Shown one piece after another: positions 1-64,000 of a stretch of DNA of 64,000 nucleotides. The position numbers and the translations under genes were made by a program. The notes under the pieces were generated by a model. That model made no database searches. It worked only from the letters and a program-made list of their open reading frames with translations, and had not been told where the DNA came from. Positions within the stretch are counted from its first letter, which is position 1. Each line of letters begins with the position of its first letter. This DNA is from Salinispira sp. (GTDB taxonomy: Bacteria > Spirochaetota > Spirochaetia > DSM-27196 > Salinispiraceae): assembly GCA_965226555.1 (NCBI GenBank), contig CBDDDG010000001.1, forward strand, positions 64,001-128,000. Reading direction: 5' to 3'.

Positions 1-9
1 ATTATAAGC

Positions 10-585
10 ATGGAAACTCTCAGCATTATTCAGCTCTTGTTCGCATTTGGAGTTTTTACTCTGCTGAACATAGTAATTGCTCTTATTATACGGCCGTCTC
101 AAAAGCAATTTGATGAAACCCGAGCGGAAAACAGGGAATTCATACAGGAATTCAAAACAGAAACCCGTGAATTCATACAGGAATTCATGAAGCTGTCTCA
201 AAAGCAATTTGATGATTTCAAAACAGAAACCCGAGAATCCATACAGGAATTTAAAACAGAAACCAAGGAATCCATACGAGAACTCAGGGAAACAATACAG
301 GAATCTCAAAAGCAGTTTGATGATTTCAAAACAGAAACCCGAGAATCCATACAGGAATCTCTGAAGCTGTCTCAAAAGCAGTTTGATGATTTCAAAACAG
401 AAACCAAGGAATCCATACAGGAAATAAAAGGGGAAATGCGCGAGCTAAAGGCCGACAACCGAGACATTAAACGTGGTCTGGATCATCTCATGTTTTCATT
501 AATTGCCCGTACTGACCATGAGCTTCAACTTTCGGGAGAAATTCACCATCCGCTGAAGAAAAAATCAGAAAGAGTATCTGGGTAA
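10..585 (+). CDS. Membrane-anchored coiled-coil repeat protein, array copy 1 (191 aa, full C-terminus)
   Basis: N-terminal hydrophobic helix (IIQLLFAFGVFTLLNIVIALII), then QEFKTETRESI / SQKQFD repeat modules; near-identical to three downstream paralogs. Confidence 0.85.
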   Translation: METLSIIQLLFAFGVFTLLNIVIALIIRPSQKQFDETRAENREFIQEFKTETREFIQEFMKLSQKQFDDFKTETRESIQEFKTETKESIRELRETIQESQKQFDDFKTETRESIQESLKLSQKQFDDFKTETKESIQEIKGEMRELKADNRDIKRGLDHLMFSLIARTDHELQLSGEIHHPLKKKSERVSG

Positions 586-721
586 ATAAAACAGCAAAGA
601 CAGTAACGGCAGCCTGTCACAGAGGTGAATTCAACGGCGAAAGGCGGCGCAGGTATGGTTGAATTCGCAGTGGCGTCAAAAAGGACTTGAAATTATTCAA
701 TTATAGTAGGATAGTATAAGC

Positions 722-1222
722 ATGGAAACTCTCAGCATCATTCAGCTCTTGTTCGCATTTGGAGTTTTTACTCTGCTGAACATAGTAATTGCTCTTATTA
801 TACGGCCGTCTCAAAAGCAATTTGATGAAACCCGAGCGGAAAACAGGGAATTCATACAAGAATTTATGAAGCTGTCTCAAAAGCAGTTTGATGAAACCCG
901 TGCGGAAAACAGGGAATTCATACAGGAATTCAAAACAGAAACCCGAGAATCCATACAGGAATTCAAAACAGAAACCCGAGAATCCATACAGGAATTCAAA
1001 ACAGAAACCCGAGAATCCATACAAGAATTCAAAACAGAAACCAAGGAATCCATACAGGAAATAAAAGGGGAAATGCGCGAGCTAAAGGCCGACAACCGAG
1101 ACATTAAACGTGGTCTGGATCATCTCATGTTTTCATTAATTGCCCGTACTGACCATGAGCTTCAACTTTCGGGAGAAATTCACCATCCGCTGAAGAAAAA
1201 ATCAGAAAGAGTATCTGGGTAA
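722..1222 (+). CDS. Membrane-anchored coiled-coil repeat protein, array copy 2 (166 aa)
   Basis: Same N- and C-termini as copy 1, different number and order of internal modules. Confidence 0.85.
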   Translation: METLSIIQLLFAFGVFTLLNIVIALIIRPSQKQFDETRAENREFIQEFMKLSQKQFDETRAENREFIQEFKTETRESIQEFKTETRESIQEFKTETRESIQEFKTETKESIQEIKGEMRELKADNRDIKRGLDHLMFSLIARTDHELQLSGEIHHPLKKKSERVSG

Positions 1223-1226
1223 ATAA

Positions 1227-1312
1227 AACCATAAGAAACTTTTGCATTGATAAAGGTTTGCTACTGGAAATTGTGCAAGCACAATTTTCCAATGCAAAAC
1301 TTTCTTATGGTT
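1227..1312. repeat. AT-rich palindromic repeat family A, 86-bp copy
   Basis: aaccataagaaacttttgcattg ... caatgcaaaactttcttatggtt outer inverted repeat with inner hairpin aattgtgc-aa-gcacaatt; identical copy at 3364-3449. Confidence 0.9.
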
Positions 1313-1334
1313 AAATTCACACTGGCGTCAAAAA

Positions 1335-2586
1335 TGGGATATTAAGGTTTGAACAGACCCCACTTTGACCTATTATGCGATCATTTCTTCCGAGTGCCAA
1401 GCCCTCCATCGCTCAAGCGTCGGCCGTGTGAGCCGTTGCTCCATTATGATCGGCTTGAGCCGGAGAATATCACTATCCACATTGGTATTCCGCTGCCTCA
1501 AAAGATCCAGCGGAGTCCCTTTGCGGTAGGTGTTGAACCGCCGGTAATTGAAATCTATCTGATACTCCTCGGCTTCCTTAAGAAACTCATTGAGCTTTGG
1601 ATTCATCACCTGACTGTAGAACTCATCCTCAATGAGCCGGTGCGAGGACTCGACAGAACTGTTCCATGTGCACTGCCCGGGCGGAATACGCAGATACTCG
1701 ACACCCGCCTGTATGAGCGCCTGCTCAAACCCCGATGTTCGGGTTTTGCTCAGATGTCGAACGGTGAACTCTGCCCCGTTATCGGTCTGAACCGTTATGT
1801 CCTTGGCAAGGTCTCCGTCATGATTCCGCAGGTGCTCCAGCAGGTACTCGGCGAACAAGGTTGTTACCATACTGCTCTTCTCATTGGCGAAGGCGTACCA
1901 CAGAGCCCCTGTCGCCCGATCCCGGGCGGTTATCTGGTACTTCGGAACGTCTAAACACTTCTGAGAAAACCGCATAGCGGGAATGTCCGTCAGATACTTG
2001 ATATCAATCTGAATGCACTCGCCGAACTTCATCCTGTCGGTTACCTCCCGCAAATCTCTCTTGGGTAGCGCCTTCGGCTTCTTTGTTTTCTGCGCCCCTA
2101 TCTGCTTTAGCGTCTTGATAATCGTCGGCAGGCTGTACTTCCCGCCAACTTCCGTCTGCAACTGCTTTTGCACCTGAGTTCCAATGATTTTGTTGTGATT
2201 CCGATTCTTGGTCTGGGCAAGACTCTCGAGATGACACCGGTGCCCGAATTTCATCTTCATCGGATGATTGGTCGTGCCCCGCTTTTTGTCTTCAAGCCCC
2301 TCGCCGGATTCAAAGCGCCGAACCCACCGCCGCACCGTGTTGCGCGACACCTCGAACTCCCGAGCAGCCGCCTTGATCGAATGCTCCTGGGCATACCGAA
2401 CCATCCGCAACCGCCAATCATACATCGAAGCCGCCTGATACTTCCGAGACTTGAGATGATACTGAGAATATGTGATACTACTGTTCACTGTTTCCCTCCT
2501 TTTATGTTTTATACAACCCCCAGTGTATACGAATAACCTTCGTTTTACACTGGGGAGGAGGGGTCTGTCCAAAGGTTTATATCCCA
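1335..2586 (-). mobile_element. IS481-family-like insertion sequence (1252 bp)
   Basis: 27-bp imperfect terminal IRs (tgggatattaaggtttgaacagacccc / tgggatataaacctttggacagacccc, 23/27 identical); 6-bp target duplication caaaaa at 1329-1334 and 2587-2592; the empty site ggcgtcaaaaaggacttga is seen in the other array spacers. Confidence 0.92.
1373..2488 (-). CDS. DDE transposase (HTH + integrase core), IS481-like
   Basis: HTH (AAAREFEVSRNTVRRWVRRF), QIDIKY, QTDNGAEF and VESSHR motifs; probable GTG start at 2488 after AGGAGG. Confidence 0.9.
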   Translation of the reverse strand: MNSSITYSQYHLKSRKYQAASMYDWRLRMVRYAQEHSIKAAAREFEVSRNTVRRWVRRFESGEGLEDKKRGTTNHPMKMKFGHRCHLESLAQTKNRNHNKIIGTQVQKQLQTEVGGKYSLPTIIKTLKQIGAQKTKKPKALPKRDLREVTDRMKFGECIQIDIKYLTDIPAMRFSQKCLDVPKYQITARDRATGALWYAFANEKSSMVTTLFAEYLLEHLRNHDGDLAKDITVQTDNGAEFTVRHLSKTRTSGFEQALIQAGVEYLRIPPGQCTWNSSVESSHRLIEDEFYSQVMNPKLNEFLKEAEEYQIDFNYRRFNTYRKGTPLDLLRQRNTNVDSDILRLKPIIMEQRLTRPTLERWRAWHSEEMIA

Positions 2587-2631
2587 CAAAAAGGACTTGA
2601 AATTATTCAATTATAGTATGATAGTATAAGC

Positions 2632-3150
2632 ATGGAAACTCTCAGCATCATTCAGCTCATATTCGCATTTGGAGTTTTTACTCTGCTGAACATAGTAATT
2701 GCTCTTATTATACGGCCGTCTCAAAAGCAATTTGATGAAACTCGAGCGGAAAACAGGGAATCCATACAGGAATTTATGAAGCTGTCTCAAAAGCAGTTTG
2801 ATGAAACCCGAGCGGAAAACAGGGAATCCATACAGGAACTCAGGGAAACAATACAGGAATCTCTGAAACTGTCTCAAAAGCAGTTTGATGATTTCAAAAC
2901 AGAAACCCGAGAATCCATACAGGAATTTAAAACAGAAACCAAGGAATCCATACGAGAACTCAGGGAAACAATACAGGAATCTCAAAAGCAATTTGATGAT
3001 TTCAAAACAGAAACCCGAGAATCCATACAGGAATTTAAAACAGAAACCAAGGAATCCATACAGGAAATAAAAGGGGAAATGCGCGAGCTAAAGGCCGACA
3101 ACCGAGACATTAAACGTGGTCTGGATCATCTCATAGAAACTTTTGCATAG
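2632..3150 (+). CDS. Coiled-coil repeat protein, array copy 3, C-terminally truncated by a 127-bp insertion
   Basis: Ends LDHL-IETFA*; the original tail (MFSLIARTD...) resumes after the insertion at ~3264. Confidence 0.8.
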   Translation: METLSIIQLIFAFGVFTLLNIVIALIIRPSQKQFDETRAENRESIQEFMKLSQKQFDETRAENRESIQELRETIQESLKLSQKQFDDFKTETRESIQEFKTETKESIRELRETIQESQKQFDDFKTETRESIQEFKTETKESIQEIKGEMRELKADNRDIKRGLDHLIETFA

Positions 3151-3261
3151 GAAAATTGCGCTTGCGCAATTTCCAGTAGCAAAAGTTTCCAATACGGGTT
3201 CTCTCATTTATATTCTTGATTCTCTCAAGGTATAGAAAGTTTTGCCACAGGCAAAACTTTG
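3135..3261. mobile_element. 127-bp MITE-like insertion of repeat family A
   Basis: Absent from copies 1/2 at the same site; flanked by duplicated tcat (3131-3134 / 3262-3265); ends agaaacttttgc ... gcaaaactttg. Confidence 0.8.
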
Positions 3262-3363
3262 TCATGTTTTCATTAATTGCCCGTACTGACCATGAGCTTC
3301 AACTTTCGGGAGAAATTCACCATCCGCTGAAGAAAAAATCAGAAAGAGTATCTGGGTAAATAA

Positions 3364-3449
3364 AACCATAAGAAACTTTTGCATTGATAAAGGTTTGCTA
3401 CTGGAAATTGTGCAAGCACAATTTTCCAATGCAAAACTTTCTTATGGTT
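3364..3449. repeat. AT-rich palindromic repeat family A, 86-bp copy
   Basis: Identical to 1227-1312. Confidence 0.9.
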
Positions 3450-3510
3450 AAATTCACACTGGCGTCAAAAAGGACTTGAAATTATTCAATTATAGTATGA
3501 TATTATAAAC

Positions 3511-4086
3511 ATGGAAACTCTCAGCATCATTCAGCTCTTGTTCGCATTTGGAGTTTTTACTCTGCTGAACATAGTAATTGCTCTTATTATACGGCCGTCT
3601 CAAAAGCAATTTGATGAAACTCGAGCGGAAAACAGGGAATCCATACAGGAATTTATGAAGCTGTCTCAAAAGCAATTTGATGAAACTCGAGCGGAAAACA
3701 GGGAATCCATACAGGAATTTATGAAGCTGTCTCAAAAGCAGTTTGATGAAACCCGAGCGGAAAACAGGGAATCCATACAGGAATTTAAAACAGAAACCCG
3801 AGAATCCATACGAGAATTCAGGGAAACAATACAGGAATCTCTGAAACTGTCTCAAAAGCAGTTTGATGATTTCAAAACAGAAACCCGAGAATCCATACAA
3901 GAATTCAAAACAGAAACCAGAGAATCCATACAGGAATCTCTGAAGCTGTCTCAAAAGCAGTTTGATGATTTCAAAACAGAAACCAAGGAATCCATACAGG
4001 AAATAAAAGGGGAAATGCGCGAGCTAAAGGCCGACAACCGAGACATTAAACGTGGTCTGGATCATCTCATAGAAACTTTTGCATAG
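3511..4086 (+). CDS. Coiled-coil repeat protein, array copy 4, C-terminally truncated by the same insertion
   Basis: Same termini as copy 3, different internal module arrangement. Confidence 0.8.
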   Translation: METLSIIQLLFAFGVFTLLNIVIALIIRPSQKQFDETRAENRESIQEFMKLSQKQFDETRAENRESIQEFMKLSQKQFDETRAENRESIQEFKTETRESIREFRETIQESLKLSQKQFDDFKTETRESIQEFKTETRESIQESLKLSQKQFDDFKTETKESIQEIKGEMRELKADNRDIKRGLDHLIETFA

Positions 4087-4197
4087 GAAAATTGCGCTTG
4101 CGCAATTTCCAGTAGCAAAAGTTTCCAATACGGGTTCTCTCATTTATATTCTTGATTCTCTCAAGGTATAGAAAGTTTTGCCACAGGCAAAACTTTG
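4071..4197. mobile_element. 127-bp MITE-like insertion of repeat family A (second copy)
   Basis: Identical sequence and site to 3135-3261, tcat duplication at 4067-4070 / 4198-4201. Confidence 0.8.
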
Positions 4198-4400
4198 TCA
4201 TGTTTTCATTAATTGCCCGTACTGACCATGAGCTTCAACTTTCGGGAGAAATTCACCATCCGCTGAAGAAAAAATCAGAAAGAGTATCTGGGTAAATAAA
4301 GCAACAAAGACATTAAAGGAAGCCTGTCACCGATTGATGTTGCCAAATATCTGTAAACTTTTGACATTCAATAAATCATATGTGAAGGGAGGACAAGATC

Positions 4401-5114
4401 ATGGGGAGAGGAGCTTTCTCAGGCAAAAAACTCAAAAGGGAAAAATTTCTTCGGAAGTATCTAGGGCGTATCCTTATGATTCTTGCCACCATAGTAATTT
4501 TTGTCATGTCAATATGTTCTTGGACTTGGTTATCGAAAGAAACGAATGGCAATACTGTGCGCAATGTTGCCTTAACAATTGGCGGATTATGGACTGCCTA
4601 TGCTGTGTCGTTAGCTGCAACGCGAATCAAAATCATGCAGCAGCAGCAAGTGTCCGAAAACCTTGCGCGAGCCTCCGAACAATTATCAAGCACGGTAATG
4701 TCTATCCGCATATTGGCTATCTTGTCGCTTGAGAAAATTGCCATAGAAGTGCAAGATGAAATACGCCAAGATGTTGTTAAGGTTTTGTGTGCGCATATCC
4801 GTGAGAAGCATTCGATTGATAATGGTAAGTCTCTAGTAGTAGATGATGACATTAAAGAAATAATATATGTGTTGGGTAACGTGCAAATTCAGAAAGATAA
4901 AGACATCAACATAAATTTGTCCAAAATAAGTTTGTTAAATGTTCAATTTTCAGGTGTTATTTTAAAATATGCAGTTTTGTCGGGCGCAAACTTGTTGGGT
5001 GCAGTTTTGTTGGAAGTTAGGGGGCTTGGAACTGCTAAAAATTTAGAAACCGTAAAAAATTCTCCGCAAGAAATTATCCTCGAAGTGCAAGATGGAAATA
5101 GAGGTGATGAGTAA
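4401..5114 (+). CDS. Membrane protein with short C-terminal pentapeptide repeats
   Basis: GGAGG RBS; two N-terminal hydrophobic helices; RASEQL...IRILAILSLEKIA...VLCAHIRE block; AVLSG/ANLLG/AVLLE pentapeptides. Confidence 0.75.
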   Translation: MGRGAFSGKKLKREKFLRKYLGRILMILATIVIFVMSICSWTWLSKETNGNTVRNVALTIGGLWTAYAVSLAATRIKIMQQQQVSENLARASEQLSSTVMSIRILAILSLEKIAIEVQDEIRQDVVKVLCAHIREKHSIDNGKSLVVDDDIKEIIYVLGNVQIQKDKDININLSKISLLNVQFSGVILKYAVLSGANLLGAVLLEVRGLGTAKNLETVKNSPQEIILEVQDGNRGDE

Positions 5115-5140
5115 TGCCAATTTATTCCATTGATCAGAGA

Positions 5141-5168
5141 TTGACAAAGAGGGAAAAAGCGTTATAAT
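5141..5168 (+). promoter_or_regulatory. Sigma70-type promoter of the HNH gene
   Basis: TTGACA-N16-TATAAT; AGGAGG RBS precedes ATG 5209. Confidence 0.75.
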
Positions 5169-5208
5169 TCTAAATGAATTTTGCATACTATGAAAAAGGA
5201 GGCAAGAC

Positions 5209-5469
5209 ATGCCAAAAGAACAAGCAGTATGGGACAAAGCAAAACCGCTGAAGGGACGAGACCCCGATAACGTTAGGCAGGACCCTTACGGAAACGAAAT
5301 TCACCGTCGCCAATATGGGCAGGATACCAAACATGGCTGGGAGATTGACCATATAACCCCTAAAAGTCGTGGCGGCAGCGACCACATCGGGAATTTGCAG
5401 GCTTTGCAAACAGACACCAATCGCACAAAGGGCGATTCACTGGTAAAGAAAAGCCGGCATAATCAGTAG
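5209..5469 (+). CDS. Stand-alone HNH endonuclease-domain protein (86 aa)
   Basis: GWEIDHITPKSRGGSDHIGNLQALQTDTNRTKG motif. Confidence 0.9.
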   Translation: MPKEQAVWDKAKPLKGRDPDNVRQDPYGNEIHRRQYGQDTKHGWEIDHITPKSRGGSDHIGNLQALQTDTNRTKGDSLVKKSRHNQ

Positions 5470-5569
5470 TAAACTTTATCCTCTATCACGTATGAAGCGA
5501 ATACGAGCTTTGGATAAACCAACGTAATTCTTGACAGAGTTCCCTAACATTTTAAGGTTTATATCCCCT

Positions 5570-6259
5570 TCATTCCGATCTGAATCGGTAGCCGATACTC
5601 CGCACTGTTTCAATAAGCGCGGAATCTTCCCTGAGTTTTTTCCGCAGGCCGAATATCTGAACATCAATGGAGCGTTCGGTTACCGAATAATCACTGCCCT
5701 TTATAGCGTCTATAATCTGCTTCCGGGAAAATACCCACCCAGGATTCCTCGCGAGAAATTCCAGAATGGCAAACTCGGTAATTGAAAGCTCCAACTTTTC
5801 CCCTCCCCGTAAGACCGAGTACATCTGCCTGTTTATGGTAATGTTATGGATACTAAAGGGAGTATCCGTGCTTTTCAAATTCTTCTGCGATCTTCTCAGA
5901 ACCGACTGCACCCGCGCGATCAGAACCCGGGGCGAAAAGGGTTTTGTAAAATAATCGTCTGCGCCCGCTTCCAGTCCCCCAACAATATCCGACTCCTCAG
6001 ATCTCGCTGTGAGTATAATTATCGGAATGTCGGCGCTCGGCTTTTCGAGTCTCACCATTCTGCAAATTTCAAAACCGTTCAGACCAATGCCCGGAAGCAT
6101 AATGTCGAGGAGAATGATATCAGGGTTCTTCTCCCGTACAAGCCGAAGTCCCTCCCGTCCATTGTCTGTCAGAATAACCGTATGCCCTGCCTGCTGCAAA
6201 TTATAACGGATAAGTTCCTGAATATCCCTGTCATCTTCAATACTCAATATACGCGCCAT
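5570..6259 (-). CDS. phoB: OmpR/PhoB-family response regulator
   Basis: Receiver domain (EDD, LLDIMLP, GADDYFTKPF) plus winged-helix C-terminus (IETVRSIGYRF); directly downstream of phoU. Confidence 0.85.
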   Translation of the reverse strand: MARILSIEDDRDIQELIRYNLQQAGHTVILTDNGREGLRLVREKNPDIILLDIMLPGIGLNGFEICRMVRLEKPSADIPIIILTARSEESDIVGGLEAGADDYFTKPFSPRVLIARVQSVLRRSQKNLKSTDTPFSIHNITINRQMYSVLRGGEKLELSITEFAILEFLARNPGWVFSRKQIIDAIKGSDYSVTERSIDVQIFGLRKKLREDSALIETVRSIGYRFRSE

Positions 6260-6270
6260 CTCATTTCCCC

Positions 6271-6924
6271 TTACAATTCCCGCATTGATCCGGTGTCGGC
6301 ATATATTATTGCGCTGCAGATCATAAGCACATGGTCGCCGAGGCGCTCAAGAAATCGGCTGATAAAAAGCACCGTACTTCCCTGTTCAACAGTTTCAGGA
6401 TCATCTTTCATCATATTGATAATTTTATTGTAGAGAAGACCATGATAATTTTCCAGATTATTGTTTATCTCCGATATCGATTCTGCCAGCTCAGGACTGG
6501 ATCGGGAAAATGCGGTGAGCGATATATGGAGCATTTCAATACCTGCCTTCGATATTTTCTGAATATCGCTGAGCACATAGTCCATTATTTTCCTGTCTAC
6601 CGTAATGAGACTGCCGGCAAGATGCCGGGCATGATCCCCAATGCGTTCCAAATGCGAAACAATTTTAATAACGGTAATAATTCTGCGAAGGTCTCCCGCA
6701 ACAGGCTGTTCAAGAGCAATAATTTTCGTGCAGGCATTTTCTATCTGCTTCTGATACGTATCGATGAGCACATCCTCTTCAACAACCTGCAGGGCAAGGG
6801 TTCTGTCCTGATTCACAAGGGCAGTAACAGCCTTCTGTAGCGATTCCTCTACCAGACTGCCCATTTTAAGCACCTGCTGATATATATCTTCAAATTCATT
6901 ACGTAACTTTACGCGGCTTTCCAT
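6271..6924 (-). CDS. phoU: Phosphate signalling protein PhoU
   Basis: QPVAGDLR, LERIGDHA and LERLGDH motifs; start placed at MESRVKL. Confidence 0.92.
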   Translation of the reverse strand: MESRVKLRNEFEDIYQQVLKMGSLVEESLQKAVTALVNQDRTLALQVVEEDVLIDTYQKQIENACTKIIALEQPVAGDLRRIITVIKIVSHLERIGDHARHLAGSLITVDRKIMDYVLSDIQKISKAGIEMLHISLTAFSRSSPELAESISEINNNLENYHGLLYNKIINMMKDDPETVEQGSTVLFISRFLERLGDHVLMICSAIIYADTGSMREL

Positions 6925-6928
6925 CTTC

Positions 6929-7882
6929 CTACCGTGAAAATTCTTCTGTGAACCAATTGTACAATGCAACCATGCGGTTATAGAAGCTATTCCGTACCTT
7001 TTCCTGAATACCAAATATTTCCGGAGCCTTCATACTGGAGAAGGCGGAGAAGAGAAGATAATTTTCCGCCCGATGAACCCGGATCTGAAGTTCAAGATCG
7101 CCCGGATCTGCGATCTGAATAATGTGGTAAAACATGGGGTCGATGTTGCGGATACTGATTGTGCCCGGCGATGCAGCAACCTCATAGAGATTCTCGCCAA
7201 AGCTGGCATCTACTTGTTTCATAACAAAGCGGTACGAGGGACGGATAGCGGCGAATACCGGATCCGGCAGAACAATGGTATTGTCAGCGCTGTCTACTAT
7301 TGCTGAACTCAGATAAAATTCACGCTTATATCCCCTGCTGGCAGAAAAGTAGTGAATGCCGGTGAGGGTGGATATGCGGTGAAGAACATTGAAAATGCGG
7401 AGGTCTATTTCTTCGTTGCTCAGTGAGTCCCGCAGGTTCTCGGGTATGTCGAGGGCCATGAGAATTTCAATGGCAAAGTTATTGTTCTTTTGCTGATGCT
7501 CGCGTGTATAGCGCCGGTGCTCCGATGTTCTGCCGACAGGCGATGGCGGAAGAAGCCGTGGAATAAATTCCGTACCATGGAGATAAATAATCTCCCCCCG
7601 GCTCCGAAAGATTTCAGCATCATCCACAGAAGAAAGAAACAATCCAACACTGCCCGGGAGAGGAAGAGACGCTTCCACAGCAAATTCACCTCGGGGGAGC
7701 TGATCGCCAGATACCCGTGTTGCCGATTCTGCCGAAATATGTCCGGGTATGAGGAAAAATAAGGGAAGAATGATGAACAGCCGTATTCGGCGGGGACGGA
7801 AGCCAATCCACATTACAGCAGGAATTTGAGGAGACTCGGCCATGCTGGCGAATTTGGCGTGAGGGGCGCGCTTTGAACCCAT
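6929..7882 (-). CDS. Exported hypothetical protein, resembling the spirochaete DUF6675 family (start uncertain)
   Basis: Signal-like hydrophobic stretch; ISTLTGIHYFSASR, DASFGENLY and SFYNRMVALYNWF motifs. Confidence 0.65.
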   Translation of the reverse strand: MGSKRAPHAKFASMAESPQIPAVMWIGFRPRRIRLFIILPLFFLIPGHISAESATRVSGDQLPRGEFAVEASLPLPGSVGLFLSSVDDAEIFRSRGEIIYLHGTEFIPRLLPPSPVGRTSEHRRYTREHQQKNNNFAIEILMALDIPENLRDSLSNEEIDLRIFNVLHRISTLTGIHYFSASRGYKREFYLSSAIVDSADNTIVLPDPVFAAIRPSYRFVMKQVDASFGENLYEVAASPGTISIRNIDPMFYHIIQIADPGDLELQIRVHRAENYLLFSAFSSMKAPEIFGIQEKVRNSFYNRMVALYNWFTEEFSR

Positions 7883-8580
7883 TTTTGGTCATAAATTACA
7901 ACATTCTCCTCCGGGGTAAGGTTCCAGATTCTCTTACTGCGGGTAATTATAATACATGCCGTGTCTTCTCTGGCGCGCTGCAGCGCATATTCCCGTACAA
8001 AACTTCTTATCATCTGGCTTGATGGAAGATCATGTACTACATCATAATTTCCGTTGAATGTCTTTGAATGATACGCCACAAGTTCCAGAGTTGCAATTTT
8101 TTGCGATATCTCAAAAACTGCATTTTCGCGCGATATATTCTTTTGCTCGGCAACATGCTCAATAATTCTTCTGAGCTTCTTCATCCACCACACCCCGGCA
8201 GGTGTATCATCATGCTGCGGAGATATAAACGGAAAGGGATATTCATTTTTGCCATTCTGCCGCAGTCCGTTCACAAACAGTTGAAAATACCCCTTTCTTT
8301 CACGCTCAGCAGCATAATCATCATGACAAAATCCAGGATTCAGATAAAGCAAATATACTTTTGCATTTTGAATATCACCATAATACGGAACCGGCATAAG
8401 CGATGTATGAAAATAGGTATCGTAGCGGGAAATATCGCTCTCAGGAATTTTTTTATATTCCTCGTAGGATAAGCATCGGGGTAAATATAGACGGTCACGC
8501 GGATGCACAAAGGGAGGAGTTTTGGTATTCAGCTCCTGCCAGAAATCAATAATTGTCTTTACTTGGGGATGAAAATTCAT
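7813..8580 (-). CDS. Uracil-DNA-glycosylase-superfamily-like protein
   Basis: PVPYYGDIQNAKVYLLYLNPG and LELVAYHS motifs; GAGG RBS. Confidence 0.6.
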   Translation of the reverse strand: MNFHPQVKTIIDFWQELNTKTPPFVHPRDRLYLPRCLSYEEYKKIPESDISRYDTYFHTSLMPVPYYGDIQNAKVYLLYLNPGFCHDDYAAERERKGYFQLFVNGLRQNGKNEYPFPFISPQHDDTPAGVWWMKKLRRIIEHVAEQKNISRENAVFEISQKIATLELVAYHSKTFNGNYDVVHDLPSSQMIRSFVREYALQRAREDTACIIITRSKRIWNLTPEENVVIYDQKWVQSAPLTPNSPAWPSLLKFLL

Positions 8581-8706
8581 ATTTCCTCTCTTTAATTAGG
8601 AACTTCCATTACTCTGAAATTTCCCTGTCAAACCATAATCCAGCATATTATGAAGCGCGACTCCATATATAGTCAAGATAAAAAATTTCACTGGTGGATT
8701 TTGTGG

Positions 8707-8735
8707 TTGACAGATTTTCTGAGCGCAAGTATACT
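8707..8735 (+). promoter_or_regulatory. Sigma70-type promoter of the surface lipoprotein gene
   Basis: TTGACA-N17-TATACT. Confidence 0.75.
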
Positions 8736-8795
8736 CCACTATATTCACGAGACCGTTGCCGCGCAACGATCTCTATTACTGTGAGGAGTGAAAGT

Positions 8796-11440
8796 ATGAG
8801 AATCAAATTTATGGGGGTGGGGGGGTAACTCTCTTCGCATTCTGCTCAATTTTTATTGTATTGATGGCGGGATGTCCCATACCGGAACCGGTGGTGGAAC
8901 CAACGCCGGAACCAACTGTGCCGGGCACCATGGCTGCCCCAAGCCTCGAAGCGGGAGATGGGCAACTCATTGCGACATGGACTGCGCCAACAAATAACGG
9001 CGCCATTACCGGCTATGAGCTGCAATATAGACAATATAGCTCAGACGGCGGAACCACATGGTCGGATCCTCCTATTGAAGTCGCCGCGCCAACCTCAAAG
9101 ACCGTCATTACCGGCCTGAGCAACGGCAGCAGTTATGAAGTACAGGTACGCGCCATAGGCGCGCAGGGCGCAGGCGGCTGGTCGGACAGCGCATTAGCAA
9201 GCCCTGTTGCCGTTCCCGGTGCTCCCGACTTGCCAAGCCTCACCGTGGAAAATGAGCAACTTCGCATTTCATGGGTAGCGCCGACCAACACCGGCGGCAG
9301 CGACATTACCGGCTATGAGCTGCGCTACGCACTAAACAACTCACCCCTGCCGGACGAGCCGCAAATTAGCAACACAAGCAATACCTCTACCATTATGCAA
9401 CTGGAAATTGGCAGCCGCTACACCGTACAGGTGCGAGGCATCAACGCGCAGGGCAGGGGTCCGTGGTCAGAATCCGCAGCGAAAACATTCCCGCTCATTG
9501 CGGCACAGGTGCCGGAGGGTACGGAGGTGTTTGTCATTCTTTCGACTGTTGACAACGCAATTGCCAATGCCGCAAACCCAAACATTACTGTGGTTCCAGT
9601 TACTTCCCCAGCATCAACGGTTGTCTTGCCGACAATTGATGCGGCTACCGGAATTATTATGGTTACCGCAAGCACAAGCCCCGGAACATATACGGTATCG
9701 GGCGCAGACGGAGGAAGCGAACTGTTCACCCCCGAAAAGTTCTCTGTTACCCTGAGTCCTCCTACTAACGCTGAACTGAAAACAGCGGTAACTAATGGAA
9801 TATCAAACTGGGGACAAACTGCCGACCTCAACTACATTCTTACTACGGCAATAACGGACATGTCCGAAGTGTTCAAAGATAAAACCGCATTCAATGGCGA
9901 TATCTCGGGTTGGACTGTCAGTTCGGTAACGGATATGTCGGAAATGTTCCGTGGCGCAGACGCATTCAATCGTGATCTTAATAATTGGACTGTCAGCGCG
10001 GTAACAGATATGTCGGGGATGTTCAATAACGCAGACGCATTCAATCGTGATCTTAATGGCTGGACTGTCAGCGCGGTAACGGATATGTCGGAGATGTTCC
10101 GTGGCGCACGCGCATTCAATGGAAATATCTCGGGCTGGACTGTCAGCGCGGTAACGGATATGTCGGGGATGTTCAATAACGCAAACGCATTCAATGGCGA
10201 CATTTCCGGCTGGACTGTCAGCTCGGTAACGAATATGTCCGATATGTTCCGTGGCGCAGACGCATTCAATGGCAATATCTCGGGCTGGACTGTCAGCGCG
10301 GTAACGGACATGTCGGGGATGTTCAACGGCGCAGGCGCATTCAATGGCGATATCTCGGGCTGGACTGTCAGCGCGGTAACGGATATGTCGGAAATGTTCA
10401 ACGGCGCAACCGCATTCAATCGTGATCTTAATGGCTGGACTGTCAGCGCGGTAACGGATATGTCGGAAATGTTCAACGGCGCAACCGCATTCAATCGTGA
10501 TCTTAATGGCTGGACTGTCAGCGCGGTAACGGATATGTCGGGGATGTTCTATGGCGCAAACACATTCAATGGCGATATCTCAAGCTGGACTGTCAGCGCG
10601 GTAACAGATATGTCGTCGATGTTCAGGAACGCAAACTCATTCAATGGAAATATCTCGGGCTGGACTGTCAGCGCGGTAACGGATATGTCGGGGATGTTCA
10701 GTGACGCAGGCGCATTCAATGGAAATATCTCGGGTTGGGATGTCAGCGCGGTAACAGATATGTCCGATATGTTCCGTGACGCAGACGCATTCAATCGTGA
10801 TCTTAATAATTGGAATGTCAGTAAGGTAACGGATATGTCCTATATGTTCATTGACACAAACACATTCAATGGCGATATCTCAAGCTGGAATGTCAGTTCG
10901 GTAACGGATATGTCGGGGATGTTCACTGCCACAAGCGCATTCAATGGCAATATCTCGGGATGGGATGTCAGTAAGGTAACGGATATGTCGGGGATGTTCT
11001 TTTCCACAGGCGCATTCAATGGCGACATCTCGGGTTGGGATGTCAGTAAGGTAACGGATATGTCGGGGATGTTCGCTATCGCAACCGCATTCAATGGCGA
11101 CATCTCGGGCTGGGATGTCAGTAAGGTAACGAATATGAACAGTATGTTCCTTTTTGCAAGCGCATTCAATGGCAACATTTCCGGTTGGAATGTCAGTTCG
11201 GTAACGACTATGCAGGAGATGTTCTTTTTCGCAAGTGCATTCAATCAGAATCTTACTGCATGGGGCGGGACAGATGCAGGGAGCTTACGGCGTGATCCTA
11301 ATGATAATAGCAAATATGGAGTAACGGTAACGAATATGTTTACGAGTTCCGGCGTAGATACGAATACGGACGGGTCGGATACGTCTAAGCCTACGGGCGT
11401 GGGTGTTCCCAATTGGTATACTGAGATTATTGCCTATTAA
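8796..11440 (+). CDS. Surface lipoprotein with two fibronectin type III domains and ~18 DUF285/BspA-type 25-aa repeats; start out of frame at G-tract 8813-8825
   Basis: GAGGAG RBS + ATG 8796; lipobox LMAG-C in the main frame; FN3 motifs (WTAP...ITGYELQY...YEVQVRA); repeats AFNGDISGWTVSAVTDMSGMF. Confidence 0.85.
9850..11260 (+). repeat. 75-bp coding tandem repeat (~18 units)
   Basis: cgcattcaat...tggactgtcagcgcggtaacggatatgtc recurs every 75 bp. Confidence 0.92.
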
Positions 11441-11559
11441 CGAGTTGCGCTCCACCTCAGGCAGGCGCGGGGCTTGCGACTCCTGCTCGCCATGCGAGTG
11501 TGCACTACTTATGAGACAGCCCCTTACCGGATAATCACCCTTGCAATATACACCCAATA

Positions 11560-12509
11560 ATGACTTTTGCCCGTTATAGATGTAGGAAGAACATTTATGT
11601 GCTTAAAACGTGCACATGGGATAAAACTCATAAGTTCCTGTTTGGCGATGCGGAATCCATATATCAACTGCTGCAATTTGTCGATGATGACTGGATACGG
11701 TATGTTCGCCCTGAGAACATTACTATTGTGAGCAATGAGTTTATCGCCCGGGAGCTCGGAGGCAAGAAGCTGACGAAGCTCATGCGCAAAATATCGGATA
11801 TTGTTGCGAAAATTTCCTTCCGCACCGGGAAGGAAGAGAAAACCGTCTATATCATTCTGGAACATCAATCGACTGTCGATTATTCCATGAGCAGGCGCCT
11901 ATTCTTTTTGAACATTCTCCAGCATGACACTGGCGAAAAGGTGAAGGAGTCCTTGTTAATTATGAGCGATGTGCTCTATAATACACACATCTCAGGGGTG
12001 AATGTTAACGATTACACTATAATTGATACAAAGTTTTGCTCCTGGAAATTGCGCAAGCGCAATTTTCCAATGCAAAACTTTCTATAAAATAGGAGAATGC
12101 TAAGCACAAAGAAAACATTCCAGATCGGAAACTTTTGCTACTGGAAATTGTGCAAGCACAATTTTCCAATGCAAAAGTTTCTGATATGATCACAAAAGAA
12201 GGGATAGAAATACTGTTCCCGTGGCAACTGACCATTTACAAAGAGGTCAAAGCCCAGGTCAAGCAGGAAGTACAGGAAGAAACGAAGGAAGCGCGGCAGG
12301 AAATGCAGGAAGCGCGGCAGGAAATACAGCGGGAAGCGCGGCAGGAAGGGATTCGAGAAGGTCGCGCGGAGGGGCATATTGAGGAGCGGAGAAAAAATGC
12401 CCGCAGTATGTTTTCCAAAGGATTTTCAGCCCATGACATTCAGGATGTTACCGGGCTGAGCGAGGATGAAATTCGAGCATTTCAGCAAAACGAAAACGGT
12501 AAAGCATAA
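11560..12509 (+). pseudogene. Rpn/YhgA-family PD-(D/E)XK nuclease, split and internally deleted
   Basis: DKTHKFLF, SDIV and VYIILEHQSTVD motifs in the 5' ORF; EGIREGRAEG...ARSM...IQDVTGLSEDEI tail in the 3' ORF; two family-A repeats at the break. Confidence 0.8.
12029..12182. repeat. Two family-A palindromic repeats (12029-12083, 12128-12182)
   Basis: aaa[g/c]ttttgct..ctggaaattg[c/t]gcaagc[g/a]caattttccaatgcaaaa[c/g]tttct. Confidence 0.9.
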
Positions 12510-12586
12510 AAGTGTAGCCGCGCGGGCGGCGCAACCCGTGCCGATTCGCCATGCCCCGCGGTCAGGTCAGTCTCGGTCACATACAA

Positions 12587-12612
12587 GTAGAAACTTTTGC
12601 AAAAGTTTCTAC
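12587..12612. repeat. Perfect 26-bp palindrome (collapsed family-A repeat) upstream of a TATAAT box before rpsB
   Basis: gtagaaacttttgcaaaagtttctac; TATAAT at 12618-12623. Confidence 0.85.
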
Positions 12613-12746
12613 ACTACTATAATGAGATTACCAATTTGGGATTGCCAATGAACAAATGGTATGGCATACTACGAAGTAATGAAAATTCCCTTGTTATACG
12701 CGCATTCAACCTGCAGAAAATACAGCGGAATTGTTGAGGAGGATTA

Positions 12747-13721
12747 GTGGCAGTAGTCTCTATGAAGAATCTCCTGGAATCAGGAGTACATTTTGGGCAT
12801 CAGACCAGACGCTGGGACCCGAGAATGAAGAAATTTATTTTTGCCGAACGAAACGGCATTCATATTATCGATTTGCAGAAAACAATTGTCTGCGTCAAAA
12901 CGGCCTACAACGAAATTCGTAAGACGGTACTTCAGAATAAATCTGTTCTCTTTGTCGGTACAAAGCGGCAGGCACAGGAAGCAATTCGGGATCAGGCGGA
13001 ACGCTGCGGTATGTACTTTGTTAACAACCGCTGGCTCGGTGGTATGCTTACAAACTTTTCCACGATAAAACGCTCGCTTGTTCGTCTCAAGAAACTTGAG
13101 AAAATGGAAGTAGACGGTACCTTTGAAAGCCTTACCAAGAAGGAAATAGCTCGGTTCAATAAAAAAACTGCCAAGCTTGAAAAAACTCTCGGCGGCATAA
13201 AGGATATGAAGGAACTGCCCGGTATCATTTTCATTGTTGATACTATGAAGGAATCCATAGCCGTTGCTGAAGCGCGCCGTATGAACATTCCAATAGTTGC
13301 TATAGTCGATACAAACACTAATCCTGAGGGCATTACCTATCCCATACCGGGAAATGATGATGCTATCCGTGCCATTACTCTGTTTACCGAGATTATTGCC
13401 AATGCTGTTATAGAGGCCGATAATGAAGCGGGTCTGCAGATCATTGAAAATCTTGGTGATGATGAAGATATTGTCGAAACAGGAATAAGTATCGATGGCG
13501 AGGAAAAAAGCAGTGAAATTACCATGCCGCTTGCGCAGGTGACTATTTCAGATGAGAAAGCAGATTCAAAAGATGAAAAAACAAGTTTTACTGCCGAAGA
13601 TTACTCCGATTATACCCCAACGGATGATGCAAGTCCTGAACCAGAGCCAAAGCCCCCCAGTGAAATGGCAGTGGTGGATGAGGTCGGCATAGACGAAGAT
13701 AAGCTTTACGAGGACGATTAA
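12747..13721 (+). CDS. rpsB: 30S ribosomal protein S2 with acidic C-terminal tail
   Basis: [33 protein letters not shown]. Confidence 0.99.
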
Positions 13722-13779
13722 AAAGTTTTGCAAAATGCAAAATGCAAAACGTTCATAGATTTTGTGAGGAGAATAACGA

Positions 13780-14634
13780 GTGGCAATTAGTGCTGATGAT
13801 GTGAAAAGACTCCGGGAAAAAACCGGAGCAGGTATTATGGACTGCAAACGCGCGTTGAAGGAATCGAATGGCGATTTCGTCAGAGCGGAGGAAATACTCA
13901 AGGAGCTCGGACTTGCGGCAGTGGCCAAACGTTCAGGCCGCGCTGCCAAAGAGGGGCGGGTATTTGCCTATGTGGGTGAGAATTCTGCCGGTCTTATGGA
14001 AATAAACTGTGAAACCGATTTTGTTGCGCGCAATGCGGCCTTTATTCGCGCCGGAAATGACCTTGTGAAAACCGCAGTGGAAAACTCCCTTACCATGCAG
14101 GATGCGGCATGTACGGATATTATTTCCAAACTGGCAGCGACCCTTAAGGAGAACATTGCCTTAGGCCGACTGGAAACAATAAAAATTGCCGATAATCAGC
14201 TGGCCTTTCGGTATATTCATGGCGATTCCGGGAATCCGGGAGTGCTCATTGTTCTGGAATTATCGCCAATGAAGAAGGATGAAGCGGTGCTCACTCTGGG
14301 AAAGGAACTTGCCATGCATGCTGCCGCCTTCAATCCGCTGTATATGAATTCTGAAGCTGTCGATGCATCCTACATGAAGGATCAGGAAAAAATCTTCAAG
14401 GCTCAGGCAGAGCAGATGGATAAGCCGCCCACTGTTACTGAAGGTATTATCAAAGGAAAGATGAAAAAACATCTCAAAGAAATTTGTTTTACCGAACAGG
14501 GTTTTGTAAAAGATGAAAAACGTTCAGTTGCCCAAGTGTTAAAAGATACTTCAAAGGATGTTGGGGTTGAAATTACGCTGACATACTATCGGGTGTTCAG
14601 AGTCGGCGAATCACTATCAGAATGTGGAGAATAA
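13780..14634 (+). CDS. tsf: Elongation factor Ts
   Basis: VKRLREKTGAGIMDCKRAL, EINCETDFVA. Confidence 0.99.
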   Translation: MAISADDVKRLREKTGAGIMDCKRALKESNGDFVRAEEILKELGLAAVAKRSGRAAKEGRVFAYVGENSAGLMEINCETDFVARNAAFIRAGNDLVKTAVENSLTMQDAACTDIISKLAATLKENIALGRLETIKIADNQLAFRYIHGDSGNPGVLIVLELSPMKKDEAVLTLGKELAMHAAAFNPLYMNSEAVDASYMKDQEKIFKAQAEQMDKPPTVTEGIIKGKMKKHLKEICFTEQGFVKDEKRSVAQVLKDTSKDVGVEITLTYYRVFRVGESLSECGE

Positions 14635-14636
14635 CG

Positions 14637-15182
14637 ATGGACGGCACCCTGAAATCATGTGAAGAAAGAATGAAGAGAGCTGTTCTGAATTTAGAAGGCG
14701 AGTTCAATAATCTCCGTACCGGACGGGCCAGCACCGCAATTTTTGAGAGGGTAAAGGTCAATTATTACGGCAATCCGACTCCGCTGAACCAAGTTGCAAA
14801 CATTTCCGCTCCTGAAGCTCGCCTAATTGTTATTCAGCCCTGGGATACCAGTCTTATTGGCGAAATTGAGAAGGTTATTCAGAAATCCGAGCTTTCCCTT
14901 AATCCGTCCAGCGATGGAAAAATTATCCGCATTTCCATACCTCCGCTTACCGAAGAACGGCGAAAGGAACTTGTTAAGCATGCAAAGCACATTGCCGAAC
15001 AATCGCGGGTTGCTGTTCGTAACATCCGCCGCGACAGCAACGACGCTCTCAGAAAACTTGATGGTACCAGTGAAGACAGCGTGAAGCGTGCCGAGGAGAA
15101 AATTCAGGAGCTTACCGGTGAGTATATAAAAGAAATTGCTCATCTCCTCAATGTCAAGGAAAAGGAGATTCTGGAGGTTTGA
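14637..15182 (+). CDS. frr: Ribosome recycling factor
   Basis: LRTGRAS, PPLTEERRKELVK, VRNIRRD. Confidence 0.98.
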   Translation: MDGTLKSCEERMKRAVLNLEGEFNNLRTGRASTAIFERVKVNYYGNPTPLNQVANISAPEARLIVIQPWDTSLIGEIEKVIQKSELSLNPSSDGKIIRISIPPLTEERRKELVKHAKHIAEQSRVAVRNIRRDSNDALRKLDGTSEDSVKRAEEKIQELTGEYIKEIAHLLNVKEKEILEV

Positions 15183-15880
15183 AGCAGAATCCTCCGCGGC
15201 ATATTGGTATTATTATGGATGGCAACGGCCGCTGGGCGCAAAGTCGGGGACTTCCCCGTACGCAGGGGCATCAGGAAGGCTTGGTTGCAGCCAAATCAAT
15301 TGTTAAGGCAGCCCGCTTTGCAGGTGTTTCATACATCACACTGTATACTTTTTCTACTGAGAACTGGAAAAGAACAAAGGAAGAAGTTGCTTTTCTCATG
15401 GGGCTGATAAAAAAAAATCTCCGAAAAGAATACCAATTTTATAAGAGCAATGGTATTCGTGTTGTACATTCCGGCGATATTTCCTCACTTCCGGGAGAAA
15501 TTCAGAATGAAATATGTCTGGTTGAGGAAGAGACAGCCGGTTTTTCATCGCTCATTGTGAATCTGGCAATAAACTATGGCGGAAGAGATGAGATTCTGCG
15601 GGCATGCAGGAAGGCTCTGGAAAGTGGGGTTGCTCTTGATAATGTCGGTGAGCAGGATATCAATAGATATCTGGATCAGCCGATGATTCCTGATCTGGAT
15701 CTGGTAATCCGTACGGGCGGAGAACAGCGCCTGAGTAATTTTATGCTGTGGCGATCTTCCTATGCGGAACTGTATTTCACTGAAACACTGTGGCCCGATT
15801 TTTCTCCCGATGAGTTCAATGGTATACTGGAATGGTTTCTGAGCAGAACACGGCGTTTTGGAGGCGGTAATGAACACTGA
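15179..15880 (+). CDS. uppS: Undecaprenyl diphosphate synthase
   Basis: HIGIIMDGNGRWA, FSTENWKR, IRTGGEQRLSNF. Confidence 0.98.
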   Translation: MKQNPPRHIGIIMDGNGRWAQSRGLPRTQGHQEGLVAAKSIVKAARFAGVSYITLYTFSTENWKRTKEEVAFLMGLIKKNLRKEYQFYKSNGIRVVHSGDISSLPGEIQNEICLVEEETAGFSSLIVNLAINYGGRDEILRACRKALESGVALDNVGEQDINRYLDQPMIPDLDLVIRTGGEQRLSNFMLWRSSYAELYFTETLWPDFSPDEFNGILEWFLSRTRRFGGGNEH

Positions 15881-16796
15881 TAGTGCCAGCAAGGGGCGCA
15901 TGGGCGATCCGGATGCGCAGCCTCCGACCAGCCACGGACGCAATTTTTTTCAACGAATCATTCTTTTTATTATCTCTGTGCCCGCAATTTTTGTGCTTGT
16001 CAGCCTTGCCCCGGAAAAGGGGCACTGGCCACTCAATATCACGCTCATTCTCATTTCCATTCCCTGCGCCTTTGAGGCGAGCAGGCTTTTTGCCATGAAC
16101 CCCCACAAGACAGCTCACAGGACATTTGGAATTGTTGTCAACAGCATTGCCTATCCGGTGGTTTCATTTTTGTGGGTTCTGAATGTTATTGAAACACGCC
16201 TGTTGCTTCCCGCCTATATGGCATTGGTAATGAGTGTCATGTTTGTTCAGGTCTTCAATCAACAGCATACGCTGCATAAAATTTCCCGAAACATCGGCAA
16301 GCATCTTGCAATCATAGCCTATCCCAGCCTTTTTATTGCTCATCTCATCATGATCAGTAAAATACCCGGTGCCTCGCAGCTCTATATTGTTCTTCTTCTG
16401 GGAGTGATATTAAATGATACTATGGCCTTTCTCTCGGGAAAGCTGTATAAGCGCTATCATACCTATCCGACAGCGTTGAGCCCGAATAAGACCACCGCAG
16501 GTTTCATTGTTGGTTTTATATTTAGTCCAATTGGTTTTCTCATTGGATATTATATGTTTCCGGAACTCTTCCCCGGGGGGGTACCCGTTGTTCTGATACT
16601 CGGGCTGATGGTTGGCTTTACCACCATCAGCGGCGATCTTATTGAATCGGGCTTGAAGCGTTCAGCCCGGCGCAAGGATTCAGGAGAGGTCATTCTCGGC
16701 CGCGGAGGAATGTTGGACAGTCTTGACAGTATTCTCTATTCGGCGCCGATAGTATTTTATGTGTACCAGCTTACGAACGGTATCTGGGTTATCTAG
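15870..16796 (+). CDS. cdsA: Phosphatidate cytidylyltransferase
   Basis: Multi-TM protein; LSPNKT, GDLIESGLKR, KDSG..GRGGMLDSLDS. Confidence 0.95.
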   Translation: MNTDSASKGRMGDPDAQPPTSHGRNFFQRIILFIISVPAIFVLVSLAPEKGHWPLNITLILISIPCAFEASRLFAMNPHKTAHRTFGIVVNSIAYPVVSFLWVLNVIETRLLLPAYMALVMSVMFVQVFNQQHTLHKISRNIGKHLAIIAYPSLFIAHLIMISKIPGASQLYIVLLLGVILNDTMAFLSGKLYKRYHTYPTALSPNKTTAGFIVGFIFSPIGFLIGYYMFPELFPGGVPVVLILGLMVGFTTISGDLIESGLKRSARRKDSGEVILGRGGMLDSLDSILYSAPIVFYVYQLTNGIWVI

Positions 16797-16810
16797 GAAG
16801 GGAGAAATAC

Positions 16811-18301
16811 ATGGCCATACTATATGGGATTATTGGACTTGGGCTTGTGGTCATTATTCACGAAGCGGGGCATTTTTTTGCGGCGCGCGCCTGCGGGATC
16901 GATGTTGAAGTATTTTCAGTCGGCTGGGGCAGGAAACTCATTGGGTTTAAGAAGGGAAACACGGAATACCGAATTTCAATGATTCCCCTTGGCGGCTTCG
17001 CAAAAATGAAGGGTGAATCTGCGTATAGAGATGCCATTAGCGAGGGGCACACGCGCATTCAGCCTGAGCCCCATTCTTTTTTCAGCGCAACACCTCTGCA
17101 GAGAATTTTTGTGGCGGCAGCCGGCCCGGGAATGAATCTCCTTTTTGCGGTGATATGCTTTTCAATCATTAATCTTGTTGGATATGAATATGCGAGCTTC
17201 CCAAATAAAATTATTCTCAGCGATGATTTTCCTCAATACTATACCCTGCCGACTGATGAACCGGATGCACAGGCACAGGCGGATGCGCAGGCGCAGGCGG
17301 ATGCGCAGCCTCCGACCAGCCCCGGACGCATGGGCGAGCAGGAGGCGCAGCCTCCGACCAGCCCCAGCCCTGCTGCGCGGGCGGGTCTTCGCAGCGGGGA
17401 TCATATCATTGCAGTGAACGGCATTGAAATTGAGAATTTCAACAGGCTCCAGCAGGAAATTTCTCCCCGAGCCCTCGAAGAAGTTACCCTGAGTATTGAC
17501 CGCGGCGGAACGCTGATGCAAACTACCGCATCACTCACACTCGATAATGAGAGCGGTTCAGGTATTCTTGGAGTCTTCCCCTATATTGAGCCAATCATTT
17601 CCCAACCCCAGGAGGCGCAGCCCGATGAAACCGCTTCCTTCAGTCTTCAGTCGGGCGACAAAATTGTTATGATCAACGGACAGAATGTGAATCATATCTA
17701 CGACATACAGATGGTTCTGGACAGTATTCCCCTTAGCAGAGAACAGTCATTTGTTCAGTTGAATATAGAACGGAATGGTTCACAGCGCACTATTCAGCAT
17801 CCCCTCCTGTATGAAGAGGGAGAATTTTCACTGGGTTATTATTTTCAGCAGGATACATACAAAAAACAGTCGGAGGGCCTTCTGAAAGCCATTTCCAGGG
17901 GATGGAAGGAAACAATTTCGGTACTTACGACAACCGTTAAGGGAATCGGTCTCCTTTTCAGAGGACTTGACGCTAATGCCGCATTATCGGGTCCCCTTCG
18001 TATTACCGTCCTTGTCGGAGAGGTTACCGCCCAGAGCTTACAAAGCGGAATTGCCGAGGGTCTGCGCGCCTTTTTTTATCTTCTCAGCCTTATTAGTGTT
18101 GCGCTTGCGTTTGGAAATCTCCTGCCCATACCCATTCTTGACGGCGGACAAATTCTCATATCACTTGTTGAATTATGTAAACGATCACCCGTATCTCCGA
18201 AAATGTTTCTCCGTTATCAAACTGTCGGAGTTATCATCATCATCGGACTCATTGCGTTTGTATTGTTTAATGACCTGCTGTTCATTTTAGGCAGGGCATG
18301 A
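16811..18301 (+). CDS. rseP: RIP metalloprotease RseP
   Basis: HEAGH, PDZ domains, NLLPIPILDGG. Confidence 0.97.
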   Translation: MAILYGIIGLGLVVIIHEAGHFFAARACGIDVEVFSVGWGRKLIGFKKGNTEYRISMIPLGGFAKMKGESAYRDAISEGHTRIQPEPHSFFSATPLQRIFVAAAGPGMNLLFAVICFSIINLVGYEYASFPNKIILSDDFPQYYTLPTDEPDAQAQADAQAQADAQPPTSPGRMGEQEAQPPTSPSPAARAGLRSGDHIIAVNGIEIENFNRLQQEISPRALEEVTLSIDRGGTLMQTTASLTLDNESGSGILGVFPYIEPIISQPQEAQPDETASFSLQSGDKIVMINGQNVNHIYDIQMVLDSIPLSREQSFVQLNIERNGSQRTIQHPLLYEEGEFSLGYYFQQDTYKKQSEGLLKAISRGWKETISVLTTTVKGIGLLFRGLDANAALSGPLRITVLVGEVTAQSLQSGIAEGLRAFFYLLSLISVALAFGNLLPIPILDGGQILISLVELCKRSPVSPKMFLRYQTVGVIIIIGLIAFVLFNDLLFILGRA

Positions 18302-20592
18302 AGCAGGGCATGAAGATGCGCGGTGAAGGGTTCATCAGGATCATACGATTTTCTCCCATTGTTCTCCTGTTGATTTTGATTTTTGCGCAACATTACATTA
18401 CTGCTTCTCCTGAGGGTTTTCTCCTTACGAATCAGACTCACGATGGCATTGTTACTGCCATTGCAATAGATGCTCAGGGGCAGACAGGATTTTCCGGCGA
18501 TAGTCGGGGGGTGATCCGTGTGTGGGACTCCAATACACGGACAATCATTCAGCTTCTCCGCATTGGTACGGATCCCATTGTCAAACTTGCGGCGCATCCT
18601 GAAAAAACCGAAATTGCGGTAGTTGTGGAACAGGATGCCGGTTCATACCGCCTGTCGATATGGGATTGGAAAAGCAGAAGTATTCGATCCACCCACAATA
18701 TAGATAATTTTCCTTCATTTATGACCTACAGTCCGCAGGGGAATTTTCTTGCCCTTTCCTTTCCGCAGCGGCCTTCGCTGTACTTTTATGATACCGAACA
18801 ATCTCTGAAAATACCCTGGCTTGAAGAGGGCTTCGGCATTGTTACCTCATTTGTTATATCCAATAGCGAAATCCGATTAATGGCCTACAATGCCGCTGAG
18901 GGAAGCATCAAGTATGTTGAGCTTGAGACCGCTGTCCTCGCGCATGAGGTTCAGACAGAAAGAGGATTTAATCATCTTACTCTGCTCAAAAATCGACGCT
19001 ATGCGCTCGGATATAAAAACCGGGAACTATATCTTATTGATCTATTAAACGGCGCCATCCTCGCACGCAGGGCGAGCGGTGAAATTGGGGCTATTCTCCC
19101 CTTCAATAGTGATAAAAACCAATTCTATGTCGTTGAACAGAGAGATCGGGAGCATCAGCTCAGAATAGTCAACGTGAACATCGACAATGTTTTTTCCATA
19201 ACAATACAAACGAGAACTGCTGTTACTATCAGGGGAATAGATATCTCCTACGCGGCGAGCGGAGGAAGAATTTTTCTTACCCGTAACAGGCATGAAACAG
19301 CGCTGCTTGAAAACAACAAAAATCATATTCTCAGCGTGGTTGAAACTCAGAAGATTCAGAATATTCTCATTCAGGATGAATGGCTGTACCTGCAGACCGC
19401 TGCGGGAATGAGCCGAATTCTGCTTGCGCTGCTGCAGGATCCTGTTCAGCAGAATATATACATTGCGCCGGAGGAGGGCGAAGTTGTAGAGGAGATGAAA
19501 CTGCCGTTTTCAAACCCCGCAGGCATTACCGGACTCGGTAACGGAAAATTTATTACCTGGCCGCGCAACGAAATTGGGCATATCTATATATATGATGATG
19601 TGCAGGCAGAGTTCAGGCAAATTCCCATTCCCCTACGCGCCCCAATAAAGCATGCGCATTCCGGCAACAGATATATCAGTATCCTCGATTATTCTGACGG
19701 CCTGTATCTTTTGGATAGGCTCACATATGAGCAGGTATTGATCTATGAAAACCTGGGAATGAACGATGTCATTGAACTCTCGGATGGACATATTGTTATT
19801 GGAAAAAATAAGACAAATTTTCTTAATACCAGCCTCATTGAGGTTGATACGGTCACTGCCGAAACGAGCATCCGTCACGGCGATGATGATGTTGTTCTTG
19901 CTCTGGAACCATACCCGCGGGGCTTTTTTACACTTGGGATCGAAAATTTGCAGGAATCTTTTACAACAATTCGGCAATTCAGTGAGAACAATGCAGGGGA
20001 AGGGGAACCGCTGGAACCTCCGGAACCGCCGCGTCTGATCATGCGCTTTGCGGCCGACAGCGAGGGGAACGATTTCCATTTTATTCCAGAAACCGAAACT
20101 CTGGTAGTCAGTAATGGGCTTTCAGGATTACGAATGTATCGGAACAGGAGCCTAGAAACCCTGAAAGCCGATAATGATTTTCCCCTGAAAATATACGGAA
20201 ACAAACAGTTCATCATTACCGTAAATATCGATGGAAGTACTGCGGTATGGGATCTCAGTACAAAACAATTAAAATACCGGCACATTATCCTATCGGATAA
20301 TACTATTGTGCAATTATTTTCCAATTATTCGTACATTTCTCTGAATGCCGATTCTCCCAGCGATGATGGTACTGGGAGCGGTGGGAATGCTGTGAGCGGC
20401 GTGAGTGCCGGGAGTGGGAATGGAAATTCTCGGGAGATCAATTTTTCCCGCATTCTCAGTATACCGACCGGAGCGGATACCGGACGCTCGGGCGAGCAGG
20501 AGGCGGAGTCTCCGCCCAGCCCCGGGGGCGCGGGCGATCCTGTGTTTAACGTTCCAGTGCAACAAACTCTGCGTAGGGCGGGAGAAAATTGA
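18298..20592 (+). CDS. Exported WD40/beta-propeller protein
   Basis: Signal-like N-terminus; H...VTAIA...SGDSRGVIRVWD and DGSTAVWD motifs. Confidence 0.75.
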   Translation: MKQGMKMRGEGFIRIIRFSPIVLLLILIFAQHYITASPEGFLLTNQTHDGIVTAIAIDAQGQTGFSGDSRGVIRVWDSNTRTIIQLLRIGTDPIVKLAAHPEKTEIAVVVEQDAGSYRLSIWDWKSRSIRSTHNIDNFPSFMTYSPQGNFLALSFPQRPSLYFYDTEQSLKIPWLEEGFGIVTSFVISNSEIRLMAYNAAEGSIKYVELETAVLAHEVQTERGFNHLTLLKNRRYALGYKNRELYLIDLLNGAILARRASGEIGAILPFNSDKNQFYVVEQRDREHQLRIVNVNIDNVFSITIQTRTAVTIRGIDISYAASGGRIFLTRNRHETALLENNKNHILSVVETQKIQNILIQDEWLYLQTAAGMSRILLALLQDPVQQNIYIAPEEGEVVEEMKLPFSNPAGITGLGNGKFITWPRNEIGHIYIYDDVQAEFRQIPIPLRAPIKHAHSGNRYISILDYSDGLYLLDRLTYEQVLIYENLGMNDVIELSDGHIVIGKNKTNFLNTSLIEVDTVTAETSIRHGDDDVVLALEPYPRGFFTLGIENLQESFTTIRQFSENNAGEGEPLEPPEPPRLIMRFAADSEGNDFHFIPETETLVVSNGLSGLRMYRNRSLETLKADNDFPLKIYGNKQFIITVNIDGSTAVWDLSTKQLKYRHIILSDNTIVQLFSNYSYISLNADSPSDDGTGSGGNAVSGVSAGSGNGNSREINFSRILSIPTGADTGRSGEQEAESPPSPGGAGDPVFNVPVQQTLRRAGEN

Positions 20593-21871
20593 TATCGATC
20601 TTTCCGACCGGACCATTCCGGTTTTTCGCAACAATGAGTTGGGTTTCAACTGCGCTGACTTCATTATCTTGGCTTCTGTCGCGGTGGAGGAAGATAACCA
20701 CATCGGCATCCTGTTCAATGGCGCCCGATTCCCTGATACTTGCCAGATGAGGTTCCTTACCCTCTGTATCCCGGCTTACCTGACTGAGCGCAACTATCGG
20801 AATGTTGAGTTCGCGCGCGAGGGCTTTCAGATTTCTGCTCACTTCTGCGACCTGAAGATGACGGTCGCGTCCGTCATTTTCAGGAGTAATAATGGAAAGA
20901 TAATCAATAAAAATTATTTCCACATTGTGGAGCGCCTTCATGCGCCGCGATTGCGCCTTGAGATCCAGAAGACGCATGTTGGGAGTATCGGAGATAAAAA
21001 GAGGAGCCTCATATATCCTGCCGGCAACATCCATGAGGGCATGAAAGTCCGATTGCCGTATTTTTCCCTTGCGCAGCAGGTTGCTGGGGATGTGCGTTTC
21101 GAGGGAGATGAGTCGGAGCATGAGCTGCATGTCGGCCATCTCAAGGCTGAAAAATCCTGCAGTTTGCTTGTCTTTTCGCAGACAGATGTTACGGATCATG
21201 GAAAGCGCGAGGGCAGTTTTTCCAATTGATGGGCGGGCTCCAATGATAATGAACTCCGATTTTTGAAATCCGTCAGTCATGTTGTCGAGTTCAGTAAAGC
21301 CGCTTGCTACCCCGGTATGCTGCCACGGATTATTGTAATGATCTTCAATTGTTGCAATAGCCCGGGAAATAGTCTCCCTGACCTGTCGGAAATTTCCCGC
21401 AAATTGCGTATTTGTAACATCAAAAATCTTCTGTTCGGACCTGTCGAGAATCTGCTCAATGTTACCCGATGTGTCATAGGCATCATCACTAATATCTACC
21501 GCCAAGCGCAGGAGAGTTCTTCTCATGCTATTTTCCCAGACAATACCGACATAATACTGAACATTACTGCTGGTCGGTACTGTTGAGGTAAGCGTGGAAA
21601 TATACGAGGCGCCTCCAATCTCATTGAGAAGATTTTGAGATTGAAGTTCGTCCGTCAGGGTAATAATGTCAACAGCTTCACCCTTACTGAAAAGATTCAG
21701 TATGGCGGTATATATTTTCTGATGCGCCTGACGGTAGAAGTCCTCGGATCGTAAACGGACATGTACTTCGTCCATTACGGTATCCTTCGGATTCAGTAAA
21801 ATTGCTCCGAGACATGCCTGTTCCGCTTCAATGTTATGGGGAGGCACCCGCCCGGGTGAGGAACTGGGCAC
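20546..21871 (-). CDS. dnaB: Replicative DNA helicase
   Basis: PPHNIEAEQ, GARPSIGKT, IRESGAIEQDAD, KNRNGP. Confidence 0.99.
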   Translation of the reverse strand: MPSSSPGRVPPHNIEAEQACLGAILLNPKDTVMDEVHVRLRSEDFYRQAHQKIYTAILNLFSKGEAVDIITLTDELQSQNLLNEIGGASYISTLTSTVPTSSNVQYYVGIVWENSMRRTLLRLAVDISDDAYDTSGNIEQILDRSEQKIFDVTNTQFAGNFRQVRETISRAIATIEDHYNNPWQHTGVASGFTELDNMTDGFQKSEFIIIGARPSIGKTALALSMIRNICLRKDKQTAGFFSLEMADMQLMLRLISLETHIPSNLLRKGKIRQSDFHALMDVAGRIYEAPLFISDTPNMRLLDLKAQSRRMKALHNVEIIFIDYLSIITPENDGRDRHLQVAEVSRNLKALARELNIPIVALSQVSRDTEGKEPHLASIRESGAIEQDADVVIFLHRDRSQDNEVSAVETQLIVAKNRNGPVGKIDINFLPPYAEFVALER

Positions 21872-21877
21872 GTTGTG

Positions 21878-22330
21878 TTATTCTCCTTCCTTCAGGACGC
21901 TCACTGCGAGAATAGCTTCTTCATCATTATACAGATGAATGGTGATATTATAGTTTCCAAGATATTTCAGCGTATGCCCCGGAATATCAATTTTTTTCCG
22001 TTCAACAGTAATGTCTCTGGCTTCGAGGGCATCAATAATCATGTGCGCAGTTACGGCTCCGAAGAGTTTACCCTTATCTCCCGCGGGCATACGAAATTCA
22101 AGGGGAGTATCGGCAATACGCTCTTTTACCGAAAGTGCCTGTCGGCGCTTTTCTTCCTTATTCTTTGCGATGAGATTTTTTCTGCTTTCGAAAAAAGACA
22201 GATTTGCCTTATTGTACATGGAGACCAGTTTCTTCGGCAGGAGATAGTTACGCGCATAGCCTGCGGATACTTCAAGAATATCCCCCTCCTCACCAAGCTC
22301 TGCAATATCAGTGTTCAGGATCACTTTCAT
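21878..22330 (-). CDS. rplI: 50S ribosomal protein L9
   Basis: MKVIL...GYARNYLLPK, GKLFGAVT. Confidence 0.98.
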   Translation of the reverse strand: MKVILNTDIAELGEEGDILEVSAGYARNYLLPKKLVSMYNKANLSFFESRKNLIAKNKEEKRRQALSVKERIADTPLEFRMPAGDKGKLFGAVTAHMIIDALEARDITVERKKIDIPGHTLKYLGNYNITIHLYNDEEAILAVSVLKEGE

Positions 22331-23217
22331 ATTTTTTCCTCGTGTGTATTTTTATTCAATTGTGGAATCCAGATTGATGCAATACCTAAAATAACTAGCC
22401 CTAGGATAAAGATTGCATTTACTCCGGGCACCAAAATAGCCAATATCAGCAATGCTGGTATAAAGGGTTTTTTCCCCAATAAACCGGCCAGAATACCAAA
22501 ACCTTTAAGGAAGTATAGCAGGGCAGCAAAAAGAAAACAATTCCACCCAATGTAGGAAAGGGGAATAATGGTAAGAATTTCTCCTGCCATGAGTACTATT
22601 GCAGATACAATAAATACCCATATGAACCATTCTGGAAAGTTGAGGCGAATCCGCAGTAATGATGATACACCGCTGCCCAATGCTCGTCCAAGTCCGTATC
22701 CGAGAATGAGAGACAGGGTTGAGCTGAGTACGATTGCGCGCAGGGCCAGATCGAATATGAAGTTGATCTGCTGTTCAAGACCCTGACGCGGTACGATTGC
22801 TGCAAAAAGTTCTTCAATTTCTGGACTTCCTTCCAGCGCGGAGATGATGCCTGTGATCAGCGTATCCCGTCCAGTAATGCCTAATACCAGTATCGTGCCA
22901 AGGGTACAGAAAAGAGATGCAATGATAAGCCTCTTCCACCCTTCGTTGAACTGAAGCATATTAAGCGCAGCAAGTCCCGCAAGCAGCCCGAGGGGAATGA
23001 GTATCTCCTGTCCAATACCCCGAAAAACGGAAAGAAGCAGGCCAGTGCACAGGGAAATGACAGAACTCAGCAGAAATTCCTGTCGTCCATACTTCGACCA
23101 TGTGAATTGAAGAGGCGCAAGGTAGAAAATACTCAGTGAGTACATGAACAATCCGCTGAAAACTCCGGCAATTACGGTGGGAATACATATGCGGGGGGGT
23201 GGAATCTCAATTTTCAT
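22327..23217 (-). CDS. YybS/DUF2232-like membrane protein
   Basis: Multi-TM protein at the usual position between rpsR and rplI. Confidence 0.7.
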   Translation of the reverse strand: MKIEIPPPRICIPTVIAGVFSGLFMYSLSIFYLAPLQFTWSKYGRQEFLLSSVISLCTGLLLSVFRGIGQEILIPLGLLAGLAALNMLQFNEGWKRLIIASLFCTLGTILVLGITGRDTLITGIISALEGSPEIEELFAAIVPRQGLEQQINFIFDLALRAIVLSSTLSLILGYGLGRALGSGVSSLLRIRLNFPEWFIWVFIVSAIVLMAGEILTIIPLSYIGWNCFLFAALLYFLKGFGILAGLLGKKPFIPALLILAILVPGVNAIFILGLVILGIASIWIPQLNKNTHEEKI

Positions 23218-23221
23218 AATC

Positions 23222-25072
23222 TCAGCCCATTGGCAGGAGGCCAAGGTAACGTGCCCGCTTTATTTCTCTTACCAGAAGGCGCTGATTCTTTGCTGAGGTT
23301 CCGGTATTTCTCCGGGCAAGGATGCGTCCCTTTTCGGTAACGAATCGGCGGAGTATATCCGGCTGTTTATAGTTGATAGTAAGGTTCTGTGTTTTGATCC
23401 TATCGACTTTTTTCTTGAAAAAAAGCTTTCCGGTTCTGCGCTTCATTGGTCGGCGCATGTCACGGTCGTTGTTTTCGACGCTGGTAGTGTCTCTGTTGGC
23501 CGGGGATTTGCCTTTGTCGGGCGGAGTAGTGTCAGCCTTTTCCTGCTTGGGTGCTTCCTGCTTGGGCGCTTCCTGTTTAGGTGCTTCCTGTTTAGGTGCT
23601 TCCTGCTTGGGCGCTTCCTGCTTGGGCGCTTCCTGCTTTGGCGCTTCTTGCTGAGGCGTTTCCTGCTTGGGCGCTTCCTGCTTGGGTGCTTCCTGCTTGG
23701 GCGCTTCTTGCTTGGGCGCTTCCTGCTGAGGCGCTTCTTGCTTGGGTGCTTCCTGCTTCGGTGTTTCTTGCTTTGGCGTTTCCTGCTTGGGTGCTTCCTG
23801 CTTGGGCGCTTCCTGCTTGGGCGCTTCTTGCTGAGGCGTTTCCTGCTTGGGCGCTTCCCGCTTCTTAGGTACTACCTTCTTCTTTGGTGTTTCTTGCTTG
23901 GGCGTTTCCTGCTGAGGCGTTTCTTGCTTTGGCGCTTCTTGCTTGGGCGCTTCCCGCTTGGGTGTTTCTTGCTTGGGCGCTTCCCGCTTTGGCGTTTCCT
24001 GCTTCGGTGTTTCTGGCTTTGGCGCTTCTTGCTTCGGTGTTTCTGGCTTTGGCGCTTCTTGCTTCGGTGCTTCCTGTTTAGGTGCTTCCTGCTTGGGTGT
24101 TTCTTGCTTGGGCGCTTCCTGTTTAGGTGCTTCCTGCTTGGGCGTTTCTGGCTTAGGCGCTTCCCGCTTCTTAGGTACTACCTTCTTCTTTGGTGTTTCT
24201 GGCTTTGGCGTTTCCTGCTTGGGCGCTTCTTGCTTGGGCGCTTCCTGTTTAGGTGCTTCCTGCTTGGGCGCTTCCTGTTTGGGTGCTTCCTGCTTGGGCG
24301 GAGTGCTGTCTTTGTCGGGCGGAGTAGTGTCAGCCTTTTCCTGCTTGGGTGCTTCCTGCTGAGGCGCTTCTTGCTTTGGTGTTTCTTGCTTGGGTGCTTC
24401 CTGCTGAGGCGCTTCCTGTTTAGGTACTACCTTCTTCTTTGGTGCTTCTTGCTTGGGCGTTTCCTGCTTGGGTGCTTCTTGCTGAGGCGTTTCCTGCTTG
24501 GGTACTACCTTCTTCTTTGGTGTTTCTTGCTTGGGCGCTTCCCGCTTGGGCGCTTCCCGCTTGGGTGTTTCTGGCTTAGGCGCTTCCTGTTTAGGTGCTT
24601 CCTGCTGAGGCGCCTCCTGTTTAGGTGCTTCCTGCTTGGGCGCTTCTTGCTTGGGCGCTTCCTGTTTAGGTGCTTCCTGCTTGGGCGCTTCCTGCTTTGG
24701 CGCTTCTTGCTGAGGCGCTTCCTGCTTGGGCGCTTCCCGCTTCTTAGGTACTACCTTCTTCTTTGGTGCTTCCTGCTTGGGCGCTTCCTGCTTGGGTGCT
24801 TCCCGCTTGGGCGTTTCCTGCTGAGGCGTTTCCTGCTTTGGCGCTTCCTGCTTGGGCGTTTCCTGCTTGGGCGCTTCTTGCTTGGGCGCTTCCTGTTTAG
24901 GTGCTTCCTGCTTGGGCGCTTCCTGCTTTGGCGCTTCTTGCTGAGGCGCTTCCTGCTTGGGCGTTTCCTGCTTGGGCGTTTCCCGCTTGGGCGTTTCCTG
25001 CTGAGGCGTTTCCTGCTTGGGTGTTTCTGGCTTTGGCGTTTCCTGCTTAGGTATGTCTGGTTTTTCGTTCAT
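23222..25072 (-). CDS. rpsR: 30S ribosomal protein S18 with a very long N-terminal PKQE(A/T) repeat extension
   Basis: C-terminal S18 domain ([44 protein letters not shown]); position between ssb and rplI; GGAGG 5 nt before ATG 25072. Confidence 0.92.
23540..25050 (-). repeat. 15-bp coding tandem repeat (~1.5 kb)
   Basis: tcctgcttgggcgct variants in tandem, punctuated by recurrent KKKVVPK and KADTTPPDK blocks. Confidence 0.95.
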
Positions 25073-25083
25073 ATGATCCTCCA

Positions 25084-25548
25084 TTAAAAGGGAATATCGT
25101 CATCAAAACTGCTGTCAAATGATTCTGGTGATTCTGGCGCAGCAGTACTTCCATTGCCGGTATTGGCATTTGTTTGTTGATGTGCGCGTTGATCGTTTCG
25201 TTGATCGTTTCGAGAAGAACCGCCGATGAGTTGAATATCGTTTACAAAAATTTCAACCCTGCTGCGGTTCTGTGATGTCTGCTTATCCTGCCAGCGATTC
25301 TGCTGAAGCGTTCCCTGAAGTGCAACCTGCTTTCCTTTCAGCAGATAACGCTGAAGAGCGTCGGCTCTGCGCCCCAGCATAACGGCATCGAAGAAATGGC
25401 TTTCTTCAACCCATTGGTCGCCGTCTTTTCTGCTTTGCGTATTCGCAATGGAAAAACGGACAATTGCGGTTCCTGATGCGCTGTATTTTGCTTCCGAATC
25501 GCGGGTAAGGCGGCCGATAATTAATACGGAATTAATGTCTGTTACCAT
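25084..25548 (-). CDS. ssb: Single-stranded DNA-binding protein
   Basis: [14 protein letters not shown]-terminal DDDIPF. Confidence 0.98.
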
Positions 25549-25559
25549 AAGTTTCTCCT

Positions 25560-25841
25560 TTATTCGTTGCAGCGGATTACAAGAATGCGGATTAAATTCT
25601 CAATGAGAGCGACATTCTTTTCAATTTGATGAGCCTTGTCAGGCTCCATGGTAAATTTGAATACAAGATAGTGTGCATCAAGCTGATTTTTTATGGGATA
25701 GGACAGCATCCGAACACCCATGTCATGTTCCGAGATTGATTCTGCCCCCAGTTCTGTAATGTGGGAAAGAATCTCTTTTTTGCCGCTGGTGAACAGATCT
25801 TCTTCAGACCTGAATACACAGGCTGCTTCATAGGTTCGCAT
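25560..25841 (-). CDS. rpsF: 30S ribosomal protein S6
   Basis: MRTYE...GVRMLSYPIK; GGAGG RBS before ATG 25841. Confidence 0.96.
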   Translation of the reverse strand: MRTYEAACVFRSEEDLFTSGKKEILSHITELGAESISEHDMGVRMLSYPIKNQLDAHYLVFKFTMEPDKAHQIEKNVALIENLIRILVIRCNE

Positions 25842-26005
25842 GTTTCCTCCTTGCGGACCAATCGGCGAAGCTTCAGACCTCACCGAAATTGACTATCCTG
25901 TATCCATCCTCTTTTCAGGTCAGGAACAGCCAGAATAGTAAAGAGACAGGAATATCATCCTGCAATATATATCGTGTATTGAATGATTATTACACAATAA
26001 GAATC

Positions 26006-26034
26006 ATCCTACTACAGAAAAAATAGTGTGTCAA
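26006..26034 (-). promoter_or_regulatory. Probable sigma70 promoter of the rpsF operon
   Basis: TTGACA-N17-TAGGAT on the minus strand. Confidence 0.55.
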
Positions 26035-26053
26035 TTCATTGTCAAGTTATTTT

Positions 26054-26170
26054 TGGGAAATAAACACGGATGGAAACAGTGAACAGCAGTATCACATATT
26101 CTCAGTATCATCGCAAGTCTCGGAAGTATCAGGCTGCGGCTGCGATGTATGATTGGCGATTTAATATCAT
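26054..26170 (+). mobile_element. Internally deleted remnant of the IS at 1335-2586
   Basis: 26072-26158 nearly identical to the transposase 5' end; tgggaaataaac and ttaatatc resemble the two IS termini. Confidence 0.8.
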
Positions 26171-26223
26171 TAATTACAATTGCCTGATCTATTTTTTCTT
26201 TCACAATTATACCTTATCATCAC

Positions 26224-27414
26224 TCATTTCAGTGCATTGATAATTTCCACCACCTGCTTTACTTTCTGCCCAGACCCCTGCCTGCTTATAAGCAGGGCAT
26301 CTTCTGTTTCTACAACGATTAGGTCGTCTATGTCAATAAGCGCGATCTGTTTTTTCGGATGCTGTTGAGTAATGACCATGTTTCGCTGCGCATCAATGTG
26401 GATCGGCGTGGCGGTATGGGGTGTATTGGGCGGCTGCGGAGCCGAAGCCTGCGGAGCTGAAACAAACAGGTTATCCCCGGATGTCCGCGTAAGGGCATTT
26501 TCATTTCCGCTTTCGGGGCTGCGGTAGTACTCGTACAGGGAATCTAGGCTGCCGAGGTCGCTCCAGCCGAAACTGCAGGGCAGTACGGTAATGCGGTTAC
26601 TGTGCTCCATGACTGCGTAGTCGATGGAGACCGATGGAATTGCCTCCATGAGCTCAGTCTGCGGCTGCCAGAATTGACGCCCGGGCTGGCTGTTGGGCGA
26701 GGCGGCGGGCGGCGGAGCGAATGCAGTGCCGGCACTATCTGCCTGAACAGCGCGGGCGCAGGCATCATGAACTTCGGGGGCATGAAGGCTCAGTTCTTCC
26801 AGCAGAACGCCTGCTTTGAAGCAGAACATGCCGCTGTTCCAGTAATAGTTGCCGGCCCGCAGGTACTCGGCGGCAGTTGCCTCATTGGGTTTTTCACGGA
26901 ATGACCTGACCGCATAGGAGTTCTGCGGGGAGCTGACCGCGGTATCCGCTTCAATGTAGCCGTAGCCTGTTTCCGGGCGGGTCGGAGTAATTCCGAAGGT
27001 TACGATACGTCCGGCTCCTGCTATATCGATGGCGCAGGTAAGCGTTTCGCAGTAGGCTTTCACCCGAGTAATTATATGATCCGAGGGAAGCACAATGAAT
27101 ATATCGTGCGGATCGGCGAGCATGGCTGCAAGCGCAATGGCAGGAGCAGTGTTTCGGGCAATCGGCTCAATGATGGAGAAATACTCGTCAATGCCCAGCC
27201 TCTGCAGCTGCTCACATGCCAGAGTAGTCTGCTGACTGTTTGCGGCGATCATGAGCTGCGATGTTAGCATGCGGTTCCTTTCCACCGTGCGTTCGAAGAG
27301 CGTCTGCCCGGGCAGAATGGGGGCAAACTGCTTCGGCAGCTCAGGCCGGGAAAGCGGCCAGAGGCGGGTGCCCATGCCGCCGCAGAGTATGAGCGTGATA
27401 ACTTTACCGATCAT
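26224..27414 (-). CDS. manC: Mannose-1-phosphate guanylyltransferase
   Basis: ILCGGMGTRLWPLSR..PKQF, EPIARNTAPA, FREKP, SIDYAVME, WSDLGS. Confidence 0.95.
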   Translation of the reverse strand: MIGKVITLILCGGMGTRLWPLSRPELPKQFAPILPGQTLFERTVERNRMLTSQLMIAANSQQTTLACEQLQRLGIDEYFSIIEPIARNTAPAIALAAMLADPHDIFIVLPSDHIITRVKAYCETLTCAIDIAGAGRIVTFGITPTRPETGYGYIEADTAVSSPQNSYAVRSFREKPNEATAAEYLRAGNYYWNSGMFCFKAGVLLEELSLHAPEVHDACARAVQADSAGTAFAPPPAASPNSQPGRQFWQPQTELMEAIPSVSIDYAVMEHSNRITVLPCSFGWSDLGSLDSLYEYYRSPESGNENALTRTSGDNLFVSAPQASAPQPPNTPHTATPIHIDAQRNMVITQQHPKKQIALIDIDDLIVVETEDALLISRQGSGQKVKQVVEIINALK

Positions 27415-28409
27415 CCTTCAGAAACCGTATTTCCTTCAGGAATAAGGTCGGCAATTGTGCGGCGTATTCCCTCCGCCAAGCTCACCTCCGGCGTAAAATG
27501 CAGTTCTTTTCGCTTCTCTGAAGCAACCTGAGTGTTTGCGCAGAATTTTTTTATGCGGATGGCGCTGATGGCAAATTTCTTTGATGTAATGCCTGCGATA
27601 ACATCGCAGAGCATACCACCCATATATACCAGCCAGTACGGCATTCTCAGAAAACCGGAAGAGATGCCCATCTCCCTCCTCACCAGAGTAACAAATTCAT
27701 TCATATCCATATCCGGCTGATCGGCATAATTATATAGATGGATTCCCGCGGGCAACGCGAAATTGGAGGCGGGCTGCGCTGAATGAGCGCAGTGCTCCAG
27801 AAAGGAAGCAATGTTTTCAACATAACTCATAGATTTTCTGTTTCTGCCATTACCCACCATAATAAAAAAACCGGAAATTATTTGTCTGAGCAGATTATAC
27901 ACATTACCCCTGTTGCCTTCACCGAATACCACTGAGGGCCGTACGATAATGAGCCTGCGAGTCTGCGGTTTTTCTTTCTGCCAGTTACTGTATATCTGTT
28001 CGGCCTGCAGCTTTGTTCGTCCGTATTCATTGAATGGTTCCGGTGTATCGTTCTCACTGGTACAGCTCCCCGAGAGGCTGTACACAGCAACCGAAGATGT
28101 AAACACTATGGTCTGTATATCATGTCGGCGCGCTGCCTCACAGACATTGCGCGCGCCGTCAACATTTACCTCCGTATAAAGACTCACGGGGGTAACATTA
28201 TCTTTGTGCTCGGCCGCAAGATTAACAATAACCGAAGTTCCCGCAAGCGCAGACGAAAGTTCATCGGCACTTCTGACATCCGCAGAGATCACTTCATAGC
28301 CCCGAGCGGATTGTTGAATATCAATAATACGGAATTGTTTTTTATGTTCTGTTAAACGCTTTGCCAGACGGGAGCCAATGAATCCCGACCCGCCGATAAC
28401 TGCAATCAT
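27411..28409 (-). CDS. NAD-dependent epimerase (Gne/Gnu-like 4-epimerase)
   Basis: GGSGFIG, NLAAEHKD, YGRTK, VFGEGNRGNVYNLL. Confidence 0.85.
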   Translation of the reverse strand: MIAVIGGSGFIGSRLAKRLTEHKKQFRIIDIQQSARGYEVISADVRSADELSSALAGTSVIVNLAAEHKDNVTPVSLYTEVNVDGARNVCEAARRHDIQTIVFTSSVAVYSLSGSCTSENDTPEPFNEYGRTKLQAEQIYSNWQKEKPQTRRLIIVRPSVVFGEGNRGNVYNLLRQIISGFFIMVGNGRNRKSMSYVENIASFLEHCAHSAQPASNFALPAGIHLYNYADQPDMDMNEFVTLVRREMGISSGFLRMPYWLVYMGGMLCDVIAGITSKKFAISAIRIKKFCANTQVASEKRKELHFTPEVSLAEGIRRTIADLIPEGNTVSEG

Positions 28410-28495
28410 AACTGCCTCTGTATGTCTCTTCTCATATCCCTTTACTATAGCACACAACATATAAGTAGTCAGCCCAGGAGGCGCAGCCTCCGCCA

Positions 28496-29305
28496 TCAAT
28501 CATCATCACTACCGCCGCCCAACTCCAACTGAGGCACCGACTGAACGGCATTCCCTGCAATGCCCTTATTCAGAACAAGTAGGTGCCGAGCTTCGCGCAG
28601 AAAGGGTACTTCAAGGGGGAGGAGCTGGTGCCCCTGTGGGAGCGGGCCGCCGAAATTTTCAAGAATTGTATTTTTGCGCCCTGTGTATGCGGCTATCCAG
28701 CCGCCGGAGTTCAGCAGGCGCATCTGTAGCCGACATTGTTCGGGGGTGAAGGGGCGGAAGGCGCGGGATGTTACTACATCGAAGCGCCGTTCGGCGAGGT
28801 CTTCAGCGCGCTGTTCATGTATGTGTACCATGTTTTTCAGTCCGAGGATTGGGATGATGTTATGCAGGAATGCGCATCGCCTACGCTGCTTTTCAATGAG
28901 GTGCATGCGAAATTCCGCGCGGGTGCCGACTTCTGGGGGGGCGCCGGCTTTCGCGCTGTCGCGAAATTCTGGGGAGGCGCCGGCTTCTGTGGAGGCGCCG
29001 GCTTCCATATGGTCGCGGAATGTCAGCGCGAGTACAATGCCCGGGAGACCTGCCCCGCTCCCTAAGTCGGCAACGGAAATCTTCCTGCGGATATTCAGAA
29101 GATCGCCGAACCAGAAAAAGGCTGCTGCTGAATCGAGAATGTGCCTGACCACAAGCTCTCTTTCCGTGGCTTTTACAAGTCCGGCGCGGGAATTCCAGAG
29201 CAGAATTTCATCAATGTAACGTTTGAGAGATATGAACAGCGAGTCCGAGTATAGAGCGAGTTGGCGAAGTCCATGTGCGAGCAGGCGCTCATTGTTCTGA
29301 GTCAT
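28496..29305 (-). CDS. rsmG: 16S rRNA m7G527 methyltransferase
   Basis: RHILDS, DLGSGAGLPG, VTSRAF; downstream of mnmG. Confidence 0.95.
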   Translation of the reverse strand: MTQNNERLLAHGLRQLALYSDSLFISLKRYIDEILLWNSRAGLVKATERELVVRHILDSAAAFFWFGDLLNIRRKISVADLGSGAGLPGIVLALTFRDHMEAGASTEAGASPEFRDSAKAGAPPEVGTRAEFRMHLIEKQRRRCAFLHNIIPILGLKNMVHIHEQRAEDLAERRFDVVTSRAFRPFTPEQCRLQMRLLNSGGWIAAYTGRKNTILENFGGPLPQGHQLLPLEVPFLREARHLLVLNKGIAGNAVQSVPQLELGGGSDDD

Positions 29306-29380
29306 GCTGATGTTCCGCCTAATGCGCTTCCCGCTGCGTTGCGCGGGCGCGGGGAAGCCGGCGGGCGCGGGGAAGTCGGT

Positions 29381-31441
29381 TTATATTTCAAGTGTAGTGG
29401 TATTGAGCATGGATTCGCTCAGTTTTTTCTGAGATGGGCTCTGATCGGCGCGGCGGGCTGCTGCAACCATAAGAATGGCAAGGTCGGAGCTGCGGACGCC
29501 GCTGATGCGCCCCGCCTGCCCTATTGAAAGGGGGCGAATGTTCTTGAATTTTTCACGGGCCTCATTGGACAAGCCCCGTACTCCATCATAATTGAAGCTC
29601 TGAGGAATTTTCATATTCTCCATCTTGGTAAAGCGGAGAATCTGTTCTTCCTGCCGAGCGACATAGCCTTCGTATTTTATATCAATTTCAACTTGGCGGA
29701 GCCATTCAAGGGGATGGTCACTGAGGAGATCAGGATCAATCTGCATAAGATTTTCAATGGATACGGTCGGATTTTTCAATATCTGCATAAATGTTTTTCC
29801 CGGAAGCCGAGCGGAATTGCCGGTGGGCGGTCTGGCAGAATGGCGCGGGGTGGAAATGCTCATGGCCGACTGCGCTCTGTCGAGTTCATGCGCCGAGAGG
29901 CGGCGGTGGGCGAGGAGTTCCTTAATTGCCGCTATGCCCTGTTGCTTGTCTCTGAATTGTTGCCAGGCGGCAGCGCTGTGCAATCCGATATCCCGCCCGC
30001 GGGCGTACAGGCGCATGTCTGAGGAATCGTGGCGGAGGCTGATGCGATGTTCCGCGCGTGAAGTGAACATTCGGTAGGGTTCCTTTGTGCCAAGGGTTAC
30101 CAAATCGTCTATGAGTACGCCGATGTAGGCCTCTGCCCGTGAGAGGATGAGAGGGTCGCGTCCTCTCAGGCTCAAGGCGGCGTTAATACCTGCCATAAGC
30201 CCCTGGGCGGCGGCTTCTTCATATCCGCTTGTTCCGTTTGTCTGCCCGGCAATGTACAGGCCCCGGCAGAGTTTTGCCTCAAGACTGGGATACAGCTGGC
30301 TCGGATCAATATGGTCGTATTCAACTGCATAGCCCGGGCGCATGATGACGGCATGCTCCAGTCCGGGGATGCTGTGAATAAAATGTTCCTGAACATCCTC
30401 CGGGAGCGATGTGGAAATACCGTTCAGGTACATCTCCTTTGTTTCAAGTCCTTCCGGTTCTACAAAAATCTGATGACGTTCCCGCTGGGGAAATTTTACG
30501 ACCTTATCTTCTATGGACGGACAGTAACGCGGGCCGACTCCTTCTATGGCGCCGGAAAAAAGGGGCGAGCGGTGCATGTTTTCGTTAATGATTCGATGTG
30601 TTTCAGGAGTTGTGAAGGTGATGTAACAGGGCTCATTCGGGCGGTTGGGCCGTTCACGGGTGAAGGAGAAGGGGAGCATTTCATCGTCTCCAAACTGCGG
30701 CTGCATTTTGCCAAGGTCGAGGCTGTCGCGGTGAACCCGGGCGGGGGTGCCGGTTTTCATGCGGCCCATGCGGAAGCCGAGCCCGCAGAGGGTGCTTTCC
30801 AGACCCCGTGCGGCAGGTTCGCCAATGCGCCCCGCGCTCGCGCTGAACTCCCCAATGTGAATTTTACCGTTCAGGAAGGTTCCTGTTGTAAGTACGACCC
30901 GGGATGCGCTCATGCGCCGGCCCCGTTCGGTTATAACTCCGCGGATCGCGCTCCCATCAACATCCTGCTTGCTCCCGCCCGCATTCTGTCCATCAGCATC
31001 CTGCTTGCTCCCGCCCGCATTCTGTCCATCAGCATTCTGTCCGTCTGAATCCAGCAGAAAGTCGATGACCGTATCCTGAAAAAGCTGAAGATTTTTCTCG
31101 TTTTCCAGCGTTTTTTTCGCTTCTATCTGGTAGCGCATTTTGTCGGCCTGCGCCCGCGGCGCCTGCACCGAAGGTCCCTTGCGCCGGTTGAGCACCCGAT
31201 ACTGAATCATGGTCTTGTCGATGAGCCTGCCCATTTCTCCGCCAAGAGCATCAATTTCCCTGACCATATTGCCCTTCGCGAGTCCGCCAACGGCAGGGTT
31301 GCACGATAATTTTCCAATGCAGTCGAGGTTCATGGTAATGAGAAGGGTGCGGAAGCCCAGCCGTGCCGAAGCAAGCGAGGCTTCAATGCCCGCGTGACCG
31401 CCGCCGACAACAATAATGTCAAAATCAGTATTCATCTTCAT
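29381..31441 (-). CDS. mnmG: tRNA uridine-5-carboxymethylaminomethyl modification enzyme
   Basis: [42 protein letters not shown]. Confidence 0.99.
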
Positions 31442-32550
31442 AGCATCGTATTCGCCTTCGCCTTCACATTGCTACTGCGCTTTTTTCGGCGGCCCTTCCT
31501 GCCAATCCAACCCTTGAGTCTGAAAAATAATCCCAGACCGGCGGCAATGGCGAGCATAACAAACAATACAAGCGGATATACCCAGGGAATACTCAGCTCA
31601 GGCATGTTTTGAAAATTCATTCCATACACACCGGATATGAATGTCAGTGGTATAAAAATAGTAGAGATAATCGCGAGCACCTTCATAATCTCATTCATTC
31701 TGTTACCCTGAAGAGCGGCATAAAGCCCAAGCTGATCACTGAGCATTTCACGGTAGCTGTCTACGGCATCGCGTACCTGCCGAATCTGATCCCGCAAATC
31801 CTGATAAAACGGATAACTCGCCTCCTGAATAATGCGATGATCCGACTTCAGAATCTGCTCAATAATTCCGATGACAGGGCGGGTAAAACGGCGAACCTCG
31901 GCAAAATCGCGCTTAAGCTTTCGTACAAAACGAATAATGTATTCATCGTGGTAACGGAATATTTCATCTTCAAATATTTCCACCTGCTCCCCCAGCGTTT
32001 CAATTGTAAGAACATAGTGGTCAATGGCGGCATCCAACATGGAGAACACAAGGTAATCTGTCCCCATTTGCCGCGCGCGTCCCAAATTATCCCTGAGCCT
32101 CCGCCGAATCTGATCGAACACATCGCCCTGAACTTCCTGAATGGTTATGACACATTGCCGGGTAATAATAATGTTGAGCTGCTCCGCGACAATAAGATCG
32201 CCATCGAGCGAAAGCATCTTAACAATCATATAGCTGTATTCAGGATGATCCTCATACTTGGGAGCGTGCGCATCGTTGGCAATATCTTCAATGGTGAGCG
32301 GATGAATTCCATAGTACGATGCAATACTTTCCAACGCAGTTCTGTTATTCCCGACAATATTGACCCAGTGCAGACACTTCGGATTCAGATTCCACTCTTC
32401 CGGCCGGTACGATGCAAGCACCCGCTCCGCGCAGTAATTTTTCGTCCACTCAATACAATTCAGTACCGACACCTGATTCCCCGCAGTCTCCGGTAGAGAC
32501 CCGGGAATAGAATCAATATCAATTTGTTTTGTGCTGATATACTTTGCCAT
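31438..32550 (-). CDS. corA: Mg2+/Co2+ transporter CorA
   Basis: [28 protein letters not shown]. Confidence 0.97.
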
Positions 32551-32569
32551 AAGTCCTCACCAGCCCGCC

Positions 32570-35500
32570 TCAGAGCGGAGCGTCCGCGGATGTTCCAGCC
32601 GCAATCGTTTTCCGGTATTCTATAGCAAAGTTTTGCATTGATATCCGCCTAAGCTGCGGGCATTCGCCGGAGAGGGCGTTCAGGGCTTCGGGGTCGGCAA
32701 GCACCGTCCGGTGAGCGCCCGGAAGGGCGCGGACAAGTCGTTCGGCAGCCTGCTGAATGTCGGTTCCGGTGCTTTCAATGAGCCAGCGGCGGCGCTGGCG
32801 GCGCAGATCATCGCTTATGCCGCAGGAGAAGCGCCGAAAACTGAGGTCTCCCTTTTCCGCAGGGGAAAGGGGGTGGAGTTCCCTCCCCGCGAGATAAATT
32901 TTTGCGAGATCAAGATCCGCTTGGTTAAGAGGAGCGGATGCGAGTATGTTCAGGCTATCGGCACAGGCAGCCCAGCTCCGGCTGATCGCAGGATCACGGT
33001 AGGTAGCAAAGCTGAATGTAGCATTGAGGGGATCTGAGTTGCAGAATGCGCCGTAGGCGCCGCCTTCCGCGCGGATTTTATCGTGGAAAATTCCGGTGCG
33101 CAGAATGTGGCTGAGAATTTGTTCGTGAACCTGTTCCCGTTCGTTCATACCAGATGCGGGGATGGCGAGGGCAGTAAAATTGACCTTGGAGGTATATTCT
33201 ATGCCTTCGGCGCCCTCCTTTGTAGGGGTATCTGTTCTGCGCTGCATGTGGTTGTGGTCCTGAATGAGCAGGGGCCGGGTAATGTCCGACAGCGGAGTGA
33301 GAGATTTCTGAAAAGGCGCATCGTTAACATTCCCGGTAGTCTTTCTGTCAGCCCTTCTATCAGTTTTTTTGGCAGTTTTCAGCGCATTCAGGAACTTTGC
33401 GAGCTGCGTCCGCAGGCGCGGAGCCTGTTGTTCTTCGCAGACAATACTGAGATTAAGCGATTCAGGGCTCCATATCATGCGCATGAGGGCAGAAAGCGCA
33501 GCGGGAGAGAGAAAAATATTCCCATTTTTGCGCGCGCCGCCGCCTTCATCAGCATTCTCTTTCAGGGAATGAGCATACTGGTGAAGAGTTTCAATAAAGC
33601 GGGACTGAATAACCCCCCACCACAGGTCATCACTGAAAGCCGAAGAGGAAAATCCGCGCCGCGCCCGTATGTCGGCGTAGTTGCTGCCGTGGGGTATTAT
33701 GTCTGCGCGGAAATCGTTACGATATTCCCGGTATATCTCCCGAATATAATGCTGATCGGAAAAATCGGCAGATACCAGAATTTCCTGCAACAGAGCGAGC
33801 CCATCTCCGCTCATATCATCCAGAGTTTTGAGGCGGATGCAGATAAATTGCCGCTGCCCGGCGCGGTCTGAGCGTCCGGTACTCAGGCCGGTTTGTCCGG
33901 TACTCAGGCCGGTCTGCCCTGCGGCGCGCCCGGTGCTGCTAAGGTCTGTGTGGTGAACAGGACTGAGTGAGAAGCCGCCCGTTTTCAGTCCCCATTCGGT
34001 GGACATGTGAGAATACGATTTTGTTTTTGTACCGAGCTGCGGGAGGAGGTGGGCGAGGAAGGGAATAAATATCTGCAATTCTTTTTCCATGTCTGTGATG
34101 TCGAAATACACATTAATGTAGCTTACGCTGTTGGTAAAGATTTTATGGATATGAAGCGGGCATCCCTGTACATCGCCTTCCTCTCGGGGAATGGTTCGGA
34201 TATCCCGCGGAATGTCATCCACCGTAAGAACAGGAAATTGTGCGATATCTTCAGGCCGGTCTTCCTGCTGCTGGAACTTCTGAAACATTTCGCTTGTCTG
34301 CCTGAGAATATCAGGAGCATGAGCGCCGAGCGATTGAACCTTACGGGATACGAGCTCGCGTTCAGCCTGTTCCTCGCGGGCGCTCAGTTGGGGGTCGGGA
34401 CTGACCGTGAGGCGGCTGCGGTGCGGATTGCTCAGGATAGCGCGGATTAATTCTCTGAAAAAATCCTGATCGCCGATGTTTTTCAGGTTTTCAAGATGCG
34501 CGGTGAACTGCATGGCCAGTCCTGGTGTTTCGCCATGCAGCCAGCGTTTGAGGGTTCGTAAGAGAAGACGGAGCCCAAAGGGCGCGCCGCCCTTTATTTC
34601 CCTGTTATGAAATTCAAAACGCAGAAATGAGGCCCGAATGAGATCGGGATCAAGCCCTTCGCTAACTACCCGCTCCAGCCCTGAAATAATGAGCTTTTCC
34701 ACTGCTGCAGCATGTTCTGCCTGTGTTCCCCGAATTCCAATGGTGAAGACGGGTTGGCGGAAATCGCTTTCAAAACCGGTACTATCGCTCATGTCCTCCC
34801 CGAGTTCCGATTCAAGAATGAGTTTCTGAATGGGGCTGGCGGGAGTTCCGAAGAGGATGTCGCTCAGGAGCTCCATTTTAATGATGTCGGCTCCGCTTTT
34901 TGGCTCAGGAATGAGCCAGTTGATATCCACAGACGTTCCATCGTTCTTTTCTTTGTCTGCCGGATATTTCACTTCGAAGGTCCGGGGATTGTCCCAGCTC
35001 TGCTGGAGCGGAACAGTTGCGCTGCTGCGCTTTTTCAGTTCATCTTCACTGAATCGTGAAAAAATACATTCATCGAGGAAGGTGAGGTAATCTTCACTTG
35101 CTATGTTGCCGTAAAGAAAAATTCGGCAATTTGAGGGATGATAATATCTGCGGTGAAAGGCGCAAAATTCCTCATAGCTCAGATCAGGAATGTCAGCAGG
35201 ATCACCGCCCGAATCGTAGGCGTAGGGGGTATCGGGAAGGATACTCCGATATGTCCAGTCGCGGGCTATCGATTCCTGGGTTGAATATTGAGCCTTCATC
35301 TCATTGTAGACAATACCCGCAATGCGGGCGCCGGCGCTGTCGGCATCGGTACTGTCGGCATCGGTACTGTGAGCGGCGGCGCTGCCGGCGCTGGCATCCA
35401 TTTCAAGACGATGCCCCTCCTGGAGAAAATGTTCCTTACGGAGCAGGGGAAAAAAGACCGCATCGGCATAGATCGACATGAGATTAAACAGATCCTTCCG

Positions 35501-35890
35501 AACAGGAGAAGCCGCCGGATAGATGGTTTTATCAGGAAAGGTCATCGCATTCAGAAAGGTCTGCATACTTCCCTTGTAGAGCATGAAAAAGGGGTCGCGA
35601 ATCGGATACCGTTCGGAGCCGCATAAGACCGTATGTTCGAGAATGTGGGCAACGCCGGTGGAATTTGCGGGCAGGGTGGTGAAATTGAAACTGAAGAGGT
35701 TTTCATCATCCGTGTTATCAACATGGTATATTTCTGCGCCGCTCAATTCTTCAACGAAAAGAATACCACGGCTTTTATACTCGTCTAAATTGTCAACTGA
35801 TTTTACCCGAAAACGTCCAATTATCTGGCCGGGAGAAAATGCGCTGCTGCCGCTGCCGTTATTGGCGCCGCGGGAAGGAATATGTTTCAT
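32570..35890 (-). CDS. M16C insulinase-family (presequence-protease-like) metallopeptidase
   Basis: HILEHTVLCGS, FLNAMT, GIVYNEMK, IRAEGGAYG, YRDP. Confidence 0.95.
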   Translation of the reverse strand: MKHIPSRGANNGSGSSAFSPGQIIGRFRVKSVDNLDEYKSRGILFVEELSGAEIYHVDNTDDENLFSFNFTTLPANSTGVAHILEHTVLCGSERYPIRDPFFMLYKGSMQTFLNAMTFPDKTIYPAASPVRKDLFNLMSIYADAVFFPLLRKEHFLQEGHRLEMDASAGSAAAHSTDADSTDADSAGARIAGIVYNEMKAQYSTQESIARDWTYRSILPDTPYAYDSGGDPADIPDLSYEEFCAFHRRYYHPSNCRIFLYGNIASEDYLTFLDECIFSRFSEDELKKRSSATVPLQQSWDNPRTFEVKYPADKEKNDGTSVDINWLIPEPKSGADIIKMELLSDILFGTPASPIQKLILESELGEDMSDSTGFESDFRQPVFTIGIRGTQAEHAAAVEKLIISGLERVVSEGLDPDLIRASFLRFEFHNREIKGGAPFGLRLLLRTLKRWLHGETPGLAMQFTAHLENLKNIGDQDFFRELIRAILSNPHRSRLTVSPDPQLSAREEQAERELVSRKVQSLGAHAPDILRQTSEMFQKFQQQEDRPEDIAQFPVLTVDDIPRDIRTIPREEGDVQGCPLHIHKIFTNSVSYINVYFDITDMEKELQIFIPFLAHLLPQLGTKTKSYSHMSTEWGLKTGGFSLSPVHHTDLSSTGRAAGQTGLSTGQTGLSTGRSDRAGQRQFICIRLKTLDDMSGDGLALLQEILVSADFSDQHYIREIYREYRNDFRADIIPHGSNYADIRARRGFSSSAFSDDLWWGVIQSRFIETLHQYAHSLKENADEGGGARKNGNIFLSPAALSALMRMIWSPESLNLSIVCEEQQAPRLRTQLAKFLNALKTAKKTDRRADRKTTGNVNDAPFQKSLTPLSDITRPLLIQDHNHMQRRTDTPTKEGAEGIEYTSKVNFTALAIPASGMNEREQVHEQILSHILRTGIFHDKIRAEGGAYGAFCNSDPLNATFSFATYRDPAISRSWAACADSLNILASAPLNQADLDLAKIYLAGRELHPLSPAEKGDLSFRRFSCGISDDLRRQRRRWLIESTGTDIQQAAERLVRALPGAHRTVLADPEALNALSGECPQLRRISMQNFAIEYRKTIAAGTSADAPL

Positions 35891-35897
35891 AATGTGT

Positions 35898-36572
35898 TCA
35901 CCATTCTGAATCTGTCATAAGAGTCAGTTTGTTTTTTGCCCGCTGATCGTCCGGATTAATTTTCAGAACTTTGCGGAAGGCCTTTATGGCATCAATGTTT
36001 CTATGAAGTCCGTAGTAGGCTTGTCCGAGCATGTAGTGCGCTTCGCTGAGGTTAGGGGTTTCCTCAAGAAGTTCTTCAAGAAGGATGACAGCATCGGAGA
36101 ATTCATTCTGTTTGAGTTTGAGTTGGGCAAGGAAGAAGTTTGCTATGAGAGATTCAGGCGCGTTATTGCGGAAGGCGCTGAAGGCCTGTTGTGAATCATC
36201 TTCCTTACCAAGAAAAAAATTGATGAGACCGACAAAGTAGGCTGCCATGGCATGTCCGTCCTTTTGCATGACCCTGTTAAAGGCTTCCAGCGATTTCACC
36301 AGCTCCCCTCTCCGAAAATACGTGACCCCCAGTTTGTAATAGGCCAGACCCCAATGAGGTTCACACTGCAACGCTTTAAGATACCACTCGATGCTCTGTT
36401 TGAGTTTTCCTGTTGAATAATAAATGTTTCCAATTGTCAAAGGTATAAAGCTGCTTTTCGGATACTTTTTGAGCAGTGTAAGAAATGATTTCTCGGCTGC
36501 ATCCCAGTTGCCGAGCATGAAATCGCTCATGGCTTCAATGTATTCCGGATCGGATTGATTCAGTGCCTTCAT
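35898..36572 (-). CDS. Tetratricopeptide repeat protein
   Basis: Repeated TPR patterns (AYYKLGVTY, AHYMLGQAY, LKINPDD). Confidence 0.9.
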   Translation of the reverse strand: MKALNQSDPEYIEAMSDFMLGNWDAAEKSFLTLLKKYPKSSFIPLTIGNIYYSTGKLKQSIEWYLKALQCEPHWGLAYYKLGVTYFRRGELVKSLEAFNRVMQKDGHAMAAYFVGLINFFLGKEDDSQQAFSAFRNNAPESLIANFFLAQLKLKQNEFSDAVILLEELLEETPNLSEAHYMLGQAYYGLHRNIDAIKAFRKVLKINPDDQRAKNKLTLMTDSEW

Positions 36573-37948
36573 ATCATGCTCCTCGGGTCAAGAATTGAAT
36601 TGAGTTCATCTTCACTGATAATTTTCTCTTCAAGAACAAGATCGCGAATTTTTTTCTTCTCCCTGTATGCCCGGTAGGCCAGCGTACTCGCCCGATCATA
36701 GCCGATTTTCACAGCCAGCGGAGTAACCATGGCGAGGCTCCAGTCTATCCAGTAACGGCAGCGTTCGCTGTCGGCCGCGGCGCCGCGAATGGCCTTGTCG
36801 GCCAGTGTGTTGCAGGCCTTTGTGAGTATGGTAATGGAGCTCAGCACTTCATAGGCTATGAGGGGGTTCATCATGTTCAGTTCGAGAGGCGCGTTCTGTC
36901 CTCCCATGGTAACGGAAATGACCTTACCGTGAACATGGGCAGCAACCTGAATGATCATTTCCGGAATAACAGGGTTCACCTTCCCGGGCATAATGGAGCT
37001 GCCGGGCTGAAGGCTGGGAAGAAGAATTTCACCGAGGGCGCCGCGGGGACCGCTGGCAAGAAGGCGCAGATCGTTGGCAATTTTCATAAGCGATGTTGCA
37101 AGAACATTCACTGCCCCCATAAATGCTACCTGAGCGTCTCGGGCGGCAATGCCTTCAAACTTGTTAGCGGCAGGAACAAAGCCTATGCCGGTATCGGCGG
37201 CAATGCCGGAAATTGCGCGGTCGGCAAAGTCCGGGTGAGTGTTCAGACCCGTACCAATTGCCGTACCGCCGAGGGGAAGTTCTTCCATGTCAGCAAAGCT
37301 GTTGCGGATGCGCGCCGCGGCCTTTTGAATTTGCAGGGCGTACACAGCAAATTCCTGACCGAGGGACATGGGTACGGCGTCCTGAAGGTGGGTTCGCCCG
37401 AGTTTGAGTACCTCGGAAAATTCATCGGCCTTTGCCGTGAAGGCATCGGCGAGGTTGGTAAGTGAGGCGAGCAGGCCATCCGCTTCAACGCGGTTGGAAA
37501 TGTGCAGGGCTGCGGGGATAACGTCGTTTGAGCTTTGTCCGCGGTTGACGTGATCATTCGGATGTACGGGTTTCCGCATGCCGATGGGTTCGCCGAGAAT
37601 TTCATTTGCGCGGTTGGCGATGACTTCGTTCGCGTTCATATTGCTGCTGGTGCCGCTGCCGGTCTGAAACACATCAACCGGAAAATGGTCATTCCATTTT
37701 CCCTCATACACCTCTGTTGCGGCCTGTATAATGGCCTCCGCACGTTCCGGCTCCAGAAGTCCGAGCTCCCGGTTCGCAGCGGCGGCATTCTTCTTAATGA
37801 GGGCGATTGCCTGAATCATTGCCGACGGCAGGACAATGCCCGATATCCTGAAATTCTCTACAGCCCGCTGTGTCTGCGCGCCCCAATAGGCCCATGCGGG
37901 AATTTCAATATCTCCCATGCTGTCTGACTCAATTCTTTTTTCATTCAT
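36569..37948 (-). CDS. fumC: Class II fumarate hydratase
   Basis: QTGSGTSSNMN, GRTHLQDA, GSSIMPGKVNP. Confidence 0.93.
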   Translation of the reverse strand: MNEKRIESDSMGDIEIPAWAYWGAQTQRAVENFRISGIVLPSAMIQAIALIKKNAAAANRELGLLEPERAEAIIQAATEVYEGKWNDHFPVDVFQTGSGTSSNMNANEVIANRANEILGEPIGMRKPVHPNDHVNRGQSSNDVIPAALHISNRVEADGLLASLTNLADAFTAKADEFSEVLKLGRTHLQDAVPMSLGQEFAVYALQIQKAAARIRNSFADMEELPLGGTAIGTGLNTHPDFADRAISGIAADTGIGFVPAANKFEGIAARDAQVAFMGAVNVLATSLMKIANDLRLLASGPRGALGEILLPSLQPGSSIMPGKVNPVIPEMIIQVAAHVHGKVISVTMGGQNAPLELNMMNPLIAYEVLSSITILTKACNTLADKAIRGAAADSERCRYWIDWSLAMVTPLAVKIGYDRASTLAYRAYREKKKIRDLVLEEKIISEDELNSILDPRSMI

Positions 37949-38863
37949 AAAAATTTTTGCTCCTGAAAGTTTCCGCTATATGGCAAGCATTTCATATAGT
38001 TCTCCATAAATTCCCAATTCGGGTTGCCATCCTCATTATAAGGATATTTGCCTTCTCCGTACTCCTTTATTTCCTTCTTTGTAAAACTCTTTGAACCTTT
38101 TATTTCAAATAGATCTTTCAAACTAAAATACTGCCACTTATGAAGTGGAATAATGGGTGAGCCATGCCTTCTTAATGCTGTCCCATTTATTATCATAATT
38201 TGCCCTGCCTCCCACTTTCATATTATAAAAACCATCATTTTTCCAGTAGGCAAAATATGACTTGTACCCTTCTCTGTGTGGTTCCTTGGCTTTCATAACA
38301 ATTACACACGTTGTTGTACCTGCCTTTCATTAAATTACTTCTCCCATCGCCATGAATGTACATATTGGAGCATAGGAGCGAATAAATATCGTGTTGGAAT
38401 TCAACACCTACTATTTGACTTTGTTTAATGTGCCTTTCTTTTTCTTCATTGCCACCAGCATCTCTAATCATGTTTTTCATGGCAGATATTAAGAATCCAC
38501 CGGTACCCGTGCAGGTATCTAAAACCACAGAAGCCTTGTTCACATAGGCTATTTCAGAAAATAATTCTGTTATATGGGGAGGAGTCAAAACTATGCCCAA
38601 ACCTTTGTCGTTATTGGCACATCGTAAAAATTCTATATAAAACTGCCCGAGGGCATCGAAGTACTTATATTGTTATCATCGCCGCTAACAGCAATGGCAA
38701 GAACATCGTATTCTTTAGACAAAAAAGAGGCATAGAGCAAAACCCCATCGACAGCATAACTCCCATATTGTTTTCTATTCTGGCTTTCGTGTTGAGTTAC
38801 ACTGGCCTTACATTCAACAACAATGATTACATGTACATTTTCCGTTATTCTCTCGTTAGCCAT
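37945..38863 (-). pseudogene. Decayed restriction-modification locus (N6-adenine methylase/nuclease subunit plus specificity subunit; BcgI-like by resemblance)
   Basis: Fragments MANERITEN..VECKA..YAVDGVL; GLGIVLTPPHITELF, DTCTGTGGFL, NMYIHGDGRSN; WQYFSLKDLF...PNWEFMENYMK; far shorter than intact subunits. Confidence 0.8.
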
Positions 38864-38935
38864 TTATCTCCCTCTGCGCTGAATGGTCCACAAGAGAAAC
38901 TTTTGCAAAGCACAATTTTCAGTAGCAAAACTTTC

Positions 38936-38975
38936 CAAGAGTATAACAGAAACCTTCATTAATGCAAAAGTTTTT
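38936..38975 (-). promoter_or_regulatory. 40-bp direct repeat (left copy); promoter-like, facing the RM remnant
   Basis: 35/40 identical to 42467-42506; minus strand reads TTGCAT-N16-TATACT with a TG extended -10. Confidence 0.7.
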
Positions 38976-40119
38976 ATCTGAATTTTATTGATGATAAAAA
39001 CGATGCAGCCGATTCTAATCCTTTCCAGAAAAAGTCATTCTCATTAATATTGTGGAAAATAGTAGAAAAGTTCTTCATTAATTGACGCCTGTGATCTTTT
39101 TCCTTCTCTTTTTGGATGATTTTAACAGCTGGAGGATTATTTCTCAATGATACAGCGCGCAGAAAAATATCGCGAATATCAATATCGGAAACGGGGAGCG
39201 AATAGCCAATAAAGGTAATTTTATGAGCATTTTGAATTGCATGGAGTACCTCCGTTTGTATCGATTGAAAACTCCCAATAAATTTATGCTTATGAAAAGT
39301 TGGCGTTACAATAATCGGCTGCAATGCAACACTGCGCTTCGATAAAATTTGTCGATCCTCATCGGATTCAAAAAGAATTGGAATTTCTGTAGATTGCTGA
39401 GTATTCTGCCCTGTCGATTCTTGCAAAATTTCTTCTGATTTTTTATCTGAAAAACAATAGATGCACGTTTCATATTCTAGGGATTGAGAATCTACTCTGA
39501 ATAAACGCTCGCATGCCGGACACAATCGCCAATCGATGGAGCCATGAGGCTTGAGTACTGTTATTGGTTTTTGATTCGAATCGGTATCTGTTCCATTTTT
39601 CATTACTATTGGGATGGTATCTCCAAAATGAATATCATACTCATAATCTTGCTTGAGAAGCATTTCCAATAGCCAATCCCAATTCATGCTAATAAAGGTT
39701 ACCTGTACATTTTCTTGAATAATCTGACTCATTAATGAATGAAACGGGCTCGGATCAATATCATGGCTCATCTGTTCTGTTAAGAGAATGAGAATGAGTG
39801 AATTTAAAGACGTTTTAATTTCTAATAATTTTTGCGGAGTATAAGTTCCTAAATTTCTTTCTGCTGCAATTGCTGAATCAATACTGCTATAGACATCTTC
39901 CAATAATATCTGCTCCTCAATAGTTTGATTACCGTAAACTGCTCGCAAAAATTTCACAACATCATGTACTAAAGGAGCAGATTCAATGCTTACGCGTTCA
40001 CGAAAATCATCTGCCAGAATTTTAGTAAGCAATTGTTCCTGAAGAGGAAATCCCATCGCGCGGGAGAATCCGGCACCGATAATTACCGTGTGTGTTTTTG
40101 CTGGATGAGTTTTATCCAA
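38974..40119 (-). CDS. SIR2-like domain protein with Zn-ribbon insert
   Basis: IIGAGFS, SMNWDWLLE, KPHGSIDW, CPAC...CIYC, IVTPT, FIGYSLPVSD. Confidence 0.88.
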   Translation of the reverse strand: MDKTHPAKTHTVIIGAGFSRAMGFPLQEQLLTKILADDFRERVSIESAPLVHDVVKFLRAVYGNQTIEEQILLEDVYSSIDSAIAAERNLGTYTPQKLLEIKTSLNSLILILLTEQMSHDIDPSPFHSLMSQIIQENVQVTFISMNWDWLLEMLLKQDYEYDIHFGDTIPIVMKNGTDTDSNQKPITVLKPHGSIDWRLCPACERLFRVDSQSLEYETCIYCFSDKKSEEILQESTGQNTQQSTEIPILFESDEDRQILSKRSVALQPIIVTPTFHKHKFIGSFQSIQTEVLHAIQNAHKITFIGYSLPVSDIDIRDIFLRAVSLRNNPPAVKIIQKEKEKDHRRQLMKNFSTIFHNINENDFFWKGLESAASFLSSIKFR

Positions 40120-41417
40120 ATTTTTAGGTGCTCCGTAGATGTATATTCAGATTTTTTATTCCATTCAATGAAATCATGCAGGTTTTTCATATTGATCTTA
40201 TCCTCTACAATCTCAGAAATTTTATTCAACACAAAATGCACTTGATTATTCCACAATGTTTCAGATGTCGGCATGAGCTTTTCAGTATTGGGGATTGCTT
40301 TTCTCGCCCCATAATGTTCGGCAAAAACTGTTTGAGTAAATTTCCCTGGGGACAATATTTCATGGCATTTCAAGCAGCCGCACACTTTCTTAGTATAGGC
40401 TGAATCAAATTCCTTTCTCATTTGCAGAATTGCATCGACAATTTCAAACCTCATTCGCTGTTGCGCGTACGGCAAATAAAATTTGGCAGTCGGTAGTCCT
40501 CCTCCAACCGGCAATACGCTGCGATATTCTCCATAACCCGGCCCATGAGCAATACCATTCAGTCGTTTTTCTTTTTTCAAAAGCGTAGAAAACCCGCCTC
40601 CATATAAATTAATGACTTTTTTACCTTTATAGTTAAAATGTATGAGCAATTCCCGATACGCTTGCAGGTATTTTTCATTTTGAGAAGTCTCGTCAAAATT
40701 ATTAATCCACAACAGCAATGTGGAAATTTTTGATGTGGAATACACGTCCTTAATCTGCTTCATTTTATCTGGGTCTAATAAAACACTCTTTTCTACAATT
40801 ATCTCCAAAGCAGTCTCTATATCGTCATTTCTTGGATTTTTGTCATACTCTTGAATAATCGTTTTGTTTATTTTTAACGCTTTGTCAAAATCTGCAAGAG
40901 TCATGTATAAGCAGGGCAGTATTATAAATGTTGGTTTAGGAGAAATATCGGATTCTTCTTCGTAATCAGAATAACCTTTTTTTTCCATTGCTTCTTGGGA
41001 CAGGCTGTTTTGAATATAATGTGTTTGAAATTCCAGAACATTTTTCGTGAGGTCACTAATATTGGCTGCTATATCGGAGAATTGGAGGGCTTGCTTGGTT
41101 TTGATAATTTGTTGGCCTAAGCGACCAAAACGCTGCAGTAATTTCTCCATAGATTTCTTTAGAGTCATACTATCTGTGTTCGCGTAGTACTTCAGTGGGT
41201 CTATGGTGAGAACATACGTCATAGGATCAATAAAAAATGAACAGTTTCCGAATGTTATTGTGAGCATTTTGGCAATTGCCGCCGGCGTATGTACGGCAAC
41301 ATTGCCGTTTATTACGATTCCAGTTTTTTTCTGGGAAATATATTGTTTTATTAAAGGTTCCAAGAGAATTTTTTTCTCGTTGTGAGAACCGAATCGGATA
41401 AACTGTTCAGTTTTCAT
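40083..41417 (-). CDS. Uncharacterised ~444-aa protein with C-terminal CxCxxC...H motif (TGT-like fold suspected)
   Basis: FFIDPMTY, LYGGGFS, HGPGYGE..GGG...FYLP, VCGCLKC...VH; overlaps both neighbours. Confidence 0.7.
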   Translation of the reverse strand: MKTEQFIRFGSHNEKKILLEPLIKQYISQKKTGIVINGNVAVHTPAAIAKMLTITFGNCSFFIDPMTYVLTIDPLKYYANTDSMTLKKSMEKLLQRFGRLGQQIIKTKQALQFSDIAANISDLTKNVLEFQTHYIQNSLSQEAMEKKGYSDYEEESDISPKPTFIILPCLYMTLADFDKALKINKTIIQEYDKNPRNDDIETALEIIVEKSVLLDPDKMKQIKDVYSTSKISTLLLWINNFDETSQNEKYLQAYRELLIHFNYKGKKVINLYGGGFSTLLKKEKRLNGIAHGPGYGEYRSVLPVGGGLPTAKFYLPYAQQRMRFEIVDAILQMRKEFDSAYTKKVCGCLKCHEILSPGKFTQTVFAEHYGARKAIPNTEKLMPTSETLWNNQVHFVLNKISEIVEDKINMKNLHDFIEWNKKSEYTSTEHLKIWIKLIQQKHTR

Positions 41418-41847
41418 TATGCTGCCTGCATAATTTAATATCATCGAATATTTCTAAAAAATTCTTTCTTAAAAATTCATTATGCATTCTTGATTTTTTG
41501 TCGACAATCTTTTCTATTTCTTTCTTATCTTGATCCCAAATATAAAATGAGAGATCAAATTTGTTTATTTTTTCTTCAATTGTTGTTGTATTGCGCGGGA
41601 CAGTTGCCTTCGGCATAATGAGAATTGCCTTGTCGACAACACAGCTGTGATCCTTCAATTGTTCAATAGCTCTCTTCCAATTCTTTAGTTTTACTTCAAT
41701 AGAAATTAAGGAATTGTCCTTTTGCAAAAATATGTCTACAATACGCGACATGAGGGGAATTTCCCTATAAACCTTGTACGTTTTTCCGTCCAACGGTTCA
41801 TGGGTAAAATACCTAAGCAATTCCGTTTGAACTTTTGCCTCCGTCAC
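41407..41847 (-). CDS. Small PD-(D/E)XK nuclease-fold protein (146 aa)
   Basis: TEAKVQ...YREI...IVDIF...SIEVKLKNWKRAIEQ; GTG start overlaps the upstream TGA (GTGA), GGAG RBS. Confidence 0.72.
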   Translation of the reverse strand: MTEAKVQTELLRYFTHEPLDGKTYKVYREIPLMSRIVDIFLQKDNSLISIEVKLKNWKRAIEQLKDHSCVVDKAILIMPKATVPRNTTTIEEKINKFDLSFYIWDQDKKEIEKIVDKKSRMHNEFLRKNFLEIFDDIKLCRQHNEN

Positions 41848-42464
41848 AACGTATATTCTCCCAATACTTGGTTTTTTATTAATGAATTTTTCGTAGAATC
41901 GGGATATCGCGTGTAAACATAGTGCAGAATTGTCTGTAAGGTTTTGTGTATAATGCTTGTTTTGAATCGTACGAGAATTTCCCGTTGGGGTTCGGTTAAA
42001 TTTGTCCATGAAAACCATTTCTGAGGCGAGGTAATAACTTTCTTTCCTTCTCCGCTAAGCGTATATTTTTCAATTTCATGCGTATAATCATTAATCCCTA
42101 AATTATCATTTTCAAAACCCCTCATATTCGATTCCCAGACATCATCGGCTCTACCTATTTGAGAATAAGAAATGCTTATAGTAAGCATATGTTTCGCGTT
42201 TAAAAAATCCACTGCTTCCAACACGTCTGTGCTGAATGGTCCAAAATTATAGGCTTCAAAATCAAAAGAAGAAATATTGTCAGACGGATTCAGGAATTTC
42301 TGCTGTACTTCCTGCTCAAAAAGGTACATCATCTTCATTAATCGCGTTCTGCCAGTAATTGGATATGCGATATTTTGATCCAGATCGCCGTATAAGGTGA
42401 GATGCACCGGCGCATAAAGCAGCAGGTGTAAAATATGAACGCATTTATAATTTTTCTTCGGCAT
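41844..42464 (-). CDS. Panacea/SocA (DUF4065)/YwgA-like protein
   Basis: ITGRTRLMKMMYL, FDFEAYNFGPFS, YVYTRYP..S.IK motifs. Confidence 0.7.
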   Translation of the reverse strand: MPKKNYKCVHILHLLLYAPVHLTLYGDLDQNIAYPITGRTRLMKMMYLFEQEVQQKFLNPSDNISSFDFEAYNFGPFSTDVLEAVDFLNAKHMLTISISYSQIGRADDVWESNMRGFENDNLGINDYTHEIEKYTLSGEGKKVITSPQKWFSWTNLTEPQREILVRFKTSIIHKTLQTILHYVYTRYPDSTKNSLIKNQVLGEYTL

Positions 42465-42466
42465 GA

Positions 42467-42506
42467 CAAGAGTATATCAGAAACCTTTATTTATGCAAAC
42501 CTTTTT
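42467..42506 (-). promoter_or_regulatory. 40-bp direct repeat (right copy); probable leaderless promoter of the four-gene operon
   Basis: TTGCAT-N16-TATACT with TG extension, 6 nt before ATG 42464; no SD sequence. Confidence 0.7.
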
Positions 42507-42654
42507 GATACAGTCTTCTACCCACATAGCATTCACCCCGCATTCAAGAGCAATCCGACCTTACCATATTGTATTCATCATTAACAATGATAGCACTGGG
42601 ACGATATCGCCATACATGCCTTTTCTTTTGTTTTCCAAATGTATATACTGCGAT

Positions 42655-42724
42655 AAAACTTTGCTACTGAAAACTTTGTTACTGGAAATTGTGCAAGCAC
42701 AATTTTCCAATGCAAACGTTTCTA
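42655..42724. repeat. Family-A palindromic repeat
   Basis: ctggaaattgtgcaagcacaattttccaatgcaaacgtttct, directly upstream of the reductase RBS. Confidence 0.85.
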
Positions 42725-42746
42725 TTACAAAGAATAGGAGATATAT

Positions 42747-43739
42747 ATGGAATATCGTAATCTTGGAAGATCGGGACTGAAGGTTTCGGCGCTTTCCTTC
42801 GGATCGTGGGTGACATTTTCATCGACAGTTGATGTTGATGCTGCGGTCGATATGATGAAAGCCGCCTTCGACGCCGGTGTGAATTTCTTTGATAACGCCG
42901 AGGCCTACGCGCAGGGAGAATCGGAAACTATTATGGGCAAGGCCCTGAAGAAAATTGGATGGAACCGCAGTGAATACACGGCATCCACCAAAATATTCTG
43001 GGGCGGTTCAGGCCCGAATCAGAGCGGTCTCTCGCGCAAGCACATTCTGGAAGGTACGGCAGCGGCGCTTACGCGTCTTCAGCTGGACTATGTGGATATG
43101 GTGTTTTGTCATCGTCCCGATTATGAAACCCCCATTGAAGAAACGGTTCGGGCAATGACCTATCTTGTGAACCAGGGCTATGCTCTGTATTGGGGAACCA
43201 GCGAATGGAGCGCATATCAGCTTCGCGCAGCATACGACATTGCCGAACAGGAACACCTCATTCCGCCTGTTATGGAGCAGCCCGAATACAATATGTTCTT
43301 CCGTGAGCGTTTTGAAGTTGAATATGCTCCCCTGTACAGCGATTTTGGACTTGGTACGACAATTTGGAGTCCGCTCTCTTCCGGAGTTCTCACCGGTAAA
43401 TACGGAAAGGGAATTTCCGATGGACGTCTCACCATGGAAGGATACGAATGGCTCAGGGAACGCTGGGAATCGGATGATGGACGCAGAAAAATTGAAACAG
43501 TGGAAAAGCTCCGTCCGATAGCCGGTGACATCGGCGCAACGCTTGCCCAGCTTGCCATTGCCTGGACCCTCAGAAACCCGCATGTGAGTACCTGTATTAC
43601 CGGTGCCAGCAGGATATCGCAGCTCCATGAAAACCTCAAAGCCATGGATATTCTTCCCAAGCTCACCGATGATGTTATGGAAGAAATAGAAAAGGTTCTG
43701 AATAACAAGCCCGAATTTCCCCGTAACTGGAGGGGCTAG
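42747..43739 (+). CDS. Aldo/keto reductase, Kv-beta-subunit-like
   Basis: YRNLGRSGLKVS, FFDNAEAY, YWGTSEW, WSPL. Confidence 0.95.
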   Translation: MEYRNLGRSGLKVSALSFGSWVTFSSTVDVDAAVDMMKAAFDAGVNFFDNAEAYAQGESETIMGKALKKIGWNRSEYTASTKIFWGGSGPNQSGLSRKHILEGTAAALTRLQLDYVDMVFCHRPDYETPIEETVRAMTYLVNQGYALYWGTSEWSAYQLRAAYDIAEQEHLIPPVMEQPEYNMFFRERFEVEYAPLYSDFGLGTTIWSPLSSGVLTGKYGKGISDGRLTMEGYEWLRERWESDDGRRKIETVEKLRPIAGDIGATLAQLAIAWTLRNPHVSTCITGASRISQLHENLKAMDILPKLTDDVMEEIEKVLNNKPEFPRNWRG

Positions 43740-43842
43740 GGGATGCCATAATACCTCATGTTGTTTGATGTGAGTCGATGGATGTGGGAATGATGATGGG
43801 AATGAGTATATGAAGTCCCTGAATATCCGGGGATTTTCAATT

Positions 43843-43940
43843 GCGCTTATTGACATAGACGACCTAATCGTTGTAGAAACAGAAGACGCCCTGCTTATAA
43901 GCAGGCGGGGGTCGGGGCAGAAAGTAAAGCAGGTGGTGGA
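43843..43940 (+). repeat. 98-bp inverted duplicate of the manC 3' end
   Basis: 95/98 identical to the reverse complement of 26246-26343. Confidence 0.92.
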
Positions 43941-43955
43941 GAACATAGAATTAAT

Positions 43956-44594
43956 ATGAATTTTTCGAAAATAAGTATGTATTGTATCGGTATATTATCC
44001 GCATTATTCATCCTGTCCTGCGCCAGCATACCGCCCGAAGCAGTTGAGCTTTCAACAGCGGTGGAATCGCGAATTACTGAAACAAAGTCCATGCATCAAT
44101 CGCTGGTGAGAAGCTATTTCGATGCCCGATATGCTCTTGTTGACGATTATATGTATAATGAGTATGTGGACGACTATATTGAAAATATATTCAATAACCC
44201 TGCCATTCACGAAGCATGGAATGAGATCAGAACTGGTGAAAATGAGGAAGACAGAAACATGTTCTTCCGAGTTGTGACCCTGCGGCTCTTTCAGAATGTG
44301 CAGGATCAACGCAAGCAGCTTATATCTCCCATTCAAGAACGGGAAAACGAGTTATTGCAGGCATTAGACCAATACTATGGCGATACTCTGGCAGCTCATA
44401 GATACATTACAGACCTGTTGGCATCGGCGGCAGACCTCAATGCAACTCGTAATGAACTATTCGCCGACATTGTTGGCGAAACCCCCGATTTTTCAGGTAT
44501 TATTGATCAGATTAATCGGGCAAGCAACACGCTACGAGCTGGCGGAGAAAGCGCAGAAGAAGCATTGAACAAGACTTTGGAAATAATCCAGTAA
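43956..44594 (+). CDS. Hypothetical lipoprotein
   Basis: Signal peptide with lipobox ILS-C; helical mature part. Confidence 0.8.
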   Translation: MNFSKISMYCIGILSALFILSCASIPPEAVELSTAVESRITETKSMHQSLVRSYFDARYALVDDYMYNEYVDDYIENIFNNPAIHEAWNEIRTGENEEDRNMFFRVVTLRLFQNVQDQRKQLISPIQERENELLQALDQYYGDTLAAHRYITDLLASAADLNATRNELFADIVGETPDFSGIIDQINRASNTLRAGGESAEEALNKTLEIIQ

Positions 44595-44655
44595 CCATAA
44601 CAAAGTTTTGCTACTGGAAATTGTGCACGCACAATTTTCCAATGCAAAAGTTTCT
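44593..44655. repeat. Family-A palindromic repeat
   Basis: aaccataacaaagttttgctactggaaattgtgcacgcacaattttccaatgcaaaagtttct, abutting an AAGGAGG RBS. Confidence 0.88.
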
Positions 44656-44671
44656 AAGGAGGAAAAATTTT

Positions 44672-44932
44672 ATGGCAATTAATTGGAATAACGTAACGAA
44701 GGGAATAGATGAATCAAAACCAGATATTCCCTCCAGGATATCGTCCCTTACCCATTTCACCGACAAAGAGATTAGCTCATTGTTTCCTGCTGCGGGGGAT
44801 CAGAAGAATCTTGCCGATTTAATGGCGACGGTAAAGAATGCCACCAATGAAAATGCAAAGCAGAAGGCGATAATTGACAATGTAACGAAGTTTGCAAAAA
44901 CACTTGTCACCATTATTGATAAGGTGGTGTAA
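44672..44932 (+). CDS. Small hypothetical protein (86 aa)
   Basis: AAGGAGG RBS before ATG 44672. Confidence 0.7.
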   Translation: MAINWNNVTKGIDESKPDIPSRISSLTHFTDKEISSLFPAAGDQKNLADLMATVKNATNENAKQKAIIDNVTKFAKTLVTIIDKVV

Positions 44933-44935
44933 TTT

Positions 44936-45292
44936 ATGCTGAGTTTAATTATCGCTGAAGCAATAGTTTTTGTTTCAACAGTACTAATAGTGATTGCGGC
45001 CTACACAAGAGCTGGCAAAATGAATGATGAGCATTTACGAGGACTTGCCCTCCCGAGGGGAAGTGTTCGAGCCATTTTCACATTATGGCTGGTTGGGTCA
45101 TTTGCGGTTTTCACGTTATTTGGCGAGGAAGCAATGTCGAGTGTTGAGGCATATCAGCAGGGGTTATCTGCCCTCTCTGGAGTTACCGGATCGGTATTAG
45201 GTTTCTACTTTGGCGGACGCAGCGCAACCCCGCTCCCCGAGTCTGAAAAGAACCCCGCATCGAAAGCAGAACAGAATTCCATATCAACGTGA
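44936..45292 (+). CDS. Small 3-TM membrane protein
   Basis: Hydrophobic helices; GLALPRGSVRA and VLGFYFG motifs. Confidence 0.7.
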   Translation: MLSLIIAEAIVFVSTVLIVIAAYTRAGKMNDEHLRGLALPRGSVRAIFTLWLVGSFAVFTLFGEEAMSSVEAYQQGLSALSGVTGSVLGFYFGGRSATPLPESEKNPASKAEQNSIST

Positions 45293-45361
45293 TCGTGAGG
45301 TCATCGAAAGGGCATCGCGAACTATGGGAGCCCTCTCTTTTTGGGTGCGAAACGCTGGCTA

Positions 45362-46621
45362 ATGATACAGACAATTTTTAAGTATGGCATGAGTGAATTT
45401 TTTGCGAAGGGCCTGAATGTTATACTCCTATCGCTCGTATTACCCGCGCTGCTCGACATTGAAAGTTACGGACAGGTCGCTATCATTATTGCGATTGAAA
45501 TGATTTTTCTTGTATTACTGACCTGTAATCAAAACACCGTAATGCTCCGCTTATATAGTTCTTTCAAAGGAAAACTATTCCATCTCTATAGTGTTTCATT
45601 TGGAATTGTTCTAATAATGGCTGCTGTTTTACTCATTTTGTACGTTGCGTTGTTTGCAACAAATATATTGAACTTTGAGAATATTAAAAATTATACAATT
45701 CTCTTTATTATTATTGCGGCTGCATTACAAGGACAATTTGCGTTATATCTTGCCTATCTTCGAAAGGAAAACAGGGTCGACGAGTACGGCATTAGTCGAA
45801 TATGTTATCAGATAGTTAAATTCTGTATAGTTGCGGGAGGAGCTGTAATACTCAGAGATGTCACAGCGTACCCCCTCGGCATTTTGGTATCGAATATTGT
45901 CGTATTTGTGTTTATCGGAGTTAGAAATCGGCATCGTTTTACAACTTTCAGAGTACATTTTTCAGAAATTTTCACTAATGTGAAATCGGTTTTTAAAGAC
46001 AATATGCATATTGCGCTTCCTCTGACCATAAGTTCGCTTATTACATCAATGTATACCTTTATTGATCGATTCATACTTCAGTATTTTCTCACTATGCAAC
46101 AGGTAGGAGTCTATAATTTTGCGCTTACCTTAGGAAATACGATCTATTTTTTTGTTTACGTTCTCAGCCTATCCTATGTTCCGGTTATATATGAAAACAA
46201 GGAGTATGATCATCATACCGCTAAGCTCTTACGTACATTTCTTATTGTCGCAATGCTTACTTCCCTGGGCGCAGTCGTTGTAATATATTTTTTCATATTT
46301 CCATTTACGCTGCAATTTGTTCCATCGGACTATGAGGATGGGCGGGTAGTTCTCCTTCTTGCATCCGGTGCAATGGTTATTAATACACTAACCTTGTATG
46401 GCACCTATACCTTGATCAGCCTGCGGAAAGTGATACTAATACCCATTCTTACACTTGGCGCATTAATTATTAAAGTAATTCTGAACTATTTTTTTATTCC
46501 ATTGTATGGAATTAATGGTTCAGGTATGGCAGTCATTCTCAGTGAATTTTTGCATGGGCTTTCGTTTATAATTGTCGCTCGGGTACTTGTAAACAGAAAT
46601 CGAAGCAAGATCAGTTTGTAG
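45362..46621 (+). CDS. wzx: Polysaccharide flippase
   Basis: About 12 TM segments; IDRFIL...VGVYNFA, LNYFFIPLYGING. Confidence 0.85.
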   Translation: MIQTIFKYGMSEFFAKGLNVILLSLVLPALLDIESYGQVAIIIAIEMIFLVLLTCNQNTVMLRLYSSFKGKLFHLYSVSFGIVLIMAAVLLILYVALFATNILNFENIKNYTILFIIIAAALQGQFALYLAYLRKENRVDEYGISRICYQIVKFCIVAGGAVILRDVTAYPLGILVSNIVVFVFIGVRNRHRFTTFRVHFSEIFTNVKSVFKDNMHIALPLTISSLITSMYTFIDRFILQYFLTMQQVGVYNFALTLGNTIYFFVYVLSLSYVPVIYENKEYDHHTAKLLRTFLIVAMLTSLGAVVVIYFFIFPFTLQFVPSDYEDGRVVLLLASGAMVINTLTLYGTYTLISLRKVILIPILTLGALIIKVILNYFFIPLYGINGSGMAVILSEFLHGLSFIIVARVLVNRNRSKISL

Positions 46622-46672
46622 TGTGTAATGAAATGAGAAACGATGAATTATTTTCTGGTTGAATTCGCCCGC

Positions 46673-46701
46673 TTGTAAAAAAAATTATGGACAAGTATAA
46701 T
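46673..46701 (+). promoter_or_regulatory. Probable sigma70 promoter of the nonulosonate/polysaccharide operon
   Basis: TTGTAA-N17-TATAAT. Confidence 0.6.
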
Positions 46702-46736
46702 AGAATTATGCAAAAATTTCTACAAGGAGAATCATT

Positions 46737-47612
46737 GTGGTAAAAGTTGTCGGTGAAATTGGGTGCAATCATCAAGGAAAAATGGACATTGCAAAAGAGC
46801 TCATTAAAATAGCGGCTGTTTTTTGCAAATGTGACTACGTTAAGTTCCAGAAGAGATCAAATAAGGAACTTCTAACTGTAGAAGAGTACAATGCTCCCCA
46901 CCCTGTTCCGAAGAACTCTTATGGAAGAACCTATGGTGAGCACAGAGAATTTCTTGAATTCAACTTAGATCAACATAAAAAACTCCAACATTTGTGTAAT
47001 GAATTTAATATCGGATACTCGACATCTGTATGGGATATGACTTCAGCCCGAGAAATGTCTACCCTCAATTGCGATTTTATCAAAATACCTTCTGCCTGTA
47101 ATTTAGACTATACAACCCAAAAATATCTCATTGAAAATTTCCATGGTGACATTCACGTTTCCACAGGAATGACCACAAAAAACGAAATTGAAGCGATTGT
47201 TCGTTTTTATGAAGAAAACAATGCCGCCCATCGACTTGTTTTATATGTATGCACTTCAGGATACCCTGTGAGTTTTGAAGATGTTTGTTTGTTGGAAATT
47301 ACTCGCTTTAAAAAACTTTACGCCGCGAGGGTTAAGGAAATTGCCTTCTCAGGGCATCATCTTGGAATTGCTGCGGATATAGCCGCAGTCACTTTGGGAG
47401 CTGCCTGGATAGAAAGACACTACACGCTTGACAGGGCATGGAAAGGAACTGACCACGCGGCATCCTTAGAACCCGATGGTTTAAGAAAACTCACAAGAGA
47501 CATAAAAGCTGTCGAAAAGACCCTTACCTACAAGAATAAAGATATTCTGGACATCGAAAATGTCCAGCGAAGAAAACTCAAAAGAACCCGGGAGAATTTT
47601 GCCCATGCTTAA
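46737..47612 (+). CDS. neuB: NeuB-family nonulosonate (probably 9-phosphate) synthase, short form
   Basis: EIGCNHQG, VKFQKR, IKIPSA, FSGHHLG, IERHYTLDR, GTDHAASLEP; 291 aa with no C-terminal SAF domain. Confidence 0.9.
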   Translation: MVKVVGEIGCNHQGKMDIAKELIKIAAVFCKCDYVKFQKRSNKELLTVEEYNAPHPVPKNSYGRTYGEHREFLEFNLDQHKKLQHLCNEFNIGYSTSVWDMTSAREMSTLNCDFIKIPSACNLDYTTQKYLIENFHGDIHVSTGMTTKNEIEAIVRFYEENNAAHRLVLYVCTSGYPVSFEDVCLLEITRFKKLYAARVKEIAFSGHHLGIAADIAAVTLGAAWIERHYTLDRAWKGTDHAASLEPDGLRKLTRDIKAVEKTLTYKNKDILDIENVQRRKLKRTRENFAHA

Positions 47613-48777
47613 AAAAATCGTAGCTCTCATTCCACTTAGGGGGGGATCAAAAAGCATTCCTCACAAAAATATCAAAGTAATAGCTGGGAGACCCCTCTTT
47701 TTCTGGACAACGCGAGCCGCTGTTGAATCTAACGTTTTTTCTGATGTTTATATATCCACAGATTCAAACGAAATTACGGAATGTGTTCGCAAATATTTTA
47801 ATGAAACAGAAGTTACCGTGCTAAAGAGAGCCGATTATTTGGCAACCGATGAAGCCTCGACAGAAGCCGTTATGCTCAATTTTGCCAGCAAATACGATTT
47901 TACTGATATATGTCTTATACAGGCAACATCTCCCATCACAAGTGTTCAGGATATAAAAAACGCCTTCCTGTTATATACGCAAAACAAATTCGACTCCCTT
48001 TTTACAGCCGTACAATTTAAACGATTTTTATGGGGGTATGATTCCAACCCCATTACCTATGATTTTCGCAACCGCCCGCGAAGACAGGAATTTAAAGGCT
48101 GTCTTATGGAAAACGGATCGTTTTATTTTACCCGGCGCGAAATTTTGTTGAACGAGAAAAACCGTCTCGGAGGGAAAATTGGCTATTATGTTATGGCTGA
48201 AGAAACAGCCGTTGAAATAGATGAACCGAGCGATTGGGATATTGTTGCTCGCCTCATCCAAAAAAACTCTCTTCTCTATTTTAAACGTTCCCTAGAACAC
48301 ATTAGGGCCATAATTTTCGATGTTGATGGAACCATGACCGATGCGGGAATGTATTATGGCGAAACCGGTGAAACTCTCAAAAAATTTAACACACGCGATG
48401 CTGAGGGAATCGCTTGTTTAAGAGAACAGGGAATAAAAATAGGTGTTATTACGGGAGAGAACAGCCCTTCAGTCACCTCAAGAATGAATAAACTACAAAT
48501 TGAATGCTATGAGAAGGACGTTTCTAACAAATTGCCAGTATTCAATAAAATGATACAGAAATGGGGATTGTTGCCTTCTCAGGTTGGCTATATGGGCGAT
48601 GACATTAGTGACAAATTATGCATGGAAGCTGCGGGTTATAGTTTCTGCCCCCAAGATGCCGTTGAGAATGTAAAACATCTTGCGGGCTTTGTCTGCGCTG
48701 AAAAATCGGGAGAAGGGGCGGTAAGAGAAGTGGCCAATGTAATACTAAAAAACATATCGCCTGCCCAATTGTCATAA
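47605..48777 (+). CDS. neuA: CMP-nonulosonate synthetase fused to a KdsC-like HAD phosphatase
   Basis: PLRGGSKSIPHKNIK, QATSP, ENGSFY; C-terminal FDVDGTMTD, KKFNTRD, YMGDD, GEGAVRE. Confidence 0.9.
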   Translation: MLKKIVALIPLRGGSKSIPHKNIKVIAGRPLFFWTTRAAVESNVFSDVYISTDSNEITECVRKYFNETEVTVLKRADYLATDEASTEAVMLNFASKYDFTDICLIQATSPITSVQDIKNAFLLYTQNKFDSLFTAVQFKRFLWGYDSNPITYDFRNRPRRQEFKGCLMENGSFYFTRREILLNEKNRLGGKIGYYVMAEETAVEIDEPSDWDIVARLIQKNSLLYFKRSLEHIRAIIFDVDGTMTDAGMYYGETGETLKKFNTRDAEGIACLREQGIKIGVITGENSPSVTSRMNKLQIECYEKDVSNKLPVFNKMIQKWGLLPSQVGYMGDDISDKLCMEAAGYSFCPQDAVENVKHLAGFVCAEKSGEGAVREVANVILKNISPAQLS

Positions 48778-48778
48778 C

Positions 48779-50035
48779 ATGAAAAAAATTATCTATTTCG
48801 ATTCCTGGACACTGGGAATTCAGAATTATTGTTCCATTGACAGACTACTGCGAAACGACTGTCAGACTCTCCTTCTCCATGTAGAAAGTCTGGTAGTTCC
48901 CTATTTCGCTTCTCATGTTGACACCTCCTGGTATAGAGCTGAAAAAGAACAAAGAATCTCCGGTATCCATTGTAAGGATATTTCCGCGTACAACGGAATG
49001 ACAATTGCGGACATTCTGAAAACAGAAGCCCCCAATGTTGTTGTGCAGCTAAATGTGTCGCATCTTCAGAACCGAATGGTAACAGCAGCCTGCAAGCGTC
49101 TGGGTATAAAGGTAGTGTTTATGATGCACGGCGCAATCCGCAACCTGAATGAGGCCGAGTCGCTTGCTACCAGCCTGACAGAATCGCATAAACATAATAT
49201 TTCGCTTAAAGTCAAAAAAATCCGTAAATATATCAGGCTTCTGCGTGAATACCACGCGGCTTCAGGGAAAATCAGCGATACCCTAAACATTGCCCGACAA
49301 GTATTTTCTTCACCGTTTAAATTCACATGGAATCCAGAGCCTCATTTTTCATTAAATGTCGACAAATCTTTCGTCTATACAATTGCAGACATTCATTCTC
49401 TGTCGGAAGTATTTGGCATTCCATTAAAAAATAGTATGGCTGTCGGGAATCCAAAACTGGATCCGATATTGTCTGAACCGCATCAGAAAACACAACGGCA
49501 GTCTGATAAACTGAGGCTTTTATATATTGAAGGATCGGTCAATGATCTGAAGATGATGGATGATTCACAGCAAATGAATATTCTTTCATTTCTGAACGAA
49601 GCGGCAAAGCGAAACAAACTTGAATTTGTTATTAGACTCCACCCCGGTACAAACCGAAAGAATTTCATTCAGAAATTTGGTTCCGAGTATCAGTATTCGC
49701 CAGCAGATGAATCGTTGAAAAACTCCCTCCTTAATGCAACAATAATTACCGGGCATCACTCAACAGCAATGCTGGAAAGTATTGCCTACCGCATACCGAC
49801 CATTTCCCTGTTGTGGTTTGGAGGGGCACTCCAGCGCATTGTTGTTAATGAACATGATGTGGGAATTGTCAGACAAAAGAGCTCATTTGAAGAAAAACTG
49901 CGGGAGTTTCTTAAAAACGGCTGGATGCAGGAAGAAACCCGCAAAACATTATTTCCCCGGGGTGACATACCCGCGGCAGAAAATATTGTTGCGGAAATTA
50001 GGAAATTGGCAGACACAGAATCTGCCGTATTATGA
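48779..50035 (+). CDS. Putative nonulosonate/glycosyl transferase (GT-B like)
   Basis: MMHG, VGNPKLD, RLHP and STAMLES motifs; follows neuA. Confidence 0.55.
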   Translation: MKKIIYFDSWTLGIQNYCSIDRLLRNDCQTLLLHVESLVVPYFASHVDTSWYRAEKEQRISGIHCKDISAYNGMTIADILKTEAPNVVVQLNVSHLQNRMVTAACKRLGIKVVFMMHGAIRNLNEAESLATSLTESHKHNISLKVKKIRKYIRLLREYHAASGKISDTLNIARQVFSSPFKFTWNPEPHFSLNVDKSFVYTIADIHSLSEVFGIPLKNSMAVGNPKLDPILSEPHQKTQRQSDKLRLLYIEGSVNDLKMMDDSQQMNILSFLNEAAKRNKLEFVIRLHPGTNRKNFIQKFGSEYQYSPADESLKNSLLNATIITGHHSTAMLESIAYRIPTISLLWFGGALQRIVVNEHDVGIVRQKSSFEEKLREFLKNGWMQEETRKTLFPRGDIPAAENIVAEIRKLADTESAVL

Positions 50036-50135
50036 AAAAATTAATTCTGGCCTATGGTTTCAGCGAAGGTATAGCGAAAAGCTTGAACATGCGGATAATG
50101 GCGCGCGGAACGCAGAGCATTCCAAAGGAATAAGT

Positions 50136-51374
50136 ATGAAAAAAATACGCGGTCTACCAAAACTAAGGAATAACTTTAACCTTAAACTATTTTACATAGT
50201 GTGTCTGATCCCTGTCAATCTGTTATATAATGTAAATTATCTTTTCGCGTCTTTATATATCCGAAAACGATTCAGAAAAATTAATGATATTATTCTGCGT
50301 TTTTTTGTTGTATATGTTCCAATATGTTATTTGCTTGGATTTCTTACCGCGATATCTTTTAGTGTTTATGCCATAGGGAGGCATTTTATTAGTTTTGGCA
50401 TTTACTTTATCTTCCTGTGCCTGCTGTTTATTGAGTTCAACGAGAAAAAAATACGTATATTACTGGACGCGGTTATTATTATTGCTGTCATGTATGCTTC
50501 ATGGGTGCTATTAGTAATACTGTTTAATCCTCACGTTGCCATGAGTATTAACGATATTCGAAGCCTAAAAGAAATTCTGAGACTTTATCATATCTGGGGA
50601 TGGCCGCAATATAATGTCCCGGTGCTCATTTTTGCCCTGCTCCTGCTCCTGCCAAAGCTTTCGAGGAAAGTTACGCACTATTTTGCAGTTATAGTATTAT
50701 TGACTGTCATTATCTTTACCGGACTACGCGCGGCATATTTGGCACTGTTTGTTGGTTTTTTTTCGTATATCATAGTAAATATCTTAAAAATGGCAATGCT
50801 AAGATCATTTGAGAAACGCTTCCTGCATGTTCTGTCCGGGGTATGTATGTTTGCTCTTATAGCTTTATTATTTCTTTGGAACACAGCATTTTTTGACAGT
50901 GTTCTTTACCTGATTGAACGGGGAATTACTACATTGGAGGATTTTTTTACAAGGGGTCCTCCTACATTAAGATCAGATAACTTGAGATATGAACACTGGA
51001 GATTCGCTCTTAACCAGTTATGGAACACGAACTCCCTTCTCCATGGAAGCGGATTTATCGGAATATATGTATGGAATAATAATACGTTTGGAAGTCTTGA
51101 CAGTCAGTTCATAAATGATCTATTCCGTATGGGGTTAATTGGTACGTGTTTTGTGCTCTATTGTTTTGCCAAAATAATACGGTTTTTTTACCGATATGAT
51201 ACTCGCATTTTTTCATGTATGCTTGCCTTGTTGACGTATGGTTTTTTTCACACAACATATCAATCGCCATACATTGGCTTTATATTTTTCGCGCTATTGA
51301 GTTTTGCAGATTCCCAATCGCCAACGAAAGGAAAACGCAAGCATCGAGTATTACAGCGGGAGGAGAATATATGA
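50136..51374 (+). CDS. wzy: O-antigen polymerase/ligase-family membrane protein
   Basis: Multi-TM protein; TGLRAAYL, SDNLRYEHW, GLIG motifs; cluster context. Confidence 0.7.
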   Translation: MKKIRGLPKLRNNFNLKLFYIVCLIPVNLLYNVNYLFASLYIRKRFRKINDIILRFFVVYVPICYLLGFLTAISFSVYAIGRHFISFGIYFIFLCLLFIEFNEKKIRILLDAVIIIAVMYASWVLLVILFNPHVAMSINDIRSLKEILRLYHIWGWPQYNVPVLIFALLLLLPKLSRKVTHYFAVIVLLTVIIFTGLRAAYLALFVGFFSYIIVNILKMAMLRSFEKRFLHVLSGVCMFALIALLFLWNTAFFDSVLYLIERGITTLEDFFTRGPPTLRSDNLRYEHWRFALNQLWNTNSLLHGSGFIGIYVWNNNTFGSLDSQFINDLFRMGLIGTCFVLYCFAKIIRFFYRYDTRIFSCMLALLTYGFFHTTYQSPYIGFIFFALLSFADSQSPTKGKRKHRVLQREENI

Positions 51375-51405
51375 AAGTACTGTTATCTGTACAGGAGGCA
51401 AGAAG

Positions 51406-52551
51406 GTGAAAAATAGTCATTGCGTGCTCATACATGGTTTGAATTCACGAACGGGCGGAGGCAAGGTAATTCTGTATAATTTTCTTTCATATTTGTACAA
51501 TGAAGAATCCGGCAACACTAAATATATGTGTCTTGTGCCCAACCTCCATGAATATATGAACTTCGAATGCGCGCACATTACTGTCCGGACTCTTCCGGGA
51601 ATACTACGCAGAAATTTTGTATACCCGCTGGTAAATTCCCGCTTTCTGCCAAGGTATATTAGAAAACATAACATTGATGTTGTTTTTAATTTTTCGTCTG
51701 TTCCAATACCAACCCGCGCCAAGCAAATATTTTATTTTGACTGGCCCTATGCCGCATACATTGATTCTCCGGTGTGGAAAACAATGGATTTTAAGAACCG
51801 CATTACAAGACGCGTGAAGCTGTATTTTTTTAGAAAATATATCCCCTATGTTGATCTGCTCATTTGTCAGACTAATGACATAAAACGCTGTTTGAATACT
51901 CATTATACTATAAAACGCATTGAGGTTATTCCGCCAGGAATTTTAAAGGCGCATTTTTCTCAGAATATGAATACCAATATTGCGCTCCCTGCCGGATATA
52001 AACTGTTTTATCCGACACGATACTATCCGCACAAAAACCTGGAAACATTACTTCCTCTTATTCGCTTAATAAAAAATAAAGAATTGGACATAAAAATAAT
52101 TATTACTCTTGAGAATAATCAGCATTCTGGCGCCCGAAAAATACTCCAGACAATTATGGCAGACAAGTTGGATAAGTACATAATTAATATCGGATACCTT
52201 CCGAGTGAAGAAGTATCTGCGCTATTCCAGTTATGCGATGGATTGCTCATGCCGACATTGCTGGAATCGCATAGTTTGGCGTATATTGAAGCCATGGTTC
52301 ACCGGAAACCTATTTTTACCAGCGATTTTGGCTTTGCCCGCGAAGTGTGTAAAAATGCCGCAGTGTATTTTGATCCATACAATCCGTCCGATATTCTTGA
52401 CAAAATACTGTCAGTAAAAAACAATACTACCGAACAGCAGAGAATGATTGAGGCCGGGAGTACCATTCTTAAAACTCGACCGACCGCAGATGAAGTACAC
52501 AAAAAATTTGTTACTGCAATTCATTCAATTCTCAGCGAACGCGCCACGTAA
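51406..52551 (+). CDS. Glycosyltransferase family 4
   Basis: YYPHKNL, MPTLLESHSLAYIEAM, AAVYFDP. Confidence 0.88.
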   Translation: MKNSHCVLIHGLNSRTGGGKVILYNFLSYLYNEESGNTKYMCLVPNLHEYMNFECAHITVRTLPGILRRNFVYPLVNSRFLPRYIRKHNIDVVFNFSSVPIPTRAKQIFYFDWPYAAYIDSPVWKTMDFKNRITRRVKLYFFRKYIPYVDLLICQTNDIKRCLNTHYTIKRIEVIPPGILKAHFSQNMNTNIALPAGYKLFYPTRYYPHKNLETLLPLIRLIKNKELDIKIIITLENNQHSGARKILQTIMADKLDKYIINIGYLPSEEVSALFQLCDGLLMPTLLESHSLAYIEAMVHRKPIFTSDFGFAREVCKNAAVYFDPYNPSDILDKILSVKNNTTEQQRMIEAGSTILKTRPTADEVHKKFVTAIHSILSERAT

Positions 52552-52586
52552 CGTACTACACTCATGTAGAAAACAAGGAAACATAC

Positions 52587-54734
52587 ATGAAACAGATTCT
52601 TCAAAATCTTCAGACCGGTGAAACGGAAGTTGTTAATGTTCCCGCCCCCGAGGTTGCTGCGGGGCATCTGCTTATACGCACCAGCTACAGTCTCATTTCG
52701 GCGGGGACGGAGCGCATGCTGGTAGAATTCGGGAAGGGCAATGTGCTGCAGAAGGCGCGTCAGCAGCCGGATAAGGTGAAACAGGTTCTGGAGAAGATCA
52801 GAACCGATGGTATTATGCCGACCCTGAACAGTGTTCGCAACAAACTTTCGCAGCCGCTTGCGCTGGGCTATGCCAATGCCGGTGAGGTGCTGGCCATTGG
52901 CGCGGGGGTGTCGGGTTTTGCTCCGGGCGACAGGGTGGCGAGTAACGGCAACCATGCCGAAATGGCGCTGGTTCCTTCCATGCTCTGCGCGAAAATTCCC
53001 CCGACGGTTAATGACGAAACCGCAGCCTACACTGTTCTAGCCTCCATTGCTCTGCAGGGCATACGGCTGGCTGGGCCCGCGCTGGGCGAAACAATTGTGG
53101 TTATTGGGCTGGGGCTCATTGGGCTGTTGACGGTTCAGTTGCTCAGGGCGCAGGGCTGCAGGGTCATTGCCTCCGATCTTAATTCAGAGCGGCTTACATT
53201 AGCGGATCATTTCGGCGCGCACGCGGTGAATCCCAATGAGGCAGAGGGAGCGGACGGGATCGTTCCAACGGTGGAAAGCCTGACGCGCGGACAGGGGGCG
53301 GACGCGGTTATTATTGCCGCATCGACAAAGAGCAGCGATCCGGTACGTCAGGCCGCGCGCGCCTGCCGAAAACGCGGGCGAATCGTTCTGGTCGGGGTCG
53401 CCGGGCTTGAGCTTTCCCGTGCCGATTTTTATGAAAAGGAATTGACCTTCCAGGTCTCATGCTCCTATGGACCCGGTCGCTACGATCCGCTCTATGAAGA
53501 AAAGGGGCAGGATTATCCCATTGGCTTTGTCCGCTGGACAGAACAGCGAAACTTTCAGGCCGTACTGGAGATAATGGCTGAGAAAAAACTCAATACCGAA
53601 GCCCTCACAACACACCACTTTCCTATTTCACATGCCGGAGAGGCCTATAAGCTCATAAACAGCGGCGAGCCGTCATTGGGAATAGTGCTGGAGTATCCCC
53701 GGGCACCAGAACAGGCAGAACAGCCAGAACAGCCCGAACAACACACGGCATTGGCTCCGAACGGGCAGTCTCCTGCCCCGCGGAACGGGGGAAAACAGGG
53801 AAAGAGGGTTGCATTTGTCGGCGCTGGTAATTATGCCGGAGCTGTTCTCATTCCTGCCTTCAAGGCGGGCGGGGCGGAGCTCGCTGCGGTGGTATCGCAA
53901 AAGGGAGTGTCGGCCTTTCATGCGGCCCGGAAACATGGCTTTGAACGGGCGGTGAGCACTGCCGATGAGCTGTTGCAGAATGCGGACATTCAGGCGGTGG
54001 TTATTGCCACCCGGCACAATGACCATGCCGAACTGGTGGAGCGCGCCCTGCGCGCGGGCAAGCATGTGTTCGTGGAAAAGCCCTTGTGCTTGCAGGCGCA
54101 TGAACTGAGCAACATTCAGAAACTGTACAAAGCGGCTCGCGAAAACGGCAGCCCTCCGGTGCTCATGGTGGGCTTTAACCGGCGGTTTTCGCCGCTGGTA
54201 CAGAAAATGAAAATGCTGCTCGACAAAATGCCGCAGGCAAAGTCGTTCATTATGACGGTCAATGCCGGATCAATTCCAGCCGATCATTGGACACAGGACA
54301 GGGAAGTTGGCGGGGGGCGAATTATTGGCGAGGCATGCCATTTTATCGATCTCCTCCGCTTTCTCGCTGGATCGGCAATATCGAACTGGAAAAAAAATAC
54401 CATGATGGAGCAGGAAGATACTGTCTCTATTGATCTTGGCTTTGAGGACGGGTCAGTTGGCTCCATTCATTATTTTGCCAATGGTTCCCGCTCTTTCCCG
54501 AAGGAACGGTTGGAGGTCTTTTCCGGAGGCGCAATTCTGCAACTGAATAATTTCCGCAGGTTGACAGGCTACGGCTGGCCGAGATTCTCCCGAATGAACC
54601 TCATGAATCAGAATAAGGGGCAGCTCGCCTGCGCGCGGGCCTTTGTTGAGAGCATTTCCCATGGGGCGCCGCCTCCCATTCCCCCCGAAGAACTCTTTGA
54701 GGTGAGCCGCGTTGCCATTGAATTGGCCCACTAA
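52587..54734 (+). CDS. Bi-domain oxidoreductase (Zn-binding dehydrogenase + Gfo/Idh/MocA)
   Basis: SLISAGTE, GLGLIG, SCSYGPGRYD, HVFVEKP, VGFNRRF. Confidence 0.92.
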   Translation: MKQILQNLQTGETEVVNVPAPEVAAGHLLIRTSYSLISAGTERMLVEFGKGNVLQKARQQPDKVKQVLEKIRTDGIMPTLNSVRNKLSQPLALGYANAGEVLAIGAGVSGFAPGDRVASNGNHAEMALVPSMLCAKIPPTVNDETAAYTVLASIALQGIRLAGPALGETIVVIGLGLIGLLTVQLLRAQGCRVIASDLNSERLTLADHFGAHAVNPNEAEGADGIVPTVESLTRGQGADAVIIAASTKSSDPVRQAARACRKRGRIVLVGVAGLELSRADFYEKELTFQVSCSYGPGRYDPLYEEKGQDYPIGFVRWTEQRNFQAVLEIMAEKKLNTEALTTHHFPISHAGEAYKLINSGEPSLGIVLEYPRAPEQAEQPEQPEQHTALAPNGQSPAPRNGGKQGKRVAFVGAGNYAGAVLIPAFKAGGAELAAVVSQKGVSAFHAARKHGFERAVSTADELLQNADIQAVVIATRHNDHAELVERALRAGKHVFVEKPLCLQAHELSNIQKLYKAARENGSPPVLMVGFNRRFSPLVQKMKMLLDKMPQAKSFIMTVNAGSIPADHWTQDREVGGGRIIGEACHFIDLLRFLAGSAISNWKKNTMMEQEDTVSIDLGFEDGSVGSIHYFANGSRSFPKERLEVFSGGAILQLNNFRRLTGYGWPRFSRMNLMNQNKGQLACARAFVESISHGAPPPIPPEELFEVSRVAIELAH

Positions 54735-54747
54735 CAGCGAGAGCGCA

Positions 54748-56511
54748 ATGAATATTTTTAACACCCTGAGAAAGTATTTTTTCACCATCTGCTACCTCAG
54801 GCCAGTTCAAATATTCAACCGCATTCTCCGCCGCCTGCCGAAAAGCCGCCCGGTCATTCGCGGGGTTCCCATTCTGAACCTTGTCCGGGGAACATGGATC
54901 GCTCCTGTGGCGGGCGCGCCCTGCATGACGGCCCCGAACGAGTTTGTGTTCATGGGCGAACGGGGGAGCATTACGGAAATTGGCTGGAATGGCCCGGAGC
55001 GCGAAGCCCTGTGGCGTTATAACCTGCATTACTTCGATTCCCTCACTGCCCGCGGCGCACAGGAACAGGAGAACTGGCATACGAATCTCATTGAGGACTG
55101 GGTCAGGCAGAACCCCCCCTGCGGAGGCGCTGGTTGGGAGCCCTATCCGCTCTCCCGGCGCATTGTGAACATAATAAAATGGTCGCTTGCCGGAAATGAG
55201 CTGACCGCCGCATGGAAGCAGAGCCTCTTTCTTCAGGCTGCCTGGCTGCGCCGGAACATTGAATGGCATCTTCTGGCAAATCATCTGCTTGCCAATGCCA
55301 AAGCGCTTATTTTTGCCGGACTCTTCTTTACCGGCAGGAAACCGCGGAGGTGGCTGAACACAGGGCTTACGATTCTGAAGTCTGAATTGGATGAGCAGAT
55401 ACTCGCGGACGGCGGGCATTTTGAGCGGAGCCCAATGTACCATGCCATTGTTCTGGAAGATATTCTGGACATAATTAATGTTCTCAGTGCATATTATGGA
55501 GCTGATGCTGATGTAACCGCCGCCGGATCAATCTACGCCGCCTGCGCGCGGGCAGCCATAGCCATGCTGCGCTGGTCAGAAGTAATGACGCACCCCGATA
55601 CTCATATTGCCTTCTTCAATGACAGCGCGCTCGGCATTGCCCCAACCCTCAGTCAACTCTCCGACTATGCTGAGCGCGTGCATGTTACGAGTACTGCTCG
55701 CCCGCTCGCCGCCCCGAAGGACGACCCGCAACGGAACGCAGACCCGCAACGGAACACAGACCCGCAGTGCGCGCGTTTACCCCAATCGGGATACATAAAA
55801 ATTGCAACCGGGCCGGCAACCGCCATTTTAGATGTCGCGCCCATTGGCCCGAATTATCAGCCCGGGCACGCTCACGCGGACACCCTGAGCTTTGAACTGT
55901 CGCTGTGGGGGAGTCGGGTACTTGTGAATGGCGGAACATCATGCTATGGTTTAAGCGCTCGCCGGTTGGCCGAACGGCAGACATCGGCGCATAACACGGT
56001 GGAAATTAACGGAGAGAGTTCATCGGAGGTCTGGTCGGGCTTCCGCGTGGGGCGCCGCGCCCGGCCTGTGGGGCTGCGCGTGCTTCGGAATGGGAAAAAA
56101 CTCATGGTTCGCTGTTCTCATACCGGCTACCGGAGAATTGGCGGAGAACATGTCAGAACATGGCGCATGGATCCGCAGAGTCTGACAATAGAGGACATGG
56201 TAACTGGCGAGCACCCGGCAGTGGCACGTTTCCGCTTCCATCCGCGCTGCGTTGTTAAAACCGCAGGAAAAAATATGCTGCTGGTGAATGTTCGGGGAGC
56301 GGCGCGCGCTGCGCGGCTCATTATTCATCGCGGAAGTTGGCGTCTTGCCGGCGGCGCGTATGCCCCACAGTTCGGCGCAGTTCTCCCCGCTCCTGTGCTT
56401 GAGGTCTCCTGCGCTGTCCGTGAACCGGCGCTGCCTCGGCAGCGGGTTCTCAGGGAATCATTGGTGCACATACATTGGGCAGATGAGAACCCGGAGGAGG
56501 AACTGCGGTGA
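54748..56511 (+). CDS. Heparinase II/III-family protein
   Basis: LWRYNLHYFD, ANHL, DGGHFERSPMYH, GHAHADTLSFEL, AHNTV. Confidence 0.9.
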   Translation: MNIFNTLRKYFFTICYLRPVQIFNRILRRLPKSRPVIRGVPILNLVRGTWIAPVAGAPCMTAPNEFVFMGERGSITEIGWNGPEREALWRYNLHYFDSLTARGAQEQENWHTNLIEDWVRQNPPCGGAGWEPYPLSRRIVNIIKWSLAGNELTAAWKQSLFLQAAWLRRNIEWHLLANHLLANAKALIFAGLFFTGRKPRRWLNTGLTILKSELDEQILADGGHFERSPMYHAIVLEDILDIINVLSAYYGADADVTAAGSIYAACARAAIAMLRWSEVMTHPDTHIAFFNDSALGIAPTLSQLSDYAERVHVTSTARPLAAPKDDPQRNADPQRNTDPQCARLPQSGYIKIATGPATAILDVAPIGPNYQPGHAHADTLSFELSLWGSRVLVNGGTSCYGLSARRLAERQTSAHNTVEINGESSSEVWSGFRVGRRARPVGLRVLRNGKKLMVRCSHTGYRRIGGEHVRTWRMDPQSLTIEDMVTGEHPAVARFRFHPRCVVKTAGKNMLLVNVRGAARAARLIIHRGSWRLAGGAYAPQFGAVLPAPVLEVSCAVREPALPRQRVLRESLVHIHWADENPEEELR

Positions 56512-57734
56512 AAATGAGCATTATCAGTAACTATTTTCCTCCAGAAATTGGCGCGGCATCTTCCCGGGTATTCGCTATGGCAGTACTTTTACAAAATACG
56601 GGCATGGATGTCGAAGTGCTTACAGCTCTGCCGAATCATCCTCTCGGAAAAATCTTTCATACGTACCGCGGCAAATTCATGGTTAAAGAAACCGTGAAGG
56701 GTATTCGGATCCGACGCTTCTGGCTTTTTGCGTCCAATTCATCGCGGGCGCTGCCGAGAATTGTGAGCATGCTGTCATTATCTGTAACAATTTTTGCTGC
56801 GCTGCCGCATCTCATTTTCCGCCGTCCCCGCGTTGTTATTGTTAACAGCCCGCCCCTATTGCTTGGTCTGGCGGGAATCATTTTGTCGGCGCTCTGCGGC
56901 GCCCGAACGGTTCTCAACATTTCCGATATATGGCCACTTTCCGCCTTTGAAATGGGCGCCATGTCGAAGGGCTTTCTGTACAGCAGACTTAAGGGCATTG
57001 AACGATTCATGTACAGGGCATCTCATGGCTTTCTGGGCCAGTCGAATGAGATTCTGGAGCACATTAGGTCCCTTCAGCCCCGAAAATCGGCGCTGCTCTA
57101 TCGGAATCTCGCGCGGGTATCGAAGTTTATTGATAATACGCCCTCCATCAAACAGAAACGCATGAGAATAATTTATGCCGGCTTATTGGGTGTCGCGCAG
57201 GGCATTGCTGATATTTGCCGGAATGTCGATTTTTCCTCGCTACGCGCTGAATTTCATATCTACGGAGACGGGAATGAGCGGGCGCTCATTGAGGACTACA
57301 TAAAAACGCATGCCAACTGTCACATTTTCATTCATAACACGGTGAGTCCCGATGCCCTTCTCGAAGTACTGGCGCAGTTTCACGCAATGCTCGTCCCCCT
57401 CAAAAGCAGCATTCGAGGAGCCATGCCCTCAAAACTCTATACAGCCCTTGCCGCTGGCCTGCCGGTTATTTTCTCCGGCAGTGGCGAGGGTGAGCGTTTT
57501 GTTATACAATACAAATTGGGCTGGGTGAGCGATCCGGTAAACTATAACGCGCTGCAAAAAAATATTGAACAACTGGCAAACATGGAAGAACGCGAGTACC
57601 GTAACCTGCGGAAAAGTATTTCACACATTGCCAAAACACAGTTTAGCATTGAGATGCAGGGAAACGATCTTGTCAACTTCCTGAGGCAGCCCCCCAAAGC
57701 ACACATGGATGCAGATATGGAGAAATTGCCATGA
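56508..57734 (+). CDS. Glycosyltransferase family 4 (WbuB-like)
   Basis: YFPPEIGAAS, PNHP.G, DIWP, YAGLLG, PSKLY. Confidence 0.88.
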   Translation: MKMSIISNYFPPEIGAASSRVFAMAVLLQNTGMDVEVLTALPNHPLGKIFHTYRGKFMVKETVKGIRIRRFWLFASNSSRALPRIVSMLSLSVTIFAALPHLIFRRPRVVIVNSPPLLLGLAGIILSALCGARTVLNISDIWPLSAFEMGAMSKGFLYSRLKGIERFMYRASHGFLGQSNEILEHIRSLQPRKSALLYRNLARVSKFIDNTPSIKQKRMRIIYAGLLGVAQGIADICRNVDFSSLRAEFHIYGDGNERALIEDYIKTHANCHIFIHNTVSPDALLEVLAQFHAMLVPLKSSIRGAMPSKLYTALAAGLPVIFSGSGEGERFVIQYKLGWVSDPVNYNALQKNIEQLANMEEREYRNLRKSISHIAKTQFSIEMQGNDLVNFLRQPPKAHMDADMEKLP

Positions 57735-58870
57735 AAAAAATTATGCTGACCTTCGGAACACGACCCGAGGCCATTAAAATGGCTCCTCTGGTACTGGCAA
57801 TGCGGCAGACAGAGAAATTACAACCCATTGTCTGTGTTAGCGGTCAGCACCGGCAGATGCTGGATCAGGTACTTGAGCTCTTCGATATTCGGCCCGATCT
57901 GGATCTTGCCATAATGCGCGATGGGCAAGACTTAACAGATATTAATGCCAATGTTCTGTTCGGCATGCGCGAGGCCTTCAAAACCTTCGAGCCGAATATG
58001 CTTCTCATTCATGGCGATACCTCAACGGCCATGGCCGCGAGTGTCGCCGCCTTCTACGCGGGCATACCAACTGGCCATGTTGAAGCGGGACTGCGCAGCC
58101 ATAATATGAGCTCTCCCTATCCTGAGGAATTCAACCGCAGGGTCGTGAGTCTGACTGCGGCAGCGCATTTCGCCCCAACCCCCTTGGCGAGGAATCAATT
58201 ACTGGCGGAAGGAATTCCAGACGCGCGCATTACGGTAACGGGCAATACCATTATCGATTCCCTTCATTTCATACTACACCGTCTTGAAAACAATGAAGAA
58301 CGCAGGCAGAAAATTGATACCATGCTCTCAAACTGCCTTCATTTTGACCATTACCATGAAAAATTCATAGTCATTACCGGGCATAGGCGCGAAAGTTTTG
58401 GCGCGGGGTTCAAAAACATGTGCACGGCAATAAAATTTCTCGCGGAAAAGTACCCTCACATACATTTTGTGTATCCGGTACATCTGAACCCCAACGTGAA
58501 GCAGCCGGTATATCAATATCTTTCAAACAGAGAAAACATTCATCTCATTAATCCGCTGGAATATGAATCATTCCTGTGGCTGCTCCGGCACTGCCATTTT
58601 GCGCTGACAGACAGCGGCGGTATTCAGGAAGAGGGGCCGAGTCTCGCCAAGCCCGTGCTTGTTATGCGCGAAATAACCGAGCGTCCCGAAGGTGTGGATG
58701 CAGGGGCTGTGAGCTTAGTCGGCGCGAATTTTGACAAAATAGTGAGCGAAACATCGCGGCTCCTCACCGACAGCGAGGCCTACAACACCATGTCGCAGGC
58801 AGTAAACCCCTATGGCGATGGCAGAGCCTGCGAACGCATTATTCACTTTCTTACAAAGGAACTGCCGTAA
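57731..58870 (+). CDS. wecB: UDP-N-acetylglucosamine 2-epimerase (non-hydrolysing)
   Basis: FGTRPEAIKMAP, HVEAGLRS, TDSGGIQEE. Confidence 0.96.
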   Translation: MKKIMLTFGTRPEAIKMAPLVLAMRQTEKLQPIVCVSGQHRQMLDQVLELFDIRPDLDLAIMRDGQDLTDINANVLFGMREAFKTFEPNMLLIHGDTSTAMAASVAAFYAGIPTGHVEAGLRSHNMSSPYPEEFNRRVVSLTAAAHFAPTPLARNQLLAEGIPDARITVTGNTIIDSLHFILHRLENNEERRQKIDTMLSNCLHFDHYHEKFIVITGHRRESFGAGFKNMCTAIKFLAEKYPHIHFVYPVHLNPNVKQPVYQYLSNRENIHLINPLEYESFLWLLRHCHFALTDSGGIQEEGPSLAKPVLVMREITERPEGVDAGAVSLVGANFDKIVSETSRLLTDSEAYNTMSQAVNPYGDGRACERIIHFLTKELP

Positions 58871-60117
58871 TGAATAATGTAATGAACACTGTAATAAACA
58901 AGAAGGTATGTGTTATCGGGCTCGGATACATCGGCCTGCCGACAGCAGTCATTCTGGCCCGCGCCGGGTACTCAGTGCGCGGGGTCGATGTAAAAAATGA
59001 TGTCGTTGAAACCATTAACACAGGCGTTGCCCACATTATTGAACCCGGTTTGAACGATGCCTTACAGCGCGTTGTTTTGGAAGGTCGGTTCACCGCATTC
59101 ACGGAACCTGCTGAGGCGGACATATTCATTATTTGCGTGCCCACCCCCCTTAATACGGACGACACACTTCCCCGTCCGAATGTCAGCCATGTGCTGCGCG
59201 CGGTCAGAACCATTGCCCCCATTGTCCGCCCGGGCAATTACATTATTTTGGAATCGACATCGCCGGTCGGCACCACAAAGAAACTGGCAGAAGCGCTTGC
59301 GGAACATTCTGTTAGCATTGATAACCTACGCATTGCCTACTGCCCGGAACGGGTTATTCCCGGACGCGCTATGATCGAGCTCATAGAAAACGATAGAATT
59401 GTCGGAGGACTAACGCCGGAGGCAGCCGAGTCCTGCGCGGAATTTTACCGTTCGGTTGTTACGGGAACCATTCTCACAACGAACGCGGCAACCGCCGAAA
59501 TGGTTAAGTTAAGCGAAAATAGTTTTCGAGATGTGAACATTGCCTTTGCCAATGAACTTTCCATTCTTGCCGCGAATATGGGGGTACATGTTCAGGAGGT
59601 CATAGCGCTTGCAAACAGGCATCCGCGGGTGAACATTCTCCAGCCCGGTCCCGGAGTCGGCGGTCACTGCATTGCGGTGGATCCCTGGTTTCTCATTTCA
59701 CAGAATCCAGATTCCGCTCGCCTCATACAAACGGCGCGGCAGGTGAACAATGACAAAACAGAATGGGTTATTGAAAACATTAGAGCAGCCGCCGCAAAAC
59801 GTTCAGCGGAATTGAACAGACCGCCCCGCATTGTTCTGCTTGGACTAACATTTAAGCCCGACATTGATGACCTTCGGGAATCTCCCGCCCTGAAGATCGC
59901 TGAAACACTGTACAAGCAGAACTACCGAATACAGTGTGTTGAACCCCACATTACCGAACACGCACGCCTGCCGCTCGTGAGCCTGACGGAAGGCCTCAAA
60001 ATGGCAGACATTGTTGTGGGGCTGGTAAAGCACAGCGCGTTCAGCCATAATACATTGTCCGAACACATTGATACTCGCGCTGGGAACAGCGCATTCTTGA
60101 ACTTTGCGGGGTTATAA
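58870..60117 (+). CDS. wecC: UDP-N-acetylmannosamine dehydrogenase
   Basis: GLGYIGLP, CPERV, GVGGHC, FKPDIDDLRESP. Confidence 0.93.
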   Translation: MNNVMNTVINKKVCVIGLGYIGLPTAVILARAGYSVRGVDVKNDVVETINTGVAHIIEPGLNDALQRVVLEGRFTAFTEPAEADIFIICVPTPLNTDDTLPRPNVSHVLRAVRTIAPIVRPGNYIILESTSPVGTTKKLAEALAEHSVSIDNLRIAYCPERVIPGRAMIELIENDRIVGGLTPEAAESCAEFYRSVVTGTILTTNAATAEMVKLSENSFRDVNIAFANELSILAANMGVHVQEVIALANRHPRVNILQPGPGVGGHCIAVDPWFLISQNPDSARLIQTARQVNNDKTEWVIENIRAAAAKRSAELNRPPRIVLLGLTFKPDIDDLRESPALKIAETLYKQNYRIQCVEPHITEHARLPLVSLTEGLKMADIVVGLVKHSAFSHNTLSEHIDTRAGNSAFLNFAGL

Positions 60118-60183
60118 TATGAGTGAATTTGGGACAATTGCTACAGTGTTTGTAATTTCCGAAATACAAAGGATTGAGGATCA

Positions 60184-61266
60184 TTGAAAAAAGCATTAAT
60201 TACCGGTGTTACCGGACAAGATGGTTCCTATCTTGCGGAGTTACTGCTGGACAAGGGCTATGAGGTTCATGGGCTGAAGCGCAGGACATCGCTGTTCAAC
60301 ACAGACCGTATTGACCACCTATTTAAAGATCCTCATGCAGATAATGTACGGCTTTATCTGCATTATGGTGATCTGACAGATTCTACAAATCTCATTCGTT
60401 TAATTCAATTAATTCAGCCACATGAAATTTATAATTTGGGTGCTCAGAGCCATGTACAGGTTTCCTTTGAAATTCCCGAGTACACTGCCAATTCCGATGC
60501 TCTTGGAACATTGCGGTTATTGGAGGCAATTCGTCTTCTCGGACTGGAAAAACATACAAAATTCTATCAGGCATCGACAAGTGAACTATATGGATTAGTT
60601 CAGGAAGTCCCGCAAAAAGAAACAACTCCATTTTATCCGCGGAGCCCCTATGCTGTCGCAAAACTCTACGCATATTGGATTGTGAAAAACTACCGGGAAG
60701 CCTATAACATGTACGCGTGTAATGGCATTCTTTTTAATCATGAAAGCCCACGCCGGGGAGAAACCTTTGTTACACGGAAAATTACCCGCGCGGCAGCACG
60801 AATTAAAGCGGGGCTTCAGAAAAAACTGTACATCGGAAACCTCAATGCCCAGCGCGATTGGGGGTATGCCGGCGATTATGTTGAAGGTATGTGGAGAATG
60901 CTCCAACGTAACACGCCGGAAGATTATGTGCTTGCTACCGGAGAAATGCATACCATAAGGGAGTTCGCAGAACTCGCCTTTGCCCGGCTTGGTATTGATA
61001 TTGAATTCCGCGGTGAGGGTGTGGAAGAAAAGGGATATGTTGCCGGTACCGACAAGGTCATTATTGAAATAGATCCAAAATACTTGCGACCCGCAGAAGT
61101 TGAGCAACTCTTAGGCGATCCGACAAAGGCTCATAATGAGTTGGGCTGGAAACCGCGCATTGGTTTTGAACAACTGGTAGACATGATGGTCGATTATGAT
61201 TATAAAATGGCAAAACGCGAAAAAAATCTAAACTTGTCAAATTCCATGGGAGGAATACATGAATAA
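60184..61266 (+). CDS. gmd: GDP-mannose 4,6-dehydratase
   Basis: [35 protein letters not shown]. Confidence 0.98.
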
Positions 61267-62188
61267 AAATGCGAAAATTTATGTGGCAGGCCACAAGGGA
61301 ATGGTTGGATCTGCGATTTTACGGGAACTTACAAAACGCGGATATACAAATATAGTACACAAAACTCATTCGGAATTGGACCTTACCCGTCAGACGGATG
61401 TGGAAAATTTTTTCGATGCTGAAATGCCCGAGTATGTTTTCTTGGGGGCGGGAAAAGTCGGCGGTATTTTGGCAAATAAGTCCGATAAAGCAGGTTTCTG
61501 CTATGAGAATGCCACGATCGGGATCAACGTCATACATTCAGCCTATAAATTCGGGGTTAAAAAATTACTGAACATTGGGTCAGCGTGTTTCTATCCGGTG
61601 CAAGCACCTCTGCCGTTAAAAGAGGAGTATATACTGAGTGGACCATTGGAAGAAACTAACGATGCCTATGCGCTTGCAAAAATATTAGCACTTAAACTAT
61701 GCCAGTATTATAATGAGAACTATAATACCAATTTTCTCTCGGTTATACCTGCAAATATGTTCGGCATACATGATAATTTTAATTTAAAAACGGCACACGT
61801 AATACCTACTATTATACGGAAAATGCACGAGGCGAAGTCATCAAATCGGACAATTACCCTGTGGGGAGATGGATCACCATCCCGTGACTTTCTTTATTTG
61901 GATGATGGAGCACAAGCAATTGTGTTTATAATGGAAAACTATGCCGCATCTGATATTGGTAACTACATAAACATTGGAACCGGAAAAGAGATTATGATAA
62001 AAGACCTTGCTCAGCTAATTGCCAAAATTGTTGGGTTTAAAGGTGAAATTACTTGGGATACTACAAAACCAAATGGAACCCCCCGCAGATGTCTTTCAAT
62101 AGAAAAACTCACCAAACTTGGCTGGGTAAGTACTACATCACTGGAAAAAGGAATTCAGAGAACATATACGTGGTTTCTCGAAAATTGA
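61259..62188 (+). CDS. fcl: GDP-L-fucose synthase
   Basis: [34 protein letters not shown]. Confidence 0.95.
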
Positions 62189-62200
62189 GGGGAGGTATCC

Positions 62201-63283
62201 ATGGATAAAAAAAAACTGGCTGTTTACTGTACAGATGTACACGATATAATGGACGCTTCCTTTTGTTCATTAATTTCTCAATATTATAGGTTATGTATTT
62301 TTGCACCGCCTGAGAAAATTAATTATTTGAAACAAAAAGAAATTGTTGCAGATTTTGTACCATACCCTAAAATGCTTCCTCAATGCTGGCTTTCTTCTGA
62401 TTCTCTGTTATTTTCTCTCGAAAAAAAAATACGTCAATTTTTTCTATTGGGGAAAGCGTTTTTTATTACAATAAAATTGAAACGTAGTCTTGAAACCCGT
62501 GGAATCAAAAATGTTGTTTTTACTACTACAAATCACTTAAGAGCATGGATGGCTCTTATTCCATGCAAGGTTCATTATCATGTATTTTTTCATAATATTC
62601 ACCACTGGTACAAAGTACAGCTGGACCAATACAGAGACAATCATAGCAAAGGGTTTCGTTTATTTTTAAGTTCCCTATTCTTGAAAAAAATAAAGAGTGG
62701 AGTTGTATTAACACAATACTTAAGAGAAGAAATTTCTCACTATACCAATATACCCATAGCAGTGTTTCCATTTGTTACATTTTCAGAGAATAGGTTGAAG
62801 CAAAGAGAGAAAATACTAAAAACAGTAACAATTCCTACTTTTACATTACTTGGGGCGGTAAACAATGAAAAAAAATATTATAAGCAAATTGTTGATGTCT
62901 TTGCAAAAATAACAAAAGAATATACATTAATCTTTCTTGGTCGGGTTATAAGTAATGAAGAAATACTATATGCCAAGCAGAAGCTGGGGAATAAAGTAGT
63001 TAGTTTTTCAGGTTATATAGAAGATGAAGAATATGAAAACACATTGTGCTCAAGCCACTTTATTATAAACAATAATTTAACAAAGCAACCTTATGGACTA
63101 TACAAGGCATCGGGAATGGAATTTGAAAGTGCAGTCTATTGTGTTCCGCTCATAAAAAAAGAAGGTGGGGATGATCAATATGAGGGAAATCTTGAAAAAC
63201 TAATAACAGATGCTATTTCGTCAGTACTAACGGGAAAATATTATGAACAATATGAAAAAATGAATGATCTTGCTTCGATTTAA
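62201..63283 (+). CDS. Putative glycosyltransferase, 3' end interrupted by IS3
   Basis: AT-rich ORF after fcl with GT-B-like features; last codons lie inside the IS3 left end. Confidence 0.55.
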   Translation: MDKKKLAVYCTDVHDIMDASFCSLISQYYRLCIFAPPEKINYLKQKEIVADFVPYPKMLPQCWLSSDSLLFSLEKKIRQFFLLGKAFFITIKLKRSLETRGIKNVVFTTTNHLRAWMALIPCKVHYHVFFHNIHHWYKVQLDQYRDNHSKGFRLFLSSLFLKKIKSGVVLTQYLREEISHYTNIPIAVFPFVTFSENRLKQREKILKTVTIPTFTLLGAVNNEKKYYKQIVDVFAKITKEYTLIFLGRVISNEEILYAKQKLGNKVVSFSGYIEDEEYENTLCSSHFIINNNLTKQPYGLYKASGMEFESAVYCVPLIKKEGGDDQYEGNLEKLITDAISSVLTGKYYEQYEKMNDLASI

Positions 63284-63327
63284 CGGACACTCTTCTAAGC
63301 ACGATACTATAGGGAGAGGAGAGTGTT

Positions 63328-63618
63328 ATGGAAACACGGAAAGTCAGAAAATTCTATGCTGAGGATTTTAAGGAACAGGCTGTGGAGCTTGCCAAAGAAA
63401 TTGGCACGAAGCAGGCGACGGAAAAGCTGGGTATAGCAAGTTATCATACCCTCGCGAAATGGGTTCGGAACGACCAGAAAGGTCCCGAGTTTCGGGAACT
63501 TCAGGAAGCCCTGGCCGAGAACAAACGATTGAGAAAGGAACTGCGCGCCGAGAAAAAGGCGGTGGCAATACTCAATGATGCAATGGTTTTTTTTTGCAGA
63601 AAGGAGAGCCTGAAATGA
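63328..63618 (+). CDS. IS3 transposase OrfA
   Basis: RKFYAEDFKEQAV HTH, TLAKWV, zipper ENKRLRKEL. Confidence 0.92.
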   Translation: METRKVRKFYAEDFKEQAVELAKEIGTKQATEKLGIASYHTLAKWVRNDQKGPEFRELQEALAENKRLRKELRAEKKAVAILNDAMVFFCRKESLK

Positions 63619-64000
63619 AGTATCGAGGAATTGAGCAGCTGAAGCAGACCGGACATGCTGTTGCACCATGCTGCAAACTTCTGAAGGTGTCCAGCTCGGG
63701 ATTCTATGACTGGCTTAAGAGAGAACCGTCCAAAAACACCCGCAGGGATGATGAGCTTACGGGTAAAATCCTGCGTGTGTATACTGAAAATAAGGGATGC
63801 TACGGTTCGCCCCGAATTCACCGGCTGCTGCATCTTCATGGTGAAGCAATCGGGAGGAACCGAGTCGCCCGGCTTATGAGGGAATCGGGGCTCAATGCGG
63901 GGAGAACGAAGGCATATCGCCCGCGAACAACAATGAGCAATCCATCCCAGAAGAAGTCTCCGCGGGTGTTTCGCATTGAAAGCTCCACGGTTACGAAAGC
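63615..64000 (+). CDS. IS3 transposase OrfB (partial)
   Basis: MKYRGIEQL..CKLLKVSSSGFYDW...YGSPRI...RVARLMRESG. Confidence 0.9.
   Translation, partial: MKYRGIEQLKQTGHAVAPCCKLLKVSSSGFYDWLKREPSKNTRRDDELTGKILRVYTENKGCYGSPRIHRLLHLHGEAIGRNRVARLMRESGLNAGRTKAYRPRTTMSNPSQKKSPRVFRIESSTVTK

Follow-up and report, generated by a model that had tools for sequence, protein, structure and literature searches.

The sole S18 gene of a Salinispira genome carries an in-frame array of 97 short repeats that probably encodes a disordered tail

The S18 gene, its core and its start of translation

The window, i.e., the whole stretch of 64,000 nucleotides that was analysed, contains an rpsR gene in which a long array of short repeats precedes the region for ribosomal protein S18. 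This raises the question whether a bacterial ribosome carries an S18 of about six times the usual size, and whether such a tail is needed or only tolerated. The gene is a single stop-free frame of 620 codons (23222-25084, minus strand), and the gene order on that strand is rpsF, ssb, rpsR, a 305-aa hydrophobic ORF, rplI and dnaB (Table 1). The S18 domain PF01084 was found at aa 567-617 with 72.8 bits (cut-off 21), and TIGR00165 matched with a score of 62.6 (cut-off 38.75). The assembly (2.98 Mb, 26 contigs, 93.5% complete) yielded one S18 match only. A second, short S18 was not detected by tblastn in the assembly (next hit E=0.54). The rpsF-ssb-rpsR...rplI order and the single copy are those of a bS18 gene, and by every criterion that could be tested the rpsR product is a true bS18.

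The best named matches were records of Spirochaetaceae and Spirochaetales, and the core was 61-79% identical to that of 25 relatives. In an alignment of 26 sequences all 31 invariant columns were kept, while five of ten near-invariant core positions were altered (K558R, D567N, K583R, P586A and I589N, numbering of a 616-aa product). In a tree the branch of the core had a length of 0.41, compared with a median of 0.059. AlphaFold2, which was given 26 sequences of which all other rows span the core only, placed three helices at 571-610, with pLDDT values of 87-92 over residues 571-616, and no secondary structure before residue 571. Together with 21 S18 sequences of the PDB that matched at E<=1e-12, the helices predict the small helical fold of S18. 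The basic end of the linker (aa 525-551) matches an R/G-rich segment of spirochete S18. Rfam searches at gathering thresholds gave zero matches in the window, and a metagenome scan revealed no near relative of the rpsR locus among the 80 loci kept of 88.

Table 1. Features of the rpsR locus (positions in the window).
Feature	Position	Strand	Remarks
rpsF (bS6)	25560..25883	-	PF01250; normal length; opens the cluster
ssb	25084..25548	-	PF00436; 5' of rpsR; its stop codon and ATG 25084 overlap
Shine-Dalgarno motif GGAGG	25078..25082	-	5 nt 5' of ATG 25072; duplex -9.3 kcal/mol
rpsR, likely 616-aa bS18	23222..25072	-	sole S18 gene of the assembly
In-frame repeat array, 97 units	23513..25051	-	aa 12-524; tandem repeat search and parse into units
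Non-repeat linker, aa 525-551	23432..23512	-	basic 3' end; ATGs without Shine-Dalgarno motif at 23458 and 23446
S18 core, aa 552-620	23222..23431	-	conserved, cysteine-free; PF01084, TIGR00165
Hydrophobic ORF, 305 aa, between rpsR and rplI	22327..23244	-	without Pfam match
rplI (bL9), tail-less	21878..22330	-	PF01281, PF03948

An earlier note on this DNA had described an open frame that runs into S18 from an ATG with a GGAGG just after ssb. The open frame stood, but the GGAGG serves another start codon. No Shine-Dalgarno (SD) motif lies upstream of the ATG at 25084; the GGAGG falls within the first codons of its frame and precedes a second ATG at 25072. The best duplexes with the anti-SD of the genome's own 16S rRNA had energies of -0.5 kcal/mol at 25084, -9.3 at 25072, -0.3 at Met543 and -3.7 at Met547, and 248 internal ATGs used as a control had a median of -3.1 kcal/mol, with 4% reaching -8. 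The note's statement that the internal Met lacks an SD is thus in line with these values. Of 16 ribosomal-operon genes used as controls, four scored weakly (-3.8 to -4.8 kcal/mol; one control start was probably miscalled), so that a start may also occur behind a weak SD. An in-frame GTG or TTG start was not found in the rpsR frame, and relatives have an SD and a start at the matching spot after ssb. Because the GGAGG sits before ATG 25072, translation likely starts there and the product likely has 616 aa and about 70 kDa.

The repeat array and its reading frame

The array comprises 1,539 bp (codons 12-524) and could be parsed without gaps into 97 units with 35 distinct DNA versions. Pentapeptides of the type P-(K/Q)-(Q/R/P)-E-(A/T) make up 87 units (44 PKQEA, 19 PKQET, nine PQQEA, six PKPET, five PKREA, three PQQET and one PKRET); the others are five PKKKVV, three PKKREA and two KADTTPPDK blocks. 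TRF reported a period of 15 and 98.6 copies. Six residues account for 94% of aa 1-524 (21% P, 20% K, 18% E, 17% Q, 12% A, 6.5% T), aromatic residues are absent and the net charge is +11; the tail is predicted to be disordered and near-neutral. The extension had been put at about 540 aa, which is too long: the repeat proper has 513 aa, and the excess over S18 of the same family is about 520 aa. The low-complexity run of S18 (521 aa) is the longest among the 2,743 ORFs of the genome. Further copies of the repeat were not found in the genome by blastn, nor did any other of its ORFs have three or more such units.

The array was traced in public sequencing runs; among the runs listed as containing it, none was of RNA. 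Its 31-mers are mostly distinct (1,218 of 1,510) and its longest exact internal repeat has 104 bp, so that it cannot collapse much. In run X1, 43 of 49 contigs were at least 99% alike and all 30 bins had depth. Two internal pieces (23868-24029 and 24331-24530) had depths of 7.9 and 7.7, flanks 7.8 and 9.1, with zero mismatches. Runs X1-X3 represent one sample, maybe the source of the assembly, and thus check the assembly rather than provide independence. Runs X4 and X5, from a second study, contain a strain with 52 differences in about 1,900 bases of flanking sequence (2.7%, a sum made by hand). X4/X5 contigs extend beyond the core and into the array by 77 nt, in frame as judged by reading, and the units there are PKKREA (or a variant), a 10-residue stretch and PKQQEK, in a different order. 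The vocabulary of PKKREA, KKVV and KADTT is also present in this strain. On the core side the differences listed are one synonymous and one in the linker, and two more exist; an X5 contig spans the start region up to 25051, and the differences listed there (three of four) are all in ssb. Both array ends were seen, and no contig of the public runs spans the whole array; X4/X5 leave most of its interior uncovered and say nothing on the length there.

Variation among the units was mostly synonymous. Among the 87 pentamer units seven of nine possible synonymous changes were observed, but only four of 36 non-synonymous ones (Fisher p=2.2e-4); with transitions alone the counts were five of five and two of ten (p=0.007). 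All five third codon positions were variable, compared with three of the ten other positions. Because the units share descent, the Fisher test overstates their independence and the p-values are optimistic. The five other reading frames gave p=0.11-0.87, and the antisense frame that shares the codon phase gave p=0.035 with transitions alone. Pairwise pS was 0.57 and pN 0.079, and pN/pS was 0.14 over all pairs and 0.25 over distinct units, so that the units are not free of constraint at the protein level, as those of a neutral repeat would be. The S18 array was among the five lowest pN/pS values of 33 in-frame short-period arrays, 18 of which had 0.54 or less, and it ranks alongside repeat-domain families. 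The mostly synonymous variation indicates that the tail is translated under constraint. We infer that the array is read in the rpsR frame under selection on its amino acids; with an internal start such selection would be absent.

That the array expanded stepwise, as the earlier note had proposed, is backed by the five KKKVVPK and two KADTTPPDK copies, by the synonymous excess and by the different order of units in the related strain. Taken together, the sequence data support an N-terminal tail that is putatively translated, disordered and grown by stepwise expansion.

S18 tails in other spirochetes and the genomic background

A comparison of S18 lengths among relatives, which had been named as a check, came out in favour of an unusual extension. 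S18 was matched in 29 of 31 genomes, and five open frames of the same family have only 98-105 aa. Within the order S18 reaches up to 207 aa, with R/G/D-rich tails. In the Spirochaetia S18 was matched in 248 of 251 genomes, and among the matches listed (n=150) the open frames had a median of 112 and a maximum of 240 aa, with three of at least 200 aa; a normal length of 75-100 aa, as had been stated, therefore understates this class. Six longer spirochete S18s had 226, 248, 301, 307, 353 and 393 aa (P0001-P0006), and a further one (L255) about 243 aa. The searches for long S18s were word-based and restricted in length (30 plus 24 candidates, nothing over 1,085 aa). They did not return the plastid orf641 described below, and thus long S18s outside the spirochetes would be missed. 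In these searches the Salinispira S18 is the longest bacterial S18, 1.6 times the next longest (393 aa).

The tails of other spirochetes resemble the Salinispira tail in position, in low complexity and often in being built from short duplications, with outliers at 226-393 aa. In contrast, they typically have 20-120 aa and are R/G/D-rich, whereas the Salinispira tail consists of P/K/Q/E/A. The long ones are of the disordered type, several are built by duplication, and none is PKQEA-like. In the tree the tailed S18 fell inside a supported group (96/87) together with the five short S18s of its family. A single origin of the long tails was rejected (p-AU 0.029), and the long-tail state required five changes, at least two of them forced by strong branches; this tree was built on 74 columns, with three long branches, and its bootstrap had not settled. 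To judge from it, the long S18 tails of spirochetes arose separately. P0002, P0003 and P0004 (L235) form a supported group (99/95) with S18s of 301-393 aa and differing tails, and the genomes of two carriers of a long S18 (G031 and G032) are small, at 1.9 and 2.1 Mb.

The Salinispira genome is rich in tandem repeats. TRF yielded 909 merged arrays that cover 161.5 kb (5.4% of the genome), and the period is divisible by three in 364 of 403 arrays of at least 90 bp. Low-complexity runs of at least 50 aa occur in 186 of the 2,743 ORFs. After S18, the longest run was that of the IF2 ORF on C21 (513 aa), and the third had 188 aa. Inserts of low complexity were found in HisRS, TrpB-TrpA, galactokinase, GlnE and HsdR, and 19 other hand-picked low-complexity ORFs include several housekeeping enzymes. 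TrpB and TrpA are fused in a 742-aa ORF with a repeat-built linker of about 90 aa (L197:1-2229; G000:C1:323389-325617). The genome also contains abundant repeat proteins that, by motif, we take to be ankyrin-, TPR-, WD40- and fibronectin-like; an abundance of such proteins resembles host-associated bacteria. Both mutS and mutL are present, so that the growth of the array cannot be put down to a loss of mismatch repair. In the complete relative G004 the mutS open frame has 636 aa, compared with 853-910 aa in four others, and it is possibly a broken gene (G004:C1:1934820-1935143).

IF2 has 1,342 aa (L190:4948-8976; G000:C21:364947-368975), including a C-terminal tail of 513 aa that is built from 18-bp A/T/K/S/N repeats and has a net charge of +40. 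After the C-terminal anchor motif 550 residues follow, versus 30-55 in nine other genomes. The units of this tail varied in the opposite way to those of S18 (one of 14 synonymous and nine of 40 non-synonymous changes, pN/pS 2.84). A link of the S18 and IF2 tails across lineages was not seen, as two long-S18 genomes have an ordinary IF2 C-terminus. In one genome the IF2 open frame has 1,082 aa and a normal C-terminus (L280, G032:C1), and its extra length is likely N-terminal. A general lengthening of ribosomal proteins was likewise rejected: S2, S6 and S21 are normal, and so are the genes in the large ribosomal operon; 31 of 34 translation orthologues differed from those of G004 by no more than 35 aa, and over 246 hits among the matches listed, shadow ORFs included, the lengths had a median difference of 0.

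Short in-frame duplications were also found elsewhere in the window. The ssb gene has a 12-bp duplication (25187-25212, NDQR twice) that is present as a single copy in the X4/X5 strain, which marks it as a recent in-frame slip, judging from the two sequences. Three further ORFs, presumably rseP, rsmG and mnmG, contain in-frame short tandem duplications (17262-17308, 28907-29029 and 30954-31039, respectively). An element of about 94 bp at 26068-26161 had 27 further BLAST hits in the genome, and its translation resembles the start of a transposase-like ORF (L190:9750-10964).

Readings of the tail

The reading that we regard as probable is that S18 is made at full length, with a disordered tail that grew by slippage, is constrained in composition and is not needed. 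The N-terminus of spirochete S18, which was already variable, would have grown by replication slippage and shuffling of units. A frameshift would sever the core, so that only in-frame changes would survive, and selection would keep the tail hydrophilic and charge-balanced, while its length would not be required. As the N-terminus of S18 opens to the solvent at the platform, the core would assemble normally. bS18 sits on the 30S platform beside the anti-SD (PMC7797042; for Borrelia 10.1101/2023.04.16.537070; available parts of both), and by analogy with published bS18 structures the tail likely projects from the platform. The array beyond the basic linker, which corresponds to the mRNA-side segment of relatives, likely extends into the solvent. 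A disordered platform tail and a tolerated VNTR had been proposed as alternatives. The tail is likely both at once, and the disorder is as AlphaFold2 predicts.

That the tail is not needed is likely in view of the 98-105 aa of S18s of the same family, and because the other long tails share no motif and do not form one clade. The permissive background, with its tandem arrays, low-complexity inserts, IF2 tail and long S18 branch, favours a tolerated tail as well. However, a neutral repeat would not need a constraint as strong as the apparent one (the IF2 tail varies in the opposite way), slippage could freely shorten the array, and lengthening is not general among the translation proteins of this genome. 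Furthermore, about 520 extra residues per ribosome amount to roughly 7% of the ribosomal protein mass, taking the E. coli total.

Selection for the tail itself seems rather unlikely, but several observations argue for it. The tail would then form a long charged brush near the mRNA exit, on the 30S platform, possibly acting with the basic IF2 tail, and it would tune access to the mRNA or the anti-SD, space polysomes or disperse ribosomes. The purifying signal among the units, the PKKREA, KKVV and KADTT shared with the related strain, and the position of both longest low-complexity runs of the 2,743 ORFs on components of 30S initiation would fit, as would the repeated expansion of the S18 N-terminus in spirochetes and plastids. 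The repeats of plastid bS18c enter the platform cavity and were proposed to bind mRNA (10.64898/2026.07.03.736309, available part). However, the Salinispira array is near neutral and free of the aromatic residues that the plastid motif contains, long tails share no motif, close relatives do without a tail, two other long-S18 genomes have no C-terminal tail on IF2, and a variable terminus tolerates neutral expansion anyway. In an extended and unlikely version, the polyampholyte brush of S18 and the basic brush of IF2, each of 500 residues, would act together as a device of this lineage by which initiation is gated or ribosomes are spaced, and the S18 N-terminus would be a general growth point that several spirochete lineages and plastids used independently.

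It is distinctly unlikely that the ribosome contains a short S18, produced by cleavage of the tail after translation or by internal initiation at Met543 or Met547. From Met543, 78 aa including the whole core would be made, weak SDs do occur in the ribosomal operon, the Drosera authors raised internal starts for orf641 (PMC6747624, available part), and cleavage is compatible with all sequence evidence. However, the internal ATGs score like random internal ATGs, relatives lack a Met at both positions, the upstream SD lies at the SD position of relatives, and an internal start would release the array from the constraint on frame and codons that was observed.

Very improbable is a decaying gene, the tailed S18 being poorly incorporated into ribosomes that would work without it. 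The five altered near-invariant positions and the long branch of the core could be read in this way, bS18 was reported to be non-essential in Porphyromonas gingivalis (PMC7797042), and orf641 was listed as a pseudogene (PMC6747624), both according to the available parts of these reports. Against it stand the 31 invariant columns kept and the core fold predicted with high confidence, the differences listed for the related strain (one synonymous, one in the linker), the frame intact over 1.85 kb and the absence of a second S18 from the assembly. Least credible of all is an array inflated or misjoined during assembly, for although no contig spans it and X1-X3 come from one sample that maybe was the assembly's source, its mostly distinct 31-mers and short exact repeats, the internal pieces at flank depth without mismatch and both array ends in a second study argue against this.

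A full-length tolerated tail would show what load of disordered protein the 30S platform of a bacterium can likely bear, namely about 59 kDa on an 11-kDa protein near the anti-SD. If it is only tolerated, the tail would mark weak selection in a genome rich in repeats. It is an extreme case of a lengthening that recurs in spirochetes, and the natural series of S18s with unrelated tails (94-616 aa) is a ready set for the question of tail function. Reports of a repeat-extended bacterial S18 were not found in the main texts that were covered, mostly from open-access sources; a case from plant chloroplasts has already been published.

In the available part of that report, the plastid orf641 of Drosera rotundifolia encodes 641 aa, in which 73 GQKQPNI repeats precede an almost complete Rps18; it was confirmed by PCR, is absent from four related species and is listed as a pseudogene, other angiosperms have up to 15 repeats in rps18, and the authors considered internal starts or a pseudogene without deciding (PMC6747624). 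The likeness to the Salinispira S18 extends to about 510 aa of in-frame repeats before S18, the total length (641 vs 616 aa), the normal rps18 locus and the absence from close relatives. In contrast, orf641 is a plastid gene with 21-bp instead of 15-bp units of unrelated sequence, whereas in Salinispira a strong SD lies upstream of the likely start, the assembly has no other S18 and an excess of synonymous changes was measured. It is thus a bacterial counterpart of orf641, and its clear upstream start and lack of a spare copy make the choice between internal start, pseudogene and real tail testable.

Plastid bS18c has N-terminal heptapeptide repeats (1-7 copies, 19-55 residues) with a basic and aromatic motif that was proposed to bind mRNA; the extension projects into the platform cavity, and the N-terminus of E. 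coli S18 orders on mRNA (10.64898/2026.07.03.736309, available part). Like it, the Salinispira array is a tandem repeat in frame with the S18 core and N-terminal of it. In contrast, the array has 97 units, no aromatic residue and a nearly balanced charge, and its aromatic-free 5-aa unit, instead of the 7-aa plastid unit, makes it an analogue rather than a member. The comparison suggests that the tail works like the plastid repeats, yet is not homologous to them. Unlike coding VNTRs of surface proteins, the array lies in a core ribosomal protein. Bacterial coding VNTRs have short in-frame units, a shuffled order and differences between strains. In the X4/X5 strain, whose contigs end 77 nt into the array, the order of the units differs.

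Follow-up and report, generated by a model that had tools for sequence, protein, structure and literature searches.

The kind of system closest to the one reported here is the TIM-B/gop-beta-cII group, in which, according to the available part of its description, a TGT-related TIM barrel is combined with an REase and with alternative effectors, among them sirtuin and 2TM proteins (Li, Burroughs, Aravind, bioRxiv 10.64898/2026.10.19.760177). As given there, beta corresponds to PF14350, the family includes gop-beta-cII of phage P4 and the sce7725-sce7726 pairs, and a brake acting through constant inhibition is proposed for beta/TIM-B (10.64898/2026.10.19.760177). The accessible portion of a further report describes that gop-beta-cII kills the cell once it is triggered by a phage gene (10.1101/2023.04.06.535777). 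In Type IV CBASS, the nucleophile Asp of Cap10 (D248) is needed for defense and the zinc site is absent (Wassarman et al., bioRxiv 10.1101/2025.04.06.647259), and Dpd and BRC insert 7-deazaguanine into DNA together with ATPase/helicase partners (PMC12839542, in the sections available). Panacea proteins are described, in the accessible parts of two articles, as neutralizing diverse toxins, some with transmembrane helices, through direct binding (PMC8832971, PMC10440598); conserved operons of more than three genes were excluded from the Panacea survey, as far as its available text goes. KomB provides a precedent, in the accessible part of its description, for an inactivated enzyme serving as a nucleotide sensor (PMC13434031).

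We analyzed a four-gene cassette in a stretch of 64,000 nucleotides from Salinispira sp. (contig CBDDDG010000001.1, positions 64,001 to 128,000; hereafter the window, in which all positions are counted). It resembles TIM-B, as the latter is described in the text available, in that a TGT-related barrel stands beside an REase and alternative sirtuin or membrane effectors. The sequence-only reading had not recognized the combination as a named system; this stands insofar as PADLOC 2.0 contains no system whose components are all matched by the set, with systems named after 2023 compared through the literature only, and it needs to be amended insofar as a closely parallel architecture is known from beta/TIM-B, which is a distinct family. 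In a literature search that reached few subscription papers and no preprint supplements, nothing on this set of genes turned up. Azaca was considered as an identity and dropped; it is placed among nuclease-NTPase systems and had no PADLOC match.

Layout of the locus and its surroundings

The four ORFs all overlap (by GTGA, 11 nt and 37 nt; Table 1), and they form an AT-rich block with a GC content of 36.2% compared with 47.2% for the genome, both as the sequence-only reading had claimed. A gene cluster at 45.5-52 kb of the same window also has a low GC content (34-43%).

Table 1. Positions of the cassette genes and neighboring features in the window.
Feature	Position	Strand	Size and start	Description
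Gene A	41844..42464	-	206 aa	Panacea/DarG-C-like winged helix, predicted antitoxin/inhibitor
Gene B	41407..41847	-	146 aa, GTG start	Minimal PD-(D/E)XK nuclease-like protein
Gene C	40083..41417	-	444 aa	Predicted TGT-fold TIM barrel, CxCxxC...H zinc site, predicted sensor
Gene S	38974..40119	-	381 aa, TTG start	SIR2-family, predicted NADase effector
Direct repeat, upstream copy	42467..42506	-	40 nt	Promoter-like site 42499-42471; ends 2 nt before gene A start codon
Direct repeat, downstream copy	38936..38975	-	40 nt	Promoter-like site 38968-38940; overlaps gene S stop codon, before decayed RM gene
Decayed Type IIG-like restriction-modification (RM) locus	37945..38863	-		Neighbor outside the cassette

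The two copies of the direct repeat are identical at 35 of 40 positions, bracket the four genes exactly and are the only two copies of at least 33 nt in the whole genome. Each carries a promoter-like site (TTTGCA-17-TATACT), and the single promoter initially attributed to the block thus gives way to two promoter-like sites; the promoter scan by itself performs at chance level (19 sites found, 18.2 expected). The decayed RM neighbor was correctly identified: its pieces lie in three frames and match the PADLOC models REase_MTase_IIG (MTase-REase piece, E 1.6e-25) and Methylase_S (specificity-subunit piece, E 1.4e-5). A single contig of run X1, possibly the window's own source, spans positions 36500-42704 with zero differences. 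Runs X4 and X5, from a close strain, cover the sequence on either side and portions of the RM remnant and leave 39010-42272 uncovered; as no contig joins across this gap, an empty site is not demonstrated.

Distribution of the cassette

We collected 117 related loci, 94 of which were callable in the sense that they are not cut by a contig end. All 94 contain the core of genes A, B and C; they represent 81 distinct loci at 90% identity of C and derive from many phyla, so that the conserved synteny for which a search had been proposed is indeed found. The set survives reordering, with four gene orders that include A-B-C-S, C-S-A-B and, once, an inverted A-B. Genes B and C are co-directional in 93 of the 94 loci, with B immediately before C in 68 and apart from it in 26. 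Defense islands do gather unrelated genes, but a chance mosaic of such island genes is refuted by this co-occurrence across phyla and gene orders, and its probability is vanishingly small.

The fourth gene encodes a SIR2 protein in 59 of these complete loci and a membrane protein of ~170 aa in the other 35; every locus has one of the two and not the other. The membrane-type loci were all devoid of a SIR2 ORF, and in 25 of them at least 1.2 kb of sequence follows C. On a quickly built tree of C with 79 rows, in which the branch of the window is long, the SIR2/membrane label changes at least three times. Because the two proteins exclude each other beside a constant A, B and C, we regard SIR2 as a swappable effector and not as part of the core. 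The four-gene unit of the sequence-only reading is consequently upheld as to its wide co-occurrence and revised as to its extent, since the real unit consists of three core genes plus a fourth that can be exchanged.

The spread of the cassette is patchy, and gene C was found in none of 60 relatives searched. Such a distribution would suit a selfish addiction module, i.e., a multi-part toxin-antitoxin that maintains itself and its neighbors and has no anti-phage role, as would the low GC content and the insertion, next to the decayed RM locus, at a promoter-like site that is duplicated. We nevertheless consider this explanation quite improbable, as two genes suffice for addiction and the conserved zinc TIM barrel and nuclease of all 94 loci would be left unexplained; moreover, viral contigs yielded no relatives. 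RM or BREX genes are frequent neighbors, and in one locus (L008) the cassette is situated inside BREX, between brxC and pglX. The proximity to defense genes that had been suggested for checking is also seen: 20 of 119 flanking ORFs, from 12 of 35 loci, match PADLOC models (E<=1e-10) versus none of the 53 ORFs of the window (Fisher p 0.0005), and 15 of 119 do so after subtraction of five promiscuous matches (p 0.006), in a comparison whose control is one unmatched window and whose related loci are not independent. No PADLOC match lies within two ORFs in 23 of the 35 loci.

The proteins and the predicted fold of gene C

The domain labels originally assigned are borne out with unequal strength: SIR2_2 lies above its cut-off, Panacea falls below it here, PD-(D/E)XK is recognized by invariant residues and TGT by structure search. 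Gene A matches PF13274 (Panacea) with E 1.2e-3 and 20.2 bits, below the cut-off of 25.7; among four homologues scanned, one is over the cut-off (L010), one under it (L001) and two have no match (L004, L013). Its top structural match in two programs is a chain of the DarTG complex 7yk3 (187-188 aa), a weak match (Z 8.0, rmsd 5.0, 141 aligned; Foldseek E 0.01) that is followed by many PadR/MarR proteins (Z 6-7), and in PADLOC it has a partial match only, to PDC-M19A (E 2.7e-7; 68 residues of the model's 294 positions). In motif and fold, A may resemble PanA of type II toxin-antitoxin pairs and the C-terminal domain of DarG, and we predict it to be an antitoxin or inhibitor; unlike Panacea toxin-antitoxins, the cassette has four genes instead of two, and neither a macrodomain nor DarT. 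Gene A could also be a DNA-binding regulator. Its acidic wing insert (median net charge -10 across 34 homologues, -5 in the window copy) could equally serve to inhibit nuclease B or be irrelevant.

Residues E3, D38, E51, K53 and Q63 of gene B are invariant in 35 of 35 homologues, which range from 132 to 165 aa, and B is accordingly predicted to be a minimal nuclease-like protein with an intact PD-(D/E)XK motif. As in TIM-B, a resemblance to sce7726 exists, albeit weak (NF033832 in 8 of the 35, best E 3e-6). No match of B to the REase of locus L041 was obtained, and neither B nor C matched any PADLOC model at E<=1.

Gene S exceeds the cut-off for PF13289 (SIR2_2, E 6e-7), and its GAG.S, NWD, K.HGS and FIGYS motifs are invariant in 19 of 19 sequences. 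A Cys-rich insert follows the HGS motif, with a second CxxC in 16 of the 19. The closest solved relatives are KomC NADases, a weak match (E 0.002), and PADLOC recognizes S through generic SIR2 models only. S is likely an NAD-destroying enzyme and the alternative membrane protein likely a membrane toxin. The cassette shares a SIR2 effector with NAD-binding motifs with Kongming (KomB-KomC), Thoeris and SIR2-HerA; unlike these, it contains no HAM1, deaminase, TIR, SLOG or HerA, and its SIR2 carries the Cys-rich insert and gives way to a membrane protein in other loci.

Gene C belongs to a family of 1,024 clusters at 50% identity that has no Pfam family. Searches of the PDB with its profiles returned nothing significant, an hhalign comparison with the TGT encoded by the host itself yielded 0.3%, and the ESM Atlas offered unnamed clusters only, of low recognition value. 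With no link at the sequence level in these searches, the connection to TGT is a structural one. The five top matches of the AF2 model (pLDDT 88.7) all belong to the TGT family (arcTGT Z 19.5, TGT 16.9, QTRT2 14.9, DpdA 14.1, Cap10 12.2), and the model displays a TGT-type (beta/alpha)8 barrel with a C-terminal zinc subdomain. The earlier guess of a TGT-like protein with a zinc motif thus appears right as to the modeled fold, while the catalytic Asp is absent. The zinc motif occurs in 144 of 150 sequences (C346 in 149, C348 in 144, C351 in 149, H394 in 150), and D64, by register the base-binding Asp, in 146. A nucleophile Asp at positions 290-292 is found in 0 of 150, as mapped by strand order and motif register without residue-level superposition. 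The guanine-reading Asp after strand 4 (D156 in TGT) corresponds to Tyr in 143 of 150, which makes guanine specificity doubtful. Based on the model, gene C likely reads a ligand rather than exchanging bases, although it may be an enzyme given the near-invariant E243 (140/150), H291 (139/150) and E297 (148/150).

By these features, C appears to be distinct from Cap10 and DpdA. It is like Cap10 in the reuse of the fold and in the retained base-reading Asp after strand 3 (Cap10 D73; D64 of C by register), and it is the reverse of Cap10 in keeping the zinc site and lacking the nucleophile Asp. Unlike Type IV CBASS, the cassette has no CD-NTase or QueC-like Cap9 among its four genes, nor were these present in the 119 flanking ORFs (PADLOC E<=1e-10). 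Like DpdA, C is a TGT-fold protein in a defense context; in contrast to TGT and DpdA (QTRT1 D279), the nucleophile is absent at either candidate position, mapped by strand order, and in contrast to Dpd and BRC, as far as they are described in the text available, no ATPase or helicase is present.

The likeness to TIM-B is one of presumed working principle. C has the FFID motif after strand 3 and the final conserved His of beta, but its sequence, zinc site and catalytic motif all set it apart from the beta proteins, with the authors' TIM-B set compared by description in the available text. PF14350 matched 0 of 123 C proteins (0/14 and 0/109) and was not found in the own genome; the sequence link is undetectable (hhalign 0.4%, best cross-HMM E 0.24-0.6); and the CxCxxC motif is present in 0 of 120 beta sequences. 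The YGD Asp that closes strand 8 in 50 of 50 beta proteins is replaced by C, S, A or G in gene C, in a register derived from the motif and the order of the strands. Moreover, B measures ~140 aa and is co-directional, whereas the TIM-B REase is described, in the text available, with helical extensions and a C-terminal HeH and as convergent in P4-type loci. The membrane partner has no Gop match (0.1 bits); no match to P4 Gop, beta or cII was obtained with any of the profiles used, and a viral scan for beta loci yielded two weak loci only.

Gene S follows C, not A, in every S-type order, and C may therefore be the partner of S. A 613-aa C-SIR2 fusion (L001/L043) was rejected as a sign of a C-S complex, as it lacks both the C zinc motif and the SIR2 GAG motif and is treated as a deletion product; a search for long C fusions (843-2405 aa) came back empty, a result of little weight. 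The position of S, the near-invariant D64, E243, H291 and E297, and the fold family and kinds of partner (REase, sirtuin, 2TM) shared with TIM-B as described in its available text would all fit a TIM-B-like brake, in which C would be an active enzyme whose steady output, an inhibitory product or a covalent mark, keeps the effector silent until phage disruption of C frees it, A and B being accessory. The replaced YGD Asp speaks against such a brake, as does the fact that A and B are never lost in 94 loci and that a Panacea-like partner, obligatory here, is absent from the available TIM-B text; we consider it rather unlikely.

A proposed guard against phage infection

An anti-phage role of the cassette is, in our view, quite probable. 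We tentatively favor, at somewhat less than an even chance, an abortive-infection guard in which the A-B-C core holds the predicted toxic fourth protein off until infection is sensed. By analogy to Panacea antitoxins and their unrelated toxins, A would bind and neutralize the effector directly; this would explain how two effectors without a shared sensor domain can depend on one core. C, with its remodeled base pocket, and nuclease B would recognize phage nucleic acid or a modified base or nucleotide. Such recognition, or interference of the phage with B and C, would release A, and NAD+ loss or membrane damage would then halt the cell before phage production. That A restrains the effector and B-C acts as the sensor is a possible wiring that we put forward with some reserve. 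More speculative, and in itself unlikely, is the narrower proposal that C is a TGT-fold pattern receptor that has given up its nucleophile, reads a phage-specific modified base or nucleotide (e.g., a 7-deazaguanine derivative) and, together with B, sets off a Panacea-type switch to which any toxin could be connected.

The same components could be arranged as modification-dependent restriction with a back-up, C reading or excising a modified phage base and B cutting nearby, with the effector firing only if the phage blocks B-C. The intact nuclease motif of B and its usual place directly before C would agree with this, as would the zinc site, absent in Cap10, that aids nucleic-acid binding in QTRT1, and the frequent nearness of RM and BREX systems, which modified phages evade. 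Defense glycosylases against 7-deazaguanine DNA exist, according to the available part of their description (10.1101/2025.10.29.685425). Yet an effector-less core occurs in 0 of 94 loci, so that the effector seems obligatory; B stands apart from C in 26, and Tyr occupies the guanine-reading position. We judge restriction with a back-up to be unlikely.

With C, a widespread protein family without a Pfam model is defined inside a complete and compact cassette. C would add one more case in which immunity has co-opted the TGT fold, a case that seems to be separate from DpdA, Cap10 and beta and that, judging from the model, couples a zinc site with the loss of the nucleophile. A Panacea-like antitoxin would sit in a four-gene system, a size excluded from the Panacea survey according to its available text. 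The swap between SIR2 and membrane protein constitutes a natural experiment on how one predicted sensor core would control unrelated effectors. If the pattern-receptor reading of C were true, the anti-restriction chemistry of phages would become a trigger of abortive infection, through an uncharacterized family of ~1,000 clusters.

The cassette and its boundaries

Adjacent genes of the minus-strand cassette overlap by 4, 11 and 37 nt, and the GC content of the four genes is 36.2% against 47.2% genome-wide; both the overlapping arrangement and the AT-rich character described in the sequence-only reading thus hold. The decayed restriction-modification (RM) neighbour was likewise found, as a broken Type IIG-like RM locus downstream of the four genes. 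The single promoter assigned to the block has to be given up: two copies of a 40-nt direct repeat enclose A-B-C-S almost to the base, and a promoter-like site is present in each, with the promoter scan on its own performing at chance level. No further repeat copies of at least 33 nt exist in the genome. We infer that the cassette inserted at the RM promoter region and duplicated that region. Recombination between the promoter-bearing repeats could give precise cassette gain or loss; no contig with the joined, cassette-less form was seen in the sequencing runs.

Both flanks of the island carry an imperfect REP-like palindrome of about 50 bp, whose core pattern has 392 occurrences across the 2.98-Mb genome. 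Another block of low GC (34-43%) carries genes that, judged by eye, look like polysaccharide-synthesis genes (flippase-, synthase- and glycosyltransferase-like).

Features of the cassette and its surroundings (window coordinates)
Feature	Coordinates	Strand	Remark
Gene A	41844-42464	minus	winged-helix, Panacea/DarG-C-like
Gene B	41407-41847	minus	minimal PD-(D/E)XK
Gene C	40083-41417	minus	predicted TGT fold
Gene S	38974-40119	minus	SIR2 family
40-nt direct repeat, copy 1	42467-42506		35/40 identical to copy 2
40-nt direct repeat, copy 2	38936-38975
REP-like palindrome	38890-38945
REP-like palindrome	42640-42730
Second low-GC block	45341-52551

Conservation, the exchangeable position and defence context

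Protein C has no family in Pfam, NCBIfam or PADLOC, and none of 109 further homologues reached a Pfam cut-off; a profile search gave 1,024 clusters at 50% identity. We fetched 117 loci (37 genome and 80 of 91 metagenome loci); both scans demanded that one motif be matched exactly and hence sampled only part of the C family. Co-occurrence elsewhere, on which the proposed operon depended, is clear: after setting aside 23 loci cut by a contig end, A, B and C were present together in all 94 others (81 once C proteins are collapsed at 90% identity). The orders were A-B-C-S (33), C-S-A-B (25), C-S with A-B inverted (1) and A-T-B-C (35), T being a protein of 166-202 aa with predicted transmembrane helices; five loci (L018, L020, L052, L092, L112) were classed by hand after inspection, T of L072 was located by reading frames, and two damaged S-type cassettes were counted (L020; L001, the same one again as L043). 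SIR2 as a member of the set therefore stands for 59 of the 94 loci and is absent from the 35 carrying T instead. A Pfam scan of 11 T members gave no convincing match; leave-one-out scores of 14.5-92.9 bits in 28 of 29 (0.7 in one), owed partly to shared hydrophobicity, make a single T family likely, short of proof.

A quick IQ-TREE tree was built from 79 C proteins, with duplicate, damaged and short sequences excluded and the careful search unfinished. On it, exchange between T and S takes three changes or more, and C of the window sits on a long branch of unsure placement. The recorded hosts belong to Bacillota, Verrucomicrobiota, Planctomycetota, Chloroflexota, Pseudomonadota, candidate phyla and others; C was found in none of 60 host relatives and in none of the viral contigs searched.

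Several individual loci deserve mention. L001:4067-5908 (also L043) is an in-frame C-SIR2 fusion without the C zinc motif or the SIR2 GAG motif, both lost; it is probably the remnant of a dead cassette, preserved as a single ORF. L019 (labelled Escherichia coli) and L027 (labelled Bacteroides thetaiotaomicron) group within the C-S-A-B clade, otherwise Bacillota among its named members, through transfer or mis-binning. L092:5028-8649 has C-S on one strand and A-B on the other, pointing towards one another, yet retains all four genes. The A homologues at L069:3384 and L004:6114 (382 and 309 aa as called) have long N-terminal extensions and are possibly fusions or wrong starts.

Enrichment beside defence genes was borne out. 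PADLOC matches at E<=1e-10 (BREX, RM types II, IIG and III, HNH and PDC candidates) occur in 20 of 119 flanking ORFs and at 12 of 35 genome loci, the other 23 being without a match; the control, a single unmatched window, gave 0 of 53 other window ORFs (p 0.0005; p 0.006 once five promiscuous matches are removed). In L008 a BREX operon houses the cassette, with brxC on one side and pglX on the other.

The component proteins

The C model (pLDDT 88.7, pTM 0.90) is of the TGT fold: all 50 Foldseek matches listed are TGTs, and the five best of an exhaustive structure search all belong to the TGT family (archaeosine TGT at Z 19.5, with rmsd 3.5 and 297 aligned; TGT, 16.9; QTRT2, 14.9; DpdA, 14.1; Cap10, 12.2). 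Generic barrels begin at Z 12.1, so the Cap10 match by itself is indistinguishable from them. The zinc ligands hardly vary across 150 aligned homologues, of which 146 also keep D64, after strand 3; by strand order this residue would be the base-reading Asp, counterpart of Cap10 D73. Aromatic residues at 68 and 272, which we take to correspond to TGT Y106 and M260, would sandwich a base; residues were mapped by strand order and motif register rather than coordinates. The nucleophile Asp at the end of strand 8 is described as D279 in QTRT1 and D248 in Cap10 (bioRxiv 10.1101/2025.04.06.647259). Asp occurs at C positions 290-292, at the end of that strand, in 0 of 150 homologues, which makes standard transglycosylation by the modelled protein unlikely; the high conservation of H291, E297 and E243 leaves room for other chemistry. 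Cap10 is described as the opposite case, nucleophile kept and zinc site lost (same source). The host's housekeeping TGT at L038:1468-2586 lacks the CxCxxC zinc motif that C retains.

In two programs A matched best, though weakly (Z 8.0; E 0.01), a chain of 187-188 aa in the DarTG complex 7yk3. The length of this chain points to the DarG C-terminal domain, which reportedly inhibits DarT by ssDNA mimicry. An acidic insert (net charge -5 to -14) is present in 34/34 aligned A homologues. S keeps its NAD-binding motifs in 19/19, has a Cys-rich insert after HGS and shows no extra sensor domain by Pfam. B keeps E-D-ExK-Q in 35/35.

Proposed control of the effector and relation to described systems

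S and T are probably toxic. Two unrelated probable toxins in one slot, no ligand-sensing domain seen in either, and no complete core lacking both among the 94 uncut loci make direct control by a promiscuous antitoxin the simplest account; A would hold S or T in check directly, and B and C would form the sensing half. Panacea domains are described as directly controlling diverse toxins, membrane ones included (PMC8832971, PMC10440598). T always lies directly behind A, which we count for antitoxin control by A, and S always directly behind C, which we count against it. Of the rival accounts, modification-dependent restriction with a back-up effector is unlikely and plain addiction appears distinctly improbable.

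The closest description is TIM-B, a strong parallel in the text available, in which TGT-related P4 beta-family barrels are coupled to REase, sirtuin, 2TM and other proteins (bioRxiv 10.64898/2026.10.19.760177). A TIM-B-like enzymatic brake is a further rival, rather doubtful. On the tests run the cassette does not group with TIM-B: C matched neither PF14350 nor, profile against profile, beta; the zinc motif is found in 144/150 C but 0/120 beta sequences, and the YGD Asp in 50/50 beta but 0/150 C, the beta set being drawn mostly from one query and covering part of that family. No Panacea partner is named in the TIM-B section. With that query bias, and the text as the basis of comparison, overlap of C with the authors' TIM-B set is possible. 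Further literature was compared (PMC13434031, PMC12839542, PMC13376578, PMC9503650, 10.1101/2023.04.06.535777, 10.1101/2025.10.29.685425); the wider search, outside of which lay most subscription journals and DefenseFinder, gave no paper describing this gene set. Of the unrecognised defence module first proposed, an apparently unnamed, widespread set, often beside defence genes, stands; its novelty is lowered by the strong TIM-B parallel.

Collectively, the cassette is a real and widespread candidate defence system with a swappable effector and a new TGT-fold family at its base, which by analogy may work like TIM-B or the Panacea guard systems and, on the tests run, is a member of neither.

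Follow-up and report, generated by a model that had tools for sequence, protein, structure and literature searches.

What might a protein of predicted tRNA-guanine transglycosylase (TGT) fold do in a mobile gene cassette if it keeps the zinc site of that fold and lacks the nucleophile used for base exchange? To our knowledge, only two forms of the TGT fold occur in defence: one with the Asp residues for base exchange, as in DpdA and Cap10, and the beta protein, which has no zinc site. The question is raised by a 64,000-nucleotide stretch of Salinispira sp. DNA (contig CBDDDG010000001.1), referred to here as the window. An earlier note, made from its letters, described an orphan 444-aa protein inside an island and proposed a divergent TGT-fold enzyme or sensor paired with a small nuclease. 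The gene is indeed a single open frame of 444 aa at 40083..41417 on the minus strand, and its product carries the motifs HGPGYGE (291-297), VGGGLP, FYLP, and VCGCLKC, as the note had read them. It lies in a unit of four genes, encoding a Panacea-like protein, a nuclease, the TGT-fold protein, and an effector. The features in window coordinates are as follows.

37945..38863, minus: broken type IIG restriction-modification remnant beside the cassette (PADLOC REase_MTase_IIG, E=1.6e-25; stops and frame changes)
38936..38975, no strand: downstream copy of the 40-nt direct repeat (the copies are 88% alike), at the cassette end
38974..40119, minus: SIR2-like effector, 381 aa, predicted NADase; overlaps the end of the TGT-fold gene
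40083..41417, minus: predicted TGT-fold zinc protein, 444 aa (open frame, family, model, fold matches, alignment)
40236..40238, minus: H394, predicted fourth zinc ligand (150/150 members)
40365..40382, minus: CxCxxC, predicted zinc ligands C346, C348, and C351 (149, 144, and 149 of 150 members)
40491..40547, minus: H291-G-x-x-Y-G-E-x-R...P-V-G-G-G-x-P309, end of strand 8 and following loop; family signature replacing the TGT nucleophile motif FDCV
41226..41228, minus: D64, end of strand 3, probable counterpart of the acid/base Asp in the DSGG motif of TGT (146/150; by strand order)
41407..41847, minus: small protein of PD-(D/E)xK nuclease fold, 146 aa; its GTG start overlaps the Panacea stop (database call P0254)
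41844..42464, minus: Panacea/SocA-like winged-helix protein, 206 aa, putative antitoxin (Pfam, PDC-M19A, Foldseek)
42467..42506, no strand: 40-nt direct repeat, upstream copy, adjoining the Panacea start

A widespread family with a zinc-type Cys/His set

A word search returned 13 relatives of the 444-aa protein, and 1,024 relatives (50% cluster representatives) were found at E<=0.001, including 533 at E<=1e-30, spread over many phyla. Judged by sequence, the protein belongs to a widespread family without a name, and a family name is all that the supposed orphan is missing. It had no match above cut-off in Pfam, NCBIfam, or PADLOC, scans of 74 members gave the same outcome, and none of the 74 matched TGT or DpdA profiles from these collections at E<=0.1; the Beta_protein profile PF14350 (E<=0.1) and the sce7725 profile likewise matched 0/74. 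PDB sequence searches gave nothing significant, and the ESM Atlas returned 30 unnamed clusters (up to 0.96) and no named match. No relative was found in a phage collection or, by a pattern-limited search, in IMG/VR. A match to phage-fibre Fn3 in 6/74 members (best E 5.5e-6) was put down to chance likeness in the Cys region. A fused, longer form was absent among proteins of 841-2400 aa, an absence of little weight, and a seeming natural TGT-fold/SIR2 fusion (locus L001) was rejected as a deletion hybrid missing the zinc site and the N-terminal SIR2 motif.

All four of C346, C348, C351, and H394 are kept in 144 of 150 aligned members. The CxCxxC motif occurs in 36/38 family open frames versus 1/514 other frames of the same loci and is therefore not due to chance. 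The earlier note had placed the zinc-type His downstream of the Cys cluster, and a conserved one exists there, namely H394, 43 residues past C351 (26 in Zymomonas mobilis TGT, counted on its sequence); H352 and H368 lie closer but show no conservation in the 150-member alignment. The four residues are predicted to form a zinc site. Mean column identity in the family is about 26%, yet several charged residues are invariant, and the end of strand 8 is strongly conserved (H291 140/150, E297 148/150, R/K299 150/150, P303 148/150, G307 145/150). At four positions that the family otherwise conserves, the window copy has a different residue (F70L, Y169C, F170L, W180A), and it sits on a long branch of the family tree; for both reasons it may be drifting.

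Predicted TGT fold and an apparently remodelled pocket

The model of the 444-aa protein (pLDDT 93.7) shows a (beta/alpha)8 barrel, a C-terminal hairpin, and a zinc subdomain. In VIA-align, archaeal TGT was the best match (Z 19.7; 297 residues aligned, rmsd 3.5), followed by bacterial TGT (17.0), QTRT2 (15.4), DpdA (14.4), and Cap10 (13.4), all five above unrelated barrels (<=12.7); no solved beta structure stood among the 50 matches listed. Foldseek also gave a TGT as best match (E=5e-4), whereas profile-profile alignment (HHalign) of the family with TGT gave no significant match (P=0.48). The family is thus predicted to share the TGT fold. A predicted TGT-like barrel and the conservation of the Cys/His residues, on which the earlier note had staked its reading, were both borne out.

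Pocket residues were mapped to TGT by strand order and motifs rather than by residue-level superposition. On this mapping, D64 (146/150), followed four residues later by H, Y, or F, probably corresponds to the general acid/base Asp of TGT (Asp95 of DpdA). No Asp or Glu occurs at positions 288-292 in any of the 150 members on the model's strand 8, where the nucleophile (DpdA Asp256) would lie; that position holds C, S, A, G, or H291, depending on register. The guanine-reading Asp after strand 4 (DpdA Asp130) has a possible counterpart within 165-171 in only 2/150 members, and the family residues P168-Y169-F170 take its place. All three Asp residues are invariant in TGT and DpdA (PMC10164549). 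Because strand 8 carries no Asp in the 150 members, canonical base exchange appears unlikely. The catalytic Asp residues proposed for checking are, on this mapping, present in part, and the proposal of a divergent TGT-fold enzyme or sensor stands, canonical base exchange apart.

The family thus resembles TGTs (bacterial, archaeal, QTRT1/2) and DpdA in predicted fold (Z 14.4-19.7) as well as in its zinc site, the Asn of strand 2, and the Asp-x3-aromatic motif of strand 3. It differs from them in the two missing Asp residues, in a longer spacer to the zinc His, in identity of only 6-12%, and in having no dpdB/C or queuosine genes alongside. It appears to retain the zinc site and half of the pocket, with the catalytic side rebuilt.

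A fixed four-gene unit with an either/or effector

In all 51 non-redundant, sufficiently flanked loci, the TGT-fold gene is accompanied by the Panacea-like gene, the PD-(D/E)xK nuclease gene (co-directional in 50/51), and exactly one effector, which is SIR2 in 33 and a membrane protein in 18; the two effectors occur together in 0/102 loci. One membrane-type copy is L017, from Pseudomonas cuatrocienegasensis. The nuclease partner noted earlier is therefore real; the Panacea-like protein and the SIR2 or membrane effector of the same unit had been missed. The effector label switches four times on the tree, with at least two switches forced by well-supported branches. TGT-fold pocket residues are identical between the SIR2 and membrane types, and the pocket ligand would therefore be independent of the effector. 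Distance-matrix correlations among the three core proteins (0.60-0.77) indicate shared descent only, not binding.

The window's Panacea-like protein matches Pfam SocA_Panacea (PF13274; E=0.0012, 20.2 bits, under the 25.7 cut-off), and 35/35 such partners match PDC-M19A. Its model matches 7YK3 in Foldseek (prob 0.99, TM 0.44-0.49, E 0.02) and is predicted to resemble winged-helix proteins, most closely the C-terminal domain of DarG (E 0.01-0.02); it has an acidic loop (net -7 to -15 over 40 residues). In the nuclease, E3, D38, E51, K53, and Q63 are invariant (74/74), and the PD-(D/E)xK site is predicted to be intact. The SIR2-like effector (Pfam SIR2_2, E=6e-7; PADLOC SIR2, E=3.5e-13) belongs to a set in which 48/48 full-length partners carry the GAGxS, NWD, and HGS motifs, and its NADase site is likewise predicted to be intact. 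Neither this effector (by Pfam) nor the membrane-type effectors (by hydropathy) have a recognised ligand-binding domain.

The TGT-fold gene is broken in loci L001 and L020, in both of which SIR2 is also broken, and SIR2 alone of the two is broken in L019 and L105, a pattern of two and two loci in which assembly errors are possible. The Panacea-like gene is broken in none of the loci.

Mobility and genomic context

The cassette has a GC content of 0.362 versus 0.472 for the genome, a value as low occurring in 3/838 windows of 3.5 kb, and its TGT-fold gene was absent from 60/60 related genomes searched, in agreement with the island location given by the earlier note. One family copy lies on a plasmid. 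The cassette is mobile and patchy. A contig from sequencing run X1, which may be the source sample, spans 37500-42704 with zero letter differences. Two runs of another study covered the flanks at high identity and left 39108-42323 uncovered; they held no long-sided contig bridging the gap and were not counted. The upstream repeat comes with a promoter-like site (TTTGCA-17-TATACT) on the minus strand immediately before the Panacea ATG. A reading of the 40-nt repeat as a unique target-site duplication was weakened by its resemblance to a genome-wide repeat family.

Strong matches to defence profiles (E<1e-30), with an ABC transporter excluded, were found for 15/117 nearest neighbours of family genes, in 9/35 genome loci, versus 0/99 control genes, a set unmatched by taxon; the remaining 26/35 loci had no strong defence match among the nearest neighbours. 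One copy lies between brxC and pglX of a BREX system (L008) and another within a type III restriction-modification operon (L013). Queuosine-pathway (Que) genes were absent among the 117 neighbours, and the host genome (93.5% complete) gave no QueC or QueD match; it has its own canonical tgt. Neither DpdB nor DpdC is a fixed partner in the conserved gene set, from which CD-NTase and Cap9 are also missing; a single neighbour, in L031, is DndB/DpdB-like. SIR2 and membrane proteins are usual abortive-infection effectors. The four-gene set is very probably an anti-phage defence cassette, and no description of it was found in the literature searched. This candidate system, with its constant set of four genes and more than 1,000 family members in many phyla, is unnamed in Pfam, NCBIfam, and PADLOC 2.0.

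A possible guard of a swappable suicide effector

As the best explanation, to which we give about an even chance, the TGT-fold protein without its nucleophile is the core of an abortive-infection cassette, acting as a guard that keeps a swappable effector off; if the cassette does serve defence, the guard role becomes the likelier one. Three lines of evidence argue for it: the effectors have no recognised ligand-binding domain, SIR2 is also broken at each of the two loci whose TGT-fold gene is broken, and there is a precedent in phage P4. P4 gop is toxic without beta, and gop-beta-cII protects against lambda and P1 (PMC9122126). The TIM-B preprint (October 2026) assigns Beta_protein to the TGT superfamily and gives it REase, sirtuin, and 2TM partners; beta is described there as negatively regulating effectors that can be swapped, sirtuin and 2TM proteins among them, in a guard model that is itself a prediction (bioRxiv 10.64898/2026.10.19.760177).

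Under the guard reading, the TGT-fold protein would keep the nucleobase sandwich (H/Y68, Y272) and the strand-3 Asp, with a new invariant polar set in the pocket (E/D14, K87, E243, H291, E297, R299). These residues may act on a nucleotide or nucleic-acid substrate, yielding an inhibitory product or mark that would restrain the effector jointly with the Panacea-like antitoxin. By analogy with P4 beta and TIM-B, a phage protein or phage DNA could block the enzyme or drain its substrate and so free the effector. Freed SIR2 would then cause NAD+ loss and the freed membrane protein depolarisation, cell death preceding phage completion; the nuclease may be a second effector or an accessory. It is possible, and we suggest it tentatively, that this zinc-keeping branch has exchanged the Asp nucleophile for a His/Glu/Arg site that carries out a novel reaction on nucleobases. 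The product, a small nucleotide or a base mark placed on a protein or nucleic acid, would then serve as the on/off signal of an immune system not described before and would reach killer proteins of unrelated kinds through a Panacea protein that mimics DNA, which would make the family a missing link from TGT/DpdA to P4 beta. If so, it is the best handle on gop-beta-cII chemistry. What a beta-like guard makes or marks becomes testable through D64, H291, E297, R299, E243, and K87, with NAD+ loss and membrane potential as two read-outs.

The Panacea-like protein could, however, be the sole neutralising agent, in which case the TGT-fold protein might serve as a sensor that responds to a sign of infection (a base that is modified or damaged, or a nuclease-made fragment), displaces the antitoxin, and switches the effector on, with KomB-KomC as a model. 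We consider this rather unlikely. Loss of the nucleophile with retention of the base sandwich and strand-3 Asp would suit it, as would the dedicated antitoxin-like gene in 51/51 loci. Panacea directly neutralises unrelated toxins (PMC10440598), and a dead pyrophosphatase, KomB, activates the SIR2 protein KomC (PMC13434031). Against these points, invariant charged residues in so divergent a family look more catalytic than binding alone would require, both broken TGT-fold loci lost SIR2 too, and beta, a relative by structure, regulates negatively.

It is less likely still that the cassette works in the manner of restriction-modification, the TGT-fold protein modifying or excising a DNA base (to set a self mark of the Dpd type, or as a glycosylase that attacks modified bases of phages), the nuclease cutting, and Panacea with the effector forming a back-up suicide pair. 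The TGT/DpdA-type fold, the apparently intact nuclease site, and the copies nested in restriction-modification and BREX operons would fit, and the acidic loop and DarG C-terminal likeness would suit a DNA-acting partner, the DarG domain being described as a mimic of single-stranded DNA (PMC11481870). This is countered by the two Asp residues that the family lacks, by the absence of queuosine-pathway genes from the neighbours and of QueC/QueD matches from the host, and by a 146-aa nuclease without a specificity domain.

A purely selfish role, in which a toxin-antitoxin cassette of several genes stabilises only itself through addiction and has no anti-phage function, is improbable: mobility, bounding direct repeats, the plasmid copy, and the many loci without a defence neighbour would agree with it, but four genes are kept together in many phyla with either/or SIR2 or membrane effectors, and defence genes are enriched over the control. 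An ordinary tRNA/DNA-guanine transglycosylase of unusual sequence, for which fold and zinc site speak, is highly improbable given the incomplete catalytic Asp set, 0/74 TGT/DpdA profile matches, and the canonical tgt of the host.

Comparison with known defence systems

Like Cap10 of type IV CBASS (Z 13.4), the family would represent a TGT fold re-used in phage defence; Cap10 has D73, D122, and the catalytic D248 and acts with CD-NTase and the QueC-like Cap9, none of which is found in the cassette (bioRxiv 10.1101/2025.04.06.647259). What the cassette shares with PanTA and DarTG is a free-standing protein like Panacea or the DarG C-terminal domain, encoded next to toxic effectors, but those systems have two genes rather than four, and the cassette contains neither a macrodomain nor an ADP-ribosyltransferase, its Panacea match lying under the Pfam cut-off. 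Kongming (KomABC) similarly joins a SIR2 effector to a re-purposed nucleotide-enzyme fold; its folds are HAM1 and deaminase, and the accessible portion of the report describes no membrane-effector swap or Panacea partner (PMC13434031).

The closest likeness in logic is to TIM-B, gop-beta-cII, and sce7725/sce7726, which also combine a TGT-superfamily barrel with a small REase-fold gene and swappable effectors. The sce7725/sce7726 likeness drawn by the earlier note thus holds in logic, as set out in the preprint, and not in sequence (0/74). Whether the TIM-B preprint includes this family seems doubtful. The family keeps the CxCxxC...H set, absent in 6/6 beta proteins compared, is longer (430-480 versus 324-383 aa), and, besides matching PF14350 in 0/74 members, gave a non-significant P=0.27 with a shallow alignment in HHalign against six beta proteins. 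The Panacea-like gene is present in 51/51 loci, whereas the accessible preprint text names a metallopeptidase. The cassette nuclease (about 145 aa) lacks the helical extension that sce7726 (188-221 aa) has at its C-terminus and, unlike the convergent REase of P4, is co-directional in 50/51 loci; against four sce7726 proteins it gave an HHalign P of 0.53, with the D..ExK..Q motifs in register.

Gene content of the cassette

The gene encoding the predicted tRNA-guanine transglycosylase (TGT) fold is part of a four-gene cassette, given here with its immediate borders:

37945-38863, type IIG R-M gene broken into several pieces, adjoining the cassette
38936-38975 and 42467-42506, 40-nt direct repeat (88%) delimiting the cassette
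38974..40119, minus strand, SIR2 effector gene
40083..41417, minus strand, TGT-fold gene, a single open frame of 444 aa
41407..41847, minus strand, small PD-(D/E)xK nuclease gene
41844..42464, minus strand, Panacea-like gene

Together with the window, 37 genome loci, 80 of 91 confirmed metagenome loci and one plasmid locus gave 102 loci at 90% identity. Invariance of HGxxYGE among them is circular, because the loci were retrieved with this pattern; residue counts for the family were taken from a separate 150-protein alignment. All 51 well-flanked loci (at least 2.2 kb upstream and at least 2.7 kb downstream) carry a Panacea-like gene and a small nuclease gene together with a single effector gene, and three gene orders recurred among the loci. 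The effector was SIR2 in 33/51 loci; in the other 18 it was a protein of 165-200 aa for which hydropathy indicated two or three hydrophobic helices. The two types occurred together in 0/102 loci. In a quick IQ-TREE phylogeny built from 83 rows, with 19 short, hybrid or unlabelled ones omitted, the effector type switches on four occasions, two or more of them on starred branches.

In the partner proteins, E3, D38, E51, K53 and Q63 are kept in 74/74 nucleases, and GAGxS, NWD and HGS in 48/48 full-length SIR2 partners. The Panacea-like protein, which scores under the Pfam cut-off, gave a partial PDC-M19A match in 35/35 cases and contains an acidic loop. In its predicted structure it is similar to winged-helix proteins and to the C-terminal domain of DarG (probability 0.99, E 0.02), which is reported to inhibit DarT via ssDNA mimicry (PMC11481870).

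Family, fold and active-site residues

HGPGYGE, VGGGLP, FYLP and VCGCLKC are present in the 444-aa protein as the earlier note had read them, but its description as an orphan fails: a word search yielded 13 relatives, and a profile built on these yielded 1,024 representatives (50% clustering), 533 of them at E<=1e-30. The family alignment (n=150) comprised 14 proteins from the word search and 136 near-full-length ones from the best 150 profile matches listed. The proposed Cys/His site proved conserved, with C346 in 149/150, C348 in 144/150, C351 in 149/150, H394 in 150/150 and all four together in 144/150, counts that are biased upward because the aligned rows are the top-scoring family members. 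CxCxxC occurred in 36/38 family ORFs versus 1/514 other ORFs of the same loci.

The AlphaFold2 model based on this alignment (pLDDT 93.7, pTM 0.92) has eight barrel strands, a hairpin behind strand 8 and a helical subdomain carrying the Cys/His set. The TGT fold proposed earlier is borne out by this predicted model, since TGT ranked first both in Foldseek (E 5e-4, TM about 0.45) and in a wide VIA search against 48,161 chains, where archaeal TGT (Z 19.7, 297 aligned, rmsd 3.5) was followed by bacterial TGT (Z 17.0), QTRT2 (15.4), DpdA (14.4) and Cap10 (13.4). Glycosidase barrels came next, at Z 12.7 and below, so DpdA and Cap10 scarcely exceed general barrels. The TGT link is invisible to sequence methods: TGT, DpdA or Beta_protein profiles matched 0/74 family members, and HHalign against 26 bacterial TGTs gave P=0.48.

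TGT motifs were mapped by strand order in the model, and the correspondences are inferred; roles of Z. mobilis TGT residues beyond the cited papers are general background. On strand 2, ILGNTYHL corresponds to INGNVA (N37 in 139/150), and on strand 7 YLMGVG to NLYGG. The catalytic Asp residues sought after the earlier note are retained in part: on strand 3 (LTDSGGYQ, here FIDPxT(H/Y)) D64 is kept in 146/150, with an aromatic four positions later in 148/150, whereas strand 4 (MAFDEC, here LIAPYF) has an Asp within 165-171 in 2/150 and strand 8 (DMFDCV, here GIAHG) an Asp/Glu at 288-292 in 0/150 rows. Fixed instead are E/D14, K87, Q131, W237, E243, H291, E297, R/K299, K/R312 and PVGGGxP; the window's copy deviates at four conserved positions. 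From this strand-by-strand pattern and the family's own fixed residues, it is likely that a base-binding pocket has been retained and that the protein no longer carries out classical base exchange. All three Asp are reported as invariant in DpdA, two being shown to be essential (PMC10164549), and Cap10 is described as retaining all three (bioRxiv 10.1101/2025.04.06.647259).

Genomic neighbourhood and host

PADLOC matched 23 of the 117 nearest neighbours (35 genome loci) at E<=1e-8. Of these, 16 were strong matches (E<1e-30), or 15 over 9 loci after omission of one ABC transporter. The 99 control genes, not taxon-matched (47 from the window and 52 adjoining housekeeping tgt, with one repeat protein omitted), produced four weak matches and no strong one. 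The whole cassette lies within a BREX operon at L008:1193-13284, between brxC and pglX, and inside a type III R-M operon at L013:2959-16081. The window cassette has a GC content of 0.362 versus 0.472 and was absent from 60/60 relatives searched.

Each copy of the 40-nt repeat contains a promoter-like TTTGCA-17-TATACT on the minus strand; that in the upstream copy ends a few bases ahead of the start codon (ATG) of the Panacea gene, suggesting a leaderless message. Related strains (two other runs) carry 285 extra letters at 38037 in the broken type IIG gene. A palindromic intergenic repeat of 40-55 nt, with hundreds of BLAST matches genome-wide, flanks the island (38896-38935 and 42669-42722). 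Three small genes at 43956-45292 (212, 103 and 118 aa) gave nothing above the Pfam cut-off; the first has a lipoprotein-like start.

No queuosine-pathway genes were found among the 117 neighbours, nor QueC/QueD matches in the host genome (93.5% complete). The host carries its own separate tgt (L038:1501-2565; G000:C21:382382-383446), which keeps DSGG and DCV and has no CxCxxC zinc motif.

Proposed role and broken copies

A fixed core combined with either SIR2 or membrane effectors is the hallmark of abortive-infection systems. No recognised sensor domain was found in the effectors, and control would therefore have to lie with the core genes. The closest parallel is P4 gop-beta-cII, reported to protect against lambda and P1, gop being toxic without beta (PMC9122126). 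According to a preprint, beta (TIM-B, PF14350) belongs to the TGT superfamily, with REase, sirtuin and 2TM proteins among its effectors, and is proposed to be a constitutive negative regulator acting via a soluble product or covalent mark (10.64898/2026.10.19.760177). On this model, adopted here, the TGT-fold protein would act from the core as a guard that keeps the effector off until phage attack, a role to which we give an even chance.

Among 101 loci surveyed for decay, the TGT-fold gene is internally broken in two (L001, L020), with SIR2 disabled in both, a joint loss that would weakly favour the guard role. One of these (L001:4067-5908) is an in-frame deletion hybrid joining the TGT-fold gene (about 1-325) to the C-terminal part of SIR2, and it retains neither the zinc site nor the GAG motif of SIR2. 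A broken SIR2 gene stands next to an intact TGT-fold gene in two loci (L019, L105), and in another (L018) the nuclease is cut and the membrane effector intact. The main rival, rather unlikely in our judgement, is that the TGT-fold protein is a sensor releasing the effector from Panacea, whose gene was broken in none of the 101 loci; a DNA-modifying or base-excising role, with the toxin pair as back-up, appears doubtful.

Relation to known systems

The cassette seems to work like a TIM-B system, although sequence tests failed to assign it there. The zinc motif, kept in the TGT-fold family, is missing in 6/6 beta proteins examined, and unlike in TIM-B the nuclease is shorter and mostly co-directional and the Panacea-like partner is fixed. 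The word 'zinc' does not occur in the main text of the TIM-B preprint, where PanA is mentioned solely alongside a different effector; the systems that the preprint covers may overlap with the present family. BRC systems include a TGT but are described with a different gene set (PMC12839542). No description of the four-gene set was found in the literature searched, most subscription papers lying outside its scope.

A distant member on the Arthrobacter plasmid pSI-1 (L072:1811-4639), adjoining a relaxase gene, has the same set of four genes, a membrane protein being the effector. CxCxxC is absent from its TGT-fold protein, a possible step towards the zinc-less beta proteins. At L123:4028-7649, the Panacea/nuclease pair is inverted and convergent with the TGT-fold and SIR2 genes, like cII in P4, and an 863-aa gene upstream on the other strand looks PglZ-like (BREX) by eye.
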